A stretch of DNA of 64,000 nucleotides from Cyanophora paradoxa CCMP329 (Eukaryota; Plantae; Glaucophyta). Below the pieces are notes generated by a model. That model did not search any database. It had not been told where the DNA came from and was given only the letters and a program-made list of their open reading frames with translations. Positions within the stretch are counted from its first letter, which is position 1. Each line of letters begins with the position of its first letter. The position numbers were made by a program, and so were the translations under genes. Shown piece by piece: positions 1-64,000 of the stretch. The stretch is taken from contig QPMI01000233.1 in assembly GCA_004431415.1 (NCBI GenBank), positions 62,001 to 126,000 of the forward strand, written 5' to 3'.

Positions 1-1051
1 TGCTGTTTGCGTACCACGCAGGAGAAGTGCTGATTGTGGTGGTCTACAACCCGCGAGAGCTGGGATGGAGCTGTAAGCACTTCCTCGCATTCGCACTCCT
101 CAACTCCCGCACCCCCCTCCGGCCGTCGCTCCCGGCGCCGCCGCTGCCACGGCCACTAGACTGCTATTGGACGTGATGCCAGCCGCCATCGTCGCTCGGC
201 TGCGCGTCGCCCAAGCCCATTTCCCGCGCCCCGGCGGCCGCCGCCCGACAGCCCCACTCCCGCGCCCCGGCGCTGACGCGGCCGTTAGCTACTCGCCCTC
301 TAACGCATTCCCACTCGTCCCGCCGACGCGCGCGCCGGGATCAAATTGCTGACCTCAGCCCGCCCGCGGCAGCGCTCCTGCTTAGCTACGCGTACTGCGC
401 AACGATGGCGGTCGCGATGATCGAGTTCTGGATCGAGGCGTACTTCTTCCCTTGGATGAAAGGCGGCGCGTGGCTCTTCTGGGCCGGCCTCGCCGCGATG
501 GTTTCCGGCGACGTGCTCCGCAAGGCGGCGATGGTCACCGCGCAGCACAACTTCACGCACGCCATTGCGCACTACCGCGAGGAGCGGCACGTCCTCGTCA
601 CGTGGGGCGTCTACCGGTCCGCCGCCCGCCCGGCCCGCGCTCGCCGCGCGCTCCCGCGCTGGCGCACCCGACGCCCGCCGCCCTGCCCCCAGCTACATCC
701 GCCACCCTGGCTACCTCGGTTGGTTCGTGTGGAGCATATCGAGCCAGGTCTGTCTGTCTCTTTCCCGCCTCGAGCGTCGGCCCCGCCCGTCCTTCGCCTC
801 GCCCAACCGGTACCCCTCTTGGCCCGCCCCCAGATCCTCCTCGCGAACCCCGTCTGCCTCCCCTTCTTCGTCTGGGCGTCCTGGAAGTTCTTCGCAGAGC
901 GAATCCCGTACCCCTCCCCCCCTCCCCCCCCCCCCCCCCAACCTGAGACGGTACCCCCAGGTACGAGGAGCGGCTCCTCTCCCAATTTTTCGGCGACGAG
1001 TTCGAGGAGTACCGGGAGCGTACCCCCACCTGGATCCCCTTTATCGAGTAG
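1..1051 (+). CDS. ICMT: Protein-S-isoprenylcysteine O-methyltransferase (ICMT/Ste14), 5' end outside window, 5 exons visible
   Basis: Spliced translation gives LFAYHAGEV..YNPRELGWS|SLLLSYAY..IEFW..LRKAAMVTAQHNFTHAIAHYREERHVLVTWGVYR|YIRHPGYLGWFVWSISSQ|ILLANPVC..FFAERIP|YEERLLSQFFGDEFEEYRERTPTWIPFIE*. The YxxxRHPxY and RIxxEExxL motifs are ICMT hallmarks. GT-AG introns lie at 73-372, ~617-692, ~748-833 and ~908-960; stop TAG at 1049-1051. Confidence 0.93.
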
Positions 1052-1131
1052 GGCGTACTCTGTCTCTTTCCTGCCTACATACGCACTGTACCATTGTACC
1101 GTTTTTCTTCATACCCCGAACTAGAGCGCGG

Positions 1132-4100
1132 CTAGTACTGCCGGGAGTGGGTGATGATGTTGAAGCGGCGGGGCTTGGGCGGGTTGGCGCCGGCGGCCGG
1201 CACGAAGCCGCGATGCGGTGAGGCCCCCCGCTGGTGCTGATCCTCCTGCGGCTGGCCGCCCCGCGCGCCCGCCGCTCGGACCTCCTCGTACGCCCTCCGG
1301 TAGTGCGCCACGTCCTTCGCGATGCCGTCGACGCCGACCATCGGGCCCCGCTCGACCGGCTCGGCCGCTGGGCGCGGGCGGGCGCGGCCGCCCGCCCGCT
1401 GGGGCACTGGCTCCGGGTCCTCGTCGACCGCGAAGGGCGGCGTGGGGGCCCCGCGGGACGCCCCCGCTGCCCCGCGGGCGCCGGGCTCGGGCGCCGGCCG
1501 GCTGCCGCCCGGGGCGCTGGGGCCGGTTCCGCGGCCGGCTGCGCCCTGGGCGGGGGCGGCGCCTCCCGCTCGTACTCGTCTTCGTACTCGTCTGAGTGAG
1601 TGACAGGAGTCAGCTGAGCCGGGTGACGCCACGCCGCGAGAGATGGGCCGCGGGCTCACCGGCGCGCCCCGCGCGGCGCGGCGCGGGCTGCGGCGGCGGG
1701 GGCGCCGCGGCGGCCCCCGCTCGGCGCTGCTCCCGCTTCTCCTGCCACCGCCGCTCCCGCTCGTTCGCGGGCGCTGCAGGCGGGAGGGACGCTGTCGGCC
1801 GAGGGCAGGCCCGAGCGTTCCGCGAAGCGAAAGCGCGCGTACCCGGGGCAGGCTCGTCGTACCCCCTGTCGTCCTCCTCGTACCCGTACCCGTCCCCGTG
1901 CGCGGGCTCGCGCTGCCGCTCCGCCGCCGCCGGCGCGCGTGCGTCGCGCTCGTCCCGTCCGCGGCCACCACGCGGCTCCTCGCGGTAGCCTCCATCGTAC
2001 CCCCCGCGCTCTGCGGCGGTGTGAGCGGGGCCCGCGGGTCGAGGCTCAAGAGAGGCGAGGGGGACGCACCCTGCGGGGCCGGCTCGAGCGGGGGCCTACC
2101 CGCCTTAACAACGCGTACCCGGGAGGGCTCCGGGGGCGCGTCCCACGCCCGCCGGACCAGCGGCGCCGCCGGCTCCGGCGGAGTCTCGACGTGCCGCCGC
2201 CTGTGTACCCCGGCCGCCGGGGGTTCGTCCCAGAACCCGCCGCCCCGCCCGTGGCCCCGGGGCGGAGAGGGCGCCCCGGCCCTCTCGCCTCCGCCGCCCC
2301 CGTCCTCATTGTCGTCGTAGTACTCGTCGTCCTGGGGCGGAGGCGGCGGCGGCGCCCGCGCCGCCCCTCGATCCCGCTCCCGGTCCCGCTCGCGTTCGCG
2401 CGGCGCTTCCGCCGCCGGCGCCGCTCGCCTCGCGCCGGCAGCTCTGTCCTCCATCGACCTCCGCGGGGGCTCCTCGGCGGCGACCGCGGGCCCGCCGCGC
2501 AGGGGCACGGCCCGCACGCGCCCGCGCTCGGCCCCCGCCGCGGCCGGCGAGCGCTCGGCCGCCCGCCCGTTGCGCCCGCGGCGGGCGTCTCGCAGCCACG
2601 CAACGAAGTCCCCGACGGCGGGGCGCCGGTTCGGCTCCGCCTGGAGCAGCATATCCTGAGCGGGGGGGGGGGGGGGGTGCCCGATCAAGCCCTTTCCGCG
2701 CCCGGCTGGGGGTGCGGAACTCACGACGGCGTCCTGCATGATGGTTGAGTAACTGTTGGGGAGGGGCCGGTAGGCTCCCGCCCGGATCTGACAGAGGATC
2801 AGCGGGGTACGAATCGCTAGCGGACTCGTAAGTAAAGAGGGGTACCTTGTTCACGAGGTCGCCGAGAGCGGGTGCCTGGAAGGGGGTCTCCAGCGCCGCG
2901 AGCTGAGAGGCGATTGGTCGGCGGCGGTCCGAACGGGTGCACGAATCGCGCGAAGGGGGGTACCTCGTACAGGATCACGCCAAGGGACCAGACGTCCACT
3001 GCGGGGAGTACGGCTCGGATAACGGGGTCGGGGCCGGGGCCGGGAGGGGGTACGGGTACCTTTCTCGTTGTACGGCTTGTTATCCACCTGCTCTGGCGAC
3101 AGGTACAAAGGCGTGCCTGCGGAGGGGGTACGCATTCAGAGGCGAGCGGTGGTACCCACGAAGGAGCCAAGGGGTGGGGGGTACCGTAGAAGGACGTGAC
3201 GAGCTGAGCATCGCGCTCCTTCTCGCGGCCGACTCCAAAGTCGCCCACCTGCCGGGGGTACGCGGAGCGAGTCGGGAAGGGGTACGCGCGCGTTCTTCCC
3301 GGAAGGGTACGGCACCTTCACGACGCCGTCGGCGGTCAGGAAGACGTTGAGGGACTTCTGCTCCCGGGGGCGAAGCGCGTGAGGGGTACGGGATCGGCGG
3401 CTGGGGAAGGGCGGGGGGCCACGAACCAGGTCGCGGTGGATGATGCGCTTCGAGTGGATGTACTCGACCTGCAGGGGGGTACGGCATCGAACGGGGGCGC
3501 GGGTGGGGAAGCCGCGGAGGGCGCGGCGGCGCACGGCGTTGCAGATCTGAAGGAAGATGCCCCAGATCTCGTCTTCCGACAGCGGCTCTCGGCGCGCCCG
3601 CCGCCTCTGCGGCGCGTCAGCGGCGTGCGCGGGAGGCGGCGCGGCCGGCGCGGCGCGCCTGCAGCAGCGCGTGGAGGTCGCCTCTCTCGCAGTACTCCAG
3701 GACTGCGGGGGCGGCCGGGCCGGCTCGGTGAGCAGAGCGCCGGGGCGTAAGGACGCGCGCGGGAGCGTCTCGCCTATGTAGAGGGAGCCTGCGCCGGGCC
3801 GGGGAGCGCCCAAGTGGGATCCCCACGAGGACCGGTCGAAAAAGTAACCCGTGAAGCTGCGGAATCGCCCTCAGCGACCTCAGAGCGCGGTGCGTGGCTA
3901 AAAAAGGCTACCGAACGATGTTGGGATGGTCTGCGGGCGGGAGCGGCGCGTCAGGGGCCAGGGCGGGGCTGCGAGCCGTTGGAAAGCGCACCGAGCTGCG
4001 AGAGGAGGTTGACTGCGGGGGAAGAGATCAGCGCCGGAGCAACGTGCACAGCCTCTAGCTAACGGCGGCGATGGAGCGGGGTGCGCCGCACCCTCGTGCA

Positions 4101-4370
4101 GGATGTCCTTGTGCTTGCCCAGCTCGGACGCATTCCGCTGCGGCGCATCGGACGCAGCGGGGCGGCGCCGAGAGAGCGAGCGGTGGCACCTGCTTGAGCA
4201 CGACCAGCTTGCCCGTCCGGACGGCCTTGGCACGGTAGACGATGCCCGCGCGGCTGCGAAAGATTTCCTGCGCCCGCGCGTCAACCTGGAGCGCGGCTGA
4301 AGCGTTCACGGCGCACCTGCTGGATGATGAAGTCCTCCGCCGACAGATGCGAAGGCCCTAGCTGCGCCAT
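1132..4370 (-). CDS. NEK/NIMA-like Ser/Thr protein kinase with long low-complexity C-terminal tail (multi-exon)
   Basis: Exons give MAQLGPSHLSAEDFIIQQ.., VYRAKAVRTGKLVVLKQ, SLYI|VLEYCERGDLHALLQ, EPLSEDEIWGIFLQICNA, VEYIHSKRIIHRDL|KSLNVFLTADGVVK|VGDFGVGR, YG|TPLYLSPEQVDNKPYNEK|VDVWSLGVILYE, MLLQAEPNRRP. The last exon ends ..RRFNIITHSRQY* at TAG 1132-1134. Confidence 0.9.
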
Positions 4371-4488
4371 GCTCGGCGGCAGTTTGGACAGGAAGCTGAT
4401 TGTACCCCTGCTGCCACCCATCCCCCCAAGAAAACGCAGGGTATTAGGACGACAATTGGGATCGCGCGACCTGCCCGGGGCCGTCCCG
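4371..4488. promoter_or_regulatory. Probable compact bidirectional promoter/5'UTR region between NEK (-) and F-box (+) genes
   Basis: Divergent ATGs at 4370 (-) and 4489 (+) are separated by only 118 nt of lower-GC sequence. Confidence 0.5.
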
Positions 4489-6580
4489 ATGGAGCGCCCT
4501 GCCACCGCGGTCGAGGGCCTCGCTGCGGGGACGACCAACGGCAACCCGTCGGATGGCAACCGCCCCACCAAGCGCCAGCGCGTGTGCGAGCAGCAGGATC
4601 TCGAGCCGATCGAGCAATCGCCGCTCTTGGCGTTGCCCGACGCGTTGTTCCAGCTGGTGTTCGAGGTGCTGGGCCCAGCCGCGGCGTGGCCTCTGCGCGC
4701 TGTCAGCAGGCGTTTTCGCTGGATCATCAGCGAGCAGCGGTGGAAGGCGCTCGAAATTTCCGTATCGCAGCGCAATGGCAAGGTACACTATCAGGACTCC
4801 TTGCTCCGCCTCGTCGTCGCGCGGGCTTTCAAGCTTGACCGGGGCTGCGCGCTCCGAATCACGATCAATGCGTGCGCGTCGCGCCTCTCTATTGTAATCG
4901 GCCACACACCCCGATCCCAGCGCTGAGCGGCGCCCCCCGGCCCGGCAGGCACGGCGCTCGGCGGATGGCTCGGCTCCCGGATTCGGCCTCGGCCGGCCCC
5001 GGCGACCGCGCCGGGGGGCTTCCGCGCATACCCGGCGTGACCCTGGAGTGCACGGGCTTGATAGAGACCGCGTTCGTGGTCCGCGTCTGCAACGAGGCGA
5101 GCGGCGGCCTCGGGTCCGTCTCGGTGTCCGGCCCCTGCATGTGCACCTTCCTCTCCGGAACTAGCGCCGTCTTCCTCACGTACGCGGCCCTCTTCCCGTG
5201 GTTCCCCAAAGAGCACAGCAGCGTCGACGGTGACGGCGGCGGCGACGGCGGCGGCGACGGCGACGGCGGCGCCGAAGCGGCGGGGGCGGGCGAGGCGCGG
5301 GCGCCGAACGCCCTGGAGTCCGTCGAGGTCCTGTCCGGGCACGAGCGGCCGCGCGACGGCTGCCCCCCGCCGCCCAGCCTCTGGCTTCAGATCCCCTCCT
5401 GGGAGGCCCTCGCCGAGCACTTCCGGTGGCCCGCCATCTTCCCCCACTTCCCCAGCCTTCGGCGCCTCCGCCTACCCCCCGGCTTCGTCATGAGACCCCA
5501 GTCCGCCCCCGCCTTCGCCGCCCAGTTCCCCCGCCTCCAGTCGGTGCGGAAGGACGCCTCTCGTCCTGCTGATCGCCTGATCGATATCGATCGCTGATCG
5601 CCCCCCCGCGCAGGCTTCTCTGACGTTCGCGCCCTGGGTTCCGGTGCTCTTGCGGGCCTTGCCGGCGCTGGAGGAACTCTCCCTCATGGCGGGCCCGCGG
5701 GGCCTGTCCATCTACGACGCCCTCGAGGTCTCCAAGACCCTCGAGGGCATCGCCGAGTGCTTCCGTACCCCCTCTGCCCTCAAGATCATCGACGTCCACA
5801 TCGGTGCGGTACCCCCCCCCCTTCCACGGGCCCCTCTCCGCCCCGGCGCCTCACCCCCCGTCCCAGCGCTCCACGACGAGCCGGAGGACAACGATCAGGT
5901 TCGAGTCCCCAGGGCGCCGCTTTCCGCTTCCTCTCGGGACTCGAGCTCTGAGCGTGCGCCCAGGTCGAGATGGAACTGGCCGGCCTTGCGAGCGTCCTGC
6001 GGGCGGCGGGGACCCGCCTGCGGCGCGTGGATTTGAAGCTTGGCGACTCGCGCCCGCTCTCGCCGGCCCTCGCCGCCACCCTGGGCGCCCTGGCGGACGT
6101 CCCGCAGCTCCTCTCCGTCCGACTCGTGTGCTGCGCCGAGTGGTGCGCCTGGGTCCGGCGCCGGGGCCCCCCTCAGCTCCGCCCCCTCCCCCCGCGGACC
6201 TGCTAAGCTTCGCTCCTGCTAGGGAGCGAGAGCTAAGGACCTTCAGCGCCCTGGCGCCCCTGGGCGAGCGCCTCAGCCTGGAGGTCACGGTCCCTTGGGA
6301 CGACGACGAGGACGAAGCCGACGTCGGGGGGGACGACGCGGGCGTCGATAGCGGCCTTGCGTGCTCCGTGTCCGTCGCCGAGGCGCGGCTGGGGCGGGCC
6401 CTGCGCACGCACGGGGCCCACCTCACCGTCCGGGCGGAGCCGGACGCCACCGAGGACGAGTGCGAGGGGCTGGGGTACGAGCCCTTCTCCGCCACCCCGT
6501 ACGGGTACGCGTACAGCGGAGCCTTCTTGGGCCCTGAGCCCCCGGGGGCGGGGACGGAGCTTGAGGCGCCCCCTGCGTAG
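4489..6580 (+). CDS. F-box protein with degenerate LRR-like C-terminal region (multi-exon)
   Basis: SPLLALPDALFQLVFEVLGPAAAWPLRAVSRRFRWII matches the F-box consensus. Later FPSLRRLRL, FPRLQS, LPALEELSL and RLRRVDL are LRR-like. Stop TAG at 6578-6580. Confidence 0.8.
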
Positions 6581-7201
6581 TCTAGAGTAGCAGCCAGCCC
6601 TGCGCGTCTGCAGCTGGGAATGCTGTGAATGCATATGCCTCCTCGTCTCTCGACTCAGAGTCTCGAGTAGTCCCTGCCAGCCCGGCGCGCGGCCGGCCGC
6701 GGGCGCCCGACAGCCGCCCGGCGGCCGCCGCTGAGCAGCTGGACGGACGGCACTAGGATTGCAGCGCTTCCCCCCGGCCCCGCTGAGAGCTCCCGAGCCT
6801 GCTCCCGGCTGCCGCGCATGCGCAGCTGCAAGCCTGCAACCTGCAGGCTGCAACACCGGCTGCGCATGCACCGTGGCACGGCCGCCCGCCCGGCGCGGCG
6901 CCGGCGGCCGCGCTCGGCCGCCGGGCGGCGGGCCGCCGGCGGGCGCCGGGCGCTCGCCGCGCGCCCATGCGCGCACACCGTGACGTCATGTGTGACGCGA
7001 CGCTCCGCGCCGGTTCACCCAAACCGTCAAGTCGGCGTCAACATGATCTTGGGGAAGGGGGGGGGGGGAGGAAGGCGAATATTGACCCCCGCCAACACGC
7101 TTGTCCTGACAAGTGTCCTCGACCCAGCAACCCCACGCATAGCAGCCGGAGAACCCGGAGAAACCCAGCAGAGCGCGTTGCTTCACCTACACAGCATTCC
7201 T

Positions 7202-8887
7202 ATGTCGTCCCTAGCCTTCTTAGCCACGCCGCTGCCCGCGGGTCTCCGGGGCACGCAACTTTTGACATCTGCAGCCGCTCAAACGTCTCTTAGCCACCGG
7301 CAACCGCGTGCCTCGCGGGATCATTCCTTAGTGTCCAGCAAGAGCTCTCTGCAGCGGACGTGCAGCCGGAGCTTCTTCTGCGGGCTCCAGCCTTGCTCCC
7401 TTCAAAGACGAGCCCCGAGGACTTTCAGCGTCGCATTCCCGTCCCAGGCGCAGCTTGCCGTCGCTTCCAACCCCGCCGCGGCACCTCAGCAGCCGTCCAG
7501 CCCTGTCCTCGACCTGGTGCGCACAGAATCTGGTCCTCGGTTAGATGGCGACTTCAAATGCGTGCTGACGCGAGCTGCGCAGGTCCGCAGCAAGGGTGCT
7601 CTGGGGTGGATTCTCGCGGGTGCCTGCATCGGCCTCGTTGCGGGTAAGCCACGGAAACCGCATTCCCCGCGTGCCTCGGGTTGGGGATCACGCGGATCAA
7701 ATTCCCTAACCGCGCTCACCACGGCAGGCATCGGCGGTGCGCTCATTGGCCTTGGCGGCGCATTCCTGATTATTCCTCTAGTGACGGGCCTGCTGAAGGT
7801 GCGCTCGGATGGCGCGATCGCTGCCGTCGTGTCCTGATCGCGTGCCCCGCAGTTCGACCAGCATGAGGCCTGCGGCACCGCGCTGCTGGCTGTCGTGGCT
7901 ACCGCGACGATGGGTGGCTGGACGTATTTCTCGAAGGGTCCGCGCGCCGGCCTCGGAGCGCGCGCTCTGCGCGGCTCCGCTAACCGCGCGCCGCGCGCAG
8001 GGGCCGTCATTCCCATGTACAGCGCGCTCCTCACGATCTCGGCGCTCCTCACGGCGCGCTTCGGAGCGATCGTCGCAAGCCGCATGGACGGCGGGTTCCT
8101 GCGGAGGGCCCTCGGCTGCTGGTGGATGCTGGCGGCCGTGCGCATCGGCTCGAAGGCGATAGGCTTCTCCGCCCGCGCCGCCGCCTCCGCTGGCTCGGTC
8201 AGCCCGCTCGCCCGCGCCACTTTCGGTGCGTCCCCCGCGCCCGCTCGGCCCCCGCGGCCTGCGGCCGAGATTTGATCCGGCGCAGCGACGGCGGGCATGC
8301 TGCTGCGCGAGTGCTGGCAGACGGCGGCAGCGCTGCTGGCCACGGGCGGCGTGGCGGGCTTCCTGGCGGGCCTGCTCGGCATCGGCGGCTCGACCGTGAC
8401 CATCCCCGTGCTGGTCTCCTGCGGGCTCCTTCAGCAGGCGGCGCAGGGCACGGCTCTCGTCGCGATGGTGGTTCCCGCCCTGGTAGGGGCCGCCACCCAC
8501 TTCCAGAGCGGGCACGTCCGCACGGACATCGCGCCGGGCCTCCTCCTCGGCGTCCTCGCCGGCGCCAAGATCGGCGGCACGATCGCGTGCGCGCTTCCCG
8601 AGCGCATCGTCAAGCTGCTCTTCTGCTCCATGCTCTTCTACATCGGCTCGAACATGGCCGGCGTCCGCAAGTTCGGCCGCTTCGTCCTCCGCCGCCTCGG
8701 CTTCCGCCTCGAGAAGACGAAGGCCCCGGCGGAGGCGCCGGCCGCCGCCGCCGCGGCGCCCTCCGAGTCCGAGGAGGACGTCACGCCCATCGACCTGAGC
8801 CTGGACCTGAGCATGGAGCACGCGGAGGTCGAGGTCGCGCCGGTCCTCTCCGTCGACCCCGTCCCGAGCACGTCGCCCCGCCGCTGA
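7202..8887 (+). CDS. TauE/SafE (TSUP, DUF81) family membrane transporter with putative plastid transit peptide
   Basis: Two homologous halves: GACIGLVAG..IGLGGAFLIIPL..QHEACGTALLAV and GGVAGFLAGLLGIGGSTVTIPVL..QQAAQGTALVAMV. The N-terminus MSSLAFLATP.. is Ser/Arg/Ala-rich and nearly acid-free for ~95 aa. TGA at 8885-8887. Confidence 0.85.
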
Positions 8888-9917
8888 GCTACGCTGCGGC
8901 CGCGGCTTAAAACACCTACCCGTCACTCGTCGTTATTGTTCTATTTTGCTTTTCGCTCTGCATTCGCGCATTTCATCAGAGCAGGTGCTCTTCGATCATT
9001 TCATTAGTTCATAGCCAGCAGACGCACGTTTCTTGTATGATACCCCTTGGCATGTTGACTAGACGACGCAGATAGTTTGGCCCGTGTCCTTCTGCTCGTA
9101 GCAGTGGCTGCGGCCCTGTATACGTAGACCGATCCACCCCACCAGCGCTAGCCGGGCGCAGTCCTGCCCCGCTTCCTTGTATTGCACTTCTATCCCTGTG
9201 CTTGCGTGGTCGTGCAGTTGAGCTCTCCGTGCCCTACCTCGGTTAGGATTAGCATGCTCCGCGTAGAGCGTGCATGTCCGCAGATGACACTCTTGAGATC
9301 GTCGTCCCATTAGGGGTTGCAATTGAAGCAGCGAAGGTGTAGCGTAGCGTTCGTCAGAGTGTTCAGAGACGGTCCCGGTTGTACAGTCGGATTCGGCAGT
9401 CTGTAGTCCTATCTTTCCACACGCATTTTCTGTATGAACCACGTAGATTTCAAGATTCTCACTTCGTAGAAGTCGAGCAGGCCGTTTCTCATCGATGTTC
9501 TAGCCCTTCCGATGATGATCTTTAGCTCTCATGATCAGACACTGGCAGTGCATCGCTCCTTTGAATGCAATTCTGATCATGCCTGATAGCGGGCGGCCCG
9601 GGCCTGCAGCTGCATTTGATCTGCATTGCCTTTTTTTTCTTCGGTGAATTTGATCTCCAATCTGTCGGAGGCGCGGCCCGCGTCAGCTCAGCTGTGGCTC
9701 ACGGCTGTGAGCGAACGTGAGAAGGATCTCGCGATCGCTTCCAACAGCGATCGAATCGAATTCGAAGGCCTAGGCGCAGATTTACTAAGTTAGATCGGCT
9801 GCTTCGCAGCACGACGCGTACACGTTTCGAATTCCGAACTCGGCCTTCGAGCTTCAGCCGAGCAGAGGCGAGAAGACGCTCCGCTGACACGCAGAACCGC
9901 GTGGGAGCGTATTTGCG

Positions 9918-12900
9918 ATGGGGGCGTGCGCTGGAAAGGACCTCGTCGGGGGCAGCACCGTAGCGGCCGCGGCTGGCGAACCCGGACCACTACGAAGATC
10001 GTCCGAGCACGACGCCGACTCGCACGACGTCGGCGGCATCTCTGGGGGCGTGCAGCTCAACTCCGGTCGCTGGCGGGCGCCCGAAGCGAAGGGCCCCATG
10101 CACGGCCCGCCGCAGCAAGCGGGGACGCTCCCAGCTGTGAGCGTGCATCCTCGGGAAGTACAACTCAAGGAGAGCCGGCAGGTCGTGTCGCCGGCGGCCG
10201 CCGGGTCGCCCACGGCTTCGACCGCCGGTTCCTCCGCTGCCCCGGCCGCAGCGGAAGCGCTACGGGCACTCGTGGACAAGCAGCTCGAGGATCGATGGAA
10301 CTCGATCCGCACAGCGCGTGCCAAGGGCGCCTGGATCCACCTCCGCGTCTTCCTTAGGTCCGCGCTCGCCGCCGCCGCCGCCGCCGCCGCGGCGCTTCTC
10401 TTGCCGTCCTGGCGCTGACGCGCCTGCTCTCTCACAGCTCCACATTCAAGGCGCGAGCTCGAGGCTGATGCTCGCAGCGGAGCGCCCGCAGACAGCTCAC
10501 GACGCGCGCGCCGCAGGATTTCGCGGGAGAGCGCGACCAGCTGACGCGTGTCGTGTGCGCGAGCGTCCGTATCGACGCTGCGGCGCAGTTTGATCGCTGA
10601 CTCTCGACTGTAGGTTTCCCGCACTCAACGAGTCGCTCCGCCCTCGGCGCATCTCCCTCGTCCCGGTCGACCTGTGCGTCCCCCGTGCCGCCCGCGCAGC
10701 CCGCCTCGCGGCCGCTCGCCCGACGCCCATCCGCAGGCGCTGGGGCCTCACTGAGGAGGCCACGACCAGCGGGCCCGGCGCCCTTCACCTCTGCCTCGAG
10801 GAGGTGCGCTTTCGCCGTACCCCCCCTCTACATCCCTTGTCCGCTCACGTACCCCCCTCCCCGGTCACCCACACCACCCCGCTGCTTAGGTTGAACGGTG
10901 CCGGCCGTACGTTTTGGCGCTGCTGGGAGACCGCTTCGGGTGGGTACCGGACGCGTACCGCGTCGACACGGGTACGGCCCCGCAGCTCGCGTGGGTCTCA
11001 AGCTGGCCCCGCGGCCACTCCATCACGTCGCTGGTACCCCCCACATTCAGCTTCGCGTACCCCCTCCCCCGTCGCGGTCTGACGCGTACCCCCAGGAGCT
11101 CGAGTACGGCGTTATGGCGTCGCGGAGCCCACTGCTGCGTGCCTTCGCTTTCCTTCGGGAACTGACGGGCGGCGCGCCGCCGGAGAACTTCTCAGCCGAG
11201 TCACCTGAGGCCGCCCGCCGCATGGCCGACCTCCGCGCCCGCGTCGCCGCATCCCCGGTACCCCCCTCCTCGGCTCCCTGTACCCCCCTCCCGCGCCCCG
11301 GGGTCGAGCGGCGGCGGCGGCGCAGGGCTGCCGCGCGGTGCGCTACGAGATCAAGGCCACTTCCTCCCGCTGGAGCCTCTTCGATTCGGGGCCGGCGCTG
11401 AAGGGTCCGCGAGCTCCCTCGTCGATGTACCCCCTCCGTTTTCGACGTACCCCCGCAGGGCTCGACGAGTTCGCGAGCGCGGCGCTGTCGCTCCTTAGGG
11501 AGAGCCTGGACGCAGACTTCCCCCCGGTCGGCTTTCGGCTTTTCGCGTACCCTCTAGCTAATAATGCCGTACCCCCTTCCTCCCTGACCGACCGACCCGC
11601 GCCGGCCGGCAGCCCGCCCGCGCGCTCACGCGGACGCTGTCTGCCGACGGGAAGGCTGATGTGGAAGAGGAGGCGGGGGCCGACGACCCCGCCGCCTCCG
11701 AGTCCGCCGTGCAGGTTCGAATCCGTCCCGGAGGATATCTTTCTTGCGCCGTCAGAGAGAAGCTAAGAGAGCCGCGCAGGAGCTGTTCCTCGACGAAGTC
11801 ATCGAGGCGGCCGCGGCGGCGGCGGAGGCGGGCGGTGCGGGCGGGCCTACCCCTCCGCCCTCGCGCGAAGGCGCCCGCCCCCGGCTCGCCATCCCCGGCC
11901 GCGAGGCGCTCCTGCAGGCCCGCCGCGTACCCCTCGCCCCCCCGGGCCCCCGGTCCTGATTCCCTGTACCGGTACCCCCCGCAGTCTCTGCACGACCACG
12001 CGGCGGCGCGGGACGAGCAGAACGTCCTCCTCGTCTCCGCCGAACCGGTGCGGCGTGACTCACGCCCTTCCTTCCTTCGTTCGCTTGTGCCTGGGCCCGA
12101 GCCCGATGCCTTCGTTCGCGTGCAGGGCCAGGGCAAGACCACCCTGCTCGCCTTCCTTGTGCGGGAGGAGCGGGCCGCGCGGGGCGGCGCCGGCCCCGCC
12201 GGCCCCGGTGGCCCCGCCCCCGCCGTCTTCGCGCACTTCTGCGGCGCCTCCGTCGCCGCCGCCTCGCCGCCGCTTCTGCTCCGCCGGGCCGTGCGCGAGC
12301 TCTCTGCGGCCGCGGGGCGCCCGGAGGCGGAGGCCGCCGGCGCCTCTGCCCTCGACCCGGGGCGGACCTGGGAACTCTCTCGGCGGCGCTGCACGCGGCG
12401 GCGGAGGCGGCGGCGGCGGCGAAGGGCGGCGCGCTGCTCGTCATCGACGACGTGGGCGCCCTCGCCGGCGACTCCGCCGCCCGCCCCTCGACTGGCGCGC
12501 TCGACCCCGCCCCGTCCCCGCCCCCATCCCCCCCGCCCTCTGAAAGCTTCTTCTAGCTTAGCATCAGATAACGCCCCCGCCCCCGCCCTCGCAAGGCTTC
12601 ACAACGCCTTCCTAAAAGCTCTGCCGCTCCGCCTCAGGCTGACGGCGATGCCCCGACGGTGCGGGTCGTCCTGAGTGCGATCGCGCCGAAGGAGGGCCGC
12701 TCCGGCCGCGAGGAGCTCGGTCCGCACCCCCCCCTCTCTTCCCCCCCTCCTCTCTTCCCCCCTCCTCTCTTCCCGTCCACCAACCGCCCTCCTCCCTCTC
12801 GTCCCTCTCCTCCTCCTCCCCCATAGCCCTCGCAGCCTCTTCTCACTTCACTTTTCGCCGCAGTGGACCGCGCGGTGCGTCTCCGCTTCCGGGAGCGCCT

Positions 12901-15900
12901 GCGGTCGGTGGCCCTCGCCGGCCTCGACGCCGCCTCCCAGCGCGCCCTCGTCGCCGCCTCCCTCCGTGCGCTTTTTCGTTCCTGTCCCCCCCCCCACCCC
13001 CCCACGCCCCCCCCCCACCCCCCACGCCCCCCCCCCCCCCACCCCCCACCCACCCACCCCACCCACCCACCCCCACCCACCCACCCACACACACACCCCA
13101 CCCCACCCCACCCTAGTCAAGTCTAGCCTCGCTTGCTTGCTTCCTCGATTCTTCGATTCGGCAGTGCGGTACGGGAAGCTAAGGCTAAGTCGCTAGCTCA
13201 GCCTTGTGCGCTAAGACTTTAGAGAATATCATATAAGGTCTAGATCTAATCTCGGGAATCCAACTTCCCTTACTTGCTCCGTTACTTCTATCTGTCTAAG
13301 CCTAACCTGCCAACCTGCCAGGCTGACCTGCCAGGCTGACCTGCTCGCTCGCTCGCTTCCTCGCCCCCGGGCGCGCGCAGGGCGGTACGGGAAGGCGCTC
13401 TCGTCGGGGCAGATGGCGGCGCTGCTGGGGCGCCCGCACGGGGGCCGGCCCCTGTGGCTCGCCACCGCCTGCACCGAGCTGCGCCTCTACGGAAGCTTCG
13501 AGGGCCTCGACGCCCGCGTCGCCGCCCTCCCGGGTCCGATTGCGCGAGCGAGCGAAGAACGAACCGAACCGACCTTAACTTAAAGATTAGCTAGCTAGCT
13601 GGGTTCAGCTCTGAACTCCCCGCCTTTGCGTCGCCCCCCCCTCCCCTGCACTAGAACTTTACTTCCCCGATCCAGTAGCGGCAGAGGCGCACTAGATCTA
13701 GCTCGCGCGATCCCGGATCCCTCCGGCTGACCCCGGGTTCGGCCCCGGCAGGGGGCCTGGAGGCGCTGCACGACTCGACCGTCCTCGACCGCCTCGAGCG
13801 TGCGCCCCTCCCCCGCCCCCCGGCCCCGCCCCGGCCGCCTTAAGCTTATACGCGCCTACATTAAAGAGCAGCCGGCGCCTGTGCTCCGTTAAGCCCTCCT
13901 AGGAGCGCCCCCTGCCCCGCCCCGCCCCCTCAAAATCCGAACCCGCGGCGCCGTCCGCGCAGGGGACTTCGCGGGGGTGTCGGGGGAGAACCTGCAGCAC
14001 GCCGCCCGCGACCTCTTCTGCCTCCTCGCCTGCTCCCGGTAGGTGGGATGGGGGCGGGGGAGCCGGGTCTAGGTCTAGGTCCCCAGCTAGGAGCTAGCTA
14101 GGCGAGCTCCCGCTCTAGAGGAGGTGGCTTCCCTCAAGACCTCTTCTGCCTCCTCGCCTGCTCCCGGCCCGCCCCCGCCCCCGCCCCCGACCGCGCTTTC
14201 CTGCCCTGCCTTTTAGAAGCTTAAGCCGTTCTGCCATGCTGTTCTAGACCTCTCCCCGGCCCGCCCCCGCCCTCGCCCCCGCCCCGCCCCGCCCTTGCCT
14301 GCTGGGCTGTCCTAGACCTCTCTTGCCCTTTAGAAGCCGTCCTAGACCTCTCTTGCTGTAAGGCTGTTCTGACGGGCCGGGGGGGGGGTACAGGGGCGGC
14401 CTCCCCGAGGACGATTTGATCCAGCTGCTCAAGACGACCCGCGCCGGCTGGGCCCGCCTCATGGTCCGCTGAAGCTCTCTTTCCCTCTTCTGGGCCTAAG
14501 CATCCATAGAAAAGTAGCCAGCAGCGCTTAGAGAGCTTCGAAAGCTTCCCTCGGCGCCCGCGTTCGGACAGCGAAATTCTTACGCCTCGCTGCGCCACGC
14601 TTGGCGCCTAAGACGAGGCACAGCAAAGCTCTAATTATAACTCTCTGCGCCGCGCAGTGGAGCGCGGGCCACTACGTGCGGCTGGGGTCCGGCAGCGCCT
14701 CCGAGGCGCCCCGCCTGCGGCTCTTCCACGGCGCCTTCGCCGCCGCCGTCCGCAACCGCTACGGCCTGCCCCCGCCCCTCTCCCCCGCCGACGTCGCCTC
14801 GGGCTCCCTCGGTGCGCGCCAGCGCCCTCCCCTTGCTTCATCTTAGCTTTCTAGCTTCTTAAGCCTTCCTTTCCATCGTTCTTCCTCGCTTCTGTCTGAG
14901 AGGGGGCGGCGGCAGCGGCGGGGTACCACGCGCGCCTCGCGGACCACTTCCTGGGGCAGGCCGACCCGGCGGGCGACGGCTCGTTCTCAAGTGGGGCGGC
15001 CCGGCCGCGGGCCCTCGTCGACGGCCCCTGGCACGCCCTCGCGGCCGGCGGCCCGCGCGCCGCCCGCGCCCGCGCCGCCCTCGCCTCGTTCGCCTTCCTT
15101 TGCGCGGCCGGCGCCGCCGCGCCGCCGCTCTTCGCGGCCGCCGGCGACCTCGTCGCCGCTGCGCGGGCGGGCGCCTCGCCCGCCGAGGACGGACCCCTCT
15201 CCGCCGCCGGCGCCTTCCTCCGCAAGCACGGCTCGGCGCTGACCGACGACCCCAGCTTCCTGCGGCAGCTGGCGCTCAACTCCAAAAGGGCGCCCTACCC
15301 GCCCGCCGAGGCGCTGGCCCTCGCCAGGGGGGGGGGGAGCGCGGTGCTAGAGCGCGTGGCGGGGCCGCCGCTCCCCTTCGCCGTGGCCCTCCCGGAGCCC
15401 CTCCACGCCCTCGTCGGCTCCGAGCAGGTCCGAAATCCCACCGAAATCCACCGAAATCTCACCGAAATCCGACCGAAATCCGACCGAAATCGGACCGGAA
15501 TCTGACCGAAATCTGATCCGCCGCAGCCCATCGCGGCGTTCGCGCTCTCGCCGGACGGGCGCCTCCTCGCCTCCGCCGCCGAGATGCTCGCCAAGCCCGT
15601 GCGCACTTCCAGAAACTTATAGAAACATAGAAAAAAGGACGCTGTTCGGCCGTCTGAGTGGCTTGAGACGCGAGCTTTCCCGGGCCCGCCTCGAGACGAC
15701 CCGCCTGCCGTGACGGCCCGGCGGCTCGCAGGGCCCCGGGCAGCGGGCGCTGGAGCCGATCCGCCTGTGGGACGCCCCCGGCAACCGCCTCCTCGGCCTC
15801 CTCGAGGGCCACGCCCAGGTCCGAGTTCGAATCCACTCCGGCCCCCTTTCTCTTCCTCGGCTCGACTCCTCGACAGCCGCCGGCGGGGCACAAGCCGCGG

Positions 15901-17940
15901 TTCCACGGGCAGCTGGACTTCGGCGCCGTCGCCCTCTCCTTCTCCCCGGACTCCCGGTCCGCCCCCCAACGGCTGAGGGCTGAGCCTGCATGCTCGGCTA
16001 GGCTACATCTAGAAGCTTAAGCCCGTTGGAGCTCGAGAAGAAGGCTGATGAAGTTCTTTGGAACGTAAACGTGCCCGATAGATTGATAGCTATATAGGTT
16101 CCTAGACGATCCTCTAGCTCGAGAAGAAGAAGGCTGATGCTGAAGTGGGCCGCGCGCGCGCCGCACAGGCGGCTGGCGAGCCTTATAAGCTAAGAGTTTT
16201 TAGGGGCTAAGAGACCTAAGGCTGATGCTGGAGGGCCGGGGGCGCCGTGCGCGTTCCGGGCCGGGGACCGTACGCGTGCGTAGCTCAAGGGCGCTAAGCT
16301 TTTCGGTGCCGCGCAGGCGGCTGGCGAGCCTCTCCGGGGACGGCGCCCTGATCTTCTGGGACCTCGACCTCCTCGTCCCCGCCGCCCAGGCCCGCCTCCC
16401 CCGCGCCCCCAAGCGAGGTGCCCGGCCCCCGGCCTGCAGCTGAGATCTTGTATATATTGAGATCGACAAGATAAGCCTGTCAGTCTCTTAAGATCTTAGA
16501 TCTTAAGATCTTCTCTTGAATCCTTCTAAGTCGCTTTGAATTAATATGAAAGATAAGCCCTGTTATCGATTTACAATACTTTCTTAAAGCCTTAAAGGCC
16601 CGTCTCGCCCGCGCCCCCAAGCGAGGTGCCCGCAGCTGCCCTTGCCCGGCCCGCGACCGCGACCGCTCTCCCGAGATCTTAAACTAAGAAGATCTTCGAG
16701 ATCTCCCCAGAGATAAGACCTTTTAGTTTCTTAAGATTTACAAGACTCTCTTGAAGCCCTCTGAGCCGCTTTGAATTGATCTTCGTTTCTGACGGGGCGC
16801 CGGCGCGCGCGCACGCGGGGCAGGGGACGAGACGCACCTGCCGTGGCTCCCCGACGGGAGCGGCGTCCTCGCCGCCTCCGAGAACGAGCAGGACGAGTTC
16901 CTCGTGGTGCGTGAGCTAGGAGTTCCTCGTGGTGCTAAGAGACCTTAGAAGCTGAGAGTTTTTAGGAGCTAAGAGACCTTGGCTTAAGACCTTGGGAGCT
17001 AAGAGACCCTAGGAGCTAAGAGACCTTAGAACTAAGAGAACGACGAGGAGGAGTTCCTCCTCGTGCGCCCCGGCCCGCCGACCACTCTGATCATGACGTC
17101 GACAAGAGCGCTTAAGATCTTATAGTCGGCTAATATTATAAGATCTTATAATCAGCCTCCTTAAGATCGCCGGAGATCTAAGATCTAAGAGATCTCCGAT
17201 GATCTTTAGAGCTAAGAGCCGGAGATCGCCGCCTCCTTGGGAAGAGCGCGTGATCATGAGATCCTAGGGGAAAATTGGCCGTATCTATAGAGATGCCCCT
17301 GCGCTCGCCGCTGATCCTCGATCGATCCGCCTCGAAGGCGCTGGACGCGGCGACGGGGGCGGAGAAGTGGCGCCTGCCGCTGCGCCAGCCGCGCCTCTTC
17401 GACGTCGCGCGGCGCGCCTCGGACGGCGAGCTCCTCGTCGCATACTCCGACGGCGATGGAACCTCCCGCCTGGCGCGTTAGCGTTCCTTCGGTTTGTTTG
17501 GTTTGGTCCATTATTATTTACTGTGCTTTTGTCCTTTGGGCCTCAGGTCATCTTGGAGGAGGGGGCGGACGGCGCCGGCGGCGTGCGGGAGGCGCGGCGC
17601 GTGGAGCTGGCGCTGGCGGGGCCGGTCAGCCGCCCCCGCTTCGCCCGCGGCGGCCGCGACGTCGTCCTCGCGAGCCGATACGGCCTCCTCAGCGTGCGCC
17701 CCCGCGCGCGCAGTCGCTTCGCATAATAATTAAGCTTGTTCCTCGCTCCCCGCTCCTAATGATAGGACACCGGGACCCTTTAAATTATCTTTCCACTTCA
17801 AACACTTGAACCTTTTCCAGGTCTTCTCGACGGAGACGGGCGGGATGAGGGCCGTGCTGCGCAACGACGGCGGCGCGCGCCCCGTCGGCGGCCTCACCGT
17901 CTCCGGCGACGGCCACCGCGTCGCCAGCGCCCACGACCGG

Positions 17941-17980
<40 letters not shown>

Positions 17981-20900
17981 GACGAACCTTGCCAATTACA
18001 GCCCAATCACAGCCATCTTAACTCGTCCATCCTAACTGAGCGACAGGTGGGGCGGCCACCTGGTGTGGGACGCCGACCCGGCGACGGGCGAGTGGCGCCG
18101 CGGGCCCTCCGCCCACGTCGTCGGCTGCTCCGGCACAGTGCGCGCGCCCTCTCGTCTCGCCCTCTCTTACATCGCTTTGCGTTATACTTTCTAACGCGCT
18201 TGCGCCCCTGTGCGCGCCCCTGCGCAGCCGGGCCTCTCGCCGGAGGGGCTCCTCTACGCGCTGGACCGCTTCCAGATCAAGTGCTTCGACACACGCGCGC
18301 CCGACGCCGTCGCCGCCGCCGCCCCCCTCCGGTCCGCACCGCCCCGCCCCCCGTCCTCCCTCGAGCCTCCCCCTCCCTCGAGCTTCCCCCTCCCCGCCAC
18401 GCCAAAGTCGGCGCCGCTGCTCTGCGGATCCGGCAACCCTTAGAAAACTACAAATTCAAAGCAATGCGACGGGATCCGCCGACGCGCCCCGCGGGCAGGT
18501 GGCTGGAGGATGCGGCGGCCAAGGGCGCCGGGGCGGAGGCGCCGAAGCCGCTGCTGCGGGCGCTCGAGGGCCCCGAGGCGCCCGTCGCGGCCCTCGCCGC
18601 CTCCTCCGACGGCCGCCTCGTCGCTGCCTTCGCGCCGGGCCCGGGCCCGGTGCGCGTGCGAAATCTGCGACATCTGCGAAAATTTTGATTGTCTTTTCCT
18701 CACGCGACCGTGCTCCGCGGCTGCGCGCACGCAGGCGAGCGCAGCGGCGGTCTGGCTCTGGGACGCCGCGAAGGGATCCCTCCTCGGCAAGCTTGAGGCA
18801 GAGGGCACGGGCGCCGGGGGCGCCACGCTCGCGTTCTTCCCCGACTCGAGGCGAGCTTTTCATCCTTACTTTTGCGCTTAACGTGCCCTGAGCTTACTTT
18901 GACGCGCCCTGACGCGCCGCACCTGCAGCCGCCTGGCGCTGGTGTCGGCGGGCGGGGCCTGCACCGTGTGGGAGGCTTCGAGCCGCTCCCGCGTCTGCTC
19001 GGGCCGCGTCCCCGGCGCCAGGCGAGACCCCGCCGCCCGCAGACCTGACTCACCTGGCTCTGATCTGATCGCGATCGATGCGCGCAGCGGCGACGCCCAG
19101 TGGGACCCCAGCGGCGGCGCGGTGCTCGCGCTCGGCTCGGAGGGCGACGCCCAGTTCGTCCTGGTGCGCGCCGCCTGGTCGCAGAGAGATATATATATAT
19201 AAATCGTTCACTCTCGGCCCATCAGTATGATCATGAGCCTTGAGGCGCTGCGCTCGTAAATTATGCGCGCCGGCCCCGCCAACGAGGTATTATGTGCGGC
19301 GGCCCCGCGCATGCGGCGCTGCCGCTCGTAGATTCGCAGACCATAAGCCCTAACTATAAGCTTGGTCTTAAGCCATAAGCTTGCGGCGTGTCGCCTTGAT
19401 CGTGACACGCGGGCGCGTGCATGTGCGGCAGGCCCTCGACGCGATCTCGGGCGCGGAGCGGTGGCGCCTACCGCTTCAGCGGCCGCTCCACTTCGCCGCC
19501 GCGCGGCGCGCCGCGGACGGCGCGCTCCTCATCGCCTACTCAGACGGAGACGGCAAGAGCTACGCCCTGACCGTCCAGGCAAGCTTGCGTTCCTCTACGT
19601 ATCAATTCTTAGAGGATTCTTTTTATAATTTGAACGTCCGCCCGCGCAGGAGGGGAAGGAGGCGGCCCGCGTGCAGCTGAAGAGCACGCCGGCCGGCTGC
19701 CGGCTCGCCTTCGCGCGGGGCGGCGGGCAGGTAATCTCCGCGGGGGGCCCCAACGCGGCGCTCTGCGTGAACGACGCGGCGAGCGGCGAGCGCAAGGCGC
19801 TGCTGCACCGCGACGGGCCGCCCAACGCCGTCTCCGGCCTCGCCGCCGCTCCCTCCGGCGACGCCTTCCTCTCCACCCACAGCCGGTGCGCGCGCGCGCG
19901 CCGTCCTGCGAACGTTAATAGTGTTAACGGGTCGCTCGATCGGGCCTGGCCAAGCAGCTGGGGCGGGTCGCTCCTGTGGAAGTTCGACGCGACGACGGGC
20001 GAGTGGCGCAAAGGGCCGGTCGCCCTCTTCGCCCGCGGGGCCGGCCCGGTGCGCTCTCGGCGCAGACTCGGGCTTAGCTTAGCTTCGAGCGCCCCGGCGT
20101 TCTTCTTCTGACCGCGCCGGCCCCGGCAGGCGTGCCTGGCGCCCGGGCGCGTCCTCGTGGCCGAGGGCGCCCGCGTGCTCGCGTTCGATCCCGAGGACGC
20201 CCGCGCGGCCGCCGCCGCCGGCCCCGTCCGGTGCGACCGCGCGCGCGCGCGCGCGCGGCCCCAGCAGCTTCTCTCCGAAACTAAGCAAGCCAATCAAAGC
20301 TGTCTTGACTGGATCTAATCATCTAATCCGAGGGCCCGGGCCCACCGGGCGCAGGCTGGAGTGCGGGGAGGACCCCGAGGACGTCTTCCGCCACTCGTAC
20401 GTCGCGGCGGGGGCCAGCCCCTCCCACGACGGCTCCCGCCTCGTCGCCAACTTCGCCCAGTGCGCCCCGGCCCGCGCCCGCGCCGGCGCACTTTTGTCTC
20501 TCGCTTTGCTCGGATATCTTATATATCTCTTGACCCCAATGATGGCTGTCCTGATGCTTCGGATCGCGGCAGGAGCGTGCTGCACGTGGCGGAGCTCGCC
20601 TCGGGCCGCTCCCGCCGCGTCGTCCACGGTGCCCGCCCCCCGCTCCCTCCGCCGGGATCAAATCTGCTCTAGATGCTCCTCCATACGCCCCCTGAATCGA
20701 TCTTTCCCCCGGGATCGTATCTGCTGCGATGCGCGCGCGCCTTGAACTGTGACCTGGCATGCGCACGCCTAGTTCAGCCTCCGCCTCCGCCTCCACCCCC
20801 TCCCCTTCGCCTCAGCCCCCGCCGTTGCCTCCGCTTCTGCCTCCAGATCTCCGCCCGGACCGAATTTCCTCCGCGGCGCTCTTAGGCCTACGCCTACGCC

Positions 20901-22908
20901 TCGTTCCGCCTGCGCCTCCGCCTCCGCTTCCGCCTCCGCCTCTGAGCTCGAGTTCCTTGCGATCGGACGCAGGGACGCCGGAGGAGGCCTCGTGGGGCTT
21001 CGTCCGCTCCGCCTCCTGCACCGACGACGGCGCCCTCGTCGCCACCGGCGACGGCGCCGACGTCAAGGTCCGCTCTGCAAGATTTCTAGGCTTACGCTGT
21101 ATATAAAAGCTTGAGTTTCATCTAAGAAACTTAATGGGCTCGTATTAATCTCGACTTGAGCTAAAGTATACATAGCAGCCAAAGCTTGAGCTGATTGAAA
21201 AAGAAGCTAACCTGGACTTGGGCAGGTCCTGGACGTGGCGACGGGCGCCGTGGCGTGGCGGGCGTCCCTCGCGTCCCTCGAGGGCGGGTGCGTCGGGCGG
21301 GGCGGGCGGGGCTCGAGCCGACATATATCGATCCGCCTGACTGACGAGGCCTTCGCCGACCGCGCAGCGGCTCCGAATCCGGCAGCGCGAGCGTGTCGGA
21401 CCTGGCGTTCGGGCCCGGCGGCGCCAGGGCGGCGCTGCTCGCCGTGGCCGCCCGGTCCCTCCTCGTGCGCCCTTTAATTTCTTACCGTAAAACACAATAT
21501 TAATGCGCTCAATATTAATGCGTTTTTGGACCCGGACCCCTAGTAGTTGGGGACGCATTAATATTATGCGCGCATTAATATTCTGTTTTACGGTATCCCG
21601 CGATCCAAATTACACCGAGCGCCGCTGACGCTGACGCTGACGCTGACGCCGACGCATTTTCCCCCCTTGTAGGTGCACCACCCGGGGGGCGCCCTCCTCG
21701 GCAAGGTGACGCCGGAGGGCGTCCACTTCTGCAACCAGGTCGCCTGGTCGCACGACGGCTCGGCGCTCTACGTCGCCGCCACGCACCACTCCAAAGAGCA
21801 CCGCGGCGGCACATTCTTCCACGTACGCATTTGCGCGCGAATCACATTTCCGCTTTTCCGACGCGTTGGGGGGCGCGCGCAGGTGGTCCGAGTCGCGCGG
21901 GACGGCCTCGAGCACGTCGCAAAGGTGCCTAGGCCTCCAACAACAAGAACAATATTTCCAGCATTTCCATGCGAGCTCAGTTTGTCGGTCGGTCGGGCAG
22001 GTCAACGTGCCGGGCTCCGACATGGTCTCGGCGGTGGCGGTGCACCAGCGCCCGGCCGGCGCTGCGGGCGGCGGCGGCGGCGCCACGCTCCTCGCGCTCG
22101 GCTGTATGGACGGCCTTGTCCGCCTCTTCGAGGGGCCAGGTCCGAATTCGGCTTCGAATTCGAAGGGGTCCGACGCCCAGTGGCGACTCGTGGGGGCCGC
22201 CTCGGTGCGGCGCCGGCCCTTCCTCGAACGAGGGCGAAGGAGGATTCTAACCGTTTCCCACGCTGGGCAGGGCCGCAAGGGCCGGGAGGTGGACAAGGGG
22301 TGGACGACGAGCCGCACGGAGGGGATCCACGGCCTCGCCTTCTCGCCCTGCGGGGGGCACCTCGCCCTCGCCGGTGGCCGCCAGGCGCGCGCCCTCAATT
22401 CAATATAGTTACATTATTTCCATTTAGCCTATTTGGACCAAAATACACTATATCATTAACAAACTCTTCGTTCTATATGTTATTAACATGCGCCCTCAAG
22501 CTCGAGCTTCTCCCTCTGAGCTATTCTAACCGGACACGATCGATCAGACGGGCCTCCTGGTCTTCCAAGTCGTGCAGGGCGCGGCGGACGGCGCCGGCGC
22601 CGGCGCCGGACCGCTGGTGGACGCGGCGTGGGCCCCAGGCGAAGCGGACCTCACCGGCGTCTGGTTCGTGCGAAAGGAGTACGCGGGCCGGGCGAAGGGC
22701 GCCGGCGCCGGCGCCGGGCGGGCCGTGCCCGGCTGGACCGTCATGTGCTCGGACCGCCTCGGGCAGGTGGGCGCGATCGATCCCGTCCCGTCCCGCGCGT
22801 CTCGCAAATATCGATATCGATGGCGAGCCCATGAGCTGAGCGGCGCCGACGCGGCAGGTGATGGCGTACCGCCTTCACGAGCCCGAGCCCGAGGCCCCCG
22901 GTGCCTAG
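9918..22908 (+). CDS. DUF4062-NACHT(STAND NTPase)-WD40/PQQ-like beta-propeller protein (TEP1/NWD-like architecture), dozens of small exons
   Basis: DUF4062 motifs: RVFLS|STFK|DFAGERDQL..VDL|RWG..CLEE|V..LLGDRFGWVP..SITSL|ELEYG. Walker A SAEP|GQGKTT at ~12035-12140, Walker B LLVIDD at ~12435-12450, and GRPLWLATACTELR at ~13440. WD-like repeats follow (FALSPDGRLLAS, LASLSGDGALIFWDL, IHGLAFSPCGGHLA). Last exon VMAYRLHEPEPEAPGA*. Confidence 0.85.
12987..13113. repeat. C-rich low-complexity tract (poly-C / CCCA-like) in an intron; G-quadruplex-forming potential on the minus strand
   Basis: About 125 nt made almost only of C runs interrupted by A. Confidence 0.85.
15430..15516. repeat. Intronic 10-11 bp minisatellite (ACCGAAATCYG-like, ~8 copies)
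   Basis: ccgaaatccca ccgaaatcca ccgaaatctca ccgaaatccga ccgaaatccga ccgaaatcgga ccggaatctga ccgaaatctga fills the intron ~15428-15526. Confidence 0.9.
16915..17040. repeat. Intronic ~16-bp degenerate repeats (GAGCTAAGAGACCTTA-like)
   Basis: GCTAAGAGACC occurs four times here with further degenerate units; a related copy is at ~16205. Confidence 0.8.
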
Positions 22909-24309
22909 ACCTCCATCTAGAATGCAGCACTTAGCCCCGGAATCGTTTGTTTTCTAGGCAGTACTTGCTTCTTTGAACCAAGCCCTTGAAGTCGAGCTTG
23001 GCCTCAATCGCAGCGTCAAATGGGGTCTAAGCTTGCGATTGCTTGGGTCTAAAACCTCAATCACGATATTAAGCTTGCGATTGCTCTCCGCTTCAATATT
23101 CTCCCCGAACGTTCTCCAGATCGTGAACGTTCCCTTGATCTAGATCGCGAACGTTCTATTCCCTTTTAGCTATTCTCCGCAAACGTTCTCCTCGATCTAG
23201 ATCTAAATCTCCTCTCCTCGAGCCCGCTTTCGAATTCTCTAGATCGCCCGCTTTCGAATTCTCTAGATCGACATCTATGTCGATATATATCCCTTTCGAA
23301 TACGATTTTTCCTCCTCTCCGGATCCTAATTTTTTAATTAAGCTTCCTCTCTTCCTTTCGAAATTCCGATTCCCCCTCTCTCCCTCCTTTCGACTCTGGC
23401 CCTCTCGAGCTCGATCCCGTCTCCTCTCGATATCGATCCTCTTACATTTCCTCTCTTTCCTCTCGATCCCCTTCTCCCACCCATGCACTGCAGCTGCACG
23501 CCATGCACCCTATAGCTATAGAAAAATCCGAGACTTGAGAACAAAGCGAGGGTGTACCCCCGAAACGCTCTCACAGCTGCGGCCCGCGCGGTCGGCAAGC
23601 CGACGTCGACGTGATCGGCCCGGGGCGGGCGCTGCGCTCGAGTTCGCAGGAGTAGCATCTCGATCTGAGAGTCCAAGGCAGCTCTGAGCGCCTGGTCGGT
23701 AATATAAACGTTCGCGTCCGGGCTGCCCGGGTGCCCCTTGTTCGAGGCAGCAGCGTCTGAAACAACTGGTGAGGCTTCTAAGTGCGTGGTTTCTTGTTGA
23801 AAACGGCCGCCCGCGCCGCCCGCGGCCCGTACGCGTGACCGACCCGCACGCGCCGCCTTATGATCATGATCATCTCCAGATCTAGAGCTCGAGACCGCGC
23901 CTTCGTCGGGCCACAAGGCGGTGCCGGAGCATCGTCAACCATCCGAGAATGTCTCCTCTGTTCAAGTACCATCCTTTCCCCGGCCCTGCAGGCTTTTCGA
24001 TTATCGATTGCGTCGACGTCGTCGCGGCGCCGGCGGCGCAGATCTGGAATTCGAATGCATATGGTCGCCAGCGGCGCGTTTACGTCAATCCCTGCGTCTG
24101 CAGTGCGGCCGGTACGTCCTCTCATGATTAGCGCATCGAGAGCGCGCGCCTCGAGCTCCGAGGCTCATGATCAACGGCGCGCGCGCGCGCATGGCGTGCC
24201 CAGGCCTGCGGAGTCGATGCAGCGGCCTGTGGAGCGCTGGGTCCCGGCGCACTAGCAGTTTCTGCCGCGCGCAACTCACGAGCCTCTGCGGCGCCATCGC
24301 ACGGCGGCA

Positions 24310-26743
24310 ATGGGAAACTCGCAGCTCGAGCCTTCTTCGGCTCGCGCCCGTTGGGCGGACATGCGCGCTTGTTCGCTCATGATCGCAGATCGAATCCGCA
24401 GACGAATACGCGTACGTTCTCTCCCCGATCGAGCCTTCGAAATTCGAGTTCGCTGGCGCGCGGGGCCCGGGGCTGACCCCCACGCGCGCGCGGACGCGCA
24501 GCGCTATCCCCGCGGGTCGACGTCATCGAATCGCATCTGCAAAAACCGATAGATCTGGAGGTACTGGTTACGCAAGACGTTGTCGTGCTCGGCGACTGCA
24601 GACCGGTTCCGACGGGGATCACGACCATTCGAGGTGCTTTAGATCTCTCATATGCGCGATCACATGCGTGTTCTGCGCGCGTGCACGTGGCATCCCCGCG
24701 CGCTCTCACCAAACGGCACGCATACGCACGGCAGGACCGGCGTACGTGGCGGCGCTTATGACAGTTAACGGGAAGTGGCGAGAGGCGCTGCTTCGCACGG
24801 CAATGCTCGCCCTCCGCACCGAGGGCCTGTCGGCAGCAGAGCTCGATCTGTACTTCTACTGGAGGCAGCCGCAGCGGCAGTACTTCTCGCTCGTGGGCGA
24901 CCGCACGCGCATACCGACCATCGACGACGGGTTCTTTTACGTCGCGAGGAGGGGCGGCGCCTGGCCGCGAAAGGAGGACTCGCCTTTTCTGCGGGAGCAA
25001 CTGCAGGCGGCGACGGCCGCGGCGGCCGTGGCTTCGCCCTCTGCCGACATCGTCACAGCTGTAAACGCTGCCGCCGCCGCAGCGGCGCAGGCGGTCCTTG
25101 CGGCGAGCAGTATGCAGCCGATCGCGAATTCGGAGCAGCGCAAGACGGAACGGCAAGAGGTGGACGCCGATCGCGAGCTCGAGGTCGATCTCGATTCTAC
25201 AGCCGCCGCTTACGAGGAACCAGGCCAGCTGCAGGTGCTGGCCACTGTTCTTCATGAGCGTCGATCGCGAAATCCATGGGCCAATCGCAGTTTCGCGCAG
25301 CCAACTGTTGCCGCGGACATCGAACTGCAGCCGGGGGACAGCCTCGCGGCCGCTGTGGCGCAGGCCGCTCCGGGGCAGACGATCCGCCTCGCTCCCGGCC
25401 AGTGCGCCGCCCCGGCCCTTCGCGCCTAGGGCCTGCTCGTCAACCCTAGGCCTAGGCCTGGATCGCAAGCTCGAGCTTCAAGCCGACCCGCCATCGCCCT
25501 CGCAGATACAAAGTCGAGGAGACCGTGGTGCTTGACAAGGACGTGCACATTGTCGGGCCGCGCGAGCTCGAGGCCGTTCTGGAGGCGTCGGGAGAACAGC
25601 GCACCGTGCTGATGTGCAAGGGGCCCGCGGCCCCCAGCATCCGGGGCATAACGATCCAGCACGCGGGGATATCCAGATACGGGAGCGACCGCGCCCTGTG
25701 GATCACAGACGGAAGCCGCGCTGTCGTGAAGGGCTGCGTGCTGTCTGTCGCGCCCGCGGGCCTTTGCGGCATCCACATTTCCGGCGAAACGACGGCCCCT
25801 ACGCTGCGCGGTGGGCGCCCTCGCCTCGCCCTCGCCCTCGCCCTCCGCGTGGCAAGCTAATTAAATATTCGCGTGCCAGGGAACGCGGTGCACAGCTGCG
25901 GCAGAATCGGGATTTTCTTCGGCGATTCGGCGGCGGGGGTCGCGGAGGGCAACTTCGTCTACGGGAACAAGCTTAAAGGCGCGGGCATCCTGATCAGGGA
26001 TGGCGCGGACCCCGTCGTGCGAGGCAACAGCGTGTACGACGGCAATGGCGCCGGCATCATGGTGCGCGGGGGCGCGAAGGGCACCATCGACGGCAACGAC
26101 GTCCACGGCAACAAGGGCACGGGCATCGTGATCGAGGATTCCAAGGGCACAGTCGTGAGGGGCAACACGGTCCACGGCAACGGCGATGTTGGCATCCTCG
26201 TCTTCAAAAAGCCCGAGGGGCCGGAGGGGCAGAGCACAGTGGAGGGAAACGAAGTGTACGGCAATGCGGACGCTGGAATCGTCATCAGCGACGGCGGGGA
26301 CGCCATCGTGAAGGAAAACCGGTGCGCGTTCGCTTCATATAATTCCCTATCTATTCGCATCCTTTTCTATCCATATCTCTTGGTCTAGATCTAATTATAA
26401 ATTACAAAATATAAATAATTTTGTTTTGGTGAATTACCGGCCACAGCCTCTAGTCTACTCCAGCACTGTGGGGGCGTATACAGCAAAATAAGCTTAGATA
26501 TATGTATATATATAATCATGACTTTCGAAAATTATTAAACAGACGTGCATTCTTCTAAGTAGCTAATTACAACGTTAAATGCCTGATGCATCTGCCCGTT
26601 CTCGCAGGATCCACAGCCAGAGGAAGGGGATCTGGGTGCACTCGGGCGGCAAGGCTACCATCACGGGCAACGTGCACGCGCCGCATCGGCTCTCCCCCGG
26701 GCCCGAGGTGGCCGTCACCATCGAGGACTGCCGGGACTTGTGA
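24310..26743 (+). CDS. Right-handed parallel beta-helix (PbH1/NosD/FBXO11-like repeat) protein, copy 1, apparently intact; start codon uncertain
   Basis: LAAAVAQAAPGQTIRLAPG..YKVEETVVLDKDVHIVG is followed by GNxVxGNxxxGI repeats (GNFVYGNKLKGAGI, GNSVYDGNGAGI, GNDVHGNKGTGI, GNTVHGNGDVGI, GNEVYGNADAGI). The last exon ends EDCRDL* at 26741-26743. Confidence 0.8.
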
Positions 26744-26754
26744 CTCCTGTGAAG

Positions 26755-26930
26755 TCATGCTCGGACCGCCTCGGGCAGGTGGGCCGATCCCGCCGGGTCT
26801 CGCAAATATCGATATTGATGGAGAGCCACGGCCCGCGCTGCGAGCTCGAGCTGAGCGGCGCCGACGCGGCAGGTGATGGCGTACCGCCTTCACGAGCCCG
26901 AGCCCGAGCCTCGAGGCCCCCGGAGCCTCC
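26755..26930 (+). pseudogene. Orphan duplicate of the last 1.5 exons of the NACHT-WD40 gene
   Basis: CSDRLGQ|intron|VMAYRLHEPEPE repeats 22745-22900, without upstream exons and without the TAG. Confidence 0.85.
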
Positions 26931-27988
26931 ATCTAGAATGCAGTGCTTAGCTCGGCCCCGGAATCGTTTGTTTTCTAGACAGTATACGTACTTGGATCAG
27001 CGGCTTCTTTGAACCAATTTTTGGCCTCAATCGTAACGTCAATGGGGTCTCTAGCTCCTCCCGATATTACGCGCTAGCTTGCAATTGTTCTCCGCTCCTT
27101 CTCCCCGAACGTTCTCCTCGATCTAGATTTCCTCTCCTCGAGCCCGCTTTTCGAAAGGAGGATTCTCTATATATCCCTTTCGAATTTTTAATTCTTCTCC
27201 TCTCTTAAGCTTCCTCTAGATCTAGATCTCTTCCTTCAAGGCTTTCGAAATTCCGATCCTCCCTCTCGCCCTCTTCCTCTCTAGATCTGCCCCTCTCGAT
27301 ATTGATCGAGAGGGCTCGGAGAGATCCCCTTAAATTCTCCCACCCACTGCGCACGCCGAGCTCCTAACTATGAGAAAGTCGAGACTTGAGAACAAAATTG
27401 AAGCGAGAATAAATTAATGTACCCCCAAAACGTTCTTCAGCCCGCGGCCGGCGCCGGCTCTCTGCCAGCCGGCCGGCGCCCCTCTCGATACAATCGAGAA
27501 GCGCGGAGAGCTTCTATAGCTATAGCTAGGCTCTCTGCCGGCGCCCCATATCGATCGAGAGGCGCGGCCGGAGATCCCCTTTTCAATATGAAATTTCCTC
27601 TCCGAGGCTCTGGATCTACATCTTTCCTCTGGATCCCCCTTCTCGATGCTTCCATCCTGTCCTCTAGCTGTGGGCTTTTCGATTATCGATAGCTTCGTGC
27701 ACGTGGCGCAGATCTAGAATGCATATGGTCATCAGCGACGCGTTTGCGTCGATCCTTGCGTCCGCAGTGCAGCCGGTACGTCCTCTCAGCGCATACAGAG
27801 CACGCGCGCGCCTCATATATGCATGATCAACGGCGCGCGCGCGCGCATGTCGTGCACGTGCGCAGGCCTGCGGAGTTGATGCAGCGGCTCATGGAGCGCT
27901 GGCCATGAGTGCCTGCGCACTCGCAGTTTCCGCCACGCGCAACTCACGAGCCTCTGCGACGTCGCCGACACCGCACGGCGGCGATGGC

Positions 27989-30531
27989 AATGGCAAATTC
28001 AGAGCTCGAGCCTTCTTCGGCTCGCGCCCGCTGCAGCTGGGCGCTCATGCACGCTCGCTCGCTCATGATCGCAGATCGTTTTCGCAGACGAATACGCGTA
28101 CGTTCTCTTTCTTATCGAGCCTTCGAAATTCGAATTAGCTGGCGCGCGGCCGCGAAGGCTGACTCCCGCGCGCGGACGCGCAGCGCTATCCCCGCGGGTC
28201 ATCGAATCGCATCTGCAAAAACCGATAGATCTGGAGGTACTGGTTACGCAAGACGTTGTCGTGCTCGGCGACTGCAGACCGGTTCCGACGGGGATCACGA
28301 CCATTCGAGGTGCTTTAGATCTCTCATATGCGCGATCACATGCGTGTTCTGCGCGCGTGCACGTGGCATCCCCGCGCGCTCTCACCAAACGGCACGCATA
28401 CGCACGGCAGGACCGGCGTACGTGGCGGCGCTTATGACAGTTAACGGGAAGTGGCGAGAGGCGCTGCTTCGCACGGCAATGCTCGCCCTCCGCACCGAGG
28501 GCCTGTCGGCAGCAGAGCTCGATCTGTACTTCTACTGGAGGCAGCCGCAGCGGCAGTACTTCTCGCTCGTGGGCGACCGCACGCGCATACCGACCATCGA
28601 CGACGGGTTCTTTTACGTCGCGAGGAGGGGCGGCGCCTGGCCGCGAAAGGAGGACTCGCCTTTTCTGCGGGAGCAACTGCAGGCGGCGACGGCCGCGGCG
28701 GCCGCGGCTTCCCCCTCTGCCGACATCGATATCGTCACAGCCGTAAACGTTGCCGCCGCCGCGGCGCAGGCGGTCGTTGCGGCGAGCAGCATGCAGCCGA
28801 ATTCGGAGCAGCGCAAGACGGATCCGGAACGGCAAGAGGTGGACGCCGATCGCGAGCTCGAGGTCGATCTCGATTCTGCAGCTGCCGCTTACGAGCAACC
28901 AGCTGCAGGCCAGCTGCAGGTGCTGGCCACTGTTCTTCATGAGCGTCGATCGCGAAATCCATGGGCCAATCGCAGTTTCGCGCAGCCAACTGTTGCCGCG
29001 GACATCGAACTGCAGCCGGGGGACAGCCTCGCGGCCGCTGTGGCGCAGGCCGCTCCGGGGCAGACGATCCGCCTCGCTCCCGGCCAGTGCGCCGCCCCGG
29101 CCCTTCGCGCCTAGGGCCTGCTCGTCAACCCTAGGCCTAGGCCTGGATCGCGAGCTCGAGCTTCAAGCCGACCCGCCATCGCCCTCGCAGATACAAAGTC
29201 GAGGAGACCGTGGTGCTTGACAAGGACGTGCACATTGTCGGGCCGCGCGAGCTCGAGGCCGTTCTGGAGGCGTCGGGAGAACAGCGCACCGTGCTGATGA
29301 GCAAGGGGCCCGCGGCCCCCAGCATCCGGGGCATAACGATCCAGCACGCGGGGATATCCAGATACGGGAGCGACCGCGCCCTGTGGATCACAGACGGAAG
29401 CCGCGCTGTCGTGAAGGGCTGCGTGCTCTCTGTCGCGCCCGCGGGCCTTTGCGGCATCCACATTTCCGGCGAAACGACGGCCCCTACGCTGCGCGGTGGG
29501 CGCCCTCGCCTCGCCCTCGCCCTCGCCCTCCGCGTGGCAAGCTAATTAAATATTCGCGTGCCAGGGAACGCGGTGCACAGCTGCGGCAGAATCGGGATTT
29601 TCTTCGGCGATTCGGCGGCGGGGGTCGCGGAGGGCAACTTCGTCTACGGGAACAAGCTTAAAGGCGCGGGCATCCTGATCAGGGATGGCGCGGACCCCGT
29701 CGTGCGAGGCAACAGCGTGTACGACGGCAATGGCGCCGGCATCATGGTGCGCGGGGGCGCGAAGGGCACCATCGACGGCAACGACGTCCACGGCAACAAG
29801 GGCACGGGCATCGTGATCGAGGATTCCAAGGGCACAGTCGTGAGGGGCAACACGGTCCACCAACGGCGATGCTGGCATCCTCGTCTCCAAGGAGCCCCAG
29901 GGGCACAAGGGGCAGAGCACATGTACAGTGGAGGGGAACGAAGTCTACGGCAATGCGGACGCTGGAATCGTCATCAGCGACGGAGGGGACGCCGTCGTGA
30001 AGGGAAACCGGTGCTCATTCGAAATTCGCTTCGTCTAATTCCCTATCTATCCGGATCCCTTTCTATCCAGGCCATATATATATCCCTTGGTCTTATTATA
30101 ATTATATTTATTTTGCTTTTTTGTCTTTATGCCCCCTGGGCAGCCCCCGCAGTGCTGGTGTCTAGATCTAGAGACTGTGGCCGGTAATTCACCAAAAAAA
30201 ATTTAATTATAAATTACAGAATAAGTCTAAATTTAGAACTAGCTATATAGATAGAAGTCTGACTTTCAATAAGCCGGCGCCAATGTGCATTCTTTTGACT
30301 AGCTAACGTAATCATGATCATAACGTTAGCATGCATATGCCTGATGCATCTGCCCGTTCTCGCAGGATCCACAGCCAGAAGAAAGGGATCTGGGTGCACT
30401 CGGGCGGCAAGGCTGCTATCACAGACAACCTGCACGCGCGGGACCCGACCGGCTCCGCCCCCACCATCACCATCGAGGACTGCCCGGACTTCCGCGCCGA
30501 TCGCGATCGCGATCGAAACACCGTCCTGTGA
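27989..30531 (+). pseudogene. Beta-helix protein copy 2, frameshifted
   Basis: Paralogous to 24310-26743, but with a 2-nt deletion at ~29860 (GTCCAC--CAACGGC versus GTCCACGGCAACGGC) that shifts the frame of the last repeats. A sequencing error is not excluded. Confidence 0.7.
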
Positions 30532-31534
30532 AGACAATTCGAAGGAAATTCCACAATATGCATGTATGAATCATTGAATTTAATTCGAGGCTGCCATTGG
30601 CTCGGACAGTTTGCTTCAGACGGCCGCGGGCCGCGGACTTTAATCTATTCCTAGATCTAGGCTTTCGCTGCAGATTTAGATTCAATGAATTCAGTACCAG
30701 TCGTAGTTTCGTTTCAGATTCAGCCTGAGGGCAGGATAGCCTAATTGCATTGCCCCGTGCAGCAATGATCACTGAATAAACTTAAAGCCGAGACCTAGGC
30801 ATAGGAAGGTGTCGTTTAATTAATTTCGCGCCGCGACGTCGACGTCGACGTCTAGCTATAGGGGCCGCCGCGGGGGCCCACTCGCAAGCTTACTAAGTTA
30901 AGGAGTGGCAGGAGGGCGTCATGATCAAGGGATTCAATATCGGATCCGTGGGAGCCGGCCTCCAGCGGCACTGCGGCCGCCGCGCGGCGCCAGCTGCAGG
31001 CAGCTGCAGATCTAGAGTCCAGTTCGGTCGACGTCAACGTCAACTTAACGTTGGGGAGTGCACCGCGGCCGGCAGCTGCAGGTAGTCGATCGCGACTTCA
31101 ACCTCAATGTCACTGAGAACCGCGCGCTGGCGCCGGGCTGGGGTCTCAGAGAACCGCTCAGCGGCTCTTGATCATGAGGCGCCCGCGGCCGCGGCGCCCG
31201 GCGCCGGCGCCGGCGAGCTCGAGCACGCCGCGCGGCGCTCGAGGCGTTCCGAGCAAGATGTGCGCTGCCGCATCGCAGCGCATGCGCAGCTGCCAGCTGC
31301 AGCAGCGCGGCTCGTACGTCGTGCACCGGCCGATCAAATTGATGTGCCGGGTACACCGCGTCGGGCGGGGGGAACTTTCGACCGGCAAAAAAACTCGCAG
31401 ATCGATGTGGCGCGTTCCCTTCACTCGCGCGCGGGAGGCTCAGCGTTGCGGGAGAGAGCCGTTGCGCCCGCAGCCGCAGCGCAGCCAGAGCGGCGACGGC
31501 GCTCCCGACCCTAGCACAGCCAGAGCACGCGGCG

Positions 31535-34500
31535 ATGGCGCGTCCGACGGAGATCTTCGTCAACGGAATCGACGACGCGTCTGATCTCCGTTGCCCCGTC
31601 TGCCTCGCTGTGGCCGCGTGCCCGGTGCAGCTGGACTGCCAAGGGAAGCACTGTCTGTGTAGGAGCTGCCATGACAAGTTGTTCCCAGCAGATCGGAAGA
31701 CCGCGAAGTGTCCAATGTTCGTTCTCCCCTCCCACAGCGTTCGCTGTCGTGCTCACGCGCCCTTGCAGGTGCCGCGGCTTGATACGCAAGCGGAACACGA
31801 AGCACAACGCGGCGGTGGACCGCGAAATCCTTGAGCAGATCACCTTGTGCGCCCGCTGCAGTTATGCCGCCGCGTACCGCGTTCGCTGATCGCTCGCGGT
31901 CGCAGCTGCCCTCACAAGGACCAGGGATGCGACTGGCAGGGCCCGCTCATCCAACGCGACGAGCACGGGCAGGGCTGTCCCGCCATCCACGGCCCCTGCC
32001 GCGGGTGCGGAGCGAGCGTGCTGAAGACGGCCCTCTCGGTTCGACTTGCGTACGTGTACATCGGCCTCGCCGTTTCCTTGAGCTTTGTTCGCTCTAGGTG
32101 CACGAGGCGGTCTGCGATCGTGTCCCGCGGCTCTGCACGGATGGCTGCGGCGCCCTCGTCGCGGACTGGGACCGTCCGGCCCACGCAGGTGCGCCTTCCC
32201 CGCCCGCTGCCGCTGAGATCCGTCTCCGCGCCCGCTCAAGCATCGATCTGCGCAGGGGACTGCGTCAAGCGCCTGGCGCAGCTGCTGAGTGGCGCGGTGC
32301 TGAAGGTCAAGCAGCAGGAGGAGGCGATCGCCCGTGCGGAGAAGGGGACGGCGAGCCTGCGTGACCGCCTGGCGGCAGCGAAGCGGGCGGCGGAGCAGGC
32401 GCGACGCGAGCGAGCGTCGCTCGAGGTGCAGCACGCGACCGCCGTGCGCGCGGGGGCGGACGCCGTCACCGCTATGAGAAGGAGCGTCGAAGTTCGCCCC
32501 GTGCCCGCCGATTGGGACCTGAGCGGCGCTGAGCGGCAGCGCAGGCAGTGGAGTCGAGGCTTGCGGCAGCTGAGAAGGCGGCGAAGAGTGCGGCGGAGCT
32601 GGCGCGCGTCCAGCAGGCCTCGATCGAGGCGAAGCTTGCGGGGGCGGAGGCGCTGCGCAAGGCTGACGTCGCGCGTCTGGAGGGCGAGCTCAAGGCGGCC
32701 GCTTCGTCGGAGGCGGCGGCGAGGAGGCAGGCGGCCGCAGCGGAGCTGAACGCAGCGGCAGCAGTGTGGTCGGCGGAGGAGGCGCGCGGCCTGCGACAGG
32801 CGGCCCACCAGCGGGCAACCGCGGCGGAAACGAGAGCGACGACAGCGGAGCGGGCGGCAGCGGAGGCGCACGGGCTGCGGGCTGCCGCCGATCAGCGGGC
32901 AGCCGCAGCCCAGCGGAAGGCGGTGGCGGCTGAGCTGGCGGCGGAGGAGGCGCGTGGGCTGCGGGCGGCCGCCGAGCAGCGGGCCGCCGCGGCCGAGACC
33001 AAGGCGGCGGCATTGGAGCGGGCGGCGGAGGAGGCGCACGGGCTGCGGGCGGCGGCCGAGCAGCGAGCCACCGCAGCGGAAACGAAAGCGACGACGTTTA
33101 AGCGGGCGGCGGCGGAGACGCACATGCTGCGGGCGGCGGCCGATCAGCGGGCAGCCGCAGCCGAGCAGCGGGCCACCGCTGCCGAGACCAAGGCGGCGGC
33201 ATCGGAGCGGGTGGCGGCGGAGGCGTGCGGGCTGCGGGCGGCCGCCGAGCAGCGGGCCACCGCTGCTGAGACGAAGGCGGTGGAATCGGAACGGGCGGCG
33301 GAGGAGGCGCGCGGGCTGCGGGCGGCCGCTGAGCAGCGGGTCACGGCGGCTGAGCGGGCGGCGGCGGAGGCGCGCGAGCAGAAGGCGGCCGCCGAGCAGC
33401 GGCTCACCGCGGCTGAGACCAAGGCGGTGGCATCGGAGCGGGCGGCGGAGGAGGCGCGCGGGCTGCGGGCGGCCGCCGAGCAGCGGGCCACCGCTGCTGA
33501 GACGAAGGCGGTGGCATCAGAACGGGCGGCGGCGGAGGCGCGCGGGCTGCGGTCGGCCGCTGAGCAGCGGGTCACGGCGGCTGAGCGGGCGGCGGCGGAG
33601 GCGCGCGGGCTGCGGGCGGCCGCTGAGCAGCGGGTCACGGCGGCTGAGCGGGCGGCGGCGGAGGCGCGCGGGCTGCGGGCGGCCGCCGAGCAGCGAGCCA
33701 CCGCTGCCGAAACCAAGGCGGCGACATCGGAGCGGGCGGCGGATGAGGCGCACAGGTTGCGGGCGGCCGCCAAGCAACTGGTCACGGCGGCTGAAGCCAA
33801 GGCGGTGGCATCGGAGCGGGCGGCGGAGGAGGCGCGCACGCTGCAGGCGGCCGCCGAGCAGCGGGCCACCACAGCCGAAACGAAGGCGGTGGCATCGGAG
33901 CGGGCGGCGGAGGAGGCGCGCGGGCCGCGGGCGGCCGCCGAGCAGCGGGCCACCGCTGCCGAGGCGAAGGCGGTGGCATCGGAGCGGGCGGCGGCGGAGG
34001 CGCGCGGGCTGCGGACGGCCGCCGAGCAGCGGGCCACCGCTGCTGAGACTAAGGCGGTGGCATCGGAGCGGGCGGCGGGGGAGGCGCGCACGCTGCAGGC
34101 GGCCGCCGAGCAGCGGGCCACCACAGCCGAAACGAAGGCGGTGGCATCGGAGCGGGTGGCGGCGGAGGCGCGCGGGCTGCGGGCGGCGGCCGACGAAAGG
34201 GCAGCCGCAGCCGAACGGAAGGCGGCGGCATCTGTGCAGGCGGCGGCCGCGGCGGAGCTGAAGGCGGCGGCGGCTCAGCTCGCGGCTGAGGAGGCCCGTA
34301 GGGGCGCTGCCATCTCGGTGCGGGACCCTTCCTGCGCTTTCCCCGTACGCCCGGCTGACGCATGTATTCTCGTAGGAGTGCCGGCCCTCGCCGTCCTCGG
34401 GCTCGGCGGGCGTCGGCGCCAAGCGGCGGCGCGAGGAGACGGAGGCCGGCGCCGGCGCGAGGAGACGGAGGCCGGCGCCGGCGAGGCGCCCGCGGCCGGC

Positions 34501-34596
34501 CGCGCGGGCCGCGCGGGCCGCGTGGCGCGCGCGCTCGCGGTCGGAGGCTACTTGGCTGTGGGGGCGTGCGCAATAGCGCCCCTCTACATCTTCTAG
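31535..34596 (+). CDS. RING finger + TRAF-type zinc fingers + long Ala/Glu/Arg coiled coil (putative E3 ubiquitin ligase)
   Basis: RING: CPVC..LDCQGKHCLCRSC..KCPM|CR. TRAF-type fingers: CPHKDQGCDWQG..EHGQGC..PCRGCG..HEAVC..LCTDGCG. These are followed by ~550 aa of heptad-like repeats. The 3' end is ambiguous (34576 or 34596, see findings). Confidence 0.85.
32770..34300 (+). repeat. Coding minisatellite: 84-bp (28 aa) and 63-bp (21 aa) units encoding coiled coil
   Basis: AAEEARGLRAAAEQRATAAETKAVASER and the shorter AAAEARGLRAAAEQRVTAAER, roughly 18-19 units; both lengths are multiples of 7 aa. Confidence 0.92.
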
Positions 34597-35007
34597 AACT
34601 AGGTCTAGGTATCCGAATCGGACTCCATCTCATCTTAAAGCTAGCGCTTCCGCTAGGCTTGAATCGAATCGAATCGTTTGCGAATGTTCTTCAGTCTGTC
34701 TAATCCCCGGCTTGGCCCGTTCGAATCGCCAGCTCGCAGCCCTCTAGACTAGACCTCGAGCTTCAAGAGCTTCTCCTGCCCGCGGCCGCGGAGGCCTCCG
34801 CACGAACTCTCAAGCAGTTCTCGTGTGAGTTGTTCGAATTCGTGCGTACATCTAGGCTTGACACCATTGAACTCTCAAAGATATACGCACGAACAACTCA
34901 CACGAGAACTGAACTAAGTACACCCGCAGAGCTAGCGAGCAAGCTTAAGCATGTGTGTAGCTATAGCAGCTGCAGCTGCAGGGCGCAGGCGGAAAGAGCT
35001 TCGCGGC

Positions 35008-35365
35008 TCAGCCGCTGAGCCTGGGATGAGCTGCTTCTCCTCGTTCCGCTGCACGATCTGGCGCGGCGCGTGAGGCGGGGCGGGGCGGGCGGGGCGGGGC
35101 GGGGCGGGGCGGGCGGGGCACCTCGCCGGGGGCGATGTCGCGGGTGGCGAAGGAGCCGCCGCCGAGGGCGGGGTCGGCGTGCGGGGCGAAGGCCCGGGGA
35201 TCCAGGCCTAGGAACGCGCGCGTGTGAGCCTCGAGACGGCGGAGCTGGAAGTCGAAACCGGCCTGCGAGTCGCAGCTTAGCGGGCAGCAGGAGAGCAGAC
35301 GCACTGCGGCAGGGCCCTGAGGGGCCGGGCCGGAACATGTACGGGCGCTCGGGGCCGCGGCGCCT
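35008..35365 (-). pseudogene. Probable SET-domain gene remnant
   Basis: GGGSFATRDIAPGE|IVQRNEEKQLIP is joined across a GT-AG intron (35058-35121) and matches the SET N-terminal motif GxGxFAxxDIxxGExI. A stop follows within ~17 codons and no NHSC/ELxxDY motif is seen. Confidence 0.5.
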
Positions 35366-35664
35366 GCGAGGCAGGGGGGCGGGCCGGAGCTTCCGGCAAG
35401 CTGCGAGCTAGCAAGCGACTGCGCTGCGAGTGGGGCAGATCAGCAGGTTAGAGGCGACTCGGTCAGCCGGTGATCCGGATCAATACGGGTTGCGCGCTGG
35501 TGCCGTGGCCAGCGCCAGCGCCAGCTTCCGAAGCCGCGCCCGTCGGAGCGTCTTCTGCGGATGAAAGGCCTCGAGCCGCCGCCCGCCCGTTGAGCTATCT
35601 ATACGTACCCCCCCAGACCGGCAGCCAGCCTCGATGCCCCGGCCCCAGCGGTTCTAGCAGAGCG

Positions 35665-38600
35665 ATGCGACTGATGCCTAGCGGTACGCTAGTTCGTTTT
35701 GAGGCTCGGGAAGCGCTCGCTGAGCTGGCAGTCCCAGGCTCGCCCGCCGCGCTTGAGCCCGAGGGCCCAGCGTCGGAATTCGGTGACGAGGCGGAGGCGA
35801 TCCTAAAAGCATACTTCAAGGCGGAAGACGAACTCTTCGACCTCGTCTCCAGGAACCTGGGCAAAACGGTCCACAGCCCGGACCACGCGGTGCGTGGGCG
35901 TGCGGCGCTGTGCTTGGCCTCGGACGAGGTTTTAGAGGCCGTTTTCAAAGCCCTAACCGCGCGCGGTGGGCACAGGAGCTCCAGACCGCCAGCAGGGCGC
36001 TCCGAAACCGGAGGCGCATCCCTCGCCTTCCGCTCGTCCAGGTTCTCGATGCGCCAACCCAGGAAGAGTTCCGAGAGAAGGTGCAGGCCTCCCGCGCGCC
36101 GCGCGCCGCCCGCTCGGGCCTCATGCACTTCCGCAGTGCCTCCGCACCAATGAGCCAGCGGTCCTGCGGAACTCAGTACAAGTGGGCGACCGCGATATAT
36201 GGACTCCTCAGTACTTCCATAAACAAGTCGCGGCTGGAGCCTGCAGCGCCGCGGTCCAAATCCGGGACCTGCTCACTATGCGGGACCGCGAGGACCACCT
36301 AGCGTCCTTCCTGCTCGGTCTCCTCCGGTGCGAACCTCTTCTTTGTGCAGTATAGACCTTCTAAGTCCATAGACTGCGCTCTCGCCTCATCCCTGGGGCA
36401 ACTTCGCCAATCAAGCAGTTACCTGGCTGGCGGCAGCCTCCGCTAGCCCGCGCAGGCGATGCGGTCCTACGAAACAGTTTAGATATGCGTTTTGACCGCT
36501 TTTATGGCCCCGCAGAGGCCCAGAGGCTGCCGAGGACCGGCTTGAGTACCTTGCCGACTTCCGGGCTGACCAGCACCGGCCGGACTTGCACAAGGACATC
36601 AAACTCCCATCGTATCTGTCTGCCGAAGAGTGCGCACGCATGCGCCGTCGGATCCGCGCCCTTTGCGCCCGAAGTCCGCCCGCCCGTTAACCTCGCCTAT
36701 TCAGTCCTGGAGACTTGTTCGCATGGGTCGGCTCCAACGCGGCCGTTCACGAGCTCATGTACATCGGCGGTCGCTGCTCTTTCACCGGCCTGCACCTCGA
36801 CGCCTGCAACGTGCGGCGCCGTTCAAAGCGTCTGCGCCCCGGCTCACATGCGCGCCTTGCAGACGTGGGCGTGGAACTACGCACCGTACGCCGAGGGCGG
36901 CAAGTTCTTCATGATTTGGCCCGCGGACAAGGTTCGCAACCTGCCGCGCGGCTTTTTCCCTCGGATCGAATTGTCGCGCAGACGCCCATCCTGCGGGAGC
37001 TCAGCCAGTTCCGCGATGAGCTGTACAAGCGGCCACCGTCGTACATTCCTCTCGAGGCGTTCCTCGCCGCGGGCGTCGTCCCGAAGATCTGCCTCCAGCG
37101 TGAGAACGAGACGGTCGTCATCCCCGGCGGATGCGCGCACCAGGTTCTTAACCTGGTGCGCCGCCGCTCCCGGTTGCTTTGAACTCTTTCCGCTGCGATC
37201 TGACGCCGCGCAGGGCCGGTCGGTCGCGATTGCCGCCGATTTTCTCCCCGTCGAGACCCTGGGCGCCGCGTTTAGCCAGATGCAGGTGCGGCCGCCGGCC
37301 GCCGGCCGCCCTGCGTTCTTTCGTCGCCTTAACATCGTTCGTTCGCGCAGATGGACCGCGTTCTCTTCCGCTCCGCGCACTCGCTCTTCGCCATCAAGAA
37401 GATGGTGTGGAGCTTCATCAACGGCCTCCTGGCTCGCTACGGGGAGCTCGCGGCGCGTCCGCAGCCCGCCGAGAACGAGGCCGCCGAGCGCGCCGAGCTG
37501 CTCTACCGCTGCCGCCACGCGCGCTCCGTCCTCAGCCAGATCATCGCTGAAGAAGGTCCGCGCGGCCCCTCCCTTCTCTTTCCTCTCTTCTTCTCCTTTT
37601 CTCCGCTGACGGCCCTGCAGGCGAGGCGGGCGCGTACCTCATCCCGGACTGGGAGAGGCACGTCGAGACGCTCGAGCGGCGGCTCGCGGGCGGAGAGGCG
37701 CCGTCCGAGGCCGGGCCCTCGTCGTCCCACGGCGGCCCTTCGTCGATGATGATGAGCCGGGCGGTCCGTGAGGACACGGACGGCGAGCGCCTGCTCTGCA
37801 ACGTCTGCGAGACCGAGATCTTCAACTGCCACGTCCACTGCCTCGACTGCGACGAGGAGAGCGCCGCCGGCGCCGGCGGCAGCCGCGCAAGGCCCTCCGC
37901 CCGGCGGCAGCTCGCCGCCTCGCACTCCGCGGCCACCCCGGCGCTCGTCGTCCAGCCCGCCGACCCTGCGGATGCCGGCGCCGAGGCCCCCGCGCCGGGC
38001 CCGGACCCCGTCCCGTCGCCCGCCAAGACCGAGCCGGAGGCGCCGGGCCCCGACCCGACGCCCTCGAAGCCGCCGCCGCCGGCGCCCTTCACCGACGCCG
38101 CTTCGATGGATCTCGGCCAGCCGCAGCCTCTGCCGCAGCCGCAGCCGCTCCCGATGCCGCCGCTTGACGCGGCCCAGGCCCCTGACTCCATCATGCCGCC
38201 CCTGCCGGCGCCAGCGCCCGCGCCGGTGCCGGCGCCGGACGCGGCGCGCGTGGCGACGGCGGCGGCGAGCGAGCCGCCGGTGGACCGCATGGAGTGGGAG
38301 CCGGAGTGCGCCCGGGCGCCCGAGCACGACGCGGAGGAGGCGCCGGGCGCGGACCGCGCCGGCGACGAGGAGGAGGAGCGGACCTCCTGGCGGGGCGCCG
38401 AGCCCGTCGACATGTGCCTGCAGTGCTACCGCTGCCAGGAGGTCCCCGAGGTCCGGGATCGAATCCCGGCGTGCCACGCCCCGCACCACCGGCCCGTCTT
38501 CCGCGCCCGCATGCCCGCCTCCCGCCTCCTGTCGACCGCCTCCGCCCTCGCCGCCGCCACGTCCTCCCTCGAGCACGCCGGCCCCGCGGGGCCCCTCCCG

Positions 38601-41600
38601 CCCCTCCCCGCCGGCTGCGAGGAGACCCGCCCCTGGGTCAAGTACCCCGGCGCCCGGGACGAGGCGGAGCTGACGCGGGCGCTGCTGGAGGCGGCCGGCC
38701 CGCTCCCGGCGCCGCAGCCGCGCGAGGGCGGCGAGTTCAAGGTCCGGCGGGGCCGCCGCGGGGCCGAGGAGCCGCTCGAGGAGGAGGACGGCCGCCTGGA
38801 GGCGCTCGGCGAGGGCCTCTCGCAGCTGGACCCGGCCTCCCTCCGCGCCGCCCTCCGCGACGTCCCCGACGAGACCCTCTCTCGTCTCCGGCCCGTGCGT
38901 CGCCCTCGGCCCTCCTGAGCCCTCCCACCCGCCCGCCCGCCTGCTCGCTCGGCTGAGCCAGCCTCCGTTCGCAGAGGCAGCTGTGCCGGATCCTGTACGT
39001 GCTGACGCGCCGGGACTACGCGTCGGCGCGCATGGCGACCTCCCGCCTCACCTCCCGCATCCGCGACGTCGTCGGCCGCCTGCGCCGCGTCAAGCCCCGT
39101 GCGCTGCGCCTCGCCTTCCCTAAGCAGAGGCGCGCGCCCCGCTCACTCGCGCCCGCCCCTTTCTTTAGCGGCGTCCCCGAGCCACGCGGCGGCGCCCACG
39201 CACTCGCCGCGGGCGCCGCGCCCCGACGCGTACCGGAGCGGCCTGCTCCCCATCTGTGCGCCCCTCGCCCCTCGCCGGCCCGCCCCGGGCGCCCCTCACG
39301 CGGCCGCAGCGGATCTCTCGCGGACCAACTCTGGGGACGACGAGTCGGCGCCGCGCGGCGAGGGCCGCAAGCGGAAGCACGCCGGCGACTCGGACGGGGG
39401 GTCGAGGCTGCCCGGCCAGCGGCGGCGGCCCGACGGGCGCGAGGACGACCTCGAGTGGGTCCCCGGCCGCTCGAACTCGCCCTCGGGCGCCGCCGCCGTC
39501 GCCAACCGCGCCCGCCGCCAAGGTCCGCCCGCCCGCCCCTCGGCGCCCTCCTCCGGCCGCGCGGCTGACCCGGCGCGCAGCGGGCGCGGGGCGGCCCGGG
39601 AGCGCGGGGGCGGCGGCGGCGGACGCGGCGAGCGAGGCGCAGAGCGTGCGGATGTACGACAAGCGCGGCGAGCTCCTGGCGGCCATCCACGCCTCCCCGG
39701 AGTTCGTCGCCCGCCCCCACATCTACCTCCGCGGCAAGAGTGCGCCCCCTTCTCCTACCCGCTCGCCTCCTCTGCCATTCTGACGCGGCGGCCGGCAGAC
39801 AACCTGACGAACTGCACCTTCTCGCACCTGGCGGAGCTTGCCTACGCGCTGGGCATCGAGCTGGAGGTCGTCTGGCCGTCCCTCGCCCAGCGCTTCCCGC
39901 GCTCCATCTTCGGCTCGGCGGTCTTCGATGGCTCTCCGGCGCCGGCGCCGCACGCGCGCCGCGGGAACACCTCCCGGGGCCGGCCCGCCAACGGCGGCGG
40001 CAGCGGCGGCTCGGACCGCAACAACGGGTGGCTGGACGGGCCCTCGCGCGGCGGCGACGGCGACGCCGACGACGACGGCGCCGGCACCGAGGACCTCGAG
40101 GACCTCGCGGTACCCCCCGCCCCGCCCCTGCTTCTTCGTTCGCGTACCCCGGAGGCCTGACTTCGAGGGGGGCAGGACCTGGGCGGGGACGACGACGACG
40201 ACGGGGGCGAGATCGAGGAGCTGGTGGCCGACGGCGAGGTGACGGACGAGGAGGGGCCCGGCGCAGGCGCCGCCGGCGCCGGCGCCGCCAACGAGGAGGA
40301 CGAGGAGCCGGCGCCCCTCGCCGACGAGGTGGCCGCCCGCGTCGCGCCGCCCCGCGCCGAGGGTCGCCGCGCCCCGCCGGCGCGCTCCGCCGTCCCTCCC
40401 CGCCGCCGCGCCGCCACCGCCGAGGAGCGCGTCTTCGACGACGTCAGCTTCCGCAGCGTCGCCGCAATGAAGTCGGTGCGCGCCGCCTGCTCCCGCCCGC
40501 CGCCCGCCCGCCGGTGCTCACCGCCGGCCGCCCCTGCAGGTCATTGCGGCGCTGCGGGCGCACCCGGACTACAAGCCGCGCGAGCGGGAGATCCTCACGT
40601 GGGGCGGCCGCGTCTACTGCGGCGTGGGCAGCCTGCCGCGCGCGCGCGTGCTGGCGGCCGCGGCGCGCCTCGCGATCGACGTGCGGGAGTGGGTCCAGTA
40701 CGACCCGGCCGTCATCCCGCCGGCGCGCCTGGCGGAGCTCACGGCCGCCGTCGCGGGGCTCTCCCGCGGCCCTCCGCCTCCTCCGGCGGCGGCTCGAGCC
40801 ACAGCCACGGCCACAGCCACAGCCACAGCCACAGCCACAGCCAGCACCACGGCCACCCGCCCGCCCCGCCCCGGCCCACTTCGCCGCGCCCGCCCCCGCC
40901 GCCCGCCTCCTCATCGACGACGACCCGCCCGCCCCGGGCACCGCTGGCGAGGAGTACGCCCCCGGCGCCGACGGCGCCGGCTCGGCGCCCGCCGCCGACG
41001 CCCCGGAGGGCTCGGAGCTCTCCCTTCCCCGGCCAAGCGCCCCAAGCGTGCGTGCCCTCGATCGGGCGCCGCCGCCGCCGCCGCCGCCGCCGCTGATCGC
41101 ATGTCGTCGTCGCAGTGCGCGACGGCGGGCTCCTGGTCGAGGTACCCGTCCCCGGCGCCGGCGGCGCGCCCTCCTCCGCGACCGGCGCGGCGGCGCCGTC
41201 GCCCGCGGCGCCCGTGCCGACGCCAGCGCCCCTTCTGTCGCACGGGCTCCTGCCGGGGCAGCCGCCCGCCGCCATCCCGTCGCCCTCGTCCGAGTTCGAC
41301 GCGGGGCTTCTCTTCCGTATGGCGGCGGCGGCCGCCGCCGCGCGCTCCCCGTCGGATGATCCCGAGGGCGAGGGCGACCCGGCGGCCGGCGGCCTCCTCG
41401 GCGCCGCGGCCCCCGCCCCGCAGATCTACACCGTCTCGCAGGACCTCGAGCGTGCGTCCGTCGGCCGGCGCTCCGCTCTGAATTCTGAGCGCGCGCTGAG
41501 ATCGTGTCCTGGCGCCGCAGGCATGACGGTGGCGGCCCTGCGGAAGAAGCTCGGGGCGCACCCGGAGTGGATTGCGGACCACACGGCGGCGCGCTCGGCG

Positions 41601-43782
41601 GGCGCGGCGGCGGTGTACCGCGTGCCGGACTGCCGCGGGCACCCGAACAACCACGCGAAGCTCGAGATCATCGCCGTCATCCGCGCCTACGACGACATCC
41701 TCAGGGCCTCGGGGGCCCCCATCGTGATGGACCCCGAGGAGTTCGGGCGCCCCGCCCCGCCGCCGCCCCCGGAGCGCTTCGCCGCACCCAAGCGCGAGCT
41801 CGCCGACAGCGGCGGCTCCGGCAGCGAGGGCCCCGCCGGCCCCGCCCTCCCCAGCGCCATCGCCCGCTCCCGCTCCAAGGGGGCCGCGGCCGTGGAGGGC
41901 GCCTCGCCGCGCCCGCCGGCGAACCGCACGCCGCGCACCTCCGCCGGCGGCGGCGGGCCCTCCACCTCCTCCACCACCGGCGGCAGCGCGCCCGTCTCGC
42001 CCAGCGACGCCCACTCGGCCTCGGCGGCCGCCTCCGCAGCGGCGGCGGCGGCAGCAGCAGCGGCGGCGGCGGCGGCCGCCTCGTCGGGCGCGTCGACGCC
42101 GGGAGGGTCCGTCAAGGCGAGCCGCTCGATCCGCTCGCTGGGGCGCAACTCGGCGATGGACGAGGAGGAGAAGTACCTCATCGTCAAGGAGAAGGCCATC
42201 GTCATGGTGCGCCGCCTTCCGCCGCCGCCGCCGCCGCCGCTCCCGCCTCGCCTCGTCTCCTGCTGCGCCTGTCTTGAGCGGTGCGGCGCAGGGCCCGAAC
42301 CGGATGGACGCGACGGAGCTGGGCGAGCTGATCCGCGGCAACCGCGTCTACAAGCTGGACCTGAAGCAGCCGGACGCCGCCTCTCGCCGCTCCCGCCTCG
42401 CCGACGTGCGCCCCGCCCCACCTCGCCCCCACCTCGCCCAGCCAAAGCGGATCCGAAAGGTTTCTGACCTCGCGCTCGCTCGCGCCCGCGCCCCGCAGAT
42501 GAACGTGGCGAAGCTGTCGCTGGGCGAGCTGCGGCGCCTCGCGACGGACTTCATGCGGCTCGAGGACGAGCTGGACGCCGAGGTGGCCCGCCTGGAGGCC
42601 GCCGCCGCCTCCTCGGGAGGGTCCCTGGAGACGCCCCGCGGCCCCGCGCCCGAGCAGCCGCAGCCGGGCCCTGCGGAGAGGCTGCAACAGCCGGCGGCGG
42701 CGGGGCCGGCAGCGCCCGCACCGGCACTGGCGCCGGCGCCCGCATCGGCCGCGCCCTCGGAGAACGGCGCGCCGGCCGCGGGGCCGCAGGGGGCGGAGGC
42801 GGTGAAGGTAAAGGAGGAGCCGCTGGCGCCAATGGACATCGACGCGAAGCCGGCGCCGGCGCCGTCCGCCGCGCCGGCGGCACCAGCGGCCGCGGCGTCG
42901 TCCGCTGCGGCGCCGGCGGCAGCAGTGAAGGAGGAGGGCGCGGCGCCGGCGCCGGCGCCGGCGGCAGCGGCGGCTGCAGCAGCTCCTGCGGAGGCGCCGG
43001 GAGCGACGGCGAACCTGCGGACAGCGCGCGCCAACTCGACGGCCGAGTCGGAGGCGAGCGACGCGGCGACGGCCGGCGCCTCGCCGCTGCCGACCGTGGG
43101 GCGGGACCCGCAGCTCCCGCCGGCGCCGCCCCGCGACGAGAAGCGGCCGGCGGCGGCGAAGGGCCAGAAGGGCGGCCTGCTGGAGCTGGAGACGGAGGGG
43201 ATCGCCCTCCTCTTCTCGCTCAAGACGGGCATGACGAGCCCGTCCTACTCCGCCACCCCCTCGCCCCACACGGGGCCCGCCGCCGCGCCCCTGCCGCCCG
43301 CCGCGGCGGATGCCTGGGGCGGCCTGCCGCCCTCCCGCTTCGCTCCCGGGAGCTCCCCGCTGGCGCGCTCGGCGTCGGGCTCCGGGGCGCGGCAGGGGGC
43401 GCCCGAGGTGTACGCGATGGAGTCGGGCGAGCGGGCGGCGTACCGGCGGGCGCTGGTGCAGGCGGTCATGGACGAGCCGCGCAACGAGCTGCCCATCGAG
43501 CGGCTCAAGAAGATGCGCACCGACCTGCTGCGCGACCATGCGGCCTCCCTCGGGATCTCCATCCCCGCACCGCCCGGCCCGCCCTCCGCCTCCGCCACGC
43601 CCTCCCCGGCCTTCAGCCCCTGCCCGTCGCCCCCGCCCCCGCAGCCCCTGCCGGGCTCCGCCGTCCCCGTCCGAGCCGGGGGTCACGAGCGGGCGCGGGA
43701 CGGGCCGCGGGACCTGCTCCTGCCCCTGCCGCCCTCCCACATCCTCCCGCAGGCCTCCCAGTCCCCCCTCCTCGGGCTCTGA
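35665..43782 (+). CDS. Large JmjC-domain (2OG/Fe(II)) putative histone demethylase with Cys-rich zinc finger and long low-complexity C-terminus
   Basis: NEPAVLRN..WTPQYF, MYIGGRCSFTGLHLD (HxD), KFFMIWP, QRENETVVIPGGCAHQVLNL|GRSVAIAADF (distal His), then CNVCETEIFNCHVHCLDC. Splicing can be followed to TGA 43780-43782. The start codon, and whether this is a single gene, are less certain. Confidence 0.8.
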
Positions 43783-44400
43783 CCCGCCCCCCGGCCCCAC
43801 CCTCCCCTTTCATTATTTTCCCGAACCGGCCGCGCGCGCGAGAGCGGTTCTTCTGGCGGCGTAGGCGCGGCCCTCGGCCAGTCCGCAGCCCTCGCGCGCC
43901 CTGTTTCCGTCCGGCGCGGCGGGCCCCCCCCCCCCGCTGGACTTCAAGTTAGATGTACTCTGCATCGTAGGTCTGTATGTAGCGGGTTCGCAAGTGGGTC
44001 ATCGCGGGTGAATATACGGCTCTTTTAACTAGCAGACCGCGCCCGGCCCTGTGCAAGTGCGGCAAGTGCGGCCGGGCGCCGGCGCGCGAGGCAGCCTGGC
44101 AGGCGGGGTGGTGAGGCGGGTGGCGGCGCACCAGGCGCCGGCGGGCGGGCAGGCGAGCCCGGCGGCCTAGCTATAGGCCTCGCCGACGAATTCGAAGCTG
44201 ATCATCGGATCATGATTTATGAGATGAGACGTCGACCCTGCAGCTGATCATGAGGAACTCGGAAGATCCATATTAGCTTCGGAGTCAAAAGAAGTTCGAT
44301 TCTGTTCGAACGTACCCGGGAAATTTTAAAGCTTCACGCGATTCAACCCTCCTCCATTCCAAGTTCCAACTTTGAACCCGCGCGGTCCCGCGAGAACTTT

Positions 44401-44558
44401 GAAAACACCGTGCTAAGAGGCTGCCATTGCAGAATTTGTAGCCTGCCAATTTGTGCCAAATTGCCATGCCTGCCATTCGAATTCAAAATCAAATTCGAAT
44501 TCTCGAGTACCGGTACCATTTTCTTCCGGTACCGGAAGCCTCTTAGCACTGTGTTTTC
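44401..44558. mobile_element. MITE-like 158-bp element / inverted repeat (22-bp arms, 1 mismatch)
   Basis: GAAAACACCGTGCTAAGAGGCT (44401-44422) and AGCCTCTTAGCACTGTGTTTTC (44537-44558) are reverse complements. No clear TSD. Confidence 0.45.
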
Positions 44559-44608
44559 GCGGGGTATCGAATCGTTGCGGGTAGGAATCGAACCGGCAAC
44601 CCTACCCT

Positions 44609-44822
44609 CGGGACTCGGGAGTCGGGACTCGGGACTCGGGAGTCGGGGCCGGGCCGGGCCCGGCCCCGGCGGGCCCGGGCGGGGGCCCGGCCGGCGCCGC
44701 CGCGCGGCCCCGGCGGGCCCGGGCGGCCGCGGCGGCCCGGCCCGGCGGCGGGGGCGGCCGGCGGGGCCCGGGGGCCGGCGGGGCCGGCCGCCGCCGCCCG
44801 CCGGGGCCCGGGCGGCCGGGCC
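44609..44822. repeat. (TCGGGA[C/G])x5 heptamer repeat followed by a 179-nt tract containing only G and C
   Basis: 44644-44822 has no A or T. Confidence 0.9.
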
Positions 44823-45457
44823 TCGGCAATGTCGGCATGCGGTGCCATGCGCAGGCTCGGCACTGAGTCGGCACTGACTCGGCAGCCTCGGCGCCGAGTC
44901 CGCCGACTCGCCGCCGAGTCGACGACGACTCGACGTCCCTGCTTTCAAGTTTCTTATGTGAAGTTATAATTACCGGTATGTCTGGGGGTCTGGGCCGTCT
45001 GGCCCCCGTCTGGGGGCTGGCAGTGCCTGGCACTGCGGCACTGCCGCAGTGCGCAGTGCGCACTGCCGCAGTGCAGCACTGCAGCAGCCGCTGAGCAGCC
45101 GCCGCTGAGGCTGCTGAGCCTGCACTGCCCTGCATGCGCAGTGCAGCCCGGCCTTTCGCCGAGTCGCAATAGTACTGCCGGTACTAGGCTTAGTAGGCTA
45201 GTGCATGCCATGATGCATATCAGCAGCATATGATGCGCATGCGCACGCGCAACTTGGCAATTGCCAAGTTGCAAGTTGCGCCGCTGCTGCCGGGCCGCAT
45301 TTTGCGCGGAAATTGCGCCCCAGCTGCAGGCTGCAGCCTCCAGGGTCCAGGCCTGGCGCCTGACAGCAGCTCCAGCCGTATCATGGCATCGGTACCGGTG
45401 TCGGTATCGACGATCAGGATGAGAAGCACGTATATCAACAGCGGTCTCCGCCTGCGC

Positions 45458-47529
45458 ATGCAGCTGGCAGCAGCTGCAGCCGCCACGCTGCTTGGCGTCT
45501 TGGTTCTGGCTGTCGTGAATCCGGCGGCCGCGGAGTCATGCGGCGAGACGACGTTTACTCCGACCCAGACATTCCAAGTCGTCTCCGCTGCAGATAATAC
45601 GAAATGCTGGGAGGGCGAGAAGCAGAAATACGGCAGCTGGGCGTTTGTAAAGCTCGCCACGTGCAACGCAAGTGCGTGCCCCGCAACGGCGATTTGTATT
45701 TACATGTATGCATTGCAATGATATCGATCATGACTTCGGCCGCGGCATACGAATTCGAAGGTGTTCCCGCCCAGTTTTTCAACAGTTCCCTCGGCAATGT
45801 TTCAAACGGCATTCAAATGTACACTCTGTACTTTCCATCCGCTGGCGTCCCGTCGCAATATTCCGGCAAGCCCATTTTCTACTCCACTTTCACGGATTCG
45901 AACACCCAAGCTGTTACCGCGGTGGTGCGCACGCTTAAGCTTGCGAAATTGATCACACGACGTCAACTGGAATTTAACGTCGCCATTGACGCGTACGGTA
46001 TACGTATGTATACAGCTCGCGTTCGGCGGAGCGACCGGCGCCGGTTTTGCAGAGCAGGGCGACCAATTCGCGATCAACGTCACGGCGTCCGACACCGTTC
46101 GCATATCGTATCAGGGAACTGCTGCCTTGACAGCAGTCGCTCCAATCGCACCGCACACCTACAGCGGGGGATTAGCGGTCACATACGGTGCCGGTGGTGC
46201 AGCTGACAAGATTTGGTTGAAGGGCCTGGTTGAAAGTGCGTGCCACGGTGCCACGCGTACGGTAGCTATATATAGCTGGCGCTCTATAATATTATACGAC
46301 GAATGGTCTTGAACTGACGCGTGCGCACGTGCTTGAAACCAGCTGACCGCCAGTTCGAGTTCAAGTTCCTCTACAGCGATGGTACAGCGGCGAAGCTCCC
46401 AGTCGCTTGTCCGGTAGACTCTGAGATGTCGCTCCGCGCAAATTAACACTTTATAATAACACGATCACGTGTGAGTCGGACTCACACTTCCGGCGCTCAG
46501 ACCCCCAGCGCATCGCCGAGCCCAAGCCCTAGCCCATCGGCCACTGCTTCACCTAGCCCATCGGCAAATGCTTCACCGAGTCCTTCGCCCAGCCCTAGCC
46601 CATCGGAAAATGCCTCTCCCAGTCCCTCAACCGGCCCAACGGCAATCGCAAGCCCGTCGCCATCGAACAGCCCGTCCCCAAGCCCCGTGCCTCCACTGGT
46701 GAGAAAACGTAAACGTCTTGGTAATCATCCACTGTCACTGACGTCGACTGGCTAATTAAGCAGCCTGTATCAAACGTAACATTGAATATTGTCGAACTGA
46801 TTATCGAAGGCAAACTGGTGCGAGCACATGCATGCTGTCGCGCAACATATATACTTGACGACGCAATTGCAAATTTGCACAGTATACGTATACGTAGCTG
46901 ATCATGATTGATCGTAGTTTGACCTATCCGGAAGCAACGTCGACGTCAAAAGAACGACCGATCCGGTGCCAACGAACATGCATATGTTCCTGCATTCTCG
47001 CCCTCTCATCCCCCCTGGCCTTATATCAGGATGGAGCAAAGCGGATCACTGTAAGCGGTCTTGTTCTGTCGGCCCCTGCGGAGGTATATATCGTGGCATT
47101 TCTTGTGTTGATCATAATGTTTCCCGGCCCCGAAGCCGTGCAGTGAACGTTTAAATTCGCAAGCAATCAATTATATATATATATATTCCATAACATCCGA
47201 TGATCGCAGACCGGGAGCACGGATTTCGTGATCATCAAGGGCTCCAACCTGCCGGTAATGTCCGATTTTAAATTTTCAATGTCCGGCGATTTCTGCTTAC
47301 GACCATGATCGACATCACTGGCTGTTTTGTTTCCACATGTACATACGACAGGCTAATAAGCCGATCAAGGTGTACGTGGTCGACCCGAGAAACAACAGCA
47401 GAAAGATCGAGGCCCTTGAAGCGTCGGTACCCGACTCAACTACCTTGCGATTCAGTGCGCGCTTGGCAATGTTTTATATATATATTTATAGATATCAATG
47501 TCTGCTCAGCGGCTTGTCAATTCAAATGA
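45458..47529 (+). CDS. Putative secreted/cell-surface glycoprotein with Ser-Pro (extensin-like) linker; lower GC; possibly 3'-truncated
   Basis: Signal peptide MQLAAAAAATLLGVLVLAVVNPAAA-ES, beta-rich exons (45745-45925, 46015-46235), an (SP)n block at 46500-46700, then IPT/TIG-like fragments (FVIIKGSNLP, IKVYVV..VPDSTTLRF). Exon joins and ends are approximate. Confidence 0.6.
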
Positions 47530-48984
47530 CAGTCTAGCTGATCTCGCTCCCTCCCAGAGGTCCCTCCACTTCCAAAGAACAACCGGCGCGCTCTCTCGCA
47601 GTTTATCACTGGCTTCTCCGTGCGAACTTTCATAATCTCGAGCTCCATCGCACCTTCGAAGTCTCGAGCCGCGCGCAGTACGATCTGCGAATTGAGTCTG
47701 CGTCGGCCACACCAGAGTTTGCTCCCTTCGTCCTTGCGGAGGTCTGATTATGAAATCGAATTCGAAGTTTCTCAGACATGCATATGAGATCTAATTAAAT
47801 AAATTATTTATAATCCGCGGCCGACCGGCAGGTTTTCCGCTGGGTCCCGAGGCCGGCGGCGGGTTCCGCGAGTGTCCCCTACTGTGCGTGGCGTTGGTTC
47901 TGGCCATGGGTCTCGAAAGTCCCATGATAAGCATCCGTTCGCGACGCTGATCGATGCATTGTGTCTTATTCAACAGGGGCATCATCTGCTACCCCACTGT
48001 CGAGCTTCTCAGTGAGTCTCTCTCGCATTTCCGGCGCTTTCCGCTACATAGGTCTTCTCTTGAAAGCTTCTGCTGATCTCTCTGCACACTGCATGCGCAG
48101 CTCGATCTCCTGCTGGCGTTCCTTGCGGGCGGCATTGCCCTTGCCCTGCGAGCTGGCACCCGCCTGTAGCTCCTCGGGCCCGGTGCCTCCGGATCCGGCT
48201 ACCAGCTGCAAGCTACGGATCCGGGCCCGGGATCTGTAGCTACCAGCTGCAGGCTATATATATACGGCACCGAAAAAAAGCGCTGAAGCTTCGGCTCGAT
48301 TTCGGTACCGACAATAAGAAATCCGCAATATCAAATGATAGAAATCAATTGCAAACTTGCGATCAAACGCCGATCGCGAAAAGAAAGGAAAGATACGCTT
48401 CAAGGATCAAGTACCGTTCAATGATTGCAATTGAACAAGTAAGCGGGGCACAGATCTAGATCTAGATCTAGGTCTAGATCGATATCGAGACCAGAGATTT
48501 CAAAACACAGACGTCAACAAATAAAACCCTTAGCCGACAACAAATCTAAAGAACGCACTTGGATACGCAAGATAATAGAATGACACTGTGACAGAGAACG
48601 TCGACAGGAAGTGATCATGAGAATAGGGAGTCGAATCGAACTGTCTGATAAAGTGAGACGGCCATCAGGCGGGGACCGGCCCGGCGGCGCGGCGATGGAC
48701 GGGTTAGCCCGCGGGGTGGGGGGTGGGGCGGGGCCCTCCTGCTGCTGTACGGCTCCTTAAGCTTCGAACCTCCTCCTCTCCTTCAATTCCCTCTCCGCTC
48801 CTTCAGCTTCGAACCTTAATATAAGTGGGACGACGGATCGGGAGGCCAGATCCTCCTCTTCTGCGAGAGCCACCGCGCCCAACCGATTCGTCACCGCGGC
48901 TGCCCTACAAGCTCATGCTGAAGCCCGGATCCGGAGGGGTAATTATACATATCCGGCCCGCCCCGAGCCCGCCCCGAGACCGCC

Positions 48985-49110
48985 GCCCCCCCCCCCCCCC
49001 CCCCCCCGCCACCCCTTCCCCCCCCCCCCCGCCTCTGCCGAGTACACCTCGAGTCGACGTCCGGCCGGCGGCCGTGGCCAGCTGGGGGGGGGGGGGGGGA
49101 GGGGGGGGGC
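48985..49110. repeat. Poly-C tract facing a poly-G tract (fold-back / G4 potential)
   Basis: C-runs at 48986-49030 and G-runs at 49084-49109 flank a palindrome-rich ~50-nt spacer. GGGGTTGTCAATTGCAA is repeated at ~49117 and ~49191. Confidence 0.75.
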
Positions 49111-49509
49111 CGGGCCGGGGTTGTCAATTGCAAAAAAAAAAAATTTTGCTCCCCTTAGGGGTTCTCGGGCCGGGCCGTACTGGGGCGATTGGGGTTGTCA
49201 ATTGCAAGGATCCCCGGGGGCCCTAGGCCTGAGGAGTACAGCGAATCCACACCTAAAAAATATACAGATATAATTCCGCTGTCATTTCATCAAGCGAAAC
49301 CCTTTTACAGAATGAAAAAGAAAAAGCTGATCTGCTGCCTTAGAGCACTAATGATTCGATTAAAATTCGATCATGATCACATCATTACATGTTTTTCGAC
49401 AAAGAAACCCTACGTCGAGAAAGATTACCTCTAACACTACTAGCGCGTTTCCGATAACGAAATATTAATGACAAAATTGGAATATATATATAGCCGAGCC
49501 GAGCTAGAG

Positions 49510-52500
49510 TCAGGGGAGCAACGCGGGCTCGGGGAGCGGGGGCCGAGGGCTCGGGCCCCCCCGCGCCGATTGCGGCGCGGCGCTAGCATCCGCGCCCTCC
49601 ACGGCGGGCGGCTGCAGCGCCGGCCCCGCGGCCGGTCCAGGTGCAGGCCCCGGAACCGCCTCCACGGCCACAGCGATTTCCGCCGGCGGCTCGGGCGGGG
49701 CGCGGGCCCGCTGGATCTGCTCCAGCGTCGCCCGGATCTCCCTATCGACATCGGTCCGTTAGACATCTCCAAGCGCACAGCCGCGCGGTTCGAAGGTTCG
49801 AAGCCTCAATATAAGGGGCCGCCCCGCAGCAGCAGAGGCGCGCCCCGCCCCCCGGCCCCGAACGAAGCCTAAGGGGCCGCCCCCGTTAGGTTTGGCGTGC
49901 GCACACGAAGGAGGGGCGCTTGTGGGGCTTCTTCTCGAGGCACGAGGCGACGACTCCCCTCAGCGAGGCCGGCAGCGACGCGATCACGCCTGGATCGAAG
50001 TCAGCAGATCCGGAGCACAGGCGGCGCGGATTTCGCTGCGTTCGCTGCGGGCGTCGGGGTGCGGACTCTTTGGGAAGGGGTGCCCCTTGACCACCTCCTC
50101 GGGCGCCACCAGCTGGCCCCCGTGCGGCCTCGCCCCTGCGATTTGCAACGCGAACCGATCAACGCGCGTTACTCAAGCTATAGGATAGCTTTCTTGATTC
50201 TAAGAGGATGCTGCGCACCGGTGAGCATTTCGGTCAGGACGATGCCGAAGGCCCACACCTGCGAGACGGTCGCTCGAGTGTTAGGAGTGTGGGATTTGGA
50301 GTCATTTTGCGATTTAGAGCTTCTTAAAGAAATTCGACAGTCGCTTCCGCTGAGTGCTCACGTCGGTCTTCGTCGGCACGACGTCCTTCCCGTACGTCTC
50401 TGCAGGAGCGAAAAGTAAGAAGCGTTCGAATTCACTGCTTTCGGGAGGCGCTGTGATTCTGGCCCGCGTCCGCACCAGGTGGCATGTACAATCTGCGGTG
50501 GGAAAGTGGGGCGGATTTACATCAGCACGCTTGAAATATCGCGCAAGCAATCAAATTCACAGCGCACAGGGTTCCGCGGAGAGATTTGGCTGTGTCGACG
50601 TGCCGCGAAATACCTGCACAAAGAGACGCGCGTGGTCAGCGTATATCCCGGGGGTCCGTACGTCGCAGTCCAAGCAATGCTGGAGATATCGATGGGAGGG
50701 CGCTTGGGTTTGAACAGATGCCACCCGCACCGAAGTCGCAGACGCGCAGCGTGTAGCCGCTGAGGGAGCTCTGCGAGATTGAAGGTAAGGAAAATCGCAA
50801 ACATATTTATTCAGTTCGAAGGACGCACGTCGCTCTTGCGGTTGAGGAGGATGTTTTGGGGTTTCTGAGGCCGGACGCGGCGTGAGCTTCGCGCGCCGAG
50901 GGCCGCAGCGCACAGATTCTTAAAATTAAAAAAGCACACCAGGTCGCGGTGGGCGACGGGCTGCGGCAGCTCGTGGTGGAGGTACGCCAGGCCTAAAACG
51001 AATCCGCGTGAATCCGCGGTCCCACATTGGGCCCTCGCGATCGGGCGGGCGCACCGGAGGCGATCTGGAGGGCGAAGTCTAGGGCGAGGGACTCGGGGAG
51101 GACGGGGTGGCTCGCCAGCAGCGCCGAGAGCGACATGTCCGCCAGCGGCAGCACTGCGGCCGGCCGCGGGCCGGGCCGTCAGCGATCGGCACCGGCACCG
51201 GGCCCGCCTGCTCTAGTTGCAATGCTAGCCGCCTGCTAGGCGCCGGCTGCTCTAGAGAGCGCGGGCCGCGATGGCTAGCTGTAACCGCTCACCGATGTAG
51301 AGCTTGAAGCGGTCGCGGAAGATGATCTCGACGGGCAGCACGTTCGGGTGGCGGCATGCCTGTTCGAGATCGTGAGCAACGCAGTCGTGTGCGAACTCGT
51401 ATAGAAACGCGTGAAAAGATTGCGCCATCTATACACTAACTAGAGATTGCGTGAAAGAAAGATGGAAACGCGTAAAGAAACGTTAAGGAAAGATTCACTG
51501 ACCATTTGGATGGAGGCGCCGTGGATCTCGCGCGCGGCGACGGCGGCGTCGCCGAGGGCGACCTCTTTCACCGCCCGCCGGACGACCAGCGCCCCCGCCT
51601 CGCGCTCCGCCGCCGGCACCCACGCCGCCTTCCCCGCCGGGATCGCCACCGCGTACACTGCGCGCGATCGCCGCGCCCGTGAGCGCAAGCGAGAGCGGCT
51701 ATCAACGTTACGATGCGCTAAAAGACTCTTTCGGCCATTGAATTCGCGTCGATCTCTGTAAATTTAAGCATGAACAGCGCACCGCGTCCAAAGGCGCCCT
51801 CGCCGAGGAGCCCGAGCGGCTCGCGGACCGCCGCCAGGAGCGCCTCGGGCGGGGCCGGGATGTGCCGCACCGCCCGCGCGGCGCCCGGCGAGAGGCCGTC
51901 GCCGTTGCCGGTCTTGCCGGGGGCTTTTGCGCCCGACTGGCCCTCGCCGGCGCCGGCCAGCAGGTCGACGTCGACTTGCGTCAACGGCGGGTACTCCATG
52001 TCGATCTGCGCCGGCACCAGTGAGAACGCCGCCATCATATCGCACGAATACGATCCAATGGCCAGTGAGGAAGGCGAATTCTGCTACGAGCACGAAAGCA
52101 AAGTGAGCGCACCCAGACGGTCGTGGCGCCGTGCGAGCCCGTGCCGCCCGACGCAGAAGTCGACTGCAAAAGGGATCCTCCGGTAAACCCGCTGTTCGAT
52201 CCCGAACCCGAATCCGAGGAGCCGACTCCGAGGCCCGCCTGCCCGAGCGACACGGGCTCTGAGGCGCCGCGCGCCCGCCTCTTCCGCCGCACGTACACGA
52301 ACAGCAGCACCGCGGCGAGCAGAGCCGCCACGCCTGCGGCCGCCCCGCCCGCCGCGACGCCCGCGGCCGACGCCGACCCGGACCCGGAGCTCGAGGCGCC
52401 GCCGCCCGCCGCCGCGCCTCCGGTTTCGCTCGGCGGCGGCGTTGGCGCGGCCCGCGAGGGCGGGGCGGGCTCGTTGGAGGAGGAGACGGGAACGATGGCG

Positions 52501-55500
52501 GCGCCCTCGGCCAGCTGCCACTCGACGTCGCCGGCGGGCGGGCGGCCGACGAAGGAAACGTTGGCGAGCGACTCGACGGTCCGGTCCTCCAGGCCCGGCA
52601 GGATCAGGGCCGAGGCGCGCGTGAGGTTCACCAGCGCGGCCAGCGCCGTCGACGCTGCGGCCGGCGCCGCCGGGTCGGCCACGAGGGAAAGGCGGAAGAG
52701 GATGGACCCGCAGCGGATCTCGTCGACGCGGACGCGGGCGGACGATGAGGCGGGAAGGCCGCTCCGCTCGAGGAAGCGGTAAACGAGGGCGTCGAGGGCG
52801 CGCGAGACGTCGTCGGCGCGCGTGGCGCGCAGGTACGCCTCGCACTCGGCGCGCGTGGCGGGGACGGAGAGGACGAGGGTGATCGTGGCGGCCGCGGCCG
52901 CGGGCGAGGGCGAGGGCGTGGGCGAGGGCAAGGACGGGGGCGCGGGCGTGGAGGATGGGAACGGAGTCGAGTTGGGAGGTAGAGCTGGAGGGGACGGAGA
53001 TGGCGTGGTAGGGGGCGTAGCCGACGGCGTCGCGGTCGACGCGGTGCGCGGGGGGAAGGAGAGGGTCTGGGCCCGGCGCTCGCCATCGGCAGGGTACGAG
53101 CAGTTGCCCGATACGAGCGGGATGGCGCCTGAGGAGCGGGCACGAGTGGCGCCCCCGCATCAGACGGCTCGGATCAATTTCACAGGATGCGAGCAACTGC
53201 GCTGACGCACCGACAAGGCGGACGAAGCGCGACGGCGTCCCGGCTCCAGACGAAATCATCCTGACCGGAAATGTTAACAGAAATCCGGCGAGAAACCAAT
53301 GAATTCTCGCATCCACGCACGTTGTGCAGGTGCCGCAGTCGGAGTCGTGCGCAGCATCGTCGAGCCCCACGCTGGCGTCGAGCGAGTACGGCGGGGCGGC
53401 AGCGATTTCGACGGCGCCTCCGACGGCCACCTCGAGCAGAGAGGCCGGGCCGCCCTCCTCGACGGCGAGGAGCGCCCCGTGGCAGCTGCCAAGGACGAGG
53501 CGCCGATTCTCGGTGGCGGCGATCTGCGCCCTTGGAAATCGTGCCACCCGCCGGAACCCCAGGGTAGGCGCCGCGAGATCAACCTCGCTGTCGGATCACG
53601 AAGATGTCAGAATTTGTGCGGGAATTCGCGCGTTTTTATGCGTTGCGCACTACACGTCGACGGTGCTCGTGGAGGTAGGCGGGTCGGCGTTCGCGGAGTA
53701 CCAGCGGCTCCCAACCCGCGCGCACGCTGCGCTGGAGAGCACCGGGGCGCCGCCCTGGCCGTCGGGGACCACCGTCGACCAGGCGCGGTCCTCGCTCGAG
53801 AACCTGGCGCGAAAGTCGAGTGAGCTTTCGGTCCATGTAGTGTATTATTGCAAAGTTCTCAGATCTAGACTTCTTTGTAGATTCTTTACGGATTTGTGAT
53901 TTATGCTATCATTGCGCACGCGATCAGGTCGCTCTTGCCTCCGACGCCGATTGTCCCCGCCATGACCCACACGCGGCCATCGTACACGGTGACACCTGCA
54001 GTCCATTTAAGGCCGGGGCATGTTTTGTGAAAGATTAAATTAAAGCAGCTCACAGTGTCCGGTTCTCGGATTCGGAAGCGCGGGAAGCTCGACCCAGGCG
54101 TCGAAATCGGTGGAAAACGCCCAGAACGACGACGAGAGCGCCGCGCCCCCGTCCTTGTAGCCGCCTGCAGAGCCCTCAGCTCGTGCTCGCGTGTGAAACA
54201 CCGGATCTGCAACCCGGTGCAGCGCACCAGCGCAGTAGACCGCGCGCTCGCGGTCCCACGTGCACCGCGTGCCGCGGCCCAGGATCGGTTGCTGCACGAT
54301 TGCTTGTGTCCATGCCCCCGAGTCTGTCGACATCACTCAGAAAGAGAACATGGAAGGGATACGTTTGATTCATGATGTCTTACCGACATCAAGGACATAC
54401 ACATCGCCGAGAAGATCGGAGCCGGCTTGCACAACGCCCGTGCCGTCCAGAGCGAACGAGCCTCCCAGCACTGTGAACATCAGGCGGCCCGCAGGGCTCC
54501 GGAAGAGGACGCCGCTGCCGACGAACTGCCGCCGGACGCTTGCCGGAGCTGGAACGTCTTGGAGGGTCAGATGATACACGCCTGCGCGGAATGCGTGAGA
54601 CATTCGCTCGCAAACTGCAACCGACTTCTCGAATAACGTTATATTAAAAACGAACCTGGAACGACAAGCGGACCCAAGGAGGTTGTCTGCGACACGGCCA
54701 GCGACGAGCGCGCCGCTACCCCGCAGCTCAGAACGTAGCTGCCAGCCCGCGATATTTGGACCGCCACGGAGACGTTGACGTTAACCGTTGCAGGCCCGGC
54801 GGCCACCTGAGGCAACTCTGTGCTGACTCTGTACGGGCCGCCGGATCCGGTGCAGCTCGTGTCGACGGCGACAACGCTCTGTCCAGTCCAGATACCCACT
54901 TCGAGTTCCACGAGAGACGCGTTGAAAGCACGTTGCACGTAAACGGCCGGGGCCCATGGCGAGGCTGCGCATAGTATTTAAATACTGGAAAAAATCGAGG
55001 AGCAATCGAAATCCTGCAGAACGCACCGACAGGGACGGTAACGTTTGATCGAACGGGCGGAGAAAACAGATCGATAGACGATCGGACACGAGTGGAGCAG
55101 GCCAGCGTGTACGAAGCATTGTATGACGATAAGACAGAGATGGAAAGGGTCTTCGAAAAGACAAAATCTCCGGAGACGCTCGCATCAAGCGCGTAGGGGC
55201 CGCCAAAGCCGTCACAGGTGGTGATGACAGAAACTATGCTCTGCCCGGCACCGAAGACTGCGTTAGCGCTTATGAGAGTGCTGTTCTGAGCCACAAAGTT
55301 TGCCGATGGCGCCGCGGGAACAGCTTGAAAGAAATGTAAGCATCAGTTCAGTGCGTGGGATGGACGAAACATAAGTATCGGCGCACCAGCAGGGACCCAC
55401 ACATATCCAGACGGCACAGCCAGCTCCGACGGAAGGCCCGTCGACCCCCTCACCAGCGCCGCGCACGCCAGCGTGTAGTTCCCGCTGTACTTGGGCGCCA

Positions 55501-58500
55501 CCGTCAGTGCCACGCTCGCCTCCGCCGCCGCCCCGTCGCTCGCGTTGACGGAAGCAAATGCAGCGTACGGGCCGCCGTGGCCCGAGCAGTTCAGCTCCGC
55601 TCTTGCGACGCTCTGGCCCGGCGTGAAGTGCACTGCGGCTGTTACGCGTGTCGCGTTGTTCACGACCACCACGACATCCGACGGGGCCCAGGGCGTCGCT
55701 GCACGAGCGCAGCTGATAAGAAACGTGGCATCCTGTCTGCTCCTGGCAGCGCATGCGAACCTGCAGGCACATCAACCGCAAACGACGACGTTTCCGACGC
55801 CAGGCCTGTTGATGCTCGCGCGAGGGTCGAGCACGCCAGTCTGTAGCCTCCCGTGTACGACAGCGCAATGGCGAGCTCCACTGCCGTCCCGGAAGCGCCG
55901 GCGTCGGTGACCGCGACGCTCCTTGCGTACGGGCCGCTGAAGCCCTCGCACGCCAGCTCCAGCGCCGCTACGCTCTGGCCGGCGGTGAACTTGAAGAGAA
56001 ACGCGACACGCGTCGCGTTTGTGGCCGCGGCCGACTCGACGGACGGCCGCCAAGGAGACGCTGTGTGAAAGCGCCGCAGAGTCAGCGAACGATGGCAAGC
56101 TCGCGGTTAACCTTGAGCAGACGTCGCAAACTCAACCGCTACTCGGAGGGCGCTCACCGGGAGGAACGGTGGCGATCTCTGCGAACGCGACAGATGCCGA
56201 CGGCAGTCCCGCGGACGCCCGGACCAGTGCTGTGCACGCCAGCGTGTAGTTCCCGAAGTACTTCGGCGCCACCGTGAGCGACACGTTGGCTACGGCCACC
56301 GCTCCATCGTTCGCGTTGACTAAAGCGGATGCATAGTACGGGCCGCCATGGCCCGAGCAGTTCAGCTCCGCCCTCGCGACGCTCTGGCCCGGCGTGAACC
56401 GCAGCACGGCCGTCACGCGGGTCGCGTTCTCCACAGACACAGCGACGCCCGACGGGGCCGAAGGCGCCGCTGCGCGCGCGCAGAGCGCCGTCGGTTGATT
56501 CGCAACGTAATGCATCCTGTGAACGGGGCGGCGGGGCAGCGCGTGCGAACCTGCAGGCACGTCGACTGCGAATGCCGACGCTTCCGACGCCAGGCCTGTT
56601 GACGCTCGCGCGAGGGCTGAGCACGCCAGCCTGTAGCCTCCCGTGTACGATGGCGCGACGGCGAGCTCTACAGCCGTCCCGGAAGCGCCAGTGTCGGAGA
56701 CCGGTACAGGCTTTCCGTACGGTCCGCCGAAGCCCTCGCACGCCAGCTCCAGCGCCGCTACACTCTGGCCCGCTGTGAAGTTCAGGAGAACTGAAATGCG
56801 TGTCGCGTTTGTTGCCGCGGCCGACTTGATGAATGGCCGCCAAGGAGACGCTGCGCGAAGGTGCGACAGAGTCAGCGGATTCCGGCGAGCTCACGACCAC
56901 CCCTCAAAAAAAGTCGCTCACCGGGAGGAATCGTGGCGATGTCTGAATACGTGACAGCTGCCGACTGTAGTCCCGTGGACGCCCTCACGAGCGTTGTGCA
57001 CGTGAGGCTGTAGTTTCCGCTGTACTTCGGCTCCACCGTCAGCGACACGTTGGCCCCCGCCACCGCCCCATCGCTGGCGTTGACGGCGGCAGCCACCGAG
57101 TAGAGCCGTCCGTCGCCGGAGCAGTTCACCTCCGCCCATGCGACGCTCTGGCCTGGCGTAAAGCGCAGGACGGCCGTTGCGCGAGTCGCGTTCTCCACAG
57201 ACACCGCAAGCTCCAACGGGTCCCAGGGCGAAGCTGCCGAACACATCAAAGTCAGCGGTCGTGGGCAGCAAGCCGACATGAGTCTCCAGCTGCAAGCTTC
57301 GGCCCTGGCCTTGCGAACTATTTTGCGTCAAATCGTTCCAATCCTACTATCCCTCCCGTCTAGCTAAATAGAGACACTCATTCTCGCCCTTATGATCGGT
57401 CCCAACGCTAACGAACAACGCACCAGCCGGAACCCACACTGAGCTCGACGGCACAGCCAGCGCCGACGGAAGGCCCGTCGACCCCCTCACCAGCGCCGTG
57501 CACGCCAGCGTGTAGTTCCCGCTGTACTTCGACGCCACCGTCAGTGCCACGCTCGCCTCCGCCGCCGCCCCGTCGCTCCCGTTGACGAAAGCGAATGCGG
57601 CGTACGGGCCGCCATGGCCCGAGCAGTTCAGCTCCGCCCTCGCGACGCTCTGCCCCGGCGTGAACCGCAGCAAGGCCGTCACGCGGGTCGCGTTCTCCAC
57701 AAACACAGCGACGCTCGACGGGCCCGAAGGCGCCGCTGCGCGCGCGCAGAGCGCCGTCGGTTGATTCGCAACGTAATGCATCCTGTAAACGGGGCGGCGG
57801 GGCAGCGCGTGCGAACCTGCGGGCACGTCGACTGCGAACGCCGACGCTTCCGACGCCAGGCCTGTTGACGCTCGCGCGAGGGCTGAGCACGCCAGCCTGT
57901 AGCCTCCCGTGTACAATGGCGCGACGGCGAGCTCCACTGACGTCCCGGAAGCGCCAGTGTCGGAGACCGGTACAGGCTTTTCGTACGGTCCGCCGAAGCC
58001 CTCGCACGCCAGCTCCAGCGCCGCTACGCTCTGGCCCGCTGTGAAGTTCAGGAGGACAGAAATGCGTGTCGCGTTTGTTGCCGCGGCCGACTTGATGAAT
58101 GGCCGCCAAGGAGACGCTGCGCGAAGGTGCGACAGAGTCAGCGGATTCTGGCGAGCTCACGACCACCGGTACCCCTCAAAAGAAGTCGCTCACCGGGAGG
58201 AATCGTGGCGATATCTGAATACGTGACAGCTGCCGACTGTAGTCCCGTGGACGCCCTCACGAGCGCTGTGCACGTGAGGCTGTAGTTTCCGCTGTACTTC
58301 GGCTCCACCGTCAGCGACACGTTGGCCCCCGCCACCGCCCCATCGCTGGCGTTGACGGCGGCAGCCACCGAGTAGAGCCGTCCGTCGCCGGAGCAGTTCA
58401 CCTCCGCCCATGCGACGCTCTGGCCTGGCGTAAAGCGCAGGACGGCCGTTGCGCGAGTCGCGTTCTCCACAGACACCGCAAGCTCCAACGGGTCCCAGGG

Positions 58501-61500
58501 CGAAGCTGCCGAACACATCAAAGTCAGCGGCCGTGGGCAGCAAGCCGACATGAGTCTCCAGCTGCAAGCTTCGGCCCTGGCCTTGCGAACTATTTTGCGT
58601 CAAATCGTTCCAATCCTACTATCCCTCCCGTCTAGCTAAATAGAGACACTCATTCTCGCCCTTATGATCGGTCCCAACGCTAACGAACAACGCACCAGCC
58701 GGAACCCACACTGAGCTCGACGGCACAGCCAGCGCCGACGGAAGGCCCGTCGACCCCCTCACCAGCGCCGTGCACGCCAGCGTGTAGTTCCCGCTGTACT
58801 TCGGCGCCACCGTCAGTGCCACGCTCGCCTCCGCCGCCGCCCCGTCGCTCCCGTTGACGAAAGCGAATGCAGCGTACGGGCCGCCATGGCCCGAGCAGTT
58901 CAGTTCCACCCTCGCGACGCTCTGGCCCGGCGTGAACCGCAGCACGGCCGTCACGCGGGTCGCGTTCTCCACAAACACAGCGACGCCCGACGGGGCCGAA
59001 GGCGCCGCTGCGCGCGCGCAGAGCGCCGTCGGTTGATTCGCAACGTAATGCATCCTGTGAACGGGGCGGCGGGGCAGCGCGTGCGAACCTGCGGGCACGT
59101 CGACTGCGAACGCCGACGCTTCCGACGCCAGGCCTGTTGACGCTCGCGCGAGGGCCGAGCACGCCAGCCTGTAGCCTCCCGTGTACGACGGCGCGACGGC
59201 GAGCTCCACCTCCGTCCCGGAAGCGCCAGTGTCGGAGACCGGTACAGGCTTTCCGTACGGTCCGCCGAAGCCCTCGCACGCCAGCTCCAGCGCCGCTACA
59301 CTCTGGCCCGCTGTGAAGTTCAGGAGAACTGAAATGCGTGTCGCGTTTGTTGCCGCGGCCGACTTGATGAATGGCCGCCAAGGAGACGCTGCGCGAAGGT
59401 GCGACAGAGTCAGCGGATTCCGGCGAGCTCACGACCACCCCTCAAAAGAAGTCGCTCACCGGGAGGAATCGTGGCGATATCTGAATACGTGACAGCTGCC
59501 GACTGTAGTCCCGTGGACGCCCTCACGAGCGCTGTGCACGTGAGGCTGTAGTTTCCGCTGTACTTCGGCTCCACCGTCAGCGACACGTTGGCCCCCGCCA
59601 CCGCCCCATCGCTGGCGTTGACGGCGGCAGCCACCGAGTAGAGCCGTCCGTCGCCGGAGCAGTTCACCTCCGCCCATGCGACGCTCTGGCCTGGCGTAAA
59701 GCGCAGGACGGCCGTTGCGCGAGTCGCGTTCTCCACAGACACCGCAAGCTCCAACGGGTCCCAGGGCGAAGCTGCCGAACACATCGAAGTCAGCGGTCGT
59801 GGGCAGCAAGCCGACATGAGTCTCCAGCTGCAAGCTTCGGCCCTGGCCTTGCGAACTATTTTGCGTCAAATCATTCCAATCCTACTATCCCTCCCGTCTA
59901 GCTAAATAGAGACACTCATTCTCGCCCTTATGATCGGTCCCAACGCTAACGAACAACGCACCAGCCGGAACCCACACTGAGCTCGACGGCACAGCCAGCG
60001 CCGACGGAAGGCCCGTCGACCCCCTCACCAGCGCCGTGCACGCCAGCGTGTAGTTCCCGCTGTACTTCGGCGCCACCGTCAGTGCCACGCTCGCCTCCGC
60101 CGCCGCCCCGTCGCTCCCGTTGACGAAAGCGAATGCGGCGTACGGGCCGCCATGGCCCGAGCAGTTCAGCTCCGCCCTCGCGACGCTCTGCCCCGGCGTG
60201 AACCGCAGCAAGGCCGTCACGCGGGTCGCGTTCTCCACAGACACAGCGACGCTCGACGGGGCCGAAGGCGCCGCTGCGCGCGCAGAGCGCCGTCGGTTGA
60301 TTCGCAACGCAATGCATCCTGTGAACGGGGCGGCGGGGCAGCGCGTGCGAACCTGCGGGCACGTCGACTGCGAACGCCGACGCTTCCGACGCCAGGCCCG
60401 TTGACGCTCGCGCGAGGGCCGAGCACGCCAGCCTGTAGCCTCCCGTGTACAATGGCGCGACGGCGAGCTCCACTGACGTCCCGGAAGCGCCAGTGTCGGA
60501 GACCGGTACAGGCTTTCCGTACGGTCCGCTGAAGCCCTCGCACGCCAGCTCCAGCGCCGCTACGCTCTGGCCCGCTGTGAAGTTCAGGAGGACAGAAATG
60601 CGTGTCGCGTTTGTTGCCGCGGCCGACTTGATGAATGGCCGCCAAGGAGACGCTGCGCGAAGGTGCGACAGAGTCAGCGGATTCTGGCGAGCTCACGACC
60701 ACCGGTACCCCTCAAAAGAAGTCGCTCACCGGGAGGAATCGTGGCGATATCTGAATACGTGACAGCTGCCGACTGTAGTCCCGTGGACGCCCTCACGAGC
60801 GCTGTGCACGTGAGGCTGTAGTTTCCGCTGTACTTCGGCTCCACCGTCAGCGACACGTTGGCCCCCGCCACCGCCCCATAGCTGGCGTTGACGGCGGCAG
60901 CCACCGAGTAGAGCCGTCCGTCGCCGGAGCAGTTCACCTCCGCCCATGCGACGCTCTGGCCTGGCGTAAAGCGCAGGACGGCCGTTGCGCGAGTCGCGTT
61001 CTCCACAGACACCGCAAGCTCCAACGGGTCCCAGGGCGAAGCTGCCGAACACATCGAAGTCAGCGGTCGTGGGCAGCAAGCCGACATGAGTCTCCAGCTG
61101 CAAGCTTCGGCCCTGGCCTTGCGAACTATTTTGCGTCAAATCGTTCCAATCCTACTATCCCTCCCGTCTAGCTAAATAGAGACACTCATTCTCGCCCTTA
61201 TGATCGGTCCCAACGCTAACGAACAACGCACCAGCCGGAACCCACACTGAGCTCGACGGCACAGCCAGCGCCGACGGAAGGCCCGTCGACCCCCTCACCA
61301 GCGCCGTGCACGCCAGCGTGTAGTTCCCGCTGTACTTCGGCGCCACCGTCAGTGCCACGCTCGCCTCCGCCGCCGCCCCGTCGCTCGCGTTGACGGAAGC
61401 GAATGCGGCGTACGGGCCGCCATGGCCTGAGCAGTTCAGCTCCGCCCTCGCGACGCTCTGCCCCGGCGTGAACCGCAGCAAGGCCGTCACGCGGGTCGCG

Positions 61501-64000
61501 TTCTCCACAGACACAGCGACGCCCGACGGGGCCGAAGGCGCCGCTGCGCGCGCGCATAGCGCCGTCGGTTGATTCGCAACGTAATGCATCCTGTGAACGG
61601 GGCGGCGGGGCAGCGCGTGCGAACCTGCGGGCACGTCGACTGCGAACGCCGACGCTTCCGACGCCAGGCCTATTGACGCTCGCGCGAGGGCCGAGCACGC
61701 CAGCCTGTAGCCTCCCGTGTACAATGGCGCGACGGCGAGCTCCACCGCCGTCCCGGAAGCGCCAGTGTCGGAGACCGGTACAGGCTTTCCGTACGGTCCG
61801 CCGAAGCCCTCGCACGCCAGCTCCAGCGCCGCTACGCTCTGGCCCGCTGTGAAGTTCAGGAGAACTGAAATGCGTGTCGCGTTTGTTGCCGCGGCCGACT
61901 TGATGAATGGCCGCCAAGGAGACGCTGCGCGAAGGTGCGACAGAGTCAGCGGATTCTGGCGAGCTCACGACCACCCCTCGAAAGAAGTCGCTCACCGGGA
62001 GGAATCGTGGCGATGTCGGAATACGTGACAGCTGCCGACTGTAGTCCCGTGGACGCCCTCACGAGCGCTGTGCACGTGAGGCTGTAGTTTCCGCTGTACT
62101 TCGGCTCCACCGTCAGCGACACGTTGGCCCCCGCCACCGCCCCATCGCTGGCGTTGACGGCGGCAGCCACCGAGTAGAGCCGTCCGTTGCCGGAGCAGTT
62201 CACCTCCGCCCATGCGACGCTCTGGCCTGGCGTAAAGCGCAGGACGGCCGTTGCGCGAGTTGCGTTCTCCACAGACACCGCAAGCTCCAACGGGTCCCAG
62301 GGCGAAGCTGCCGAACACATCGAAGTCAGCGGTCGTGGGCAGCAAGCCGACATGAGTCTCCAGCTGCAAGCTTCGGCCCTGGCCTTGCGAACTATTTTGC
62401 GTCAAATCGTTCCAATCCTACTATCCCTCCCGTCTAGCTAAATAGAGACACTCATTCTCGCCCTTATGATCGGTCCCAACGCTAACGAACAACGCACCAG
62501 CCGGAACCCACACTGAGCTCGACGGCACAGCCAGCGCCGACGGAAGGCCCGTCGACCCCCTCACCAGCGCCGTGCACGCCAGCGTGTAGTTCCCGCTGTA
62601 CTTCGGCGCCACCGTCAGTGCCACGCTCGCCTCCGCCGCCGCCCCGTCGCTCGCGTTGACGGAAGCGAATGCGGCGTACGGGCCGCCATGGCCCGAGCAG
62701 TTCAGCTCCGCCCTCGCGACGCTCTGCCCCGGCGTGAACCGCAGCAAGGCCGTCACGCGGGTCGCGTTCTCCACAGACACAGCGACGCTCGACGGGGCCG
62801 AAGGCGCCGCTGCGCGCGCGCATAGCGCCGTCAGTCGATTCGCAACGTAACGCACACTATGAACGGGGCGGCGGGGCAGCGAGTGCGAACCTGCGGGCAC
62901 GTCGACTGCGAACGCCGACGCTTCCGACGCCAGGCCTGTTGACGCTCGCGCGAGGGCCGAGCACGCCAGCCTGTAGCCTCCCGTGTACAATGGCGCGACG
63001 GCGAGCTCCACCGACGTCCCGGAAGCGCCAGTGTCGGAGACCGGTACAGGCTTTTCGTACGGTCCGCCGAAGCCCTCGCACGCCAGCTCCAGCGCCGCTA
63101 CGCTCTGGCCCGCTGTCAAGTTCAGGAGGACAGAAATGCGTGTCGCGTTTGTTGCCGCGGCCGACTTGATGAATGGCCGCCAAGGAGACGCTGCGCGAAG
63201 GTGCGACAGAGTCAGCGGATTCCGGCGAGCTCACGACCACCCCTCGAAAGAAGTCGCTCACCGGGAGGAATCGTGGCGATGTCGGAATACGTGACAGCTG
63301 CCGACTGTAGTCCCGTGGACGCCCTCACGAGCGCTGTGCACGTGAGGCTGTAGTTTCCGCTGTACTTCGGCTCCACCGTCAGCGACACGTTGGCCCCCGC
63401 CACCGCCCCATCGCTGGCGTTGACGGCGGCAGCCACCGAGTAGAGCCGTCCATCGCCGGAGCAGTTCACCTCCGCCCATGCGACGCTCTGGCCTGGCATA
63501 AAACGCAGGACGGCCGTTGCGCGAGTCGCGTTCTCCACAGACACCGCAAGCTGTAACGGGCCCCAGGGCGAAGCTGCCGAACACATCGAAGTCAGCGGTC
63601 GTGGGCAGCAAACTGACATGGGTCTCCGGCTGCGCATGCAAGCTTCGGCCCTGGCCTTGCGAACTATTTTGCGTCAAATCGTTCCAATCCTACTATCCCG
63701 TCTAGCTAAATAGAGACACTCATGCTCGCCCTTATGATCGGTCCCAACGCTAACGAACAACGCACCAGCCGGAACCCACACTGAGCTCGACGGCACAGCC
63801 AGCGCCGACGGAAGGCCCGTCGACCCCCTCACCAGCGCCGTGCACGCCAGCGTGTAGTTCCCGTTGTACTTCGGCGCCACCGTCAGTGCCACGCTCGCCT
63901 CCGCCGCCGCCCCGTCGCTCGCGTTGACGGAAGCGAATGCAGAGTGCGGGCCGCCATGGCCCGAGCAGTTCAGTTCCGCCCTCGCGACGCTCTGGCCCGG
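49510..64000 (-). CDS. Giant single-pass receptor-like protein kinase (5' end beyond window): beta-sandwich repeats - Kelch-like propeller - Pro/Ser stalk - SEA-like domain - TM - RD Ser/Thr (TKL-like) kinase
   Basis: Kinase exons: LLGEGAFGR|VY, AVKEV, CRHPNVLPV, LDFALQIASG|LAYLHHELPQPVAHRDL|KPQNILL, LRVCDFG|ISR..RGTL|LYMPPE|..KTD|VWAFGIVLTEMLTG, SCLEKKPHKRPSF; stop TGA at 49510-49512. TM segment AAGVAALLAAVLLFVYV-RRKRR at ~52275-52345. Kelch-like motifs: GDVYVLD, DAWVELPALPNPRTGH, VYDGRVWVMAG. Confidence 0.9.
55385..64000 (-). repeat. Tandem array of ~1266-1272-bp units, each 3 exons + 3 introns encoding three ~100-105-aa FN3/Ig-like domains
   Basis: The same intronic marker occurs at 57347, 58619, 59885, 61155, 62421 and 63693. 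There are six near-identical triplets (the last partial) and more divergent domains at 54660-56470. Confidence 0.95.

Follow-up and report, generated by a model that had tools for sequence, protein, structure and literature searches.

Uniform 6- and 8-bp palindromic insertions in Cyanophora paradoxa as probable excision footprints of DNA transposons with a 3-bp target duplication

Two adjacent copies of a β-helix gene in the glaucophyte Cyanophora paradoxa differ repeatedly by small indels of one form, with a trinucleotide X in one copy and X-rc(X)-X, the trinucleotide followed by its reverse complement and by itself again, in the other, and the locus raises the question of which process writes so regular a word. 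A first-pass annotation of this DNA had proposed a rule-governed mutational system, produced either by hairpin-based excision footprints of a transposon with a 3-bp target-site duplication (TSD) or by a dedicated repair or double template-switch pathway. The window, which is the whole stretch of 64,000 nt that was analyzed, has a G+C content of 67%, many introns, and no CpG depletion; its source is C. paradoxa, whose published genome it matches in GC content and short introns (PMC6704402). One exon of the duplicated gene shares 98% identity with tig00001001_g6208, a Cyanophora paradoxa entry of EukProt, and the other copy is g6207; both encode right-handed β-helix proteins, of whose family the C. 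paradoxa genome has at least 15 more members. Copy A (about 22746 to 26739, plus strand) comprises the 3′ end of a WD40-like gene and g6207, and copy B (about 26758 to 30491, plus strand) comprises g6208, which has a 2-bp frameshift near 29860.

All 13 of the X-rc(X)-X 9-mers cited in the first-pass annotation are present in the window, each built on a different trinucleotide, and long alleles do occur in both copies, as it had claimed. The long allele is found in copy A on GAA (24047 to 24055; short at 27717), GTC (24516 to 24524; short at 28198), and CGA (25119 to 25127; coding, adding two residues), and in copy B on GTA (26982 to 26990; short at 22961), GTG (27852 to 27860; short at 24196), CTG (28031 to 28039; the short allele at 24351 reads TTG, not CTG), ATC, GGA, and CAG (28725 to 28733, 28820 to 28828, and 28900 to 28908, all three inside published model g6208), and ACA (29919 to 29927). 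The GTC site had been presented as coding, but it lies 5′ of the start codon of the published gene models, which leaves its coding status without support. Three further cited cases, the GAG form in copy B (26842 to 26850, compared with 22833), whose left flank aligns poorly, and the TCA and ATG 9-mers at 30312 and 30331 in a copy B intron (30312 to 30339), are confirmed as 9-mers but are weaker as indels, their flanks being poorly aligned. Events that had escaped the first reading include two decayed forms with one mismatch each, on TCA in copy A (24122 to 24130) and on TGG in copy B (27900 to 27908), and a double event on TCT in copy B (27215 to 27229), where five alternating units add 12 bp to the single TCT found at 23348 in copy A. 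For brevity, we refer to all of these as scars.

The duplication core, in which 23985 to 26330 was aligned with 27668 to 30020, contains 86 substitutions and 21 indels in 2291 columns. Six base pairs is the length of 13 of the 21 indels; nine of these 13 are exact X-rc(X)-X (P = 3e-6 against a generous 12.5% background that itself includes true scars), two are the one-mismatch forms at 24122 and 27900, and two are unexplained. Scars therefore arise in the core at about one per 8 to 10 substitutions, a ratio that is blurred because near-identical patches (24530 to 25020 and 25240 to 26170, compared with copy B), interleaved with diverged ones, suggest gene conversion between copies A and B.

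The assembly was made from long reads with short-read correction (PMC6704402), and long alleles could in principle have been introduced during assembly or polishing. Contigs of three independent short-read runs, from 2012 (X1), 2019 (X12), and 2024 (X2), carry both long and short alleles and show zero differences over 24000 to 24514, 24999 to 25175, 26879 to 28196, and 28675 to 28854, which refutes an artefact at the bridged sites; among the pieces listed, the bridging leaves out 24516/28198 and 28900. Decayed scars also contain later substitutions, and we consider the chance of an artefact negligible. The three runs probably represent one strain, so this comparison excludes artefact and is silent on population variation.

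A two-copy alignment has no power to polarize the events, and long alleles might be ancestral, with the short ones arising by slippage deletion between 3-bp direct repeats; some reversion by slippage is plausible. Third copies, which the first-pass annotation had named as a means of polarizing the events, give the direction. In a tandem array of six units at the end of the window, the long state is in the minority, with a scar on ACC in 2/6 units (58165 to 58173 and 60701 to 60709) and one on TGC in 1/6 (63631 to 63639). In a conserved region of the β-helix protein, copies A and B both have E-L-E and K-L-K where the 15 paralogues compared are two residues shorter: the DNA under E-L-E, in place of a single E, is an exact scar on GAG (25564 to 25572, plus strand; 29249 in copy B), and that under K-L-K is a one-mismatch scar on AAG (25969 to 25977, plus strand; 29654 in copy B), both older events common to the two copies. 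Two additions in another paralogue, C-A-C and V-R-V, could each have come from a scar, as 5.6% of random two-residue insertions could, and the β-helix gene has three other two-residue insertions relative to paralogues with no recognizable scar in the DNA. Because most units of the array have the short allele, the long alleles are additions relative to 15 paralogues, and the 14-fold excess described below needs a process that creates the 9-mers, the events are insertions relative to an empty ancestral site, and deletion by slippage is a very improbable account of them.

The abundance of the form was measured against Markov backgrounds, a comparison that the first-pass annotation had proposed. 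In 51 kb of non-redundant window sequence, 345 X-rc(X)-X 9-mers are found where 55 to 65 are expected (orders 1 to 3), and for complex 9-mers, from which GC-only and ATA/TAT triplets are omitted, the count is 167 versus 11.7 expected, a 14-fold excess. The excess is confined to the 3-bp unit: complex 4-bp and 5-bp analogues number 3 and 0 versus about 1.5 and 0 expected, and those 4- and 5-bp analogues that do occur are microsatellites and were rejected as scars. An apparently enriched class in which the middle unit is complemented and not reversed was also rejected, as it consists mostly of symmetric triplets and decayed scars. The 2-bp analogue with C/G spacers is found at 14 sites in the window compared with 4 to 7 expected, an excess that is at most weak and that could come from an element with a 2-bp TSD. 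Scar density is ~4.0/kb in non-coding or unassigned DNA versus 0.6/kb in a rough coding set, and exact scars make up 13 to 21% of the sequence in five of the six non-coding stretches examined and 6% in the other; overall, roughly one-seventh of non-coding DNA consists of scars. Arrays of five or more units account for 5 of about 148, which by a rough estimate fits independent hits at the local density, and self-priming re-hits are therefore not needed.

There is a second form, X-C-rc(X)-G-X, which adds 8 bp and occurs 27 times in the window versus 1.0 expected (27-fold); of the 16 spacer pairs tested, C/G alone is enriched. It too is polymorphic between the copies, being present on CTT in copy B (27234 to 27244; a single CTT at 23355 in copy A) and on CTC in copy A (24156 to 24166), where it is nested on a 6-bp scar and is missing from copy B. 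Neighboring bases do not predict the spacers, the next base being G in 7/27, the previous base C in 12/27, and both in 3/27; the spacers are therefore not copies of the host site and point to an origin outside it, in DNA with C...G ends. Each form is strand-symmetric, and mixed 7-bp forms are scarce (4 and 10 versus about 3 expected), which indicates that both ends are processed alike. Target triplets are variable, with 25 of the 27 complex triplet classes used; triplet use by the 6-bp form is uneven (P = 0.002). The 6-bp form is preferentially flanked by C at −1 or G at +1 (119/272 versus 30%, P = 1.5e-6), and this flank bias is absent from the 8-bp form (19/54, a small sample).

We propose that the scars are excision footprints of very active cut-and-paste DNA transposons that have a 3-bp TSD and C...G ends and that close the flanking DNA as hairpins, a reading to which we assign a probability of about 0.75. 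The element would enter and duplicate a triplet X of nearly any sequence, mildly favoring sites with C before X and G behind it. As the geometry implies, excision would then close each flank as a hairpin: a nick at the exact border would give X-rc(X) and lead to the 6-bp form, and a nick one base inside the C-ended element would carry its terminal C into the loop, giving X-C-rc(X) and the 8-bp form. In our model, the hairpins are then opened by a host nuclease at a point a few bases beyond the tip; as the same triplet terminates each flank, the overhangs have rc(X) in common, and end joining guided by this microhomology would funnel many opening positions into one product. A toy hairpin model, which is our own simplification and ignores precise excision (an outcome that would be invisible), returns the canonical scar in 76 to 100% of cases when openings of 2 to 5 nt are allowed on both sides. 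The uniformity would thus follow from the short TSD, and the nick exactly 3 nt from the tip that the first-pass annotation had postulated is unneeded. The scars accumulate as insertions, chiefly where the DNA is non-coding; those of the 6-bp form, which are in frame, persist in exons. They could restore an exon that had been disrupted, an outcome that would favor their survival in genes. The two forms probably represent two elements or two concerted modes of cleavage, because 7-bp forms are rare and flank bias differs between the forms. By a rough reckoning, one scar per 8 to 10 substitutions is a high rate, yet one that families with hundreds of active copies might reach.

The hairpin-footprint branch of the first-pass annotation is thus supported by the insertion polarity, the 3-bp unit, the C/G-spacer 8-bp form, and the palindromic flank preference; the fit it had suggested to hAT and Transib/RAG elements is not, as their TSDs are 8 bp and, in the canonical case, 5 bp, and the unit here is 3 bp. 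For Ac/Ds, MULE, Transib, and RAG, it is established that the flanks are closed as hairpins, which enzymes of the host open and join, with P-nucleotides and often with guidance by microhomology (PMC5873905, PMC5499845). Like the Cyanophora scars, footprints of Ac/Ds, a hAT element, have palindromic junction additions between two target copies, and microhomology biases them toward few products (PMC5873905, PMC1978519). They differ in the 8-bp TSD of hAT elements, in a palindrome centered on a flank base, and in their heterogeneity, whereas the Cyanophora scars have a 3-bp unit, element-like C and G spacers, and two dominant fixed products; membership in hAT was rejected because the unit is not an 8-bp TSD and the spacers are not derived from the flanks. 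RAG1/Transib and the P-nucleotides of V(D)J recombination offer a border-exact flank hairpin that yields the 6-bp geometry (PMC5499845, PMC4411706), but Transib elements typically duplicate 5 bp. A canonical Transib/RAG source was rejected: complex 5-bp triplications are absent, and a 5-bp target of the form C-X-G would force C/G flanks, which are seen in 3/27 cases. PIF/Harbinger was rejected as well, its TAA/TTA target being present at only 3/136 sites. The CACTA/EnSpm (CMC) superfamily, with a variable 3-bp TSD (PMC4423477, PMC3193017) and CACT(A/G) ends (PMC4423477), fits the 3-bp unit and would fit the C...G ends deduced from the spacers of the 8-bp form, but CACTA excision in plants leaves several variant footprints (PMC6379663), and we found no published description of a uniform X-rc(X)-X footprint for CACTA. 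CACTA/CMC elements or an orphan RAG1-like element are the candidate families. To our knowledge, a hairpin mechanism for CACTA/CMC is inferred rather than shown.

Several observations count against the footprint reading. Excision footprints in the literature mostly vary from event to event and include deletions and filler (PMC4423477, PMC5873905), and the genome paper describes repeats as little expanded (PMC6704402). The donor element is absent from the window: scans for terminal inverted repeats (TIRs) with a 3-bp TSD gave no element above chance, and the window has no filled site, no CACT(A/G) TIR pair, no transposase-like open reading frame among those selected for scanning, and no Rfam match. 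This absence, together with a uniformity and a rate above those reported for transposon footprints, would suit a nuclease acting directly, whether a domesticated RAG1-like or CMC-like transposase that no longer integrates or a dedicated break-repair pathway, which would make 3-nt staggers and hairpins by itself. Such a runaway nuclease or host pathway would write the 6- and 8-bp words with no stable insertion, as programmed spacer DNA and two-residue protein insertions. It would need a 3-bp duplication before hairpinning, and it offers no source for the invariant C and G spacers of the 8-bp form. Of the nucleases that might be considered, Top2 and Spo11 make staggers of 4 nt and 2 nt, which misfit the 3-bp unit, and protelomerases, being sequence-specific, misfit as well. 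We consider direct action of a nuclease unlikely, in either guise.

A double polymerase template switch during replication, or a Pol-theta-like templated insertion, would make the same word as a micro inverted triplication, and X-rc(X)-X is formally an outcome of the four-point template switch, with no transposon required. Short-range template switches resemble the scars in placing a short reverse-complement copy beside its source, but they are variable in length, with microhomology at the switch points, and the order needed here, with the return point before the first switch, is unobserved in human data (PMC5453318). In the Cyanophora scars, the copied length is fixed at 3, and the short alleles have microhomology at the two switch points in only 5/14 and 2/14 cases, and at both in 1/14; the constant C/G spacers are not templatable. 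This branch of the first-pass annotation is disfavored, and for the 8-bp form it is largely refuted. We rate it somewhat below direct nuclease action and far below excision footprints of 3-bp-TSD transposons.

The insertion class is real and unusually uniform and abundant, and it appears to work like the hairpin footprints of hAT and RAG, as a variant of these and not as a new mutational system. As a rule, transposon footprints are uncommon and ragged, and they are difficult to recognize. Here, the small indels are dominated by two fixed footprints, which add pairs of residues to conserved protein domains, so that the old idea of excision footprints as a source of protein diversity becomes countable genome-wide. 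The scars would also record past transpositions as a fossil map that shows target preference and relative age, and would serve as an in vivo readout of the strand-cleavage chemistry of a 3-bp-TSD transposase. Indel models, alignments, and studies of intron evolution in this key glaucophyte would need to include them. The genome paper nowhere mentions palindromes or indels (PMC6704402). Our literature search, which covered few subscription papers and few of the older papers on plant genetics, yielded no account of this insertion class, and single examples may exist.

The short TIR elements that the window does contain have a TA or 2-bp duplication, or none. A 109-bp miniature element (MITE) with CCGTA ends and a TA duplication (Tc1/mariner-type) lies at 21485 to 21593 in an intron of the WD40-like gene; a 97-bp element at 34815 to 34911 has perfect 22-bp inverted ends (CAG...CTG) and is flanked by AAG and AAC, and thus has no exact target duplication; and a 177-bp MITE-like element at 44387 to 44563 has CCC...GGG ends, TIRs of about 28 bp, and an apparent 2-bp duplication (GT). 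We take the last to resemble CCC-ended EnSpm-type elements.

Other features of the duplication and the array were also noted. The 2-bp deletion at 29860 shifts the frame of the last β-helix exon of copy B, which may be decaying; the published model g6208 splices around the deletion. Right after the g6207 stop codon, at 26740 to 27050, the duplication repeats the 3′ end of the WD40-like gene that lies upstream. The end of a very high-copy repeat with an A-rich tail lies in the same intron of copies A and B (26410 to 26483 and 30143 to 30211) in opposite orientation, at a contig depth roughly 500x that of its surroundings; it is probably the end of a retroposon within a micro-inversion. A high-copy repeat probe had no match in viral or metagenome contigs. 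Short similar sequences around CGCCTCTC/ATTGTA/ATCG are found at 4882 and 27480 to 27564, with loose contig ends at 27458 and 27513, and may represent a small dispersed repeat, which within the duplication is present in copy B only. The tandem array (55382 to 64000, minus strand) is composed of ~1270-bp units with three related exons each and belongs to a large receptor-kinase-like gene, and its substitutions form a mosaic among the units.
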